The notes below the pieces were generated by a model. It ran no database searches, had not been told where the DNA came from, and saw only the letters and a program-made list of their open reading frames with translations. The position numbers were made by a program, and so were the translations under genes. Positions 1 to 64,000 of a stretch of DNA of 64,000 nt are shown one piece after another (position 1 is the stretch's first letter; each line of letters begins with the position of its first letter). This stretch comes from Hydrolagus colliei (taxonomy: Eukaryota): positions 4,030,001 through 4,094,000 of the forward strand of contig CM068754.1 of NCBI GenBank assembly GCA_035084275.1, read 5' to 3'.

Positions 1-525
1 AAATAATATCATCTTATCCACCCAACTTAGCACAGGTACTGCAATGAATTAAGACAAGTGCCACAGGTGCTTCAATAAGTGAAGCCCCAAACAGGAAAGA
101 ATTGGGGAAGAAAGACAGAGGCAAACCACATGTGTTATTATTTCACCATAAGGGGTGGGGGAAAGGAGAAAGGTTAAATATGAGGTCACATTGCCCAGAA
201 AATGCTGTGAAAAAGTTGTACCTTGAGCTGAACCAAGGGCCACGGACAAAGATCACTAAAGCAAATCTCTGCAACCTGTCGCTACTGATTGCCACCCAGT
301 TATTCGGCAATGGTAGGATTTGGTAAGATAGGATATGGAAGATCTTACCTTTTCTCTTTTTCCCCCCGAAATATTAAAACCATTGACTATTGCATAAAGG
401 AACACAACGCCCAGTTTCTCATTTAGTACCAGCCTATAGTAACAACCTTTTGCTTCTACACAGCAGTGCCCCGTTAAATGGTTAGAAACAAGAGCATGCA
501 ACATGTATTGACTAAATTAGCAGCT

Positions 526-687
526 GTAAACAAAAGGCAAAATACTACAGATGCTGGAAATCTGAAATAAAAACAAAAGTCGCTGGAAACACGCAGCAGG
601 TCAGACAGCATCTATACTGAGAGGAAAGTGAGTTTCTCTCTCTACAGATGCTGCCTGACCTGCTGAGTGTTCTCAGCAACTTCTATT
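526..687. mobile_element. Palindromic Penelope-like (pLTR-derived) non-autonomous insert, centre deleted
   Basis: Inverted arms (gctggaaacacgcagcaggtcagacagcatctata ... tacagatgctgcctgacctgctgagtgttctcagc). Flanked by a 13-bp direct repeat TAAATTAGCAGCT at 513-525 and 688-700. Same family as 8230-8473. Confidence 0.75.
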
Positions 688-1983
688 TAAATTAGCAGCT
701 CTGGTCTATTCTATGAGCTGACAATACATTTACAGCTATTTCTATGTAATGATCCTAATGAGATGTAAATGTCTCAAGTGGGATTTATGAGTGCCAAGCA
801 TATGACGTAAGCATTTTGCTGAACACCTCTGAGAAAAGGTTTGAGGGGCGACAAGTTAACCATTTCAAACTATCTTACAATGGGAATGAACCTTTTAAAC
901 TTCTTGATATGCCTATGATATTGAGGCATTTGCTGTTTCACCTTCTGAGAGGGCCTTCCTCGTGGTGCTTTTCTAGTTCACAACTGGTAATGTTAGATAC
1001 ATTTCCATTTTGTTCTTTTCCTCCCTTGGTTTTCATGCAATTTTGTGTTTGTCTGGTATTGTCTCCCCCACTATGTGCGGGGAGACAAAAGCTCTCAACT
1101 GCTTTCAGTTGAGAGCAGAAAAGGTGACGCTTCATAAAGTGCCTCATGAGTTGGCTCTGTTCAGTGCTGTAGACAACAGTGGCTAAGAATAACATATCCC
1201 TTTTGCTCAACATAATACGGTGTTGCGTAGTCTGTGGGCGCTCCTGAAGATGACACCATCTTCATGGCCCAGCGTCATTGCCAAACATGAACTCAATCAA
1301 GCTATTATTTTGGGAAGTTCATGCATTGTTACTGACTTGAGCCTAAACCTAAGTCCGAACCCCAAGCTGTGGATTTTCTCAGAGCTCTCTATGTTGAGCT
1401 TCAAGGGAGCCGTAAAGACTTGCAAGAATTTATTTCAAGCAACGCACAATTCACAGCTTTTATCTGCAGACTTCAGAGCACATTGGCAGAGACCTATGAA
1501 CAGGGTACATGATCTGGGTTATGCAAAATACAGTTAAGGGCTTCAGAATGCAGACATTCCCTTTAAAACTGGCTCTTACTTTCTGTGTCTTTACAATTTG
1601 TGTAGAGTCTCTTTTTTACATATATAACCATATGTGGAGTGGGGAAGAACGGGCAGCAGAAGCTTCTGGAGATATCAGGAAGTGGGTGGTATGTCTGGAA
1701 TTGCCACCATGATGGTTTGGTTAAAGGAAGTAAAACAATCATACAGATGGGCCTGCCATCTGGTTTGTCTTTTATATCTAGGTCTTCTATGCAGTACATG
1801 CATTACTGTGGGTGTTTTACGATGTGTAAACACTGCTCTGATTATGCTTGGTTCCCCATGGAAAGGCTCAATAAATGTGAAAATGTCCTAAATATGGGCA
1901 ATATATCAGAAGCGCAGTGAAAGCGCAGTTTCAAGGGCAAAGGCATTTTAAAAGAGATGCGGATGTATAAGAGTTAAACTCAC

Positions 1984-2196
1984 ATTGAACCAGGATCCCT
2001 GAGAGAGCATTCTTAAACTTCTCTTTGGCTTCCTCCATCTCTTTCTCGTGCACAACTTTTTCGTTCATCAGCCTCCGAATGTGGCTGTTTGCTGACTGGA
2101 TCATGGAGTAGAAGATGTTGGCTGATCGACGGTTCACCTCCCCCCGTTCCAGCCAGGTCAGCAGGATCTGAACAGCTTCGCCGAATTTTGAGTCGT
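1984..2196 (-). CDS. ENOX2: ENOX2-like coding exon (DDSKFGEAVQILLTWLERGEVNRRSAN...ALSGILVQ), 213 nt, phase 1-1
   Basis: Translation matches the ENOX family. Acceptor ttccgcag| (AG 2198-2197), donor T|gtgag (GT 1983-1982). The next exon was not found, so the gene continues beyond the left edge. Confidence 0.95.
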
Positions 2197-2616
2197 CTGC
2201 GGAAAGATTTGAGATCGTCAACAAGCGACACGGAACAAAGCATTTCAAACTTTGTCAAACACAAATGAGAATGTCTTCTGCTGTGTGACAGAGTGGTTCA
2301 ATCAGCCACTCAATCCAACAATGGTAACATTCCTACCTTTCATGTGGTCCTCCTTGTTCTTTGAATGCAATTTATGCTCCACATACCTAAGGATGCACTT
2401 AATGTTGTGAATTCTATAGGTTGCAGGGGCGACGAGGGAAAGGAAAGAAGAGAGTAACAGGAAAGAGGATCTTTTCCTGCAAGAGTCTACACCCTCTAAT
2501 TACTATGACAATTCCCCACCTCAATATAACATAGAACGTTTTATTCCTCCAGCTCCTTTTTACCCCAATGATAAACGATCTTTAGCATTTCTAATCTTAT
2601 AGATTGAACCGTGCAT

Positions 2617-3028
2617 CAGTATTGCTTAGTGGTAGCATTCTTGCTTCAGTCATACGGTTGTGGGTTCAAGCTCCACATTGGGACTTGTAACTCACATAGT
2701 CTAACTAACACTCCAAAGCAGTGCTGGGAGTATACTGCATTGTTGGAGGTGCCATACTGTGGATCAGACTTTAAACTGTTGTCCTATCTGCCTGTTCAGC
2801 TGGACATTAAAGATCCCATTGCCCTATTCGAGAAGAAAAAGGAGATTTATTTCTCCTAATGTGCTGGCTAGTAATCCCTGAAATAAAACTGTTCACTGTC
2901 TCCAAGGATGTTTGTGCGTCATTGATGTGCAAATTGGCTGTTATCACTACATTTTACAGTAAATCCTGTGAAGTGCTTTGGGATATCATCCCGACATGAA
3001 AAGTGCAATACCAAATGTAAGGATTATA
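2617..3028 (+). mobile_element. Old tRNA-derived Deu-domain SINE (SacSINE1/AmnSINE-like)
   Basis: Degenerate A box (gcttagtggtagc) and B box (gggttcaagctcc), Deu-like core (tgtgcaaattggctg), L2-type tail (gtgaagtgctttggga...atgaaaagtgc...aaatgtaagg). Confidence 0.65.
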
Positions 3029-3634
3029 ATCCTTATTATAGCTAATTTAAAGAGGGGATGGCAAGGCAGGAGTTCTCCCTACATTTGCATGATGTGTCTG
3101 AGCATTGATCAAAATCGAGAGAAGAAAGCAATTTCTTTCTCTCCAACTGCATGAATCAGAATGCCCTCCATTTCACCTCTGCCTTTGCCGTGGCAGATCT
3201 GCCCAATGCACTGAATTCATTTGCTTTAATTTAGATGGCAATTTTGCAGACAAAGCTGCAGCCATCTGGCCAATATCTTGCCAGATCTCTCTCTCGAGCA
3301 CATCTCATCTCCAATTAAGCTTTCTTGGCTATTAACTTTGGGATATTATTCACACTGACCTTATTAGAGCAGATAATTTGGTTTCCGAAGCTCCACTGCC
3401 TCAGACTCTGAACTGAGACACCTGGGCTGCCGAGAACCTGTTTAAAAACATCACCAGGGAGACTTGAAGGGCCAGGAGGCTTAATTCAGCCGGGAATGAC
3501 CTGTGTATCTTTTTAATAACTGATTTCACCGGCCATGGAATGGAGGCTGCTACACTGGGCATTCGGCTGCATAACATTCATGCTAGGATGTGAAAAATAA
3601 AGGGGAAAAATTAAATAGTTAACGTATGAGCTAC

Positions 3635-3868
3635 CTCGCAGCTTTTCGCCCAACACAGTACTTTCATGTTCGGAATAATGCACAATCGGTGGGGGGGAGG
3701 CTGGTCGCATTCTCTCCTCTTCCATCCGTCGTCGATGGCGTTCTTCTCTTGCGATCATTCGCTGCTTACATTCCCATTCATACAGATCATCTCGGGCTTG
3801 AGCAAAGTCAACGTGGAGGCGACCTGTGTCCTTCTTATCCGTGCTGGAGCCCAATCGGATTCTGTAGC
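3635..3868 (-). CDS. ENOX2: ENOX2-like coding exon (GYRIRLGSSTDKKDTGRLHVDFAQARDDLYEWECKQR...EKLR), 234 nt, phase 1-1
   Basis: Near-identical to vertebrate ENOX2 as recalled. Acceptor ctcaacag| (AG 3870-3869), donor G|gtag (3634-3633). Confidence 0.96.
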
Positions 3869-4455
3869 CTGTTGAGGCAACACCGCAAAAGTACAGAATG
3901 CTCAAATTGTGAGGTAGAAAAGGCGCAAACACATTTGTGGTCAGTGATCGCTGTAAATAGGGCTTTAATCTAAAAACAATTCTTGCCATCACCATTTCTT
4001 TTAACAAAAATTGTTAGCCTTAACTCTGACTTTTAAATGAATGCTTGTCCTTAAGTAGTGAATGCTGATGGCATGGCTTGGATGCATGGCTGTGCTTGTG
4101 TAAGAGTTGAATTGACATAGAGAAACTGAATTGGTAAGATCACTGAAGCACTGAACCGGATCAATTATAATTCGGATTCAGGCACCCCTCCAAACCTTCT
4201 CAAGGTTTTTAGTAATAGACAAATACTTAAACAGAGACGTGGTGAATAGAACAAACACCAAAAAAAGATGCTTGTTGATTCTTATTCCGGTTCTGTTAAT
4301 TGGCAGCTTCCCCGCTTTAAAGCTTTGTGAAAACTACCACTGACGTCACCATTCTATAAATGCAAAAATGAATGTGTCAGATAGGGAAACAAACACGTAG
4401 CTGCAGCACAAGGGTAGTCCTAAAAAACAATAATTAAGTAAACAATTCCGGTTAC

Positions 4456-4662
4456 CTGACAAGAAGATAGCTTTGCCCACCATGTATTCATCTGAATAGC
4501 GAATGTGACAGAAGTTCTTCTTGCTTTTACGAATAGCTATAATTTCACCGCATTGTCCAAAGACTTCAGTAATGATGTCTTCCGTGCCATTCTCTGGCAA
4601 GCCGCCAACAAAGACTGTTTTACATCCTGGAGGCCTATCCCGCGTGGCAGGAGGTGGAATAT
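4456..4662 (-). CDS. ENOX2: ENOX2-like coding exon, RRM N-terminal part (NIPPPATRDRPPGCKTVFVGGLPENGTE...KNFCHIRY...IFLS), 207 nt, phase 1-1
   Basis: RNP2-like VFVGGL and RNP1-like KNFCHIRY motifs. Acceptor ttatttag| (4664-4663), donor G|gtaac (4455-4454). Confidence 0.96.
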
Positions 4663-7270
4663 CTAAATAAAAGGTTAACACTTAAAAATGCTGGATATCG
4701 CATTCCCGATGACAGCAGTGCAGACCATCAGTTAAGTCACTTTCATTGATTCCATTGCTTTGTAAGACGAGGCTACACTCTACTAGCTGATGAGCAAGGA
4801 ACAGGACATCTTTAGACTAGAGAAAGTACTGTATCTTCTCCATGGAAATTGAGACTTTAGATGCTGGACTGGGTTACAAAGAGCCAAATGTCAAGTAAAC
4901 ATTCACTTCAGGAATCTGGAAACTGTGAGAAATGTTATTGAGTTATGAATCGCTACAAAACACTGACAGGAACCCAGGAAACTGTGACTCTATTTTCCAT
5001 CCACCAGATCTCTAGGGAAGCTCAGTGAAGCCATTGGTGTTTTCAGGCAACCTGAACATCTCAATAGATGTTGTCATGTAAATGCGGAACTGGGTTGTTA
5101 TAGGAAATGTTTTTGGTGACCTCACTGTGCCCCACTATAAACTAATCTTTTTAACGCATTTAATTTCTCATTTTAATGCATTTAGCTTCACACAATAGAT
5201 TGTAAAGTGGATCAACTGAATGACTAATTTTGTGGCGAAATGCAGCAACCAATTGCGCAAGTTGGGGGGTTTGTGGGGGAGTTTACTCCCTCCGGCGAAC
5301 AGTAGTACACTTTTAACCCCCAACATTTATTTTTTGGTTTATGTTTTGCGACTTTCCTGAGGAGTGAGTTGCCAAATCAGTGCCATGTTAGACACACTTT
5401 ATGCTTGCAAATAATATGCAGTAGGAAACTGATTGAGACTGCCAACTCAGTTCACATTTAACCTTTAACATAAATCAAAAAGCGTCATTCCGCTAATACA
5501 TTTGAGTGAATTTCAGGCCAAATTCCAGTAGGAACGGGCGATATTGTGCCAAAGTGAGCTCCGTCACCTGGAAATCTTTAAATACTTAATAACCAATTAC
5601 CACCACCAGGCACTTTAAGCAAATAATATTTTCCTATGTTAAGAGAGAATGTGAGAGGAGATTTTATAAGGATAACTACATCAACTCCACTTTGCAGTTA
5701 GGATTTAACCCAATTGATTACCTGTACTCCCCACACTCCATGTCAGGAGTTCCTCTATACATTAACAATCTCCCTGGGTTGTCTGGTTGATTAATACCCG
5801 GCTTCAGCTTTCTGTCAGATGTTTGAGAAGATGCCAAATACCAGTGTAATTTGGTCAAGCCATTTGCCTCAACTTTGCAGGAAAAGTATGCCGTCAATTA
5901 AGTGCTGGCGAACTGACAGCACAGCAGTAGCTGGATCATATGTTGCGAGATTCAGGCACGCAGTATTTTCAGCTTCCCTGTAGGAGCAGCTGTAGCGTTC
6001 AAACAATGCCGACAAACCAAACTCCAATCCCTTAAACACCCCTGCACATTAACATAAATGAGATAATGGTGCAAACGATATCTTTTATAGTCTCTCTTTG
6101 AAGCTGCTACTTTTTTAAAATTAATAATACAGTTTTGAAAGGAACTTGAACTTGTTACAGACCTCTGCTTTGGCTCGAAAATACATTTCCTGGATTCTGC
6201 TCCAGCCCTTTTCCTTTGTATAACTAATGAATGGTTAGTTATGTTTGGCACAAAGCACTGAAAATGTCTACGGCTTTGGAGCGCAGTGCAAAACTATGAA
6301 TTTCTTTGAATTCAAACAAGCATTTAGCAACCTGCATTTATTTTCTTCGGGTTGGCGTTGGCAAGGCAGCAGTCCCGTCCTTGTGAGGAATCACAGCATT
6401 GGGGGCATTGCATTTGTGAGGGCAGCCCAGGTCAGGCTTAGAGCAGTTCAGATGCCATGCACCTGCTGCTTACATCAGTCAGCGCTGTGGGAAATCTAGG
6501 AGAGCTGTGGGAAGCCAATTATTTCTGTAAGAAATCATCCCCTCCTCACATGTGTAGCCTCACAACACTAATAATTAGCCTACAATAAAAAAATAACATT
6601 CCACCCAAATTCAACTTTACTCTCCTCCAAGTGACAGTACAGAGAGAGAGTGGGGGGGGGGGGGGGGGAAGAGAGGAATCCATTTAACTGCGCAGTTGTC
6701 GGGTATATAAAGTTTCAAAGTAGATATCAAAGCAATCCCTCCCCCAACTTTCCAGTATATTTAATTCCTATACATATGTAATCCTTTAAGCCTCTTTGAC
6801 AAAGATGCCAAGTTTCAAATGTTGTAGACCTGATGTGTGCTCTGCGTGGTTTTAAAAAGATGGCTTGACAAAGGTGAAGTTAATCTAATGCTTCACAAGG
6901 CAAGGCCTTTTTATTTAATCAATTCACCAGTTGCATATCAAATGTGTACTCCACTCCACTCTTCCCATCTAACAGAGTATGGGAGAAACATAGGACCTGT
7001 TTAGGGGAGCGAGCTGTCAAATTCATAACTTAGATAGGTATACATCGCTTCTCTGCTTTTCAATGGTTTGAGATACATAGACCGTCAGAAGCTTTACAGA
7101 ATCAAATAGAGAATAATATAGCAATTTGATATCCCTGCACAGTTTGCTGTATGTTCATTTTTTTGATTGATTGAACTTACCATTCATACCAAATTCTGAA
7201 CTTTATAAGTGATTTACCTTGAGTTCAACGTGAAAATAAAACTGATCAGCATGTACTAACGGTGACTTAC

Positions 7271-7426
7271 TTGGGTTCGGAGGAAAGAGTGTGCAGCTTT
7301 TACAGTGGATGATTTCCTTGACCACAGGTATTTCTTGGGGGATGCCAGAAGGGACGATACCCAATCGAGGTATCATTGGATTAAGAGGTGCGATTCCAGG
7401 CATCATGCCAAGGCTCGGGTCGAACT
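7271..7426 (-). CDS. ENOX2: ENOX2-like coding exon (EFDPSLGMMPGIAPLNPMIP...VVKEIIHCKSCTLFPPNP), 156 nt, phase 1-1
   Basis: The KEIIHCKSCTLFPPNP motif is diagnostic of the ENOX family. Acceptor cttatccag| (7428-7427), donor A|gtaagt (7270-7269). Confidence 0.95.
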
Positions 7427-8229
7427 CTGGATAAGCCAGAAAGAAAGATTAGGAGAATTGCAAATGGATTAACCTCTTCCACTCGAGCAGACCAAACACA
7501 CTTTTAAAAGCTAACAACCAAAAGCAGCACAGAATACCGAGACAAAAAAAATCTAAAAGTATGTTGACAATTCAAGACTTTATAACCGTATCTGTGTCAA
7601 ATGTTCAGACACATACAGCAACCCTCTGTTCATCCAATTTCATTTCCAAAGATATGAGCCAAATGTAAATTTGAGTACACCAGCAGGCGGAAGGCAGTTG
7701 CATAGCCCCATCACACCACCAGTGACAGATATACATTTCCTACTGTAGTGCCAGTAATAGAGGCTCATTCAAACCTCAATATTAAAGGCACGGATACATT
7801 TCATTCAATGCTTCCAAATGCAAATATAATATAAACATAGAGCACCATCCAATTGTCAGACACATAGAAGCACACCATTTCATTATTTGAACATATATGA
7901 ATACAACAGTTAAAATGTTACAAACACAAAAAACATACTGGGAGCATACACCCAGGGAAATAGTGGCATTGACACAGAGACTACAAATATAAACCACCGA
8001 AGGCAAAACTGCGTACCACAAAACCACTAGGGAACATACCCACAAATAGCCCGCTCAGATCCGATGACTCCACTGAGTTGCTAAGGTTTGGACACAACTT
8101 TTCCTTAGCTCCATCACTTGTGCAGCTAACACTGCTGCAAATTGACAACTCTTGAAAGGGCGATTTGAAACTCATTTTGGTTGGGATTTTAACAGACTCC
8201 TGAAATTACCTCAATAAGCATTTGTTCAA

Positions 8230-8473
8230 AACACAAAATACTACAGATGCTGGGAATCTGAAACAAAAACAGAAGTTGCTGAGGAAACTCAGCAGGTCAG
8301 GCAGCATCCATGGAGAAAGGAAAAAGAGTCAACGTTTCGGGTCTACAACCCTTCATCAGAACCGAGTTCATTTCTGACGAGAAGCTGTAGACCTGAAACG
8401 TTGACTCTTTTTCCTTTCTCCATGGATGCTGCCTGACTTGCTGAGTTTCACCAGCAACTTCTGTTTTTATTTC
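8230..8473. mobile_element. Palindromic Penelope-like insert with minimal hammerhead ribozyme motifs
   Basis: Inverted arms of about 104 bp (8258-8361 and 8372-8475). Each arm carries a CTGANGA...GAAAC motif. 13-bp TSD AGCATTTGTTCAA at 8217-8229 and 8474-8486. Confidence 0.8.
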
Positions 8474-8537
8474 AGCATTTGTTCAAGTTGTGCTTGAAAA
8501 TACAATATTTAAAGGTATTGCAATACTTACAATACTC

Positions 8538-8842
8538 GTGGAGTTCTACAACTCAGTGGTTAGAGCACTCGTGTTGCAAGCGAAAGACCTGGGTTCAATT
8601 CCAGGCAGGGCGAAACCTTGGGAAGTTTCTTTACTCCACACACCTGATAATAATTTCTCAAAGAAACAATAATAAATTGGTCATTTCAATCCAGGACTGT
8701 TTGTGGGACACTGCTGTGTGCAATTGGCTGCCGCATTTCGACCAGGTATATATTACAGTATATTCCGTGAAGCTCTTTAAGATGTCTATGAGACTTGGAA
8801 AGCAGTATATCAAATGCAAGGATTATTATTATTACTATTATT
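8538..8842 (+). mobile_element. tRNA-derived Deu-domain SINE with L2-type tail
   Basis: A box ctcagtggttagagc, B box gggttcaattcc, core gtttgtgggacactgctgtgtgcaattggctgccgc, tail aaatgcaaggattattatt. Confidence 0.9.
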
Positions 8843-11800
8843 AATAAAAGACAACTCTCTGGATATTGGCTTTGTTGCTTGGTCAGTGAAAGAGTTTGGA
8901 AATTTGTCAAGGAACTACATCTCACTGACCACCTGTGTCATAGGCCCCTCAAACACCGTTCAGAACCAAATGGCAGCAATATTGGTTCCACAAAGTCAAA
9001 TCCAATACATTGCAGTAAAAATATAATAGTAACACATCACTTCACACCACTCACAATGCTTAAATGCACCTAGCAGCATCGTCAGCGTAATACTTTGTTA
9101 GGAAAATTCAACCATAAAGGTTACTGCAGAATTGAAGTTGATTCATACCATACATTGCCTTATAGTTCAATAAACCTGTTTGATAGCTGTGAAAACGTTG
9201 AAAAAAAATGAAGAATCTGACCTTGTGCATAACCTACCAGAATGCTGGCAGTATCGAACAAATGGCTTTTGTTTGACAACAGGATTATTTCCCCCGTATC
9301 ATAATTACGGTCTGTTAAAACAAATTGTCAAAGAAAACTGATGGGTTCAGCCAAGGTGCGTTATGGCAGCAGGACTGGATTTGGTAAGGGAATTCAATCC
9401 TGTTTAGAAGATGATTATTTTTCCCCACTTGTATTGCAATAATATGAATGTCATATGAATTCCAACTTACGTCATTGCTAAAGGGCCATTAATATACTCA
9501 TTTGGTCCAGTAAATGGATTTAATGGTGAAGAATAGAGAATTCCGATTTCATGGCAAATCTATGCAGACAGCAATTTGGATACAGTTATCTATACTAGTC
9601 AGACTCTTAATCAAAATACATTTACATTGAATAAGGAATGTCACTTAATGTAATTTCCTTCAGAGTACTGAATGGACATTTGATTCATTTGGACATGTCA
9701 ATTTCTGATTTCTTTTTTTTTTACTAAGTTTCTTCAATTTGCAATCTCTTAAATACCAGACTGGCAGTTTCCCGCTTGGCATTTCTTTTTAACTCAGTGG
9801 CTGATTCACCAATTCTCTAAATCCCACAGGAAGCAATCTCATCGAACAACATAAATATGCAACTAATAAAATGTTCTAGGTAAGGGATAGTTGCCAAAAG
9901 CTTAAGTGAAATAGCATTAACATTTGTGGGGCCAAAATAATTTTCAGGGTACAGACTGAAGCTGAAGACCACCTTTCGGCAGGCTATTAGAAATTCAAAA
10001 TGAAACTATAAAAACTGGGGTGGCAGGAATGGCAGGAGTTTACCTCCCAAATTAAAGCAAGATTATAGAGGACTAGAAAATAAAACTAGACATTTTTATG
10101 GTTAACAATATGTGTTTGCCATTTAAACTACTCGGTTTATTTTGTTGAAACGTCTTATATTCTAAAAAGGAGTTATATGCTTGGCAAGACACTGAGGTAA
10201 ACAACATCTCCCTTCTGTTTGCCCAGATGAGATCAGCAAATACAGCATGGACCAGGATCTGAATGTAGGACTTTCACGGTCTACCAGACAGCATATACCT
10301 GCTGTTTTACCTTCTGTGCTATAGGGGTGAGAGGGATTACTAACGTTTCCAAATTGGCTTCCTGTTCTGGAACGAACCATCAACAACTTATTAGATCTTT
10401 ACCGTTGTATCGATGTCTAACCACATTTGGAAAAAGAAAACAACTTTGTCATCATGACTGCTGGGTATTCTGACATTTAAAAAGGTCAAACAGTCTTTCA
10501 ATAATGCATGAACAGGCAGATCACAAGCCTGCCATGTAACACTTCTTCAGATCTATAATGAACCACTAAAAAACACTATTTATTATTGATACAGAAAGTA
10601 ATTAACCACCACAATTTCTCAGTTCTGGAAGCACACAAACAGAGATGATCAGTTTGCTTCCATCAAAAAATTCTGAAATGCTCACTCTAGGAGCATTTTT
10701 ATTTCATGTTAAAATCTTTGATTTTAATTTTCTATTTTGGATTTTACCCCAAGGATTGAGCATTGGAGTTAAGAAACAAGGTGAAGTACAAGTTTAGCAG
10801 AGGAGAGTGCAAAGAATTATAATGAAGCACAAAGACTACCTTAAGCCAAAGAATCCGGATACTAATTTGGCAGAAGCTCTCTTTGTTTTAGGATTTTCTT
10901 TTAGCTGTGTTTCTTTTCACTCCTGCGATTAAAACCGTCTGAAAATTTGAGTTATTGTCGCTGGTTTCAAATTGGTGCACTTTGTGGAGCTTCCAACTAA
11001 ACTTCAGCATTTCCAAACCCCATTGTCAATATTTCTCGCATGCATCAACAACTTCATTTTCCACTCAAGACGGTAGAAATGAACAAGAGACGTGATGTGG
11101 TCATGCCCACGTAATGCGGTGATGATTCAGCATTTACTCGTCTCCATGGTGACAGATGAGGGGTTTTGATTTGCATTATTAGTCCTGCTCCACACTTAAC
11201 AATCAAGACGATTTAATAGAAATTGTCACCAGAGAAGCTAACTTTTTCTCGTGTTGTGAAATTGCTCAGCGTGTTGATGTGTCAGGGACAGATACAATTT
11301 GATTAGAACAATTTATTATTTTCTAGTGTCTCCTTGAGGTGCAATGGCAGCTTTACTGAGTAATTTCTGCCAATGAATTCATGAATAAATAATCAACCTT
11401 GCAGCTAGTGAATGTATTTCACCTGTGTGAGTGCAGCAAGAGCATTTCTGTACTAATCTCGAGATTACTGAGACCCTAATATATGGCTCCAGTGGAAGTG
11501 CACAACTACGTTATTTCATGAACAGTAAAGAACCACAATAATGTCTTTCTTATGAGACAGTTTCATTCAGTGATGGCTTGTGCTAATGAATGCTGAGCAA
11601 CTTGAGTAGCGAACTCAACAAAAATGCCGGATGACTTCAAGACTGTTCAAAGCAAAACTGGAAACTAATCCCCACTGATCCAGTTAAGCTAGTCCAGTCT
11701 GAATGGTCTCTCAACCAGTGCTCATTAAGTGAGGCTCATGGAGAACGAAGCAACAATTTGAATTTGGACCCATTCAAGTTCTCTGGAACTGCAGGAAGCA

Positions 11801-11844
11801 ATAGAACAGTGCTGACAGCCAGATGCAAAATTGTGGAACGTTAC

Positions 11845-11976
11845 CTGACATGAGCGGCTGTCCAGTTATTCCCATTGGTGCCATCCCTAGATTGTTCATG
11901 GCTGTGGCCCAGGCTGTAGGATCCGACATGGACATTCCTAGTGGGCTGGAGTCCAAACCTAGGCTTCTGATACCAT
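11845..11976 (-). CDS. ENOX2: ENOX2-like coding exon (DGIRSLGLDSSPLGMSMSDPTAWATAMNNLGMAPMGITGQPLMS), 132 nt, phase 1-1
   Basis: MSDPTAWATAMNNLGMAP matches the ENOX2 N-terminus. Acceptor gtttactccag| (11978-11977), donor G|gtaac (11844-11843). The frame is open to the 5' edge of the exon. Confidence 0.93.
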
Positions 11977-13224
11977 CTGGAGTAAACACAGAAGAGAAAC
12001 AATATTGCAGTTCAGTAGGCGCAAACTAACTTTTGTTTCTCTCTGAACAAAGTTAGGAACTTGTGCCACCATCACAGCATATTTGTTAATCACATTTTCA
12101 AACCTTTTTTCCACATCCCTTAATGCCTTTTTCCCCCACCGAGAAATATCTATGTAAGAGCTACGGGATGCTACCCCACGTGAAGGGCACTATATAAACG
12201 CAAGTTATTTCTCTTCTAAACATCCTAATCAATACTTACCTGCAGCCTGGCAGAGTAATCCATTCCATATTCTTACCACTCTTGGGTTTCAAATCTCGCT
12301 TTTAACCGGTTTAGAATCTGTTTTATTTTTAAAATGACATCCTATTGCTTTGGATCCCTCAATCAAATGTCCCTATTTGGTTTAACAATTCATTATTTAA
12401 AAAACTATTCAGTTAGCAAAGAACATCTGTCCTGACTGGTTGCAATACAATGAAAAGCTACACATGAGTGAGTCTGCTCCTCTGAGTAGGTTACAGATGG
12501 GAGTTGAATTAACAAAAAAAACGGAAAATAAGATCCAGAAAGAGTATTTCCCACCCACCCGGATTCCACTCGTTTAGCAACACAAGACAGGATTATTTCT
12601 CAGTTCATTCCAAATAGGAAACATGCTTGTTTGACACATCATTCCTGGGATAAGCTGCGTCCTACACTGAGTGAAAAATGATCCGTTACAGGAGCAGAAA
12701 GCACTGCTCCATTGGGTGTAGTTGGAGTGGGAACTTTGGTCTATCCACAGTTGGCCATCTCTGGGAAAGTTCAGAAAGTTCATCCTGGGAACCAGCCAAA
12801 TGTCTTGGGGTCAGATGGCTCCAGATCAGTTCTCAAGGCAATCCAAATCCCCAACTAAAACCAATGGAGCCACACTGAAATATGTTCAGCTCCCAAAAAA
12901 AGATATTTTTAAAAAGATCTCCCTAGGCTTTGTTTACCCATGAGATTTTGTTTTCAGCAGCACAAATACAGTAATGAAAGACACTTAAGGGAGCCCAGTT
13001 TTCTGTTAAGCAAACCAGGTTGACTCGATTTTAGAACAAGTAGATGGATTGTCTGTTGCAGGAATAATGCCACAAGAATGGAATTAAAATCACAAAATTA
13101 CTAATCTGCTTTATCCCAGCTATCCCGAATGAATAATTACCAGTATTACACAAAAGAAAAGAATATGAAATAATAAGAGGCAGATGGTGGGGGTGCGGAG
13201 AGAGTGAGAAATGTAAAGCAACAG

Positions 13225-13555
13225 CAACTTGCACTTAAATAGCGCTCTCCACAGGGTTGTGTCTCGGAGCGCTTAACAGTGGCGGAGCCTGACTCTGAGC
13301 TGGGACGAGGTGCCCATAAGCATGGTCGAAGACAAAAGTTTTCAGATGGGATTGAAGGATGGGATAGAGGAGGCAAAACAGAGGGATTGCGAGAGAGTTT
13401 GCCAGAGTTTTGAGGCATAGTGACTGAAATGGTTGGGTGGAGGGTGTGAGGCATGAGCAGGAGGCCGGTGCCAGTCTAGTGGAGACGCAGGGTGATGGAT
13501 TGGGGGAGTGAAGTGGTCGGAGGGATGGGGAGGTACCAAGGAGTGAATGGACTTC
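13225..13555 (-). mobile_element. Degraded L2 LINE 3' fragment
   Basis: Reverse complement resembles the L2 3' coding end and UTR, ending in gcgctatttaagtgcaagttgctgttg. Confidence 0.55.
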
Positions 13556-14008
13556 ACAAAAATGGAATTAATGTCAAAAAATTACCAACAATTCAAATGT
13601 CAATGCTGATCTGCTTCATCCCAGTTATCACAAATGAATAATTACCAATATTATAAAACTAGCATAGAATGTAAAGCTGAGGCATCTAGGAATTATTTCT
13701 CATGTAAAGGATAATGAATAGCTGCTAGCCTTTGACTCAATCAACCAATTTGCATGGGGGTCATAAAATCTAACAATGTTTGAGTTGGCTCAGGAATATC
13801 AGCAATATTACAGTAGTTGAAAGACAGTACAGTATCAGATATTTCTTATAGGAAATACTAAAACAGTCACATTCATACTGAAATTCAAAGGCATATGTCA
13901 GCAGCTCTCTGCGCAATCATGCACAAGTCATGTGCTCACCCAGGGATGTGTGGAAACAGGTTACGAAGTTGGACAAATAGAGTACACTGACAACCTGCTA
14001 GATGGATT

Positions 14009-14310
14009 GTGGGGTCCTGTATTTCAGTGGTTAGAGCACTCACCTAACAATTGAGAGACAATTTGGGTTCCATTCAAGGTAAGGTGAAACATTGGGCAAG
14101 TTTCCTTAGTCCACACATCTAATATTAATCCCTCAAGAAAAAATGATTGATCATTTCAATCCAATTTGTGGGAAACTGCTGTGTGCAATTGGCTGCCGCG
14201 TTTTGCCCACAAATATACAATCAATTAATTTTACAGTATGTTCTGTGAAGCGCTTTGAGACGTCTAGAAGATGTGAAAAGTGCCATATGAAATGCAAGGA
14301 TTATTATGAT
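14009..14310 (+). mobile_element. Deu-domain tRNA-SINE
   Basis: Same head, core and tail as 8538-8842. Confidence 0.88.
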
Positions 14311-15517
14311 TCTTATGGATAATGAAAGTTTGTTCTAGGATTGAGGCAATTACTATCCTCTCAAGATTACGTTTGAATGAGAAACCCAACAGAAGCATCT
14401 ATGCCAGGACCCTGCATAGATATGTGTAGGTGTCAAGCAAATTACAATTCTGTGCACTCTGTATTTACTGTGCTCCCAGCTGCACCATGGTTAATTGAGG
14501 ATTCGCTCCCATCAACAAGATTAACATGAAAACCCAACTCAAGAGGCTGTTTGCCTGAAGGCAGTGTCAGCTCGGTCAGTACTAGTGTTGATGAACACAG
14601 CAATCAGTTGGACGGCTGGCGAGGCTTTCCTATGTGAGCCAACGCAGTGCCCTTTCCCCTCAAGAACAAATACACATACAGTGGCCAGATAGAAAGTTGT
14701 GAATCATGATTTGAAAACTGAGCTTCGGCTTCCGCTGAATCTGCCCGTAGCACAAACCCACAGCAAAAATCTTCGGGCCATAAATCCGTCATAATTCAAG
14801 CAACAGATGTACTTCATTACTTGTGCTGAGACCTCAAAGATTGAAAAGAACATCAAGCATCTTGCATATGTATGATAAAAACATCTGACTGGAATGAAAT
14901 TATATCCATCTGGTTTGCATTTGTTAATCAACACAATGTAAGTCTTTTTTATCAAAAGAATGAACTGCAAATGTTCATGTATCATGTAGCAAATTGAACT
15001 ACATGTAAATTTATCTTCTTCATACTTAAAAAATAAAATAAACATTTCCAGTGACAGGCAGCTCTGTTGTTGCTGATGACAATCTAAATTGGTACATTCT
15101 CTGCTGCTAGCGCATCACCCAATGCAGTAAATATCCTTGATTATATTATTTGACACACTTTCTGCTGCATTGGTAAATGTCACATTCCTGAAAGCAACTC
15201 CCCTGAAAGCTCAGTTGCTAACTCTCTTGCCTCTGAGTCAGAAGGCTGTAAGTTCAAGCCTCATATCAGGCCTTTGCTCTGACAGTCGAGGCTGTGAAAC
15301 CGATGCAGTACTAAGGAGTTTGGAATTCGCTGTGCACATAACAGCTACCACATCAACCTACAAAAACAGTCACTAAATATGCAATTACTGCAACGAGGTT
15401 ATCCTGTATAAAGTGCAATCAAAATGAAAGTTCCTTTTTTCGAAGCAGCAACATTTACAAACATGGAAAATGCACAGATGATCTGAAGCATACACTGAAA
15501 TATCATCCAGACTTGAT

Positions 15518-16415
15518 TAGGGTCCGTCGATATGGAAAATTTTCCGATTAGATATATCGATGGGCTCATATCGAGATATACCGAAATATCGATATTTTCA
15601 GTTTTTTCGTACCGCGCATTCGCGGTACGAAAAAACTGAAAACCATTCCGGGTGCGCCCGCATTCGGGGCCTATCTCCTCAGGAGGTAAATATCTTTCTC
15701 TCTCTGTGTCTCTCACTCTCTCCATCTCTGTGTTTTTCTGTCTGTGTGTCTCTGTGTCTCTCTCCCTCTCTCCTCTCCCACATTCCCCCCCATCTCTCTC
15801 TATTTGTATATTATCACATCCACCCCGTCTCTCTCCCCCTCCCCACCTGCCGTCCCTCTCTTGCACCCCCCACCCCCGTCGTCTCTCTCCCCCACCACCC
15901 CCCCAGCCGTCTCTTTCTCCCTCCCCCCCCCGCCGTCTCTCTCTCCCTCCCCCCCCAGCCGTCTCTCTCACCACCCCCAGCCGTCTTTCTCCCCCCAGCT
16001 GTCTCTCTCTCTCTCCCCCCAGCCGTCTCTCTCCCCCTCTCCCCCCCCCAGCCGTCTATCTCCCTCTCCCCCCAGCCGTCTCTCTCCCCCTCCCCCCAGC
16101 TGTCTCTCTCCCCCTCCCCCCCAGCCGTCTCTCTACCCCTCACCCCCCCACCCCCAGCCGTCTCTCTCACCCCACAGCCCTTGTGTACTTGTATATTGTA
16201 TTCGAGGATTGTGAATACAATATGGCGGCTTTGCACCTCGGTCTGTGCATTGTGTATAGAGATGAGCATTCTGGGTATTGTAGTTCAGTGTGCTCGCATC
16301 CCGATTTTTTACCTCGATATATCGTTTTTCGATATATTTTAAATGTTTATATCGGCATATCGATATGAAAATTATATCGGGTTTTATCGATATATCGATA
16401 TATCGCCGGACCCTA
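15518..16415 (+). mobile_element. Non-autonomous hAT element (copy 1) with internal C-rich minisatellite
   Basis: TIRs TAGGGTCCGTCGATAT / ATATCGCCGGACCCTA. 8-bp TSD GACTTGAT (15510-15517, 16416-16423). Subterminal CGATAT repeats and internal (CCCCCAGCCGTCTCTCT)n. Confidence 0.92.
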
Positions 16416-16934
16416 GACTTGATTTACCACAAGTAAGAACATTGTACTGTATTCTGTTAATTTTGGCCCTATTGATGGAGCAGTATCAAAGGGCGTTCCG
16501 AAAAGTTTTTTGTGGGTTGTTTGTAGGAGAAAGTCTCTCCCCATAAAGGGGGGAGCGTAAGAGAGTGGGGGGTTTGTTTGGCCTGTAAGTGAAGGATGGC
16601 AGAGCTGGGATTAGCCTGTTTGTAACTGCACCCTGTAAATAAAGGCAGCAGGGTAGAGAAGCCAGGAGGCCCTGGTGCTGGAAATTGAATAATAGGTGTC
16701 TGTGTGTGTGACGAGAATAGAACTGTGTTTCCACAAATCTGGTGGAAATTTTTGTTTTGACGGCATTTTTTTTTGCGAGAGGATAAAGACAGGGCCGTTG
16801 CGTATGTTTACACGGTGGGGATTGTTCTGTTGTTTGGTGTGTGTTGTCACGGGGATGAAAATATATATATTTTTAAATAAATATATATTTTATATATAAA
16901 AAAAAGTGGACATGAAGCAATTTTAAACGGCATT

Positions 16935-17455
16935 GAACTCGCACACAGTTTTTGGTCCCATGACCCTCCTTTTCAATCGTAGCTGAAACCCTTATCCATT
17001 CATTTATCACCTCCTGCCTCAACCATTGCAATGCCCTCCTCGCTTGTGTCCCCAGCTCCACCATTCACAAAAATCCAACTAATCCAAAACTCCGCTCCCA
17101 TATACTCATCAGCATCTGTACCCCCACAACACCACTGTCCTTGCCAAGTTCCAATGGCTACTATGTTAAACGGTTTGATTTCAAGATCCAACAACTCAGG
17201 TACAAATCATTTCGCGCTCTGGCATCTCCTTACCTGCACCTGCTTATACCACATACCACTACCATTTGCTTTCGTTCAACCATGGAACTCTCTGCCTCAA
17301 TCCCTCCATCTTGGCTTCTCCTTGGTCCTGTTCAAATCACACCTGAATATCTTCCTCTTCAACCATGCTTTCGGTCACTTCCCCCCTCTCCCTGGCTTGT
17401 TAATCGCTCTGAGATGCTACCCACATGAGGGGCACTAAATACATACAACTTCTTG
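16935..17455 (+). mobile_element. Degraded L2 3' fragment
   Basis: Remnant of ETLIHxFITSxL...IQLIQNSA in gaaacccttatccattcatttatcacctcc...aaaatccaactaatccaaaactccgct, followed by an L2-like tail. Confidence 0.7.
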
Positions 17456-18249
17456 TGGGATAAGACATTACATCAAGATCCTGGTTTCCTGTTCAGTCTA
17501 GTAAATGTCTTGTGCCAAGAATTGCATTACAGTGACTGGCCCAAGGGGCTACTTGATTTTAACAATCCATTGCCAAGCAAGTCACATTGCAGCTAGTGCG
17601 AGGAGACCCCACTTACCTCTCTGCTGCAATTAATGAGCTCTTTGCCTTTATCAAAATATACTAAATGACATGGATATCACTCAACAATTCTGTGTCCATA
17701 CTCACATTTTCCCAATGGCAATATCACAGCATTAAAACTACACACATCTACAAAACATACCTCTTATTTTTCAACTGCAATATTTTAAAAAAAGCTTGCT
17801 TAAATATATTTTTAAAATGTTTTTAATTATGAAAGACCTACTGAGTCAACACAGGAGCAACCTCTTATAGCCGTTTCTAATGTTTTTCCACCTCCTCCCA
17901 TCCATAGGAATGAAGTATCTGGCTTCTTGTGGAGTATCTTATCAGACTATTACATACAGCAACCAATTATACCTTCACAGAGATTAGGAAATGTCAGTAG
18001 CTCAGTATCCAGCAGATTGTCATTTCAACCCCTGCTGTGAATGCTGGGCAAGTTCTGATTGCTTCAATGATATTGGAAGCGTTTGTGCCATCAGAGAGGA
18101 TACAGCTGCATTTTTGTGCATGTAGTAAGGTGTGGTGGGGGGGAGTCATTATGTCACTCATTGCTAATTTATAATCTGTTGCACCGAAGAAAAGGAAGTG
18201 GGCTTCATCTGCCCTTCAAATGAAAAGATACAGCAGTGTCCCTCCATTC

Positions 18250-19286
18250 CAGGCCCGTACGCAGGATTTTTAATGGGGGGGTGCGAATTGCTAGTGATGG
18301 GACCAACAATGGCCGGCGGCTTGGGGGCTGCCCAAGAGGGCCCCTGGCGGGGGTGAAGGGGGCAAAGCCCCCTCGAGGCTCCGACGTTTTACACAGTTTG
18401 AGGTCATATTTTACACATTTTTGCGGTCATATTTTTTTTGCATGCCAGTGGACGTCTCTAAAAGCAATTTTTAATTACAGGAATACATTTTTAATAATAT
18501 AAATCAAATGTGATAATCAAGACAAAACAAGAAACATGATATTTCAGAAACACGCCTATCAAAACTTAAGTCATTTTTACTTACATTTATCAGATTAAAA
18601 TATGATTTCAGCTTCCACAAAGTGGTGCTACCTTTTTATGTAGTGACTGTATACGGGATGATTTCCGATTGACACACCACATAGAAATAGGCGCTAAAGC
18701 ATAGGCCTACGTCTATGAGTATCTTTTTTAAAGATAGGCATTTCCGTCCAGACACATATCACTTTTTTGTTGGGTTCTCAAAAGCTTTAATTTCTCAGAA
18801 GCTTGTAAATATGTTGTCATTGTTTGCTAGCATTACAGTCACACCTCTCAAAACTTGAGTAATTTTTACTTACGGTGATCAGATGAAAAGATGATTTTAA
18901 CTTCCAGAAGTGGTGCTGTCCCTTGTGGCTGTATACGGGATGATTTCCAAACGAGGATGGATTTGAGTCCTGGTGCGCGCCTATGTTTACGCGGTGAGTC
19001 ACAGACTCGCCACGTCATTGACTAGCGCGTCTATCGACGCGGTATGTTTTGGGTAGACACCAATTCTGGTGTGCGAGTAATTTTATATTAATACTAAATC
19101 ATTCAAAGATGTGTATTTATAAGTAATACATAGTTTTGAAGAATTAATTGTTACACAAATGTTCAATAAATTTACTTGGTATTTAAATTTGATAAAAATA
19201 CAATTCTCTACCCCGGAAAATGTGGACCTTTTATAATTTGGGGGGGTGCCTACGCACCCGTCGCACCCCCCCTGCGTATGGGCCTG
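18250..19286. mobile_element. Non-autonomous DNA transposon with 16-bp TIRs and apparent 5-bp TSD (hAT/Tip100-like termini)
   Basis: TIRs CAGGCCCGTACGCAGG / CCTGCGTATGGGCCTG (one mismatch). CATTC lies directly on both sides. CpG-rich, with a diverged internal repeat of about 120 bp. Confidence 0.85.
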
Positions 19287-19514
19287 CATTCAGCAGCACT
19301 TTAATAAAAATGTCTCAAATTACCACATTTCAAATTTGCTCCACACTGCATCCATAACGGCCTTGAAGAAATCACTTGGTTAAAATTGATTTTAAAATGA
19401 ACAAATGCAAAAAGTAGGATATGATTCTTAAGAGGGAATGCTGGGTGTAAACTTTAACCTGCACCGAGGTGCCAAGGGGACCTGTTGTGTGCTGACTGCT
19501 AAAGAGAGTGAGCT

Positions 19515-19878
19515 TGGAGTTCTGTGGCTCAGTGGTTAGAGCACTTGCCTCGCAAGCATGAGGACCTGGATTCAATTCCCAGGCAACGCGAAATGTTGGG
19601 CAAATTCCTTTATCCACATGCCTTTGTTTACCTAGAAGTAAGTAGGAACCGGTTGGTCGCTTTTCCAGGGATAATAATCCCTTAAGAACAATTGAAACAT
19701 TTAGTCACTCAATTGACAACTGTCTGTGGCACACTGCTGTGTCCAATTGGCCGCCATCATTTGACCACAAAATATACACCCAATTCACTCTACAGTATAT
19801 TCTGTGAAGTACTTTGTGATATTTAGAAGACGTGATAAGGCGTTATATTAAATGAAAGGATTACTATCATCATCATCA
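19515..19878 (+). mobile_element. Deu-domain tRNA-SINE, longer variant
   Basis: A and B boxes, extra segment gtttacctagaagtaagtaggaacc, Deu core, L2-type tail. Confidence 0.88.
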
Positions 19879-21520
19879 AAAACAAGCAATATAAGATGGG
19901 TATTTGAGTACATTTTTGATCCTATTCCTTCTCCATTCTACCCCCATTTCTTCTCTCTTTCTCACCTCTGAACTTGTTATAAAGGACTTAATGGGTCCTG
20001 CACCCACTTTATCCAGCGCCTTGGGACGTCCTCCTGAAAGGTGCTATGCAAGTGTAATTTTGTTGATGTTGTTGTTTATACAATGGATATGGTTAGAATC
20101 ATAGAATATTACACTACAGAAGGAGTGCCATCTCTTTGTAAGTTTCTACGAGGAGTGGAGTCAAACATGTGGGCTTCTTTACTGCTAACAGAAGATGCGT
20201 CAAGGGGTGAATCCACCCCATTAACTTTTTCCATTCAGAGCTTTTGCATGAATGAAAAGCAAAAAAAAAAAACTGGCCTTGAGAAGTGGAGGAAAAAAAT
20301 GAAAGATGGGGCAGGGGTGGAGGAGGCGGGTGAAGATAAAGAAAAAACGAAAAGATTTAAACAAACACGAGTACAGTACTCCACAATGAAATACAAAACA
20401 CTTAAAACCACCAGAGAAAATATAGTGAAGAAATAATGGATGGGCATCAATGTCCATCTCCTCACATTCACAGTCTACCCATACAAAATGTTTGGTGATT
20501 GACAGGAAACTAATTAAAATTCGGCAATATTAAACAGTGGCGGTAAACATTCCAGATACTCTGGGTTCAAAGTCCAAAATACAATTCTCTCTCCTTTACA
20601 GAAGCAAATACATAACTTCAAGCTCTAGAATGGTTCAGAATGATACTCAAAACCATACAGCCTAACAGACCCAAATGTGACCCAGTTGCCTTGCAAAGAA
20701 AACAAAGAAATTAGACCGCCTATGATGAATACAGAGTCAGATTGTAGCATATACAAACCATCATTACAAATCATACAGGACCTAGGATTATACAAGGCTT
20801 ATATTCATATAACAATAGTGCGAGTCTGCCAACAGAAACAAATATTAATTCTGACATCTGCTAAACGCATGGAACAGCAAGTTCCTCCACCAAAAAAAGC
20901 TAAAACTTTGAACACAAAAATCAAGTACTGACACTAACCTGTTTCTAATTTAAAAATCATCTTTGTACTCAGCTCTATAATAATGTATAGAGTTAAAATG
21001 TCTTTAAATAATCTATTGCCAAAAAAAGGAATGAAGAAACCGATATGGAGCTGTCTGCATTACAGAAATTATAGAATTCAATCCATAAATCTGCAAAAGT
21101 GACAGATGGGAAAATCACGGAGCAGAGTTTTATTTGGCAGGATGACATTACACCAAAATAAGCAACAAATGACAGTTGTTAGGGCTTCTCCCAATCATTA
21201 TCCAATGACTTCTGCCTGAGTGTGAGATTATGTGCATGTGTGTGGGTGGGTGCACATGCGTGCACTGTACTGGTGTGTCAGCCTTGAGTATATGAGCTCA
21301 TGGGACTTAAAACCACGCCTTTCTGACCCACAGACGAGAGTGCCTGGCGCTGTGTATGGTTGGTGCCAACACAACACCAAGATTTTTGTGATAGTCTTCG
21401 TTTTCCCTTCTCCAATCACATAAAACACTCGCTGCATTTTACTGTATATCCTGTGAAGTGTTTTGGGACATCCTTCCGAAGTGAAAGGCGGTATTATATC
21501 AAATGTAAGGATTATTATTA

Positions 21521-21900
21521 CAGCAAAACCTTTGTGATCCGGCACCCTCGGGTCCTGCCCTGTGCCAAATATGCCGGATATTCGAGCGGCAAGTTGCCGA
21601 AAATCCAACAAAAAAAAATAGCTTATTTTAAAACATACCATATTAATAACTGACTAAATAATAACAGAATATTGTATGGATACTTACCAATAAAACATTC
21701 CAGCACACTCTGTAAAATTATTGGCAAAAAGCATTCCAGCGTTCGGTATGTTTAATAAGTTGCACGCATGCACAAAGTAAACATATTGAGAGTGTCCCGG
21801 ATGGCTGTGGTATGAGATCCGGTTACTGGAATGGTGAATTGGATTGGGAGATACTGGAGTATGCCAGTCGGTTGTGAACCGGATAAACAAGGTTTTACTG
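21521..21900. mobile_element. Tc1/mariner (Tigger/pogo-like) MITE
   Basis: Imperfect TIRs CAGCAAAACCTTTGTGATCCGG / CCGGATAAACAAGGTTTTACTG with TA on both sides. Confidence 0.8.
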
Positions 21901-23088
21901 TATTATCATTTCTGCCTTTCTCCTAGCAGAATTTCTCCATTGGCATATGTCTCATCCCTGCTCCCTAGCCTCCTCTTGCTGAGATGCAGTTCCATGGGTG
22001 GGCCTGGTACCCCACTTGTGGCCATTATTCATCTGTGAGCCTTGGCAATGAGTGTTGGCTCGGCTATTGAATTGTAGAGGGTGCTACTGCCAAGCTAGCC
22101 TGATGTCTCCTTAACCAGATGCCATGATACTCGCAGACAATGTAGAGAGGGTTTGATGAGGGACCAAGAGCAGAACCCAGGCTGACTTTATCTTTTCTAA
22201 CACAGGGCCAATCTAGCCTCGGTTGAGACCGGCAAACTCAGCACCAGGATTCGAACCTTCCAGCAACTCCACCCACTACAGTTACATCATTGGGATAGTC
22301 CCTGGGCAGCAGGTTTTAGCTATTAATTGTGTCCAGCACCTTGGATATTCTCCCAATGTGAACGGTGCAACATAAATGCAATTTGTTGTTGCTGTTGTGT
22401 TTTTCTTCAGGTGACTTTCAGAAGAATGGGATAAATATTTTTTTAATGATTTATGTCTCTGTATCCACAGTTCATGCATAGCATTAATGATTAACATAGT
22501 CAGAATGTATGAACAGATATCTTTACAGAATCTCTGTACAGCATGCCACTCAGTCATTGAAAATTCAGTTTGTATTTTTTCCATTCTGAATTCAAGCTCA
22601 TATTTCCTTGAGATAGTTGCAGGGTGTTTGTCAGGGATGCTTTTTCAGCTTGCACTTGTCCGCTGATTCCAAGGGAATTTGTGCAGCTGAATTCACCTTT
22701 ATCTCACATATCAGCATTGGAATTGTTTTTCTTCAGTTATATTGTGGAACTGCTCTTTTTAGACTGATGACTGCAGATTATACATTACATTCTATAAGAC
22801 CACTCATTTGAACCACTTCAGCAGTTATCTGATCCGGTCCTGGCATCTCCCAACTCCTCACTTCATTTATCTCCTGCCTCAAATTCACTTATTGTACCAG
22901 CCAATTCTTCATTCTTCCTGACTTCTTTCAAGTCACAGAAGATTATTTCAACTGTAATTGTACAACTCTTCAGTTCCAACTTTGTTTCCAACTCTAAATT
23001 CCTTCCGATGTTAGTCAATTTTGGTTTAACACTCCTTCCACTACATGACCCAGTATTTCTTTCTAATTACACAATGCTCCGTTTAAGC

Positions 23089-23362
23089 AATCGCCTCGCA
23101 AGTGAGAGCCCTGGGTTTGGTTCCTGGCAGGAGGACACGTTGGGCAAGTCTCCTTATTCCATATGCGTCTGTTTACCTAGCAGTAAGTAGGAACCTGGTT
23201 GTTAGTCAATTGGCAAATCACTTTTCTGGGGGTAATAATACCTTCAAAAAATAATAATAATTAATCAGTCACTTGAATCCACGACTGTTTGTGGGACACC
23301 GCTATGCGCAATCAGCTGCTGCATTTCGCTCACATAATATACAGACAATTCACTTTACAGTG
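23089..23362 (+). mobile_element. Deu-domain tRNA-SINE (long variant), truncated
   Basis: Partial head, gtttacctagcagtaagtaggaacc segment and Deu core; tail missing. Confidence 0.8.
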
Positions 23363-26300
23363 AGTAAAGGTGCAATCCTTTGAACACAGCACAAACATTC
23401 ATTCAACACAACAACAAAGCCAAATTTGTCAGCGTCCTGCTTTTCAGACTTAATTTCACAATTCTGATCTTTAAATGAACTGGAAATCAGAAAGGCTGCT
23501 TCCACATGACAGCTGACTGAACATATGGACAATAATTTCATCCCCTTTTCTCGTTCTTCTTCCTTCCAATTCTTGGCGAGCTGAAAGCTCAGACACAGCA
23601 TGTGAGGAAATATCTGACAAGAAGTGGCAACACGATTGTTTTGGAAATGAGAATTCACTATTAATCACCACTGCAATAATGCAGTGGAAAAACATGAAAG
23701 ATGGAAACCATGATAAAATGCACAAATTACAGTATCCTTTATTTTTGCAAAGGTATTTTGGGGGAGAGGAAAGAGTCGCGAGGAATGAGAGGAGTTACGT
23801 GTTGTTCAAGTAGTGAAAGTTTACACTATGTTTTGTGACATTTTTCCATTTTGTGTTGGTTAAATCACATTCTGGGAGGGTGACAAGTAGAGTTTTACAT
23901 CACGATTGTTATGGCCTTTGAAAATGAAGTTTTTAATTTAGTACCAATTAATGTCTGATTTCAGGATATCTTTTGCACTATGGGCATTATCCCAGTAGGA
24001 ACTGGGTATGAGCTTCCTAATCCATAATTGGGCCATTCATCCCATCAGTGGAGGGTGTGGTTTGAATCAGACTGTCAAGACATAATTGCAAGTCACTGCT
24101 CCATCCAAGGCTTTCTATTTTTTTAAAATCCCTTTATAACACAATTGCAACGATAAGCAGCAGATTTTAGCAAAGCACAGACTCAGCAAATATTGGGCAA
24201 AGGCGAGGAGGTTAGGAAAAGCAGTACCTGAGCTGTATAAATACAATGGAAATACAATAATGCAGAGAATTATAAGGCACTAAAAATAAATCACTGTCTA
24301 ATTATAACACAACCAGCATATGCAGTCCAGACTTGGACAATGAAAAACGAAATCATTTCCAAACAGCAATCCCAGAATTTATCAAGCAAGCTACAGTAAC
24401 CTTAAATCAGTCTTGTGAAATACTAACAATTTTCAAGCCAATCAATGTAGAGTTTGGCTCTGAAAAATAAAACGTTGACACAGATTTAAAAACATGAAAG
24501 CCCATGCGTCACTCTGGCGTAAGAATCTGATGACAATCACACAGGATCTCTCAACTCTGCAGCTAACTCAAAAAAAATGGATGGCTCTTGGCCATATAAA
24601 TGACTGACCTCAGCACTACATATAAAGCACTCCAGCCAAAAAACATTAATTATAAATAAGCAAAAATGAGTAGAATTTTTTCCCCCACTGAAGTCATTTA
24701 AAAAAAAGGCTGAGACTGAATGAACGAACGTTGATGGTTTGGAAGACATCAATACATTTGAGATGCCTCATATCACACAAAACATTTCAGATGAAGGTGA
24801 ATACAGCAGCCAATTTGCACTCCATTAAATCTCATCTTTCCACTACAAATCCAAGATACAATACATCCCTTACCATCTACCTATTGCAATAATCAAACTT
24901 GATTATGCTACTTGATAATATCACCATCTCTGCATTCAGGAACTCACATGGTCCAGAATGAGGGTAACAAACCACTCAAAATGAACGGAGCAGATCCCCA
25001 AATCGATTTAACATGGCACAGTATTTACTGGGTACGGTCATAGTCAGAAGAAAATTCTTAGGGCCAACTTGGAAACAGCACACAATGTTGTTTTATGAAT
25101 ATGTTGACCTCCCAGAGTACAAAAAAGCCTCTGAGCAGTTCCAATAAATAATCATTACATATGCTATTGTGCCTTTCATGTCGGGAGGATATATTCAAAG
25201 GTTGTGACTGAAATAATACAAAGTCCATATGGAAATCAATATGCCAAAGAACTATAAAGCTTGGGTTGTTTTAACTGAGCACATTGACAACATGCATGGA
25301 TTTCATCACCTCTACTGCTCTTGACGTATTTCAATACAATGATGCCTAACTCCATGTTGGCATGGATTCAGTTTGTTTCAGATCATTTTAAAGCAAAAGT
25401 GTTTGGCATGCAAACTAGTTGCATTCTCTTCATTAGGTGCAGATTGGAAAAAAATAGTTGTTTTTTTAGAAATCAACAGTACAGTATTTACATTACTTGT
25501 TTTGCATAAGCTACCACAGGCACAAAAGAGTTAATAAATCAAATAGTCAGCCTTGCTGTGTGAATATTCATCCAACCAGCACATGTGAGTTAACATATCA
25601 TAAATATTTCATTTTTATCCTTGGAATTGATTGGATAGGCTATTATGAAGCATCAGTTAATTTTATTCTTCATGATTAACTCTCACAACTGTAATTCATC
25701 CCAGCTACTTGGATCAGTAGTGTTTAATCTTGCTTTACAGGTCCGGTGGTTTGCATGCCCAAGGCAATCATTTGAACTCGAGTCATGGAAGACTAAGAAA
25801 AGGGAATATCATAGTTGCAGCTGGAGAGGCTTGAGTAAATTAAAATCTCTTAGTAATATAAATAAGGACTTTGGGGAGAATATGCAAATATTTAAGCTGT
25901 ATCAATGTTGCTCTAACGTTCCGTGTACACTCTGTTCTTGATGACAGTTAAAAAAAAATCTAGGTCGTTTGGGGGAATGCAAAAGCAAATTACATTGAAG
26001 CTCAATGCTGAGACCACCCTGATTTCAGCTGCACTCATTTGGCATGGTCGAGGTAGAATTGTATTCCCTAAGGCCCTGAAATGGAATATTTTTAAATAAT
26101 ATTAAAGGACCGTCACCTAAGCCACTCTCTAATGACAAGGAAATCTGAGTTCTGCAATTGCAGTTTGTTATGCACAACACTTCTCAGCTCCAACCAACAT
26201 AACTAGAACTAGGAAGTCCAAATTGAACTTCAGCTGTGAAATGAGACAGTTTTGCCTCCAGCAATGAACAATTTAATTTATAATATTACCTAATACACCA

Positions 26301-26535
26301 GCAATATCCAAAACTGTATTAGTCCAAGCAGTAAAATGTTAGCTGGCTAAGATCTGAACGATAAAGGAACAGCGCCTTGGGATGTCCTCTCGACGTGAAA
26401 GGCGCTATATAAATGTAAGTTTTGTTTGTTTGTTTGTTTGTGGAATAAATTTAAAAATTGCTCCCTAATAGGCAGAGAAATCTATTATCAATGAATTCAA
26501 TCTCAGGCAATCAATCTACTTGAAACTCAAACTTA

Positions 26536-26800
26536 ATAATAATAATCCTTGCATTTTCATGTTTTCTAGACGTCTCAAAGCGCTTCACTGAATATACTGT
26601 CAAGTGAACTGACTGTATATATGTGGGTGAAATGCAGCAGCCAATGGCGTACAGCAGTGTCCCACAAACAGTCGTGGAATGAAATGACCAATGTTTTTTT
26701 TTTGGAAGGATTATTATCAGGTGTATAGAGTAAGGAAACTTGCCCAAGGTTTCGCCCTGCCTGGAATTGAACCCAGGCCTCTCACTTGCAAGGCAAGTGT
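26536..26800 (-). mobile_element. Deu-domain tRNA-SINE
   Basis: Reverse complement of the 8538-8842 family, including the B box (ggaattgaacccagg on +). Confidence 0.88.
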
Positions 26801-27138
26801 CTTATCACTCATGGGATCAGACAACAGAGCAGTTTCCAACCCATCTTTTCAATTAGCATATATTCATACTCATCCTGCATTGCTTAGCAATAGGGAAAGG
26901 TGGCATTCTTGCACAACGCACATAGTAGTAAATGTATGAATTAGAGGATGTTCCAACACTGCACTTACCAAAGTAGAACAGACAGTGCAAAACAGGGTGT
27001 TCTATGATGAAGATTATTAGAATATACTGCACATATTAACTCAAACCACTGTACCTTAACTCACCTGCAGAAATGTGTTTAGATGCCATGTCATGCACAG
27101 GTATGGCTAATAGAAATGTGCAACGAAGAGTCCAGCTC

Positions 27139-27350
27139 ATAAGAACATAAGAAATAGGAGCAGGAGTAAGCCATTCGGCCCATCGAGCCTGCCCAACTAT
27201 TCAATCATGGCTGATATTCTACTCTAACTCCAGCTACCTGCCATATCCCCATACCCCTCAATCCCTTTATAAATGAGAAATCTATCTAACTCAGTCTTGA
27301 ATATGTTCAAGGACTGAGCATCAACAGCCCTTTGGGGTAAAGAATTCCAC
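27139..27350 (-). mobile_element. CR1 LINE 3' end (cttatgtt-tailed family)
   Basis: cataagaacataagaaataggagcaggagtaagccattcggccc is the reverse complement of a CR1 3' UTR and tail. Confidence 0.8.
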
Positions 27351-27559
27351 TCATGAGTCACCACTGTCAATAATTACTATAAAGTGTGGGAAGAGAGCCA
27401 CAGGCAACAGGAATACTATCGACACCAACAGTTTCTGCTGAACACAGCATGAGATAATGCAAAATCCAGCTGAAAGAAATTGCCTTCTACGATGTTAAAA
27501 TGTCTCAAAACCATTTTACACTAATTACCGTCAAGTACAGTAATATAATAATCCTTATA

Positions 27560-27768
27560 CAGTAAAAGCCCATTTATCCGGCACCCGATCAACCGTAACT
27601 TCCATATAACCGGCATCGCAAAAAAAAGGTCCGCATTCGATTAACTGGAATTTATCCGGGAAAATGCATTGAAATTTTATTATTATTATTTTTGCGTTTT
27701 CGGCCGAATATCTGGGAGGCGCTTTACTGGCCAGGTCCCGAGAGTGCTGGATAAACAGCCTTTTACTG
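27560..27768. mobile_element. Tigger-like MITE inserted in a SINE tail
   Basis: TIRs CAGTAAAAGCCCATTTATCCGGCAC / GTGCTGGATAAACAGCCTTTTACTG with TA TSD. It interrupts a minus-strand SINE/L2-type tail. Confidence 0.85.
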
Positions 27769-30700
27769 TATATGGTATAGCACCTTTCATGTCAGGAGAA
27801 TGTTCTAAAGTTCTTCACAGGATATACCATAAAGTGACTGTGTTTTGTGGGTAAATATTGAATGTTTTGACAGAGAAACTGCAACTATTTTACACAAAGT
27901 AAGGGGCCACAAACAGTAAGTATAATGACCAGTTGTACCTGGAGAATTGTTGACCAGGACAACAGGTGAAACGCTTCTAATACTGTCCCTCATCAGATCT
28001 ACAAGTAGTGTCCCTCATCAGAGAGGGACACTTGTGAGTGTCCCTCACAAGTTAACCACACAAACTGGAACTCAATTTATAGTCTCTTCTGAAAGACAGC
28101 AACTCCAAAAATGCAGTACCTTCAAGCTTGAGAGGGTCAGTCTAGACCACGTTGAAGCTTCATGTAGGACTTTTATCCACAACCTTCTACCTCAGAAATC
28201 AAAGTCCTGCCATCTGAACCAAATTGGCCTTCAATGCAGGGACACTGGCTTCCGTTTTTGATGTTAATTGACAGAGAAATATTATTGCCCAATAAACGCA
28301 TACTCCAAACTCCTGCTTGGACCCAGGCTAAGGCAGACATTGGCCTCATACAATTAAGGCCTGACATGAATGCTCCTGTCTTTTCCATTGGGAAGGGAAC
28401 ACTTGCACTTAGTAATGCAATTCTGTCTGGCACATGGAGAGAAGGCAGCTGTTAAGTATAAATCATGGCACATTACATTGCACTCAGTGTGGATTAGTCT
28501 CATTTGCACTGATCATAATCTCAAAGATTAGACTAGCCATTAAAATTCCCCTGGCTGTGTGAAACATTTTAAGTGGTAGTGGCCATCAGCCCTGGGCCAT
28601 ATCCGAGCAGAACCTGAAAGAATCTAAGACTGCTCTGCTAAAGAGAAACAAGTCTTTTGGAAGGGCAGCATGGTAGGTAGAGAGAATGGGGAAGAGGAAA
28701 TATTCCAGACGTAGCTTTATTCCCACACTCCTCCCAAGATCTAGAGAGGGAGAGAGAGACAGACAGAGAGAGCTTTTATTTAAAGAGTACATTTAGGACA
28801 TATGATCCCGAAGAATTCCTTGAAGGAATCAATTTATAAAGAACTGGATTTAGAAGGAAGTTCCATGTCCCAAACAAGTAATGGAGGCTTTCCAAAATCT
28901 TGAGATGCAGTACTGATATTTCAATCCCCCAGATGAGGACAGAAACAATAATTTTGCAATTTGCAAATGGTTACGATAAATAACAAGCATTTTATAGTAT
29001 AAAGGTTCTGGACACCAAAGTAAAGCTGAATGGAAAGTCCTTTTACTTGCTGCCTCAGTATTGAACCTGGGACTTGGGAACGTCCGCCTGACGTGAAGGG
29101 CGCTCTATAAATGCAATTTTGTTGTTTTGTTGTTGTTGTTGAAACAATTTTTAGAGACATTTGGATCCCTGTAGTAAGGTCCATACATCAGTATAGGTTC
29201 AAAATGTGTTGAAAACCCTGTGTCATCTTAGAATTACAAAGCATCAATAAAATAATCCTGGTTCTCCAACCAAGTACTGTACTTTTCTCTATTTCAGAAG
29301 CCAAAGCTTCTGTACTTCTGCAGCCAAAGCTTCTTGGCAGCAAAGCTCCAATTATTCTCTCAACTGCTGGGAGGAACCCCATGAATTTCAGGAAAGGACT
29401 TTTCAATAACAGAAGGTTTCAGCATCTAAAGGTGTGCTGGATCAGCATCAATAGGAAGTGTGAGAGCACATCGAGAGGGAATGTCAACCGTTAAAGAAGC
29501 TGAAAACAGCTGTGGGGTGCATTGTGAATCTGGTTAGTCTTCTTAGAAATCGCTTCTCCATTAAAATAAAACCTCCGCTGTAATATGAAGTGGTTAAAAT
29601 GCTAACCTAGAATCTTTTCACCTGTATATTTTTTAAAAATTTAAATTATGCATAAAGTGAACTATTGGAACATTATACTGCATCAAGCATTGCAATGGTC
29701 ACTGCAGTGAATTCACTCTTTCTACAGGCAGAATAATGGCTTTAGCGCTCCAAGAAGCTGCCCCGTGTGAATGGCGCAATATAATTGCGAGTTGTTATTA
29801 GCTGGTGTCAATATGTAGACGGCTTGCAAGAGACCAGTTGTTACCAGTAATTGTTTCCCATTCACAGGTCAGTAAGGGAAAATTCTGCTCTGTAATGTGT
29901 TTAGCAGGTCAGAAGGACAACTGTTCAAGTGGAAGAATGTACAAATATTTAAAAATAAATGCCCAATTTGAAACATTTGTAGCTTTCTATAGAGCATGAT
30001 TCTGGTTCAAGGGAAGCGAGGAATGTATCTCAAGAGTCAGCTGCAACATGGGCAGCACACCAGTTGGCAGCATAGATAAGAACATTAGAACATATTAGAT
30101 GAACTAATACATATCAGAATCATAACCCACGAGAGCTATAAAACAGAGATCTGATGTTCAATGCTCAAATCAGTTGAGTGACTATCTCCTACCAACTTCA
30201 AAAGGCGTGCAAATGAAGAATCCAGAGTAAAACCACCGATGGCTGCAAAAGCATTATTTTCTTCAGTGTCAATGTTAGCAGCAATATTTTTTTCAAGGCA
30301 ATCTTTGGAAGATTTCAAACTGAACTGCTTCATCTGAACATGCTGTGATCTTGCCCCCTCTGTGTACAGTAATCAAAAACTGCAGCTCAGCGGGAAAGCC
30401 AATTAATGGGATCTCTTACAAATCAGTGCACAAATCAAACTCACTCCAGCCAGCTGCCAGTAAAATTCTACTGACACACTAATTTGCAGTTTAAAATCTT
30501 TTTTTGAAATAATGGAGACACCTTAAATTACACAATCTCGTATCGTGGGTTGAAATGTATTTAAACACTCCCTTCTGCCTTGGGCTTGACACGAAAGGCA
30601 CTATACAAATTTAATTTTGTTGATGTTTTTCAAATCCAGCCCTAATGGCACCAGATCACAAGTCCCTTTGATCCATACAAATGTAATTTTGTTGTTGCTG

Positions 30701-33108
30701 TTGATCTCACCCTTATAGAATATCCATCGCACCATCTCCCCTCACAGTGTCAAATGATTTCTTAGGTCCAGTGTCCTATTGGTGTACATTGCTCTCAGGT
30801 ATCCCATTCCAGCTATTAACTGCTCTCACTCTAAAGACGTACTTCCTCCTGTCCTTCCTAAAATTGCTCTTCAGAACCATTAGCGAAAGCTTTCTGCTTT
30901 ACGTACCTGGCTGGGATGTATAGAATGCAATTTTCTAACTTTGTATAGGATGCAAATTTCTAAGATGTGTCTGTGAATACTAGATAAAACAAGTTGGTGC
31001 AGCCATATCTCAGTTTCCACTGAATATTAAGTCAGTAACACTAATTTTAGAACCATCAACACAGGAGACTCTGCGTGCGAGGCAAGCATGAAAGTGGAAT
31101 CATCTACTCTATTCTGAAATAGAAAACATAGCAAAGTGCTACTTATGCAAAACACAAACAAAGGACAATGCAAGCCTGCTATGCCTTCTCAGGAGTCAGC
31201 TGCTTGGCAGAGACACAGATGCAAATAATAGCCAGTAATAAAGGTTAAACGTATGAATAAGACCACATCTTAGTTTAAGAAAAGTATGGGAATCCACCTC
31301 TGGCTTGAGTGAATTCTTCTGTAGGCTATAACGGGTTCTATTTAAAGGTTTAATGTGAATGTGCAATGCAAAGCACCACTTCAGCAGTTTCATTCAGAGA
31401 CCGCAAGAATGACTAGAGTAGAGAAGTGGAAATGCACATTGGTGCAATAAAACATTGGGAAAATGTTGACAGATTCAATGAGCAATTATGTGATGGGGGA
31501 GTGCATGACTGCTCCACAGGATGCGCAAAATGGAAAAAAGTTCCCTAATGCAGACACCTTCATATGATGGCATGTTGTCTACAAAATATACAGTCAATTA
31601 AGTTTACCGTATATTCAGTAAAGCACTTTGAGATGTCTAGAAGACATGATAAAGCACTACATCAAATGCAAGGATTATGATTACTATAAAATTCTTAGTC
31701 CTGTTTAGACTCTTAAGCATAATGATGGTGTCCGTACAAGTCACACAATTGACCAAAACAATTGTTGACTGGCAGGTCCAAATATTCTCGAAAAAAAACA
31801 GGAATTCTATGAATTTTATTTTCAGGGAAACGGACCATTTGGACATATAGAGAAAAATTGAAAAATGAAGCAAACTGGCATTGCAGCCAGCCATTCCCTG
31901 AAAAGCTGCCGCCCCCAATCATCCGATAATCCTATTGCACTAATGAAAAAGAGAACAACAACAAAATTTCACTTGTAAAGTGCCTTTCACATCAGGAGGA
32001 CATTCCAAGGTGCTGGATGGTAGTTTCTCCCATGGTTCTGGCTAACAACATTAATTGGTCGTTCACCTTGTGACTGTTTTGGGGACATTTCTGGGAAAAA
32101 TGGCAACCTATTGACACGGGTTACTTGTGCTGGTCTTTGAGAAGTTTTGATGCAGTAACGCCCAAGGCACACCAGTAATGTTGCTAAATTTGGAATCTTA
32201 CAAGCATCTCAGATTTTGTAGGAGGAAACTGAGAACTTAAAATACATTAGTTGGAACCACTAATGTTAAGTTGAGTGGGCCAAGCCAAATGTTGCTCTTT
32301 ATAGAAGCACACTAGGAAATAGAACAGCAGCAATCTTATCCAAAATAGGATAACTTCAAGAGGTTTTTGTGGCCGAAAGAGAGACTAATTTCAGAAACCG
32401 ATCTATCATTTTAGCAGTTGGGTAGTAATCTAATGTGGGAAGAACGAAGAGACTTTCTTTTAAAGAGAGAGAAAGCTGCATATCTTCCAGTCATTCAAAT
32501 ATTGCTGCCTTCGAAAGAAAATAATCTTCGAAACGAAACATAAAAACAAAATAAGAAAGAATGGCACACATGTGAATGCTTCAACACACTGTGCCAGGGA
32601 AGTTAGATGCAGATTCATTGTTCAACACATACGCACATTCCAGCAATCATCAATGAATTGTGATCGAGAAACTTAGTTGATTTCAATTGGGTTTTCAGTG
32701 CATGCATTAAGAAAGCAAAGTTAGCCAGGGTTCCCTCTCCTAATTGTTATCCAACAGCATCCCATTAAAGGTATTCATTCACCAGTGAAGGTTTGGACCC
32801 GATACAACATCTCCCACCTTGTAATTGAACAGCCCAAACACACTGTTTTAGGCAAGACGTGAGCAGTGGCCATTGGGCAAAACATCAGAGAGTAGCCTGC
32901 ATCTGTAGAACCTTTTCCTAGGTAAAGGAAGAAAAGTATCTGAACTCCGTCAGGAGGGGAGTCAGGAGGAGAAACCACCAGATTTAACTCTGCAATACGA
33001 CTGGTCCCATTATATGATGTAACACATCTTTAGGAAATTCCTCCGTCCTGCTCTACAAAGCACTACCTTCATCTTTCAAAATCAGAAAACTTCAAACCAA
33101 ACTGAATA

Positions 33109-34351
33109 CGGTAGAAGCCCGTTTATCTGTGACTCGATGCACCGGCACTTCCATATAACCTGCATGGCAAAAAAAAAGTCCCCATTCGATAAACCGGAAC
33201 TTATCCGGAACAATAGCAGTGGAACATTTGTAAATGCATAAATAATAACATAACAGAATATTGCATTGACACTCACCATCAAAACTACTCTCAGCCCCCC
33301 AACCCCCGCTGGTAGATGCTGCGCTTGAAGCCATGATGCTGCGGTTGAGGTTTACAGTCCATTTTGGGAGCGACTCCTCCCAAAATGGAGCACGCCAAGC
33401 AAGCAAAAAAAACGGATCGCATATGACTTCAAAGTCTTGTTATCCAACAGCACCTCAATACTTCAGGTGCAGTGTTTCGGTTTGCCGCTAGTAGAGTCTA
33501 GGGCTTCGGAAATCGTGCGACTTTAAAATTGCGCTGCCGCTTCTTTCACCCGCCTGGCTCCCCCATTCAAAAAAGAATCGCTGGACTGCAAACACCAATC
33601 AACAAAGGTGAGAAGCGCAAGAGAGCAGCCCCAACAACAAGCGCCAACATAATGCTCTGTCACTATCTGCTATTACTGGTCACCACACTACAGAAAGGAT
33701 GTGAAGGCATTGGAAAGGGTACAACGAAGATTTACTAGGATGGTGCCAGGATTGAGGGACTTCAGCTATGAGGAGAGGCTAGATAGGCTAGGGTTATTCT
33801 CTCTGGAGCAGAGAAGATTGAGGGGAGACCTAATAGAGGTTTATAAGATCATGAGGGGTTTCGACAGGGCAAATAGAGAAAAACTATTTCCACTCGTGGG
33901 TGAATCTGTGACTCGTGGTCACAGATTTTAAATAGTTTCAAGGCGCAGTAGAGGGGAGCTGAGGAGAAATGTTTTCACTCAGCGAGTTGTTCGAATCTGG
34001 AATGCATTGCCTGAAAAGGTGGTGGAGGCTGATTCGATAACAACTTTTAAAAGGGAATTAGATCTTTATTTAGGGAGAACGGGTCTATTAGGCTATGGGG
34101 AGCGGGCAGGGCAATGGGATTGAATCGCTCTTTTCAAAGAGCCGGCACAGACTAGATGGGCCGAATGGCCTCCTTTTGTGCCGTAAAATTCTATGATTCT
34201 ATGATTCTATGATACCTAGTATGATGTGTGTTAAAAGAACTTAAATGTTTCTGTTCGTGGGTTTTCGGCTGCGGACTGTCCGAATATCCGGCAGGCGCTT
34301 TAACTGGCATTGGCCAGGTCCCGCGGGTGCTGGATACACTGGCTTCTACTG
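33109..34351. mobile_element. Tigger-like non-autonomous element interrupted by CR1
   Basis: TIRs CGGTAGAAGCCCGTTTATC / GATACACTGGCTTCTACTG, preceded by TA (TG on the right). The right end resembles that of 27560-27768. Confidence 0.75.
33676..34213 (+). mobile_element. Young CR1 LINE, 5'-truncated (RT C-terminal region plus 3' UTR)
   Basis: ALERVQRRFTRMVPGLRDFSYEERLDRLGLFSLEQRRLRGDLIEVYKI peptide and (ATTCTATG)n tail. Confidence 0.95.
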
Positions 34352-34789
34352 TGCTTAACTTCCTCCCCTAGAAAGAACAGCTGCAGCCTTATTAACCAAC
34401 ACTTGAACATTGAAGTTTTTTCCCCACATAGAACTGTTTATTTTATAAATAAAACACATTTCCCTAATTCAATGGCATCCTTTCACTTTAACCAGTGCCA
34501 GAATGACAGACATGTAATTACAATGCCCAGCAAAATTGATTGCACAAGGTTGACCTAATACCAATTAAGGCACCCTTCAATATTCATTACTGCACCTGGA
34601 AAACCTAGCGCTTATTTTCATCTCATTATCATTTATCGGAAGCGATTGACACAGTCGATATGGCTGCCATGTTTGCCAACATTTTTCTTTATTTCCAATC
34701 AAGTATATATTTTTAAAGCCCTTGAGACTTATTTTCCATGTAAGGTGCTATATCAAAGCAAGATCTTAGTATAAAATCTAACCTATAGT

Positions 34790-35470
34790 TTAACAGCTTC
34801 TCCCCCTGTCCGCACAAGGTCGATGTTTCTCAAGGCTCTATTCTCGGTCCTCTCCTTTTCCTCAACGATATGCTCCTCTCCCTTAGTGATTCCTGGATGT
34901 CTATAGGTTACTCCACTCATCTCTACCACAAGCTCCACTCTGACTTCAGGACAACAGCTGTTTTTACAGACTGCCTGTCAGACAACAAGTTATCAGTGAA
35001 CCTCAACATTCTCCAATTCAATCTCAATAAATCTGAAGCCATCCTGCTCCACAATACCAACACAATACCACCTTCTCACCTCAAGCACTTGCCCACTGCA
35101 TCAATCTTGTCGGATGCTCAAGCAATTGACCAAGCCTGTGAGGATCCTCGGCATTTTGTTCAACCCTCAACTCTCTGAGCCTTTTTATCCAACTCCATAA
35201 CATCACGCCTCTGCCATTTTGTCACTCTCAAGTAAACCTTTCACCAACACCTTCAACCATACACACTGAGCCTCCTCAGCTCTACCCTTTACAAACTCAA
35301 CACAATCCTGAATTCGTCAGCCCATTTTCTCTCACGTACTGGATTCCACAATGCCATCACCTCTATCCTCACCCGGTTCTACAAGCTCTCGATAGCTCAG
35401 TAAATCAACTTTACAATCCTTATCCTTACCTTCAAATGACTTTTCCTCATCCTACCACTCCAGTAACTCT
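34790..35470 (+). mobile_element. Old degraded L2 RT fragment
   Basis: Remnants of VxQGSILGPLLF (gtttctcaaggctctattctcggtcctctcctt) and LQFNLNKSEAIL. Confidence 0.75.
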
Positions 35471-36131
35471 CCGACATGAACAATGCTATACCAAATGTTA
35501 GGATTAGCATCCTATGTAGATCCACTGGATTCATGGATTGGTTGAACAAAATCATAATTTTAAAAGTCAGGCTTATGGTTTCCCAGTGACAATGTCCAAG
35601 ATTTTCGAATGCTATGTTCTGTAATATTTACAGATATAATCAAAGATATACTAAAAAAAATGCATTGAAAGTTTTTTGTGCCTCAAATGGAATAGAAACA
35701 AAAAAACAGATGTGATATTCTCTTTTTTATGGGACAGGGAGTGGGTGTGGGAATCTGACATTAAGTGAATATGTAAGTGTCTGGGAATAAACATTGCTCC
35801 TTCCAAACCATGCCTAGACTGACTGCCTGTAATGTCTCATTTGTGGAAACTCATCTTAGACTCCAGATGTGAAACTACATTTTGTATTTTCAGCTACGTT
35901 TGTTAAAAAACATATTAAAGCTGTTTGTAGGAGATACTGTATATGCTTTTTTAAAAAAATCAAAAATGTTCCTAGGTAATTTGTGATTAATTGGAGCAAG
36001 GATCACTTTACAGTACATTCTGTGAAGTACTTTGAGATGACGATAAGATGTGAAAAGCGCAATATCAAATGCAAGGATTATTATTATTATAACATATATC
36101 CTGAGCGAGAATCTTTTTAATAAAACAGATG

Positions 36132-36771
36132 AACAACAACAACAACAACTTAAACTTATAAAGCACCTTTCACGTCGGGAGGACGTCCCAAGGCGCTGCA
36201 CAGGAGGCGTGTGACCCGAGCTGGGAGGGGAGTGTTCGGGAAGGGGTGAAGGAGGTCGAAATGTTTGGTGGGGAACAAAAGGCACGGTCGAAGAGGAAAG
36301 TCTTCAAACCGGCCTTGAAAGAGGAAAGGGAAGAAACAAGGTGGAGGGATTGGTGGATGGAATTCCACAGGGTGGGAGCGGAGAAACTGAAGGCCCGGCC
36401 TCCGATGGTGGGGCGGTTCGGGCGGGGGGCTTGGAGCAGGCCAAGTCCTGCTGAACGGAGGGTCTGGGTGGGCTTATAGGGGGAAAGTAAATCGGTTAAG
36501 TAGGGCGGGGCAAGGCCGTGTAAGGCCTTGAAGGTGAGGACGAGGATCTTGAACTCGATCCTCTGGAGGATGGGGAGCCAGTGGAGATGGGCGAGGGTGG
36601 GGGTTATGTGGTCGCGGAGGCAGGTGCGGGATAATACACGGGCTGCAGAGTTTTGTAATGACCTGCAGCCTGTGAATGGAGGAACTGGGGAGGCCGACGA
36701 GGAGAGAGTTTCCGTAGTCCAGCCGTGAGGTGATGTATGTGTGCACGAGTGTTTCGGCAGCGTGGGGGGTG
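36132..36771 (-). mobile_element. Young L2 LINE 3' portion
   Basis: [21 protein letters not shown]...[27 protein letters not shown], 3' stem-loop and (TTG)n tail. Confidence 0.95.
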
Positions 36772-36884
36772 AACAATCAAACAATTCTCCATTTGTCAGA
36801 CCACTTTAACCTATTAATGCGCAAATACAAAGCAACATTATATCTGAAGAGAACTGGTGACCATCCCAGTTTCATTCCCGCAAT

Positions 36885-37410
36885 ACTATCCCACACCCGC
36901 CTCCGCGACCACATAACCCCCACCCTCGCCCGTCTCCACTGGCTCCCCACCCTCCAGAGGATCGAGTTTAAGATCCTCGTCCTCACCTACAAGGCCTTAC
37001 ACGGCCTTACCCCATCCTACTTAACCGATCTACTCTCCCCCTACACGCCCACCCGGACCCTCCGTTCAACAGGACTTGGCCTGCTCCAAGCCCCCCGCCC
37101 GAACCGCCCCACCATCGGAGGCCGGGCCTTCAGTTTCTCCGCTCCCACCCTATGGAATGCCATCCCTTAATCCCTCCGTTTCGTCTCTTCCCTTTCCTCT
37201 TTCAAGGCCGGTTTGAAGACTTTCCTCTTCGATCGTGCCTTTTGTTCCACCACGAACTCTTTTACCTCCCCTTCGTCTTTCACCCCTTCCCAAACACTCC
37301 CCTCCCAGCTCGGGTCACACGCCTCCTGTTCAGCGCCTTGGGACGTCCTCCCGACGTGAAAGGCGCTCTATAAATGTAAATTGTTGTTGTTGTTGTTGTT
37401 AATTGTTGTT
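36885..37410 (+). mobile_element. Young L2 LINE 3' portion, inverted relative to its neighbour
   Basis: [21 protein letters not shown]...PTLWNAIP, stem-loop gcgccttgggacgtcctcccgacgtgaaaggcgc and (TTG)n tail. Confidence 0.95.
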
Positions 37411-37434
37411 ATTTACCGATACGACCGGCCTTAC

Positions 37435-37578
37435 CTGCAGCAATGTTATTCCGTTTCCTTTTCTTGTTTGATTCGTTGTTGCCTTCAATAGAACATTCAG
37501 TTATCAGTGGGCCATTTGTGTTTCCAAACTGCAGTGGTTCATTGTTGTTTGCAGGATCAAAGCCCAATTGGTTAAGTC
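37435..37578 (-). CDS. ENOX2: Probable upstream ENOX2 exon, 144 nt, phase 1-1 (GLNQLGFDPANNNEPLQFGNTNGPLITECSIEGNNESNKKRKRNNIAA)
   Basis: Strong acceptor ctctttctgccactttatttttgcag| and donor GCAG|gtaagg. Non-repetitive and stop-free in the frame that joins exon 11845-11976 (…IAA-D-GIRS, recalling ENOX1 AAAA-D-GLGS). Coding versus UTR status is not proven. Confidence 0.8.
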
Positions 37579-38277
37579 CTGCAAAAATAAAGTGGCAGAA
37601 AGAGAACAATCAACATTTGGTAAAATGGAGGAAATTTGTAAAGAACTGAGGGAACTAAAAATGTATACCCGTCAACTTTGTGTAAATGCAGCAGTCCACA
37701 GTGGGCATTACTTGGAGCTTGAGAAAAACAAATTCAATGCTTTTCTGGCAACCTCCAAAGCCAGATAAATTAAGATTTCTTTTTAGCCTGATAGAACAGA
37801 TTGCATTCATGCAATTTTAACACAAGAATATCCGCAATTTTCATTACAGCAGTTTTCGAACATTCAATACACCTCCGAAGACATCACTGCAGCCTCAGTG
37901 CAACTGAAACGATACAATGCTCTGCTCAAAATGTGACCAAATCACAGCACAAATAAAACTGGGCTATGAAACGGCAAATGTAAACAACTGCAGACCAAAT
38001 CAGTACAATATCTATCAGTCCCTCCCCTCCAACAATGGGGGCAGTAAGCTGGTCTCCTCGCTGGTAGAATTCAGGGTTGTAGTGTGTGGAGCCAGGGTTT
38101 GGCTGTGGAGGAAAGTGTTGACACAGAACCCGGGCATTGGGAGAAATGCTGTCAAGGAGCGTGGCTGACGGTGGGAATCGGTCCCACCAGAACTGCTGTG
38201 AGGCTAGCAACCAGCGTCTCCCCTAGTGTATGCCTGCATTTCACCAGGGAGGCATTCCTCAGTTTGAGAATCTCGGT

Positions 38278-38598
38278 TTGGAGCCCTGTAGCTCAGTGGT
38301 TAGAGCACTTGCCTTACAAGCGTGAGACTTGTGTTCAAATCAAGGCAGGACGAAACCTTGGGCAAGTTTCTTTACTCAACACGCCTAATAATAATCCATC
38401 AACAAAAACCAATACAGTAATAAAAAAAAGTGGCCATTTCAATCCATTGTTTGTGGGACACTGCTGTGTGCACTTGGCTGCCACATTTCGCCCACAAATA
38501 TACAGTCAATTCACTTTACAGTAAACTCTGTGAAGCGCTTTGAGACGTCTAGAAGACGTGGAAAGCGCTATATCAAATGCAAGCATTATTATATTATC
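38278..38598 (+). mobile_element. Deu-domain tRNA-SINE
   Basis: Full head (tagctcagtggttagagc...gttcaaatc), core and tail. Confidence 0.9.
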
Positions 38599-40819
38599 AG
38601 TTCTGTTCCAAAATAATCATGCTCCAAGCATCAGAAAATTGCACTTTTTTTCACGACTGAAATATCTCCACCGATAGCTGATGGATTGTGATTGATGTCA
38701 GGGCCCGGGGAAGTCATTCCGACGTGAAGGGAGCTATACAAGTGTAATTTGTTGTTGTTGCAAACCAGGAACTGACCTTCAATTCCTTCAGAGAAAACGA
38801 TTTATACAAAGCAAGCTGCTTCCACTGCAGCCAAAGTTTCTGCATGAATTTACATAAATTAGCATTTAAAACATTTATTGCAACACTGATACTGAACATT
38901 GATGCCACAAATTGTATGTAATTAACATATAAAATATATTTTAAGTAGGCAGCAAACATTCTCAATCCAAAGAAATCATAAAATGGAAGGGATATAACAT
39001 TAAGACTCCCTTTGCATATGCCTAAATATAAATCAATATAATACAAAATCTAAATCATTTTACAATGTATTGTGTGAAGCGCTTTGAGCTATCTCAATGA
39101 CATGATACGGCACAATATCAAATACAAGATTTTTAAAATTCTAATAAACACATTTTCTCAACTCCACATTCTGTTCTTGTAACATCTTGGTTCTGGAAAC
39201 AACAACTTGCATTTACCTAATGTGTTTCATGCAGGATAGTATCCAAGAGGGAGTGACAGTGGCTGAGCACGACTCTGAGTTTTTTTATTCCTACAATAGC
39301 ATCAATCAGTTTCTTGAGGAGTGGGAGGGCAGCAAAATATGCATATTGTGATTTAGCAGAAAATAGCTAGCAAGAAGCATTGCCCATCACCCTTACTCAT
39401 TGTTCAAAGAATGTATTACAGTATATAGGAATGGCTTATTCTTCAGTAGTAACTGTCCACAGGTCGGGGAGGCGGTGATTTTATTTTTCTCTGTAAGCAT
39501 GTTCATCACGTCACATTTAAATTAAGGATTAAATCATTCCAGTATTCTTGCTTGCTCCCCAGCTTGGCCCTTCAAGAAACATCAACTCATCCAGGGTTCT
39601 GAATCAGTTTTTTGCCCCATATAAGATAGCACAATACCAGCTTTGCCAACCTCCACTGGTCCCCTGACTGACAGTGGGTCAAGATCTTCTAGCTTAGAAA
39701 GCTCCTCACAACCTTTTTATAACCCTATCCATTAAATAGGGTTAATGGATTCCAGTTTAACTTAGTTTTTACAATTTACTGTCCATGCCATCCACCCCAT
39801 CACCCCCCTCTCCCACTCCATCCCCACTACCCCCTGTCAGCCACCATCAGGAATCAGATAGAACTAACTTTCTTACTAAATCATTTTGTGTTTTCTACCT
39901 CATTCTCAGCTTTTATCATCTTTTCCTTCCCCTGTGCCTTTGGTCACCTCTAATTAACATCCACTTCTTACTCAATGTCCAAAGCACCCATTAAGCGCAC
40001 TGAGATGTTCTTTTCATGGCGTTATACAAATACAAGTTGTGTTTGCATAAATCGGCAGTTAAAAGGCTTCTTTCTCTGTGGAGCTCAGGAGACAGCTTTT
40101 GATTGATTGCTGGTTTCTTGTGCAGATGTATGCTGCACCGCACATCAATCAGTCTCAGACTGAGGGGGCAGGAAGTCAGGAGGTCTGCTCACAGGTCTCA
40201 TTTGATCCAATGCATAGATAGCCTACAATGGCTCTAACTCAAATTCTTCCATCTTCTCTCCATCTCTTACTTCTGATTTCCCAACAATGGCTTGAAATAG
40301 ATTTACTGCTAAAAAAACAAATGCTCATTATGGACAGAGAATGGGAAACACTTGCACCAATTGCGCACAGCAGCACACTGTGTACATTTAGAACATTTTA
40401 GTTTTAAATTTCTAGCATCTAGTTTAAAACACACTCTGAAGGACTGAACAATATGATGGGTTATTAAACACAATTTCTGAACCCTGGGCTATTTATGACA
40501 CAGCCCCTGTTAATACAATGAACGATTCTCCTTTCTATTTAGCCTTAACAACCTGATATCAGAAGAGTTTGCGAAATCACAAAACAGAGATGTCATATGC
40601 CTACCACAAGACTACAACTGGCGATCTCACCATTCTATCTGATATGAAGTTAGCACACTTCAGAACAGTGCATATATATATGGGTACTTCAAATTAAGTT
40701 TTAATTTGTTTCTTGTGCGATGATAAACCCTGCTGTAAAAAGCTTCCTGATTTATGTAGAAGGCCATCACCTGAAACTATATTTTAACAGTACTGCTTGT
40801 AGAAACCGTAAATATTTAC

Positions 40820-41035
40820 CACACAGGTCAATACCCGTTGTGTCTGTGCTGGCTCTTTTTTTAAAAAAAAAACCCTTCAGTACCATTTCCTGCCCTTTAC
40901 CCCAAACCGTTTCCTCATTACTTTTTATATATCTATCCAGTTCCCTTTTGAATGCTAACATTCCCCTGAATTTTCCATATGTTTGTTTGACAACCATCTG
41001 AAATTGATGCTCTCCAGTCACTGACTCACCAACCA
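40820..41035 (-). mobile_element. Degraded CR1 3' fragment
   Basis: Peptide remnants VGESVT and FKRELDRYI, similar to the young CR1 C-terminus. Confidence 0.65.
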
Positions 41036-41343
41036 TGATTTGGGGTTGTAGTCTGGCTCTTCTGTCTTGTAAAACAGTTCACATTTGTACGTATAAATAA
41101 TGTGTCCACTTCTGAAAAATGAATAATTTACAAGACACTTGTAAATGTGTGTTTAGTTTTATGCGTTAAGGAGCATACTGAAAACCTTTCATTACGAACG
41201 TGCTTACGGCCACCTCCTCCACCCCACACCCCGGCTCGGAGACAAGCTCTGACACTGTTAAGTGCTCTGAGTCGCCACCCGCCATGGAGAGCTCTATGTT
41301 GTTGTTATTGTTGTTATTGTTGTTGAAGGACAGCACCTCCAAC

Positions 41344-42577
41344 TAGGGAACGGCGATATGGGAATTTCCCGATATGGATATATCGGTTGGCTCATATCGA
41401 CATATACCGATCTATCGATATTTTCGGGTTTTTCGTACCGCACATGCGCCCGCGCGCATTCGGGGCCTATCTTCTCAGGAGGTAAATATCTTTCTCTCTC
41501 TGTGTCTCTCACTCTCTCCATGTCTCTCACTCTCTCCATCTCTGTGTTTTTCTGTCTGTGTGTCTGTGTGTCTCTCTCCTTCTCTCCTCTCTCACATCCC
41601 CCCCCATCTCTATCTATCTGTATATTATCACATCCACCCCGTCTCTCTCCCCCCCCCCCCCCCCCCGCCCCTCTCTCGCAACCCCCACCCCCGTCGTCTC
41701 TCTCCACCCCCCCAGCCGTCTCTCTACCCCTCAACACCCCCCCAGCCGACTCTCTCCTCCTCAACCCCCCCCCCCCAGCCGTCTCTCTCCCCCTCACCCC
41801 CCCCCCCAGCCGTCTCTCTCCCCCTCTCCCCCCCCCAGCCGTCTCTTTCTCCCTCCCCCCCCAGCCGTCTCTCTCACACCCCCAGCCGTCTTTCTCCCCC
41901 CAGCTGTCTCTCTCCCCCTCCCCCCAGCCGTCTCTCTCTCCCTCTCCTCCCCGCCCCCAGCCGTCTCTCTCTCCCTCTCCTCCCCCCCCCCAGCCGTCTC
42001 TCTCCCCCTCTCCTCCCCCCCCCAGCCGTCTCTCTCCCCCTCTCCACCCCCCCAGCCGTCTCTCTACCCCTCAACCCCCCCCCCAGCCGTCTCTCTCCCC
42101 CTTACCCCCGCCCCAGCCGTCTCTCTCCCCCTCTCCCCCCCCCAGCCGCCTCTCTCCCCCTCACCCCCCCCCCCAGCCTTCTCTCTCCTCCTCTCCTCCC
42201 CCCAGCCGTCTATCTCCCCCTCACCCCCCACCCAGCAGTCTCTCTCACCCTCACCCCCCCCCCCCCCCCAGCCGTCTGTCTCCCCCTCACCCCCCACCCC
42301 CAGTCGTCTCTCCCCCCCCCACCCCACCAGCCCTTGCATACCTGTATATTGTATTCGAGGACTGTGAATACAATATGGCGGCTTTGCACCTCGGTCTGTG
42401 CATTGTGTATAGAGATGAGCATTCTGGGTATTGGAGTTCAGTGTGCTTGCATCCCGATTTTTTACCTTGATATATCGTTTTTTCGATATATCGATAGTTT
42501 TTAAATGTCTATATCGGCATATCGATATGAAAATTATATCGGGTTTTAGCGATATATCAATATATCGCCGTTCCCTA
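41344..42577 (+). mobile_element. Non-autonomous hAT element (copy 2) with expanded minisatellite
   Basis: Perfect TIRs TAGGGAACGGCGATAT / ATATCGCCGTTCCCTA. 8-bp TSD CCTCCAAC (41336-41343, 42578-42585). Confidence 0.93.
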
Positions 42578-43094
42578 CCTCCAACAGTCTAACACGCATT
42601 ATAGCACTGCACAGGACTGTTCATGTAGATCATGAGGTAGATATTATACAAAGTCTGATACACCAACGTGGAAGCACTTGACAGTCCAGCATCTCTTTTC
42701 ACATACTGGATGTGCCTTTTCCTTCACATCATGAGTATCTGCACTATGCAATATAGTGAGGGGGTTAAGGAAGGTGGTGGGCCCATCAAGACCATATCAG
42801 CAGAGCAATTAGGATGCAAATAGACATTTTAGTTTGCTTACTTTACTGTACAACAGAAGAATAATGAATTTGGGCATGAAAATATGGGTAAAAAAATGAA
42901 GACAAGCAAAATTTGTTTTAACCAAAGTTGTGTTCCAAAAAGGCTACTGAAGCAGATGTAAAATGACTCAAGCGGCAACTAATGTACCCGTACTTTGTAA
43001 AAGGGAAATAGCTGAATGATATGATGAGAAAGCAGGAGAGAAAGAGAGAAAGTGTGCATCAACAACAAAACGATGGAATTTGAGGGAGTGACAC

Positions 43095-43800
43095 ACAGAG
43101 CAGGCCGGAGCCTGCTGAATGGAAGAAGCGGACAGGTTGATAGGGTCAGCAGGTCAGAGAGGTAGGAGGGGGCAAGGCCATGGAGGGCCTTGAAAGTGAG
43201 GACGAGGATCTTGAATTCTATCCTAAGAGGTATGGGGAGCCAATGGATCCGGGTGAGGGTGGGGGTGATGGGGTCACAGAGCCTAGGGAGGGAGAAGTCA
43301 TGAGCTGCAGAGTTTTGGATGATCTGCAGCTTGTGAAGGGAAGACTTGGGGAGGCCAAAAGGAGGGAGTCAAGCCTTGAGGTAACAACCACGCTGTGAGA
43401 GTTTCTGCAGCCTAAGGGGTGAGGCAGTGGCAGTCAGGCAATGTTGGCGGAGGTGGTGGAAGGCGGTACTGGTCATGGCACAGGTAAAGGGGAGAAAGGA
43501 CAAGACAAGATGACTTAGACAAGACATTCAAGTTCCTAACTGGCTTGGTGAGGTGGAGTGTGCATCTGTGGATGCTGGCGCTGCCAGTGCCTGAGGAGTG
43601 GAGGTCAATCAGGAGGTCCTCGGTCTTGCTGACATTCAGCTTTAGAAAATTGTCTCTCATCTAGGACTTGATGTCTTGACAGGCAGAGACAGGGTGTCAG
43701 TAGTCCTGGAGTTGAGGGTGGAGGCAGAGAGATAGAGCAGGGTGCCATCCATGTATATATGGAAATTTATCCTAAGTCTGCAGATCATGTCATCTAGAGG
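43095..43800 (-). mobile_element. Degraded L2 RT fragment
   Basis: MRDNFLKLNVSKTEDLLI...[10 protein letters not shown] remnant and the downstream [19 protein letters not shown] region. Confidence 0.8.
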
Positions 43801-45660
43801 TTGAAGCTAAATGATATCAGAAAACACACTCTAGACCATGAATGCTCATGTTTACCAGAGGATGAAATAAACTGGCCACCCCATTACTATTGTTAATAGA
43901 ATTTCATTCACATTCATGCATCTTACTGCTGAAATGAGAAATACATTAGAGGATAAGAAAGCAAACAAAAGGGGATGAATGCGAATCCCGATGTTCGCAA
44001 GCAACCTCATTAAAAACCACTTATAGTTCATCGGGTTTGGCTCTAATTCATGGTTGGGAAGAATTGTAGAAGATTTTACTTCAAAGTGACATCCCAGTGC
44101 AATAATGTTTACTATTTATACAAGGCATTTTGATATGGTACAAATTCAAACATCCAGCTGCAATATAAATGGGTGCAGAGTGCACTTTCACTATAAACAC
44201 AGTAAAATGCCAGCCTAGTTCAAGGAAATCAGCACTATTATGAAGATGACTTGATTTGAGTTTTAATCAATACCCTTGAAACAGATTGAATCTTGAATGA
44301 CAAAGTACTCAATCTGTAAAAAATTCAACATTATAATAGGTAACTGGAAAGCTCCCCCAGGTAGCAATTTCCCAATAGTGTCTCCTGCTGCATTGAAGAC
44401 ACATCCATCTCAATGCCACCTAACATCATTGGCAGCATTGAAAAAATAAAGGTGACTCATGTAATTGTTAACAAGGCTTTACCTCACCATGATGTGCAGC
44501 CTCATTTGTAATATCAATTCAGATAGATTCCGTATAAATTCAGTTAGAACTGGTGAAACTTAATGGAAGTGGTTTATGGCTGTTTTGGGGAATAGTGTGA
44601 CATTATCCCCAGCTGTTCTGAGCGAGAGAGGGCCAGCTAAAAGGTTGCTGCATTTAAAAAAAATGGAATGCCTTACTGTTCAAGTTAAAAAATTGTACCC
44701 AATATAATCCTATTCAGGACTGTTGATTAGATTGAAAGCTGTAACTCGCTCTTAGCTATCCATTTTTGTGTCGATGGGTCACAACATAATTTACCCCGAT
44801 TCAATGCAGCTGGAAAGTGCAGGGTAGGAGAGCAGTGTTATGAGCTAGGAGGCAATTAATAGTACTGCAAATAAATCTAAGTGGTAGTTTTGACAGGAAA
44901 CTGAATGGGAATGTACCATTTAGGTGATTATATGATTTATAAAAATAAGACTTATGGAATTTTCACTGTGTATAGGAATCAGGAGAAGAAATCTTGATTG
45001 CTTTTCTGCCTCTCAAGCCAATTAGTCCTGCTGTCAGTACTAATGAAATAGGTTTAATCAACCCAAGCCCATTGGTGACACCACTGAAGCACATATAGCA
45101 ACAACAATAAATTGTATTTATACAGTGCCTTTCACACTGGGAGGGTATTGATAAGCACTCAAGCTTTCCATTTCTCTCAAGTTGAAGCTTGAATTGAGAA
45201 CCTTGTTAATGCAAGTTAAGGCTAATAAATGTGGCGGATTAAAATGGGCAAATTTCTTAGTTGAAAAAAAAATCTTTCCACATAAGCTAACCAAAAGGCA
45301 TGTCGCCATCTGCTGTGGGTTAAAATAGTTCATTTCATTTTGCCAGGCAAGCAAGCATGCAATTGGCTTCATTAAAAATAATTATATTGTACAATATGAA
45401 TGCATAATACTTGTTGAAAAGTAGACATTGACACAATTATCTTGAGAAATGTTTGCAATAGTGGCAGATTTGCCCTTCCAAACACTTCTCGTGGATCAAT
45501 GAGGTAGATAATTTTTGTTTGCCATTTCCCCCATTGCCATAGCTGAATCCAGGTAATAGCTATGTGGAGTTCAACACAAACACTAAACTTAAACACTTCA
45601 ATGGAAATTGGTGAAGTGATGAATATGGAGGGGATAGAGCAAGTTCCAAGAAGATTGAAA

Positions 45661-48157
45661 CCACACATTCCACCGTGCTCCTTGACCCAACCGTCGTGGC
45701 GGTGGCGTGGACCTCATCTCAAAGTCATCCCTCGCCCTATCCCCCTATTCCTCCGGCTCCTTCCTCTCTTTCAAACAACTCACCCTCTCTCACTCCTCCC
45801 ACAATTCTTTCAAAATCCGATTAGTTTATCGCCCCCCCAAACCCTCCCCCACTTTCATTTCAGACTTTTCTTCACTTTTAACCTCCCTTTGTGCCTCCTC
45901 TGATCGCCTTATTATTCTTGGCGATTTCAACCTCCATTTCACCCCCTTCTGCCCCATTTCCTCTGAATTTTCCTCTTTACTTTCGTCTTTCAACTTCTCC
46001 CTTCATATTAACACTGCCACCCACACTCACGGCCATCCTCTCGATCTAGTGATCACCCGAGGCCTCAACGTCCCTGGCGTCACCATCACAGACAAGGCCA
46101 TTTCCGACCATTTTTTCATTTCCTGCAACACCTCTATCCCTCCCCCCTCCACTTCCAAACCCACCACCATCTTCTACCGGCCCTGGAAGAAGATTCCCCC
46201 TCAAACTTTCACCTCTGCCCTAGAAACCTCCGACCTCTTCCCACAATGGCATTATTTTTGTACCGACCCATCCTCCGCCTCCACCGCCCTCCACAACACC
46301 CTCTCCACTACCCTTGACACCCTGGCCCCCCTTACCTCCCAAACTGTCTCCCATTCCCGATCATCACCGTGGTACACAACTCACCTCCGTTCCCTCAAAA
46401 GCCAAGTGAGAGCAGTTGAACGCACCTGGCTCAAATCTGGCCTCACGGTCCACCGGCAAATCTGGCTGGACCGCATCAAATTTTACCGCTCCGCCCTAGC
46501 CACCGCCAAATCAGCCTTCTACTCCAGGATAATCCTGGAAGCGAAGGACTACCACCGCCTTCTCTTCGCCACCACCAACCAGCTCCTCCGCCCCCCCCGC
46601 CTCACCTCGCAGATCCTCTCCTCAAACGTTCGTTGTGAGGAGATGCTGGATTTCCTCGAGTCCAAAATTGAGAAAATCCGCTCTGCGGTTTCCTCCCCCC
46701 ACCACTCCTCCACCTCCGCGCCCTCATCAGCTACCTCAACACCTACTCACCCCCCATTTCACACTTTCAACCCCACCACCCCGCTTTCAATCACAAAAAC
46801 AATTACCTCCATGAAACCCACCACATGCTCATTGGACCCCATCCCCACCCCCCTCCTCCGCACCCAGCTCCATTTGTTAGCCCCGCTCATTTCTGACACC
46901 ATTAACCTTTCCCTCTCCTCAGGAACCATCCCTACCTCCCTTAAAACAGCCACCATCACCCCTATCCTGAAGAAACCCTCCCTTGATGCGTCGCAACCAT
47001 CAAGTTATCGACCCATCTCCAACCTCCCGTTTCTATCCAAGGTCCTTGAAAGAGTGGTTGCCTCCCAGCTCCGCTCTTTCCTTTCAAATCACTCACTTAT
47101 TGAACCCCTCCAATCAGGTTTCCGACCTATCCACAGCACAGAAACTGCCCTGGTTAAGGTCACAAATGACATCCTAACCGCCTGTGACCAGGGCTCCCTC
47201 TGCCTCCTCGTCCTCCTTGACCTGTCTGCTGCGTTCGACACAGTCGATCACACCATCCTCCTTCAACGTCTTTCCTCCCACCTCAACCTTCAAGGCACAG
47301 TCCTTGACTGGTTCCACTCTTATTTGACCCACCGTTTACATTTTGTTTCTTCCAATGGTTTTTCTTCAAACCCCCGCACAGTTTCCCACGGCGTCCCTCA
47401 GGGCTCTGTCCTCGGTCCCCTCCTTTTCACCCTTTACACGCTCCCTCTGGGCGACGTCATCCGCAGACATGGAGTAAATTTCCACATGTATGCGGATGAC
47501 ACCCAGTTGTACCTTTCTGCCTCATCCCTCAACCCCCAGACGATCGATGTTCTGACAGCATGTCTGTCCGACATCGAGTTGTGGACGAGGGACAACTTTT
47601 TCCAATTGAACGTGAATAAGACCGAGGCCCTCCTGATTGGCTCAAGCCAGTGCCTCCGCACATCGGGCGCTGCCAGCCTCAATATCCAAGGTTGCACTCT
47701 CCACCTCACAAAGCCAATCAGGAACCTCGGCATCATGTTCGATCAAAAACTTTCCTTCCTCCCCCACATCCGCGCCTTGACCGGCACCGCCTATTTCCAT
47801 CTGCGCAACATTGCCAGGCTCCGTAATTATCTTACCCCCCGCGCTGCCGAAACACTCGTGCATGCATACATCACCTCACGGCTGGACTACGGAAATTCTC
47901 TCCTAGTCGGCCTCCCCTGTTCCTCCATTCATAGGCTGCAGGCCATCCAAAACTCTGCAGCCCGTGTACTATCCCGCACCCGCCTCCGCGACCACATAAC
48001 CCCCACCCTCGCCCGTCTCCACTGGCTCCCCATCCTCCAGAGGATCGAGTTCAAGATCCTCGTCCTCACCTACAAGGCCTTACATGGCCTTGCCCCATCC
48101 TACTTAACCGATCTACTCTCCCCCTAAACGCCCACCCGGAACCTCCGTTCAACAGGA
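45661..48157 (+). mobile_element. Young L2 LINE ORF2 (partial APE endonuclease plus reverse transcriptase), 5'-truncated, 3' rearranged
   Basis: 806-aa uninterrupted ORF 45707-48127 with APE motifs (ILGDFN, HPLDLV, ISDH) and RT motifs ([38 protein letters not shown]). It ends at a premature TAA where other copies have TAC or TAT. Confidence 0.96.
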
Positions 48158-48333
48158 ACAGGAATTTTTGGGAGCTGGGAGGGGAGTGTTTGGGAAGGGG
48201 TGAAACACGAAGGGGAGGTAAAAGAAGAGACAAAAATTACATTTATATAGCGCCTTTCACGTCAGGAGGTCATCCCAAGGCACTGCAGAAGAAACTGAGA
48301 TCCAAATCGCAATTAATCTGGAGGTAGGATTAA

Positions 48334-48595
48334 ACAATAACATAATAATTCTTGCATTTGATATAGCGCCTTATCAGTCTTTGAGACATCTCAAAGAGCT
48401 TCACAGAAATACTGTAAAGTGAACTGACTATATATTTTGCCGGTCAAATGCGGGTGCTATTGCACACAGCACTGTCTCACAAACGGCTGTGGAACAAATT
48501 ATTATTATTTACTTTTTTGTGAAGGATAAATACCCCGGGAAAAGATCTACCAATCAACTAACAACTGGTTTTCTACTTACTGCTGGGTAAACAAT
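48334..48595 (-). mobile_element. Deu-domain SINE 3' half (long variant)
   Basis: Reverse complement of the tail, the core and the gtttacccagcagtaagtag segment. Confidence 0.8.
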
Positions 48596-49029
48596 AGGGA
48601 GGTAAGTAAAGAGGAAAATCACAAGCAACCTGCCTGTTCTTGTTTGCACCCTAATCCTGTGGGTCACCACAACTTAATTCTGTTCTTTCACAGTACAATA
48701 TACTGAAATTGCAAAATATATGCAATATAGTGCATTACCATGATGTTTGCAATTTTCATCTGCATCTGCATCAACAGTAAATTAAAACAAAAATAAGCCA
48801 TATAATAGACACGCTCCAAGGATTTTCAAAGGCTTGCCTTTACTTTTTAGTTCATTTGGTATGGAATCATCAACCTCAATGGATTTCATTTGTGCATGTG
48901 GAATTTAAATCTGAATGAACTGCAGTTGTACATTAAGATTAATTGAAAATGCTAAATCTTTCAGATATAATTCATGTTGAACTCTCATACTCTCCACAGT
49001 CGTTCTCAATCTTTTCTGCTTGTGCATAG

Positions 49030-49320
49030 AGCAACAACAAATTACATTTGTATGGCGCCTTTGTCTAGATGATACCCCAAGTGCTGGACAGTCAGGGATA
49101 TGTGTCCGAGCAGGAGGGCTGGAGGACAGGAAGCGTAGGGGAAGGGGGCTGACTAAAGGTGCGGTCGAAGAGGAAGGTTTTAAGACTTGCATTGATGGAC
49201 GCAAGGGAGGGAGCAAAGTGAAGGGATGGTGGAATGGAGGCAGCAGGCCCGGCTGCCAATGATGGGGGCAGGCTAGGTGAGGGAAGTGCACTGGAGCCTG
49301 CTGAGCCAAGGGAGCGGAAA
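49030..49320 (-). mobile_element. Degraded L2 3' end
   Basis: caacaacaaattacatttgtatggcgcc tail and tcgaagaggaaggttttaagac UTR-proximal match. Confidence 0.7.
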
Positions 49321-49702
49321 AGTCGATGTGGTGACTAGAAGATTAAAGTAATGATTTACAGTTATAAAATATATAACAACACGACTGAGAAACAGGTCAA
49401 GCAGTCTTTGCGCTATTTTTGATTCAATTTTGGTTTGGACTATCTCCCTCGCATTACAAAGACTGAGTTAAAACAAAGCACCTGTTGTCTAGCAATGGGA
49501 TTGTAGGATTACCCTATTATCAATGCACATCACATTTTATGTTTGCCTGCATTGGCAGATGTTCCAAGCTTCTTAAGAGGGCTGTAAAGTCAGTGCAATT
49601 TGACATGACATAGCTCAGTGACTGAGCAGAGTTCAAGGAAACCTCGCCAAAGATTAAACATCTAAATTTCAGTTTGACATGTTTTTCAATAACTGGTGTA
49701 GA

Positions 49703-50371
49703 TAGATTCATAGATTCATAGAATTTTACGGCACAAAAGGAGGCCATTCGGCCCATCTAGTCTGTGCCGGCTCTTTGAAAAGAGCGATTCAATCCCACTG
49801 CCCTGCCCGCTCCCCATAGCCTAATAGACCTGTTCTCCCTAAATAAAGATCTAATTCCCTTTTAAAAGTTGTTATCGAATCAGCCTCCACCACCTTTTCA
49901 GGCAATGCATTCCAGATTCGAACAACTCGCTGAGTGAAAAAAATTCTCCTCAGCTCCCCTCTACTTCGCCTTGAAACTATTTTAAATCTGTGACCACGAG
50001 TCACAGATTCACCCACGAGTGGAAATAGTTTTTCTCTATTTGCCCTGTCGAAACCCCTCATGATCTTATAAACCTCTATTAGGTCTCCCCTCAATCTTCT
50101 CTGCTCCAGAGAGAATAACCCTAGCCTATCTAGCCTCTCCTCATAGCTGAAGTCCCTCAATCCTGGCACCATCCTAGTAAATCTTCGCTGCACCCTTTCC
50201 AATGCCTTCACATCCTTTCTGTAGTGTGGTGACCAGAATTGAACACAGTATTCCAGCTGAGGCCTCACCAAAGTCCTATAGAGGTTAGTCAGCACTTCCT
50301 GACTTTTGTACTCTATACCCATATTTATAAAGCCTAGTATCCCATATGCCTTCTTAACAGCCTTAATATCC
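49703..50371 (-). mobile_element. Young CR1 LINE, 5'-truncated
   Basis: 194-aa ORF (LYRTLVRPQLEYCVQFWSPHYRKDVKALERVQRR...). Almost identical to 33676-34213 over the shared part. Confidence 0.95.
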
Positions 50372-51454
50372 AAGAGAAAGAGGGAAAACTATAGGAAGAG
50401 GACATGGGGGTGGTGGGGGAAGTAGTGGGTTCCATTTGGGCCTGAAAGCCAAGCAGGTCTACAGTAATCCAAGTTAGTGGTTGGCCAATCTGTCTGGTTC
50501 AATGAGAGTCATAAACAAGTCTTCCGTTCTTCAAGTCTCAACTGAAAGAAAGGTCCTAGCTAAATACGTTCAGTGCTGCACTGTTCGCATTATTATTTCT
50601 AGTGTGTTACAAGTCTCAGGATTTTACAGTTTGCTCTTTATGTTTCACTTTTAGACACTAAAGGGCACATTTAACTTCTGGTGGTTGCTATCTTTTGTTC
50701 TCGTTAGCTTTGGTACATTACATTTAATGGGAATAACACTAACTCCCGAAATTCCCATTAGTCTAGTGGCACACTGGGGGTCCTGCTGAGAATGAGTTAT
50801 GTTACCATCCTGAAAATTATTTTCAAACAATGAGTAAATCGCCCTGTGCTGGATTATTTATGGCCTGTTTGGACATTGTAATCTTGGTACAAAAATATTT
50901 GAAAACTTCATCAACTAAGGACTTAAAAAATTTCCTTTCACATTTCCTTTGACCATTTTTTTTAAAACAAAGCCCACACTATTGTTATGTACAAAACCAA
51001 TTTTAAATTGCTTGCTTGATCAATATGAATAGAATAGTCATTCTAAGACATTTTACATTCAAATGCATTCAGATACGACTAGATGTTGCTATAAGCAGCT
51101 TGACATGGTTAGTTGATAAGGCCACTGAGTGCACACTGAAACCCTAGAGCTTCTCCTGCAGACACTTCAAGGGCAGAAGGAATGCTGAGCACTTCAATGG
51201 ATAAATAAAACACACATGAATGCACCAGAAAGACAGATATGAAGGTATTAGAAGGTCACTGTCAATTCCAGACTGCACAGCACATTTGAGCAAACAATAG
51301 TCCAGACCAGTTTGTGGAAAAAAAAGCAGTTGATGTCACACTGTTATCATACAACACAATCAACATTGCTTAAGATCCCTGGAGAACATCCTCTCTTTGA
51401 CTGTAAGCAACACAACAAGCCTCCATGTTCGTCAGATCTCAATGGTATGTTTTT

Positions 51455-51770
51455 TGCCCACCCACTCCGTTCAGTGGGTTCCGGTCTCCTCCATGTCTCT
51501 CGCCCGACCCGCCCTACCATCGGTGGCCGGGCTGTCAGCCCCTCTGACCCCACACTCTGGAACTCCATCTCACAGTTCCTTCACCTCGCTTTCTTCCTTG
51601 AGACCGTTTAAGGACGGTCTCAAGAACCCCCTTTTCAATTGTGCATTCCCACCTCTCTCCCTACCCTCAACCCTACCTGGCCCCTCCCCCATACTCAAGT
51701 GCTGACCCCTGACTGTTCAGCACTTTGGGACGCTGATTCTCTATAAATGTAATTTTGTTGTTGTTGTTTT
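51455..51770 (+). mobile_element. Degraded L2 3' end
   Basis: [25 protein letters not shown]...PTLWNSI remnant and (TTG)n tail. Confidence 0.75.
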
Positions 51771-52392
51771 ATCTCCCCACTGCTCCCACCTGGAGAGGGT
51801 TAGAGCTGCACTGGAGAAGGTTGTACAAGTCTGGAAGATTCCACCTTGATATAATCATTGCATTTGATATATAGCGCCTTGTCACTTCTTCAAGAAGGAA
51901 CTGTGGGATGGAGTTCCAGAGTAAAATGTAATTAACTCTATTTTGTGGGTGAAATGTGGTAGTTTGTTAAATTTAAATTAATAAATATATATAGTGTAGT
52001 TACGATATCACATATATAGTCATGAATACCTTCAAGGACACCCTGCTTATCTCCTCCCCAAGGAGAACAGACACAAGTTAGTCATGTGAGCCCTCACAAG
52101 GTAGATGATAGGAACTAGTGTCTCCAGCAGTACTCTGGGGTCCCTAAATTAATCATATGTATCGGCTCTCTGAAATGGTTGATAATGCAGACTCCCATCA
52201 TGTGCTGGAGGGAAAACAAAAAATTGGCCGGTTAAAATCAGATTAGCCCATCAGAATCAAAGATTAATCTGATGTTTTCCTTGGCTACTTGCATTGACCA
52301 ACTGTTGAAACACTTTAGATACAGCTAAAGGGTATCAGTTCACTCTCTCATTTTTCCATTTTTCCAGTGCCACACATTATATATATATATAC

Positions 52393-53541
52393 TAGCGAAC
52401 GGCGATATGGGAATTTTCCGGATATGGATATATCGGTTGGCTCATATCGAGATATACCGAAATACCAATATTTTCTGTTGTTTCGTATTGCGCATGCGCA
52501 CGCGCATCGGAGTGCGCGCGCATTCCGGGTGCGCGCGCATTCGGGGCCTATCTTCTCAGGAGGTAAATATCTTTCTCTCTCTGTGTCTCTCACTCTCTCC
52601 ATCTCTATGTTTTTCTGTCTGTGTCTCTCTATGTCTCTCTCCTCTCTCACATCCCCCCCCATCTCTATCTATCTGTATATTATCACATCCACCCCGTCTC
52701 TCCACCCCCCCCCCCCGCAGTCCTTCTCTCGCACCCCCCACCCCCATCGTCTCTCTCCCCCACCACCCCCCCAGCCGTCTCTTTCTCCCTGCCCCCCCCC
52801 CGCCGTCTCTCTCTCCCTCCCCCCCCCAGCCGTCTCTCTCCCTCTCCCCCCAGCCGTCTCTCTCCCCCGCTCCTCCCCCCCCCGCCGTCTCTCTCCCCCT
52901 CTCCTCCCCCCCCCGCTGTCTCTCTCCCCCTCCCTCCAGCCGTCTCTCTCCCCCTCCCCCCAGCCGTCTCTCTCCCCCTCTCCTCCCCACCCCGCCGTCT
53001 CTCTCTCCCTCCCCCCCCAGCCGTCTCTCTCCCCCTCCCCCCAGCCGTCTCTCTCCCCCTCTCCTCCCACCGCCCCCCAGCCGTCTCTCTCCCCCTCTCC
53101 CCCCCCCAGCCATCTATCTCCCCCTCCCCCCAGCTGTCTGTCTCCCCCTCTCCTCCTCCCCCCAGCCGTCTCTCTCCCCCTCTCCTCCCCCCCCCAGCCG
53201 TCTCTCCCCCTCTCCTCCCCCCCCAAGCCGTCTCTCTCCCCCTCCCCCCAGCCGTCTCTCTCCCCCTCACCTCCCCCACCCACAGCCGTCTCTCTCCCCC
53301 CACCCCTTGCATACCTGTATATTGTATTCGAGGACTATGAATACAAGATGGCGGCTTTGCACCTCGGTCTGTGCATTGTGTATAGAGATGAGCATTCTGA
53401 ATCTTGTAGTTGATTGTGCTCGCATCCCGATTTTTTACCTCGACATATCGTTTTTCGATATTTTTAAAATGTCTATATCGGCATATCGATATGAAAATCA
53501 TATCGGGTTTTAGCGATATACCGATATATCGCCGTTCCCTA
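52393..53541 (+). mobile_element. Non-autonomous hAT element (copy 3) with minisatellite
   Basis: TIRs TAGCGAACGGCGATAT / ATATCGCCGTTCCCTA. 8-bp TSD ATATATAC (52385-52392, 53542-53549). Inserted in the tail of a minus-strand SINE fragment (53550-53646). Confidence 0.93.
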
Positions 53542-53706
53542 ATATATACCCTTGCATTTGATATAGCACTTTTCACATCTTATCAACGTCTCAAAGCGCT
53601 TCACAGAATATACTGTAAAGTGAATTGACTGTGTATATTTGTGGGCATACTGGCATTATGCTTTCAATTTGGGGGGATATCTCAATTTGCTTCATAGGAA
53701 ATACAT

Positions 53707-54010
53707 GTAGAGTTCCGTAGCTCAGTGGTTAGAACACTCACCGTACAAGCGAGAGACCTGGATTCAATTCCAGGCAGGGCTAAACCTTGGGCAAGTTTCT
53801 TTACTCTACATGACTAATAATAATTCCTCAAAAAAAACAATAATAATTGGGTCACTCAATCCACAACTCTTTGTGGGACACTGCTGTGTGCAATTGGCTG
53901 CCACATTTCACCCACAAATGTACAGTGAATTCACTTCACAGTATATTCAGTGAAGCACTTTGAGATGTCTAGAAGACGTGTAAAGCATTATATCAAATGC
54001 AAGGATTATT
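53707..54010 (+). mobile_element. Deu-domain tRNA-SINE
   Basis: Full head, core and tail of the same family. Confidence 0.9.
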
Positions 54011-55035
54011 AAAGATTACATCTTTTTTTGGTGAATTAGGTTTTTCCCACTAAGCTAAATTTAGCCAAATCACATTCCAAAAACTTGAAGTTATAAATCA
54101 AATTACTATATCAAATGTAAGGATTATTATTATTATTACACTAAAGCCCCAGCAAGCAGACTTATGTGGGGGGGAGGGGGGGGGGGGGGAAGGAGGGGGG
54201 TGGAAAGAGATCCGGTCCAACAAGCTGGAATTTCCGACTAAGTGCAATTCCAATATAGCAATTACCATATTTTTTCAAGATGTAAAATGCCAGAAAATGG
54301 TGGAACCAGCATTGTAATTGTGTGAATTCAATATGAGTCAGTCACTATCCCTGGTGAAAGCAGCCAGCGTGGTGAGGAGGGTCACCCAGAATCCAGTAAT
54401 CCAGGGGGTTTCTATAATGTAAAATGTAGTGTCCTCAAATTCGTAGATAGAATGTGGTAGTCAATTCATACAGTAATCTGATCAGTTGTCATTTTCTGCA
54501 ACATTTATACAGCTTTACAAGTATGAAAAATACCAGAATTCTACTGTAACCAGATTGAGTTGGGTGTCCCTTTTACAAGAGGAAGAACAGCTGAGAGGCT
54601 GCTATGTCATTTAGACTAAATTAATTACTAGAGCACAAGACTGATGAAAGAAACAAAAAGGACATTACTTGGCAATATTCCCCAACCTCTGAGTGTCCAT
54701 CAACACATATTCAGATGTCCACACATGCTGACACCATCTGTGATCCAGATTATATTTGGACTGCCTTTCGGCTATTACCATAATGTTAGTTTCCTTTTAA
54801 AAAAACAACTCCAGTGCAATATTTCAACAAAACAACAAAATAAGCTGCAATTGAACAGCATGTGACATGGCAAGTGGAAAATGGATGATAATTTTTTTTT
54901 ACAGTGGTTGTTCAACAACTGTGTCGACAATAATGTCTACCCATTTCTCACTGAATTTCATATTCTCAGAAAATAATTTCATGACATCAGGGCAAAATGC
55001 ACAGTAAATATACAGTCAATTCACTTTGCAGTGAA

Positions 55036-55392
55036 TGGAGTCCTGCAGCTCAGCGGTTGTAACCGGGTTCAATTGCAGTCAGGGCGAAACCTGGGCAAGT
55101 TTCCTTACTCCACCCGCCTAATAATAATCCCTTCAAAAAAAACAATAATATATTGGTCATTTCAATCCACGACTGTCTGTGGGGCACTGCTGTGCGCAAT
55201 TGGCTGCTGTGTTTCACCCACAAAATATATAGTCAATTCACTTTACAGTAAAGCGCTTTGAGTTGTCTAGATTAGAAGATATGAAAAGCGCTATCACAAA
55301 TGCAACGATTATTTCAGTACACTCTATAAAGTGCTTTGTGACGTCTAGAAGATGTGAAAAGCGCTATATCAAATACAAGGATTATTATTATT
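55036..55392 (+). mobile_element. Deu-domain SINE nested in the 3' part of another SINE (double tail)
   Basis: Host segment tatacagtcaattcactttgcagt precedes the head, and a second tail follows the first. Confidence 0.8.
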
Positions 55393-55571
55393 TCAATAAT
55401 TATATAATTTAATTTTTTTTTATCTCTTCCCAGAAAGACTTGTCTTCTGCCACCAAAATGGGGAAACACTCCATTAATGCTCTCTGGTTGCTGCTAGGAA
55501 TTACATGAAATGTCCTGAATTATTCCTGGACACTGGGAGCACAGCTGATCCCCATCTCGTGCCTCCCCCAT

Positions 55572-55795
55572 TATATAATAATAATCCTTGCATTTGATAT
55601 AGCGCCTTAACACGCCTTTGAGACATCTCAAAGAGGTTCACAGAATTTATAAATTGACTATATAATTGAGTTGATTGTATATTTTGTGGGCGAAACAACA
55701 GCCGATTGGGCACAGCAGTATCCCACAAACGTTCGTTGATTGAGTTACCAAATTATTATTATTTTATTTTTTGAAAGGATTATTTATCCCTGGAA
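55572..55795 (-). mobile_element. Deu-domain SINE 3' half
   Basis: Reverse complement of the tail and core. Confidence 0.8.
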
Positions 55796-56049
55796 AAATG
55801 CACTTTGCACAAGCTAGCATGTCTGTGAAACAGCATTAACTTAATTACATTAAGCTAATCACACAACAGCCTTGGCCGCCATCTCCATTCACACATATGG
55901 TTTCCATAACTAAACAGCGTATTCATGAGTTAATATTTTAGTTATGAACGGTACAATTTCATTTTCAATCTTAACAAGATCATTTTAAAAAAAATTTAAT
56001 AGAAAAGATTCCTCTCTTCTTTGAGACTAAGGATCATCATCAAAAATCT

Positions 56050-57232
56050 ATGGTCATCTTACCATATACGGTAAGATCTTCAGCTCTCTCTGCCTCCTTG
56101 TCCTCCTTGACTTCTCTGCTGCATTTGACAATGTCGACAGCTCCATCCTCCTACACCTCCTCTCCTCCCGGCTCAATCTTGGCGGACCTGCCCTCGCCTG
56201 GTTCGACTCCTGCCTCCCTCATCGTCTCCACTTTGCCGCCACCAATGGCTTCACTCCCAGCCCCCCCCACTGTCACCTGTGACGTCCACTAGGGCTTCCT
56301 CCTTGACTCCCAACTTTTCAACATTTACATGCTCCCCTTTGGTGACATCATTCGCAGACATGGGGTTAACTTCCACATGTATGCGGATGACACCGAACTC
56401 TATCGTTCTTCCTCTATCCTTGACTCCAGAACAACAACTGTCCTGACAGACATCAAGTCCTGGATGAGAGCTAACTTTCTACAGTTGAATGTCAACAAGA
56501 AAGAGGCCCTACTGAATGACTTGCGCCAGCGCCTTATGCATAAGGCTCTAGCAGCATCAACCTCCATGGTTGCACACTTGACTCCTCCCTCACATCCAAG
56601 CTCTGCCTTCCCTCACCTAAGCAATATTGCCCGAATCCGCCATTACCTTACCTCCAAGGCCGATAAAACCCTTATTCACGCATTCATTACATCCCAGCTT
56701 GACTATGCCAATGCTCTGCTTTTCAGCCTTCCCAATTCCTCCCTCCATAGACTGCAGATAATCCAGAATTCTACTGCCATGGGCTACCGCTCCAAGCTCT
56801 GTGACCCCATCTCCCCCATCCTCGCCCAACTCCATTGACTCTCCATCATCCAGAGGATCCAATTCAAGATCCTGATCCTCACATTCAAAGCTCTCCATGG
56901 CCTCGTCCCACCCAACATCCATGACCTCCTAATCCCCTACCAACCTGCCCACTCAGCAGGCTCTGGCCTGCTCCATGTTCCCCGACCCACCCATCTCACC
57001 ATTGGTGGGCAAGCCTTTAGCCACTCTGCCCCCTCCCTCTGCCTCGCCCCCTTTATGGCCTCCTTCAAGTCTCACCTCAAGACTCTCCTCTTCGATGGAC
57101 CCATCGACATCTCCTAATCCTCCCCTTCCCTCCCCCACCTGTCCCCAGCTCAGGTCTAAAACAATGACAGTCCAAAGCATTGGGACATCCTCCTGAGACG
57201 AAAGGCGCTATAAAAGTGTAATTTTGTTGTTG
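56050..57232 (+). mobile_element. Older L2 RT region through 3' tail
   Basis: [24 protein letters not shown]...FLQLNVNK...FITSQLDYANALL with frameshifts; tail gacgaaaggcgctataaaagtgtaattttgttgttg. Confidence 0.88.
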
Positions 57233-57997
57233 TAACGGCATGGGATGCGCATCATAATTACGTGCCCACGTGCTGCCATGAGACAATCATACGTGTCGTG
57301 AGGCAATTGACCCACGCCTATGTCACAACGAGCAGCTGCTGATTGTAGCCTGCGTAAAAGTGCAATACGTGGGCGAGGGGTAACGCTAATTACTTAGCCT
57401 CGAGCTTAACCATGAGCAGAAGAGGCGGAGGAGGAGGGCGACCCCACAGGAGACACAGAAAAAATTAAGGATGCAGAGAAGCTGAGAGACCAGCCAAGAA
57501 TTTAATGGAACTGTATTCTCAGCATCTACTAACGTGAAAGGGATCTGGGCCCGTGGCTTTGTTGTATAGCTGTACCACATCAATGCACAGAAAATAAAGT
57601 TCTCAAAAGCTTTTGGAGATTTGAAAAGACTACTGCTGTTCAATCCCTAAAACCATGTGTGGATTTGAGAAAGGAGGAGAGAGAGGCTGATCTGATCCGA
57701 TTGCCGCACTCCCTCCCTTGCATCCCTCAAGGCATGACTCTTCCTTTCAACCGTGTCTTCGACCACCCTGCCTGACTTCCATCGCTCCATTGAGTGAATA
57801 AGTTGAAAAGCTCAGTAATGTGAGAAACTGTGTTATTTATCAGTCCCATCACTTTGCCGCAGCACAATACAAGGCCTCATCTGCAGAGCGCTGCTGATTT
57901 AAGTCAGCATGATCCAACACATACACATGGCTTGTGGGCACCATATAGCCCAGCCGGTGATTTTATCTGGTCCACGTCCATTTCCAACAATCCATCT

Positions 57998-58150
57998 TAT
58001 AGATTTTTGAAAAATAGAGGGATTAGGGGATATGGGGATAGGGCAGGTAATTAGAGTTAGGTGAGAAGATCAGCCATGATCTTAATGAATGGCGGGGCAG
58101 GCTCGAAGGGCTGAATGGCCTACTCCTGCTCCCAATTCTTATGTTCTTAT
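57998..58150 (+). mobile_element. CR1 3' end (cttatgtt-tailed family)
   Basis: gatcagccatgatctt...aagggctgaatggcctactcctgctcc...cttatgttcttat. Confidence 0.8.
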
Positions 58151-58288
58151 ACTTGCTCCCTCCCTGGTGAACGGACATAGAGCGGCAAAGCAGCCTCAGG
58201 AGCCGTCAGTTGGGAGGACGCAGTGCGGGGAACGGAAATAATACCGGCCGTTACTACAGTTTGTCAGGCAGGCAAGCAAGTCTCTTAC

Positions 58289-58367
58289 CCATGGCAACCA
58301 AAATATTCTACCACTCTGATTTAAACAGTTGTCAGAACCCATATAAGGTTGCAAAAATAATACTGTA
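58289..58367 (-). other. Candidate ENOX2 initiation exon A (ends GCC ATG G|gtaaga)
   Basis: Pyrimidine-rich acceptor ttctccacgtccacttcttccataccacttgcag|, strong Kozak context, phase-1 donor compatible with exon 37435-37578, in-frame TAG six codons upstream. Confidence 0.4.
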
Positions 58368-58920
58368 CTGCAAGTGGTATGGAAGAAGTGGACGTGGAGA
58401 AATAATAATACAGATTAAAAACAAATAGATAAGAGACAACACACTAGGTCTGCAATAGCTGCAAAATGGATTGTGAGCAGCATATTAGGAGTTTATCAAA
58501 TATCTGGCTAAGACACTACACCAATAACACTTTAGTAGTTTGCACATGTTTTAAAGTTTCCAAAAAACAAAAAGTTGATTGACAAAATTGAGGAACAAAT
58601 AAAACAAACTCGGATGCACTTAACACTGTAATCTGAATCATTGTAAACTCTCTCAATGTCATATTAAAGAGGTTGCTTCTCAAAAATTAGTTAAGAAGGG
58701 AGATTAAGATGCCTGAGATTGTGAAAAGATTTTGAAATAGTTGCATTAAATGTGTGAAATTTGTGCTGAATGCCGAAGTGCAGGAGGTCATGGTACGGAT
58801 TGCTCAACTGATTGCCATGAATAACATGGTAATGTAATACATGCTATTAGGATCAGTGGCTGTAATCTTCCAAAGCTCCAGAGAGATCCACTATACAAGC
58901 TATCTTTAGCATATACTTAC

Positions 58921-58980
58921 CAGCCATTTTTGCTTCCCTTAAAGTGTTTCTCAACGACTGGTCAGGGGACTGACTCCAGC
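58921..58980 (-). other. Candidate ENOX2 initiation exon B (ends AAA ATG GCT G|gtaagt); 5' boundary uncertain
   Basis: Consensus donor, phase 1, A at -3 and G at +4. No convincing polypyrimidine tract upstream. Confidence 0.35.
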
Positions 58981-61900
58981 CTGTGATAACCTTGTGGCCG
59001 GACTAAACCAGATATCTCTTTAGATTGAGTAACCTTCCAGGCTTGTATAATTACATGTAATGCAGGGATTAGTTTGTGCAAGCTGAAGCAAGGTAAGCAG
59101 TGTCCGAACAGACACTGGACAACAGACATTCATCATATACCTTTGCTTTGCAGCTTTGATTCCTCGCATTCATGGGGTCTGGGCCAAAGTAACTAAGTAG
59201 ATGTAATAGAAGATAGGAACTTTGTCAGAATACTTCACTGACACCTAGTTTTCAGCTGCTCAACATGATTCGGTTATGGCTATTTTCAACTGTTCATGAC
59301 CGTGAATTGCTTTAGAAGTCCCAGAAGGCTCAATATATTGCATTTATCTTGAATGGTCTGCCATATTTTATCAAAAAGATTGATTTTTCTTGGGCAGCTG
59401 GATTTCTGACAAATGTAAAAACCCATCATCATGCTTAAGAGCATCCAAACCAAACCGAGAATTTCATGTATCCACCTATACATGGAAATTCCAGAGATAG
59501 ATTGTTGGAATGGGATGCAGACTCTCCCTTGGAGGGTTGCATCCTGCTAACCTAATTCCACAAAGCATTAGGCACATGAAAGCAAGTTATGAAAGAATCA
59601 AATGCGAAGCTACATCAATAAAGCTGCAAACACAAAAACAGAATGCTTTAGAGATGAAAGGGCTGAGAGACCGAATACAAAATTGATGAAGAAAAATGTG
59701 TTGCTAACTGCATGAAAGGACAGGGGAAAATGGAACTGATTGCCTAAAAAGAGAAGGTCAGAGGAAGCCAATACAAATCAAACAACCCTCTAAATAAAAA
59801 TCAATATAAGATTAAAACCAAGAAGAGCACAAAAGAATGAAAACTGGATGAAAATTTAGAAGGATAAGCATTGGGAGATAGGCAAGAATGGAAATTCACA
59901 AATTATGTGTTTAACCCTTGGAAACTAGCCTTCTTTAGAGTTTGAAACAAGACTGATGTTGCAGGGAGGACTATGGCTGTTCCATTCAGTCAGGTAGCAA
60001 AAAAAAGCAAATCTCCAAAACAGCCAGAACCTAAAGAACCAAAGCATGTTTCAGCAATCAGAAACAATCAACACCTTAATCCGAAGAACAATTTGAGGTA
60101 CACTTCAACTCAACTGTGGAGATCACTGCTCTCCCAACACCAAGGAGCAATGCTTGTTAATTTCCGGCACTATTCTGTAGTTGACACAATTCCACAGGAT
60201 CAAGACCACATGAATATGCCGTCACTCGTCACAAACAGAAAAGGAGATTAATCAAGCGCCCTCCTGCAGAGTGAACAGCTGGGACAACTATATATTGACA
60301 TGGTAGCTGGCCTACAACGGAGAGTACACCATCAGGGTTTAACCAACTGTGTAAAGACATGCATTAGGCAAAAACAGGAGCTTTTTACTTGCCTTTCTGT
60401 TAATGAGGCTGTATTTTATGTGGCTGGCCAGCAATACACTACCAGCTGCTTGGTTTAATCACCAGCAAAAAGCAGAGCTAGTACACCTGATCCTGGTGCA
60501 TGAAGCACATTGGAATGAATGCTCATCCATAATAATTACCTATGCTGTACTATGGTGCAACAGGAGCAAACTATGTTTGAATTATAAAATTGACTAATGC
60601 ACATAACTCTTAATATATCTACACCTGATGTTAGCTAATAAATTCAACAAGATAATACGGATCCTTGCACAAGATAGGTCCTCGTCATGTCATTGAAGTG
60701 AACTGACTGTATATTGTTTCTGGACAAAACACAGCAACCAATTGCACACAAAGTGTGCCACAAACTATTGAGGATTGAGTGATCACTTTTTTTAATGTGT
60801 AACTGGCTTCAGCAATTCTGTAATACACTGGAGAATGGGATGCAATTAATTTAGTGTATATTTGTCTTTATAATTTGTCTCGCTTGTAATTCCTGATTGA
60901 GGGAAAAATCCAATAAAAGATCAACATATGTTGTATGAGTTAGTGACACAGCATTCAATATCTATGACATGAAAAATAAGAAGCTATAAAAGCTGTACTG
61001 TATTTTAAATAATTAGCAAGTTCCAACTGATGAGTTGTATGATTTTTTAAAATTATTTTATTTAAGAAACATCTTTTAGAAAGAATCATAAATATTATTC
61101 AGTAGTGCTTAATGATAAAGTGATCATTACTCCAGCAATTCACCGTCCTGTAAGGTTAATTCATCTTCTTCACAACAGATCTCAGAATCGTCTCATGTCA
61201 CTCCCAGATGCAAGACCTTTCAAGTATAAATCATGATTGAGGTGTAAATCATGTCTCTACGTCAATCAGTTATTGAGATCGTTCTCGAAGTGCAGACAGA
61301 TATTGTTGTTTTATTAGTATAGATATATAAAATAGATATATGACAGATAGACAGGCAGGCAAGCAGGCAGGCAGACAAGACAGACCGTTAATAGCACTTG
61401 CAAAATGATTCACCATGAAGCAACACAAGAGATTTTCCAGATTGGGATAGCAACAGTGATAATGAACATCAGGGCGTTTAAAGTGACAATGTGGCACACA
61501 AACCATAAATTTACCAGCTAAGAATAACTGGTGTCAGACAAACGACATGCTGGTGGCATACTATGAAAACACCCAAAATATTTCCCTGCAATTCTCAGAG
61601 AATATGACCTGAAATGTCCAGCATTCCAGGTAGAAAGTTGACAAGAACAGATTGTGCAGGACACTTCTGAGGTTTACCACATCTGCAATGCAAATTATTT
61701 TCACATTATCTGAAAGTTCCAGTTATCAGCTCCAGCTGAGATCTCCAGTTATGGAAGCAAATGTCTTGCAATATGGCAAAAAGCTGCTGGAATTTTGTTT
61801 ATCCACTTTCTTGACAGAATAGTGATAAGACAATTGTTTAAATTGCATTGTGAAAGTGCCAGAGTCAGCGATAGACTGGAAAGGCAAAAAGATGCATGAG

Positions 61901-62421
61901 CTACAGAGAGACTACAAAAACATTTTCAAATGAAGGTGTCTTGAACCCCGAAAGAAGCTCAAAGCACAGAATCTTGTCCTGACATTTCTTTCGTTGAATG
62001 TGAATGAGGAACCCCTTCACTGTTGTTAAATTCCTGGAGGGAAATCAAGTTGTATCACAACTGATCCATCGCCTGGGGTGACGACGTGGATGATTTAAGG
62101 CAATCTGTCCACCTTTTGAACTTTTCTGTTTTGAAAGACCGCGTTGCACCTTAATGACAGGTAATTGAGACATCAGCTCTTGGCATTAGGGATCAATGCT
62201 TCAAATCCATCACTTTTTCAATGAAACATACAGCACAATATGAAGAACTTTTCATTTTCCAGGAGCAATAGAGGAATGCCCAGCTGGCTTTAAGAATAGG
62301 CAAACACGGGAAGGCACACACAATCACATCGATGGTGTTCCAGTGTCATATCACTAAGTTAAAAACAAATCACCCAAAGGGAATTGTATCCTCTGTGATT
62401 TGCCTGTATCAACTTGGACTT

Positions 62422-64000
62422 ACAACAAGAACAACAAATTACATTTATAGAGCGCCTTTCACGTCGGGAGGACGTCCTAAGGCGCTGCACAGGAGGCGTG
62501 TGACCCGAGCTGAGAGGGGAGTGTTTGGGAAGGGGTGAGACACGAAGGGGAGGTTGAAAAATTCGGGGTGGAACAAAAGGCACGGTCGAAGAGGAAAGTC
62601 TTCAAACCGGCCTTGAAAGAGGAAAGGGAAGAAACGAGATGGAGGGATTGAGGGATGGCATTCCATAAAATGGGAGCGGAGAAACTGAAGGCCCGGCCTC
62701 CGATGGTGGGGCGGTTCGGGCGGGGGGCTTGGAGCAGGCCAAGTCCTGTTGAACGGAGGTCCGGGTGGGCGTGTAGGGGGAAAGTAGATTGGTTAAATAG
62801 GGCGGGGCAAGGCCGTGTAAGGCCTTGAAGGTGAGGACGAGGATCTTGAATTCGATCCTCTGGAGGATGGGGAGCCAATGGAGACGGGCGAGGGTGGGGG
62901 TTATATGGTCGCGGAGGCGGGTGCGGGATAATACATGGGCTGCAGAGTTTTGGATGACCTGCAGCCTGTGAATGGAGGAACAGGGGAGGCCGACGAGGAG
63001 AGAGTTTCCGTAGTCCAGCCTCGAGGTGATGTACGTGTGCACGAGTGTTTCGGCAGTGCGGGGGGGTAAGATAGTTGCGGAGCCTGGCAATGTTGCGCAG
63101 GTGGAAATAAACGGTGCCGGTCAAGGCACGGATGTGGGGGAGGAAGGAGAGTTTTTGATCGAACATGATGCCGAGGTTCCTGACTGGCTTTGTGAGGTGG
63201 AGAGTACAGCCTTGGATGTTGAGGCTGGCAGCGCCCGATGTGCGGAGGCGCTGGCTTGAGCCAATCAGAAGGGCCTCGGTCTTACTCACGTTCAATTGCA
63301 GGAAGTTGTCCCTCGTCCAGGACTCGATGTCGGACAGACATGCTGTCAGAACATCGATGGTCTGGGGGTTGAGGGATGAGGCAGAAAGGTACAGCTGGGT
63401 GTCGTCCGCATACATGTGGAAATTTACCCCATGTTTGCGGATGACATCGCCCAGAGGGAGTGTGTAAAGGGTGAAAAGGAGGGGGCCTCAAACAGAGCCC
63501 TGAGGGACGCCGTGAGAAACTGTGCGGGGGTTTGAAGAAAAACCGTTGGAAGAAACAAAGTGTAAACGGAGGGTCAGGTAGGAATGGAACCATTCAAGGA
63601 CTGTGCCTTGAAGGTTGAGGTGGGAGGAAAGACGTTGAAGGAGGATGGTGTGATCGACTGTGTCGAACGCAGCAGACAGGTCAAGGAGGACGAGGAGGCA
63701 GAGGGAGCCCTGGTCACAGGTGGTTAGGATGTCATTTGTAACCTTAACCAGGGCAGTTTCTGTGCTGTGAATTGGGCGGAAACCTGATTGGAGGGGTTCA
63801 AGGAGTGGGTGAGTTGAAAGGAAAGAGCGGAGCTGGGAGGCAACCACTCTTTCAAGGACCTTGGATAAAAACGGGAGGTTGGAGATGGGTCGATAGCTTG
63901 ATGGTTGCGACGCATCAAGGGAGGGTTTCTTCAGGATAGGGGTGATGGTGGCTGTTTTAAGGGAGGTAGGGACGGTGCCTGAGGAGAGGGAAAGGTTGAT
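62422..64000 (-). mobile_element. Young L2 LINE, RT region through tail; runs off the window
   Basis: Same family as 45661-48157 ([17 protein letters not shown]). Nonsense codon at 63488-63490, a frameshift in the run near 63060, and an intact 3' stem-loop with (TTG)n tail. Confidence 0.96.

Follow-up and report, generated by a model that had tools for sequence, protein, structure and literature searches.

An upstream coding exon of ENOX2 in Hydrolagus colliei with a candidate partner-binding motif and a predicted nuclear localisation signal

The ENOX2 locus and its upstream exon

The window analysed here is a stretch of 64,000 nucleotides of the Hydrolagus colliei genome (contig CM068754.1, positions 4,030,001 to 4,094,000). 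It holds a 144-nt exon and five other exons of ENOX2, all on the minus strand. The exons and the elements of the 144-nt exon are as follows:

37578-37435, minus: ENOX2 coding exon for an N-terminal extension, 144 nt, phase 1-1
37526..37558, minus: DPxxNNEPLQF block, candidate short linear motif common to invertebrate Anw/ENOX proteins (from homologue comparison)
37504..37542, minus: 12-codon out-of-frame ORF from the first out-of-frame ATG (from the sequence)
37451..37465, minus: KKRKR basic cluster, predicted monopartite nuclear localisation signal (NLS), K[KR]x[KR] in homologues
11845..11976, minus: following ENOX2 exon, 132 nt, where the short form starts at the Mets of MSMSDPTAW (from the sequence)
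7426-7271, minus: further ENOX2 exon (joined open frame)
4662-4456, minus: further ENOX2 exon, RRM (joined open frame)
3868-3635, minus: further ENOX2 exon (joined open frame)
2196-1984, minus: further ENOX2 exon (joined open frame)

The four downstream exons (1984..7426) joined into 269 open codons. The 269-aa product was 97% identical to Callorhinchus milii ENOX2, whereas identity to Callorhinchus ENOX1 was 75%, and the genome holds a separate ENOX1 locus on contig C6, one exon of which is 95% identical to Callorhinchus ENOX1. Because the core is nearer to the named ENOX2 than to ENOX1, the gene in the window was assigned to ENOX2. Only RRM_1 (PF00076) and the ENOX1-like domain (PF23267) scored above the Pfam cut-off in the 97%-identical ENOX2 protein, and the fold matches listed were RRM-type RNA-binding chains. 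Pfam, fold and RRM matches agree on the RRM and ENOX1-like helical domain that mark the Angel wing (Anw)/ENOX family of splicing regulators.

The 144-nt exon is bounded by a pyrimidine-rich AG acceptor and a G/GTAAGG donor, and its phase-1 frame is open throughout. It was single-copy in a search of the whole genome assembly, and a protein search of the whole genome with the exon peptide returned no second copy. The five other ENOX2 exons of the window are also multiples of three in phase 1. An intron of 25,458 nt separates the exon from the MSDPTAW exon (11976-11845), and 62 codons of the spliced frame precede the first in-frame Met. The preliminary description of this segment as unique, stop-free, flanked by AG/GT sites, phase 1-1 like the other exons, 25 kb upstream of the MSDPTAW exon and open for at least 62 codons before the first Met was accurate on each of these points. 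Its term "Met-free" applies to the reading frame but not to the exon as a whole, which contains three out-of-frame ATGs at 37542, 37515 and 37496. Judged from its sequence, the 12-codon ORF that begins at the first of these would hinder scanning to the downstream MSMSD start.

As a control for chance, AG..GTRAG segments of phase 1-1 were counted on the minus strand of the window. Four of the 14 segments found were open, and three of these four were ENOX2 exons; K[KR]x[KR] occurred among the four only in the 144-nt exon. High-copy repeats flank the exon at 36500-37414 (about 20 nt from the donor, which adjoins the AAC-rich end of the repeat) and at 38242-38500 (660 nt from the acceptor).

Translation start, conservation and existing annotation

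Two exons with an AUG in frame with the 144-nt exon were located further upstream:

G000:C21:4122838-4122817, minus: MFLVQYT AUG exon with a phase-1 GT donor, 55 kb upstream, outside the window
G000:C21:4129441-4129348, minus: MEQLIFDYRC.. AUG exon, outside the window and 62 kb upstream, ending at a phase-1 GT donor

Joined singly to the 144-nt exon, either of them keeps the frame open and places 76 or 69 residues ahead of MSMSD; joined together before it, they lead to a stop. The MEQLIFDYRC.. exon has an in-frame stop immediately upstream of its ATG, and 12 of 14 residues match the RefSeq N-terminus of Callorhinchus. Of the 118 homologous models, 45 open with an N-terminus of the form MFL[VL]QY[TSR]G; they come from animals as far apart as sharks, mice and monkeys. 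One such model (P0100), an unnamed protein of 689 aa, is encoded on a contig of 2,373 bases, which must be a spliced transcript. We are highly confident both that the segment is a true ENOX2 coding exon and that upstream AUGs are available to it.

In the MFLVQYT exon (G000:C21:4122817-4122875), a candidate acceptor lies 37 nt upstream of the ATG. Inclusion behind the MEQL exon would shift the frame and bring a stop within the 144-nt exon, so that the MFLVQYT exon may act as a poison exon; alternatively, it may be a first exon. As an AUG route, it would mean that the mammalian UUG start is not the sole way to the long protein.

The preliminary description had proposed a non-AUG extension and noted that mammalian ENOX2 had been listed as a candidate for one. 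The listing was confirmed: Ivanov 2011 (PMC3105428) gives a 60-residue ENOX2 extension that is UUG-started in mammals and AUG-started in other vertebrates. For Hydrolagus colliei, however, an extension that begins at a non-AUG codon and is missing from annotation is highly improbable. The exon offers no in-frame Met, it has an in-frame TTG at 37567, and UUG initiation has been proposed for mammals (PMC3105428). Against this, the two in-frame AUG exons with GT donors make a non-AUG start unneeded in this genome, the position of the proposed human UUG codon is CTT here, the same source gives AUG initiation in non-mammals (PMC3105428), and RefSeq models already include the exon. Non-AUG initiation was rejected for this genome on account of the in-frame AUG exons, and the gene thereby differs from the Ivanov class, which is marked by the absence of an in-frame upstream AUG. 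In mammalian transcripts (P0056, P0060, P0093 and the human mRNA), the frame is open for 9 codons above Ivanov's UUG, up to a second in-frame TTG.

The exon peptide is 94% identical to residues 15-62 of Callorhinchus ENOX2. It was present in 118 of 120 homologues, a presence that follows by construction from the use of the exon as search query. In a by-eye codon comparison with the human mRNA, 32 of 47 codons keep their residue, 16 of them through a different codon (16 synonymous, 15 non-synonymous and 16 identical codons). Between human and Hydrolagus, all 11 residues of the DPxxNNEPLQF block are kept, with 5 synonymous changes, as are all five of KKRKR, with three. Both the homologue alignment and the by-eye codon comparison show the coding-type conservation expected of an extension of the Ivanov class.

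RNA was represented by three runs of one sample labelled as another organism. Four reads fell on the 144-nt exon and none in the flanking intron. Three of the four break at the exon edges (37435, 37435 and 37579, positions taken from depth bins) and are unlike the genome beyond the break. For the single read that breaks at 37579, the MEQL exon is a better fit than the MFLVQYT exon. Splicing of the exon is supported by the orthologous models and these few reads.

RefSeq/UniRef models of Callorhinchus (XP_042196545), sharks, zebrafish, mouse and human already contain the exon as coding sequence, and such models are spread across jawed vertebrates. Long ENOX2 models with the same exon include XP_005173205 (Danio), XP_017362991 (Cebus) and XP_011529547 (human), and the Callorhinchus model opens with the same MEQLIFDY exon. 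These models are predicted and assign the extension no function. The earlier claim of a conserved N-terminal extension that annotation overlooks is thus upheld for the extension, which is coding and conserved to human, but not for the oversight. The exon and peptide are the ones reported in Ivanov 2011, which describes the extension as shared by human and fish and as initiated at AUG in non-mammals (PMC3105428). Unlike that account, the present analysis locates two AUG exons, and KKRKR, the ancient motif, the MFLVQYT exon and the ENOX1 remnant described below are all absent from the section of the paper examined. Searches of Pfam and the ESM Atlas gave, respectively, no family match for the exon peptide and no usable match for the sequence submitted.

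Conserved elements of the N-terminal arm and their paralogue history

The N-terminal arm is predicted to be disordered. In the fold predicted from the deeper alignment, residues 1-138 had low confidence, with pLDDT of about 40-45 around KKRKR, and most of the core was above 90. Only arm residues 6, 28-31, 56 and 68-70 lie outside segments with pLDDT under 50, which makes the model uninformative on docking. A fold predicted with vertebrate rows only was of poor quality (pTM 0.22).

Within the exon, conservation reaches deepest in the DPxxNNEPLQF block, which the preliminary description had overlooked. Out of 150 representatives, 122 had a match to the RRM region and 77 of these had at least 100 residues before the RRM; 65 of the 77 N-termini were less than 75% identical in that region and formed the non-vertebrate-like set. 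The pattern N[DN]xP[LP][EDQH]F occurred before the RRM in 16 of the 65 (shuffle mean 0.004, maximum 1 in 2,000). Since this pattern was widened after the sequences had been seen, a profile built from vertebrates only is the cleaner test: an HMM from vertebrate exons alone matched 8/65 N-termini and 0/65 C-terminal remainders at E<=0.01, with a best E of 1.7e-9. In the MAFFT alignment, the vertebrate and invertebrate blocks fall in the same columns.

Carriers of the motif include echinoderm, hemichordate, mollusc and arthropod homologues, among them those of Saccoglossus, Anneissia, Diadema, Acanthaster, Elysia, Centruroides, Ladona, Nilaparvata, Anthophora, Lutzomyia and Anopheles. It is absent from 49 of the 65 non-vertebrate-like proteins, including those of Drosophila serrata, Uloborus and Pollicipes, and a second Drosophila protein also lacks it. 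The block thus stands as a conserved island in a predicted-disordered and otherwise unalignable region. This pattern is that of a short linear binding motif, and we consider it quite probable, from comparison of homologues, that the block recruits a binding partner.

A CtBP-type PxDLS identity was considered for the motif and dropped, as the motif has an invariant F and a literature search revealed no link; the PxDLS class requires L or M at the corresponding position. A second conserved word, PM[DE]L[EQ], was observed in dipteran-type Anw N-termini (P0302, P0315, P0323, P0327, P0335, P0356 and P0413). It is present also in Drosophila, where DPxxNNEPLQF is missing.

The second element of the exon is KKRKR (codons at 37465-37451, minus strand). 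The classical monopartite NLS consensus K(K/R)x(K/R) is a cargo signal for importin-alpha. KKRKR matches this consensus twice and sits in a region predicted to be disordered and accessible, which makes it a candidate signal of this class. K[KR]x[KR] was found on the exon in all 118 homologues, as KKRKR in 97, NKRKR in 16, KKRRR in 4 and KKRRW in 1.

An internal K[KR]x[KR] motif that follows an acidic EEEMEMS linker has a different distribution. It was present in 38 of 45 hand-picked ENOX1-named proteins, a set that is biased because its search query contained the motif, and in none of the ENOX2 proteins (0/119 and 0/22). Among invertebrate-type proteins, 15 of the 22 with the anchor carry it (shuffle mean 1.9, maximum 7), two or three of these matches lying within coiled coil; 9 more proteins lack the anchor. 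Chimaera, bony-fish and tetrapod ENOX1 keep the internal motif, but six elasmobranch ENOX1 proteins (P0175-P0179 and P0187) are without it.

Neither the motif block nor a basic cluster was detected in the 27 ENOX1 N-termini locatable by anchor, and the 11 named invertebrates that were checked have no KKRKR-type word at the N-terminus. However, 12 of the 65 non-vertebrate-like proteins have some K[KR]x[KR] in this region (shuffles 2.4), so that a basic patch at the N-terminus may have existed before ENOX2. The distribution of the two basic motifs makes KKRKR the likely replacement NLS of ENOX2, and probably its main one.

ENOX1 retains a decayed copy of the exon:

G000:C6:71128047-71127903: decayed ENOX1 copy of the exon, 145 nt, AG/GT, directly upstream of the matching exon of ENOX1

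The remnant was located by position, and its alignment to the ENOX2 exon covers the whole exon, acceptor and donor included, with a local score of 88 (mean 45, SD 9, maximum 84 over 1,818 windows). It is one base longer than the ENOX2 exon, PLQF and KKRKR are gone, and an ATG of its own lies close to the 3′ end. In a UniRef model of Callorhinchus the remnant is read in frame, and the alignment of this model to the ENOX2 arm outscores all of 5,000 shuffles; the extra base in the present genome may therefore be recent or an assembly slip. Profile scans revealed no intact motif within 400 kb upstream of ENOX1.

Because ENOX1 holds this decayed copy, we infer that the exon predates the duplication of ENOX1 and ENOX2. 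In a tree built without the window's own sequence, Uloborus and Pollicipes, ENOX1 and ENOX2 fall on either side of a branch with support 92/90, and invertebrates lie outside.

Proposed role of the extension

The reading we favour, and consider reasonably likely, is that an AUG-started long ENOX2 is normal in Hydrolagus colliei, that KKRKR replaces a lost internal NLS, and that the protein, as a nuclear splicing regulator, recruits a partner through the DPxxNNEPLQF motif. The exon, its splice sites, its frame and the two in-frame AUG exons are read directly in the DNA, and splicing is supported as described above. Since MSMSD is preceded by an upstream AUG and by three out-of-frame AUGs, a protein with a 69- or 76-residue extension would be the main product here. 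By comparison, both the motif and an internal basic cluster occur in invertebrate homologues; ENOX2 has the motif without the internal cluster, and ENOX1 in most cases has the internal cluster, without the motif and with a decayed exon copy. ENOX2 may accordingly be pictured as having shifted its import signal onto the exon after the vertebrate duplication, in which case exon inclusion would set both nuclear import and partner binding of an Angel wing-class splicing regulator. The exon would add a predicted-disordered arm with the ancient DPxxN[ND]xPL[QE]F motif, which probably binds the partner, and KKRKR as the likely main import signal. This offers a simple account of the divergence of ENOX1 and ENOX2, and the comparison names two short elements relevant to localisation and partner binding.

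We regard as tentative a further-reaching version, in which the exon carries a bilaterian-wide ancestral partner-binding motif of the Anw/ENOX splicing regulators together with the only working NLS of ENOX2, and the paralogues have split the toolkit. ENOX2 would have kept the motif and relocated the NLS to the exon; ENOX1 would have kept the internal NLS while the exon decayed, and the choice of first exon and start would switch mammalian ENOX2. If this were true, start choice (MFLVQYT AUG, UUG or downstream AUG) would toggle between a nuclear splicing regulator and a shortened form that is poorly imported, and the tNOX studies done over decades on short clones would have dealt with a protein lacking its front end.

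The nuclear, RNA-binding role suggested in the preliminary description is supported for the family by Zhang 2025 (PMC12464824), where fly Anw is nuclear and human and zebrafish ENOX2 direct splicing in fly cells. Both the extension itself and the nuclear role of the family are thus already published. The regulators Anw, ENOX1 and ENOX2 belong to the same family and share the RRM-plus-helical core with the gene described here. The comparison differs in that the human clone starts at the downstream Met, according to its primer, and excludes the exon; the Drosophila proteins compared lack the motif. The pre-RRM region was called poorly conserved and left undeleted, and the term "NLS" occurs nowhere in the running text of that paper (PMC12464824). 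The absence of the motif from Drosophila may explain this view of the region. The short human ENOX2 tested for splicing activity in 2025 has neither KKRKR nor DPxxNNEPLQF. We found no published account of the motif, the basic-motif swap, the ENOX1 remnant or the conserved AUG exon, although one may stand in subscription journals, figures or supplements.

It is also conceivable, but in our judgement rather unlikely, that the extension is translated and KKRKR is redundant, nuclear entry being provided by other signals or by a partner and the exon being kept mainly for DPxxNNEPLQF or for nuclear-body tuning. The short human ENOX2 still directed minigene splicing in fly cells, so the exon is not strictly required under overexpression, and none of eight domain disruptions of Anw abolished nuclear localisation (PMC12464824). 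The six elasmobranch ENOX1 proteins without the internal motif and a C-terminal KRWK, which also fits K[KR]x[KR], point the same way. Against redundancy, the basic cluster is kept in 118/118 homologues while its flanks drift, and the internal cluster, which invertebrate homologues and most ENOX1 carry, occurs in 0/119 ENOX2 proteins.

The remaining alternative, that ENOX2 is a cell-surface NADH oxidase that loses the extension through processing and plays no part in the nucleus, is very improbable. In its favour are the annotation used traditionally and a western product of 34 kDa, both cited by Ivanov (PMC3105428), and the surface model is repeated in PMC13100119, which concerns a different ENOX exon. 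Against it, only RRM_1 and the ENOX1-like domain exceed the Pfam cut-off, the listed fold matches are RRM-type RNA-binding chains, Anw is nuclear, and Zhang 2025 questions the surface evidence (PMC12464824). It is disputed whether ENOX2 (tNOX) is a surface oxidase of cancer cells or acts in the nucleus as a splicing factor (PMC12464824).

Elsewhere in the window, a non-LTR retrotransposon-type frame of 813 open codons with endonuclease and reverse transcriptase domains lies at 45686-48124 on the plus strand, and a 336-codon reverse transcriptase piece of the same type at 62480-63487 on the minus strand. C-rich minisatellite arrays with a common unit were observed at 15825-16180, 41697-42332 and 52694-53306.
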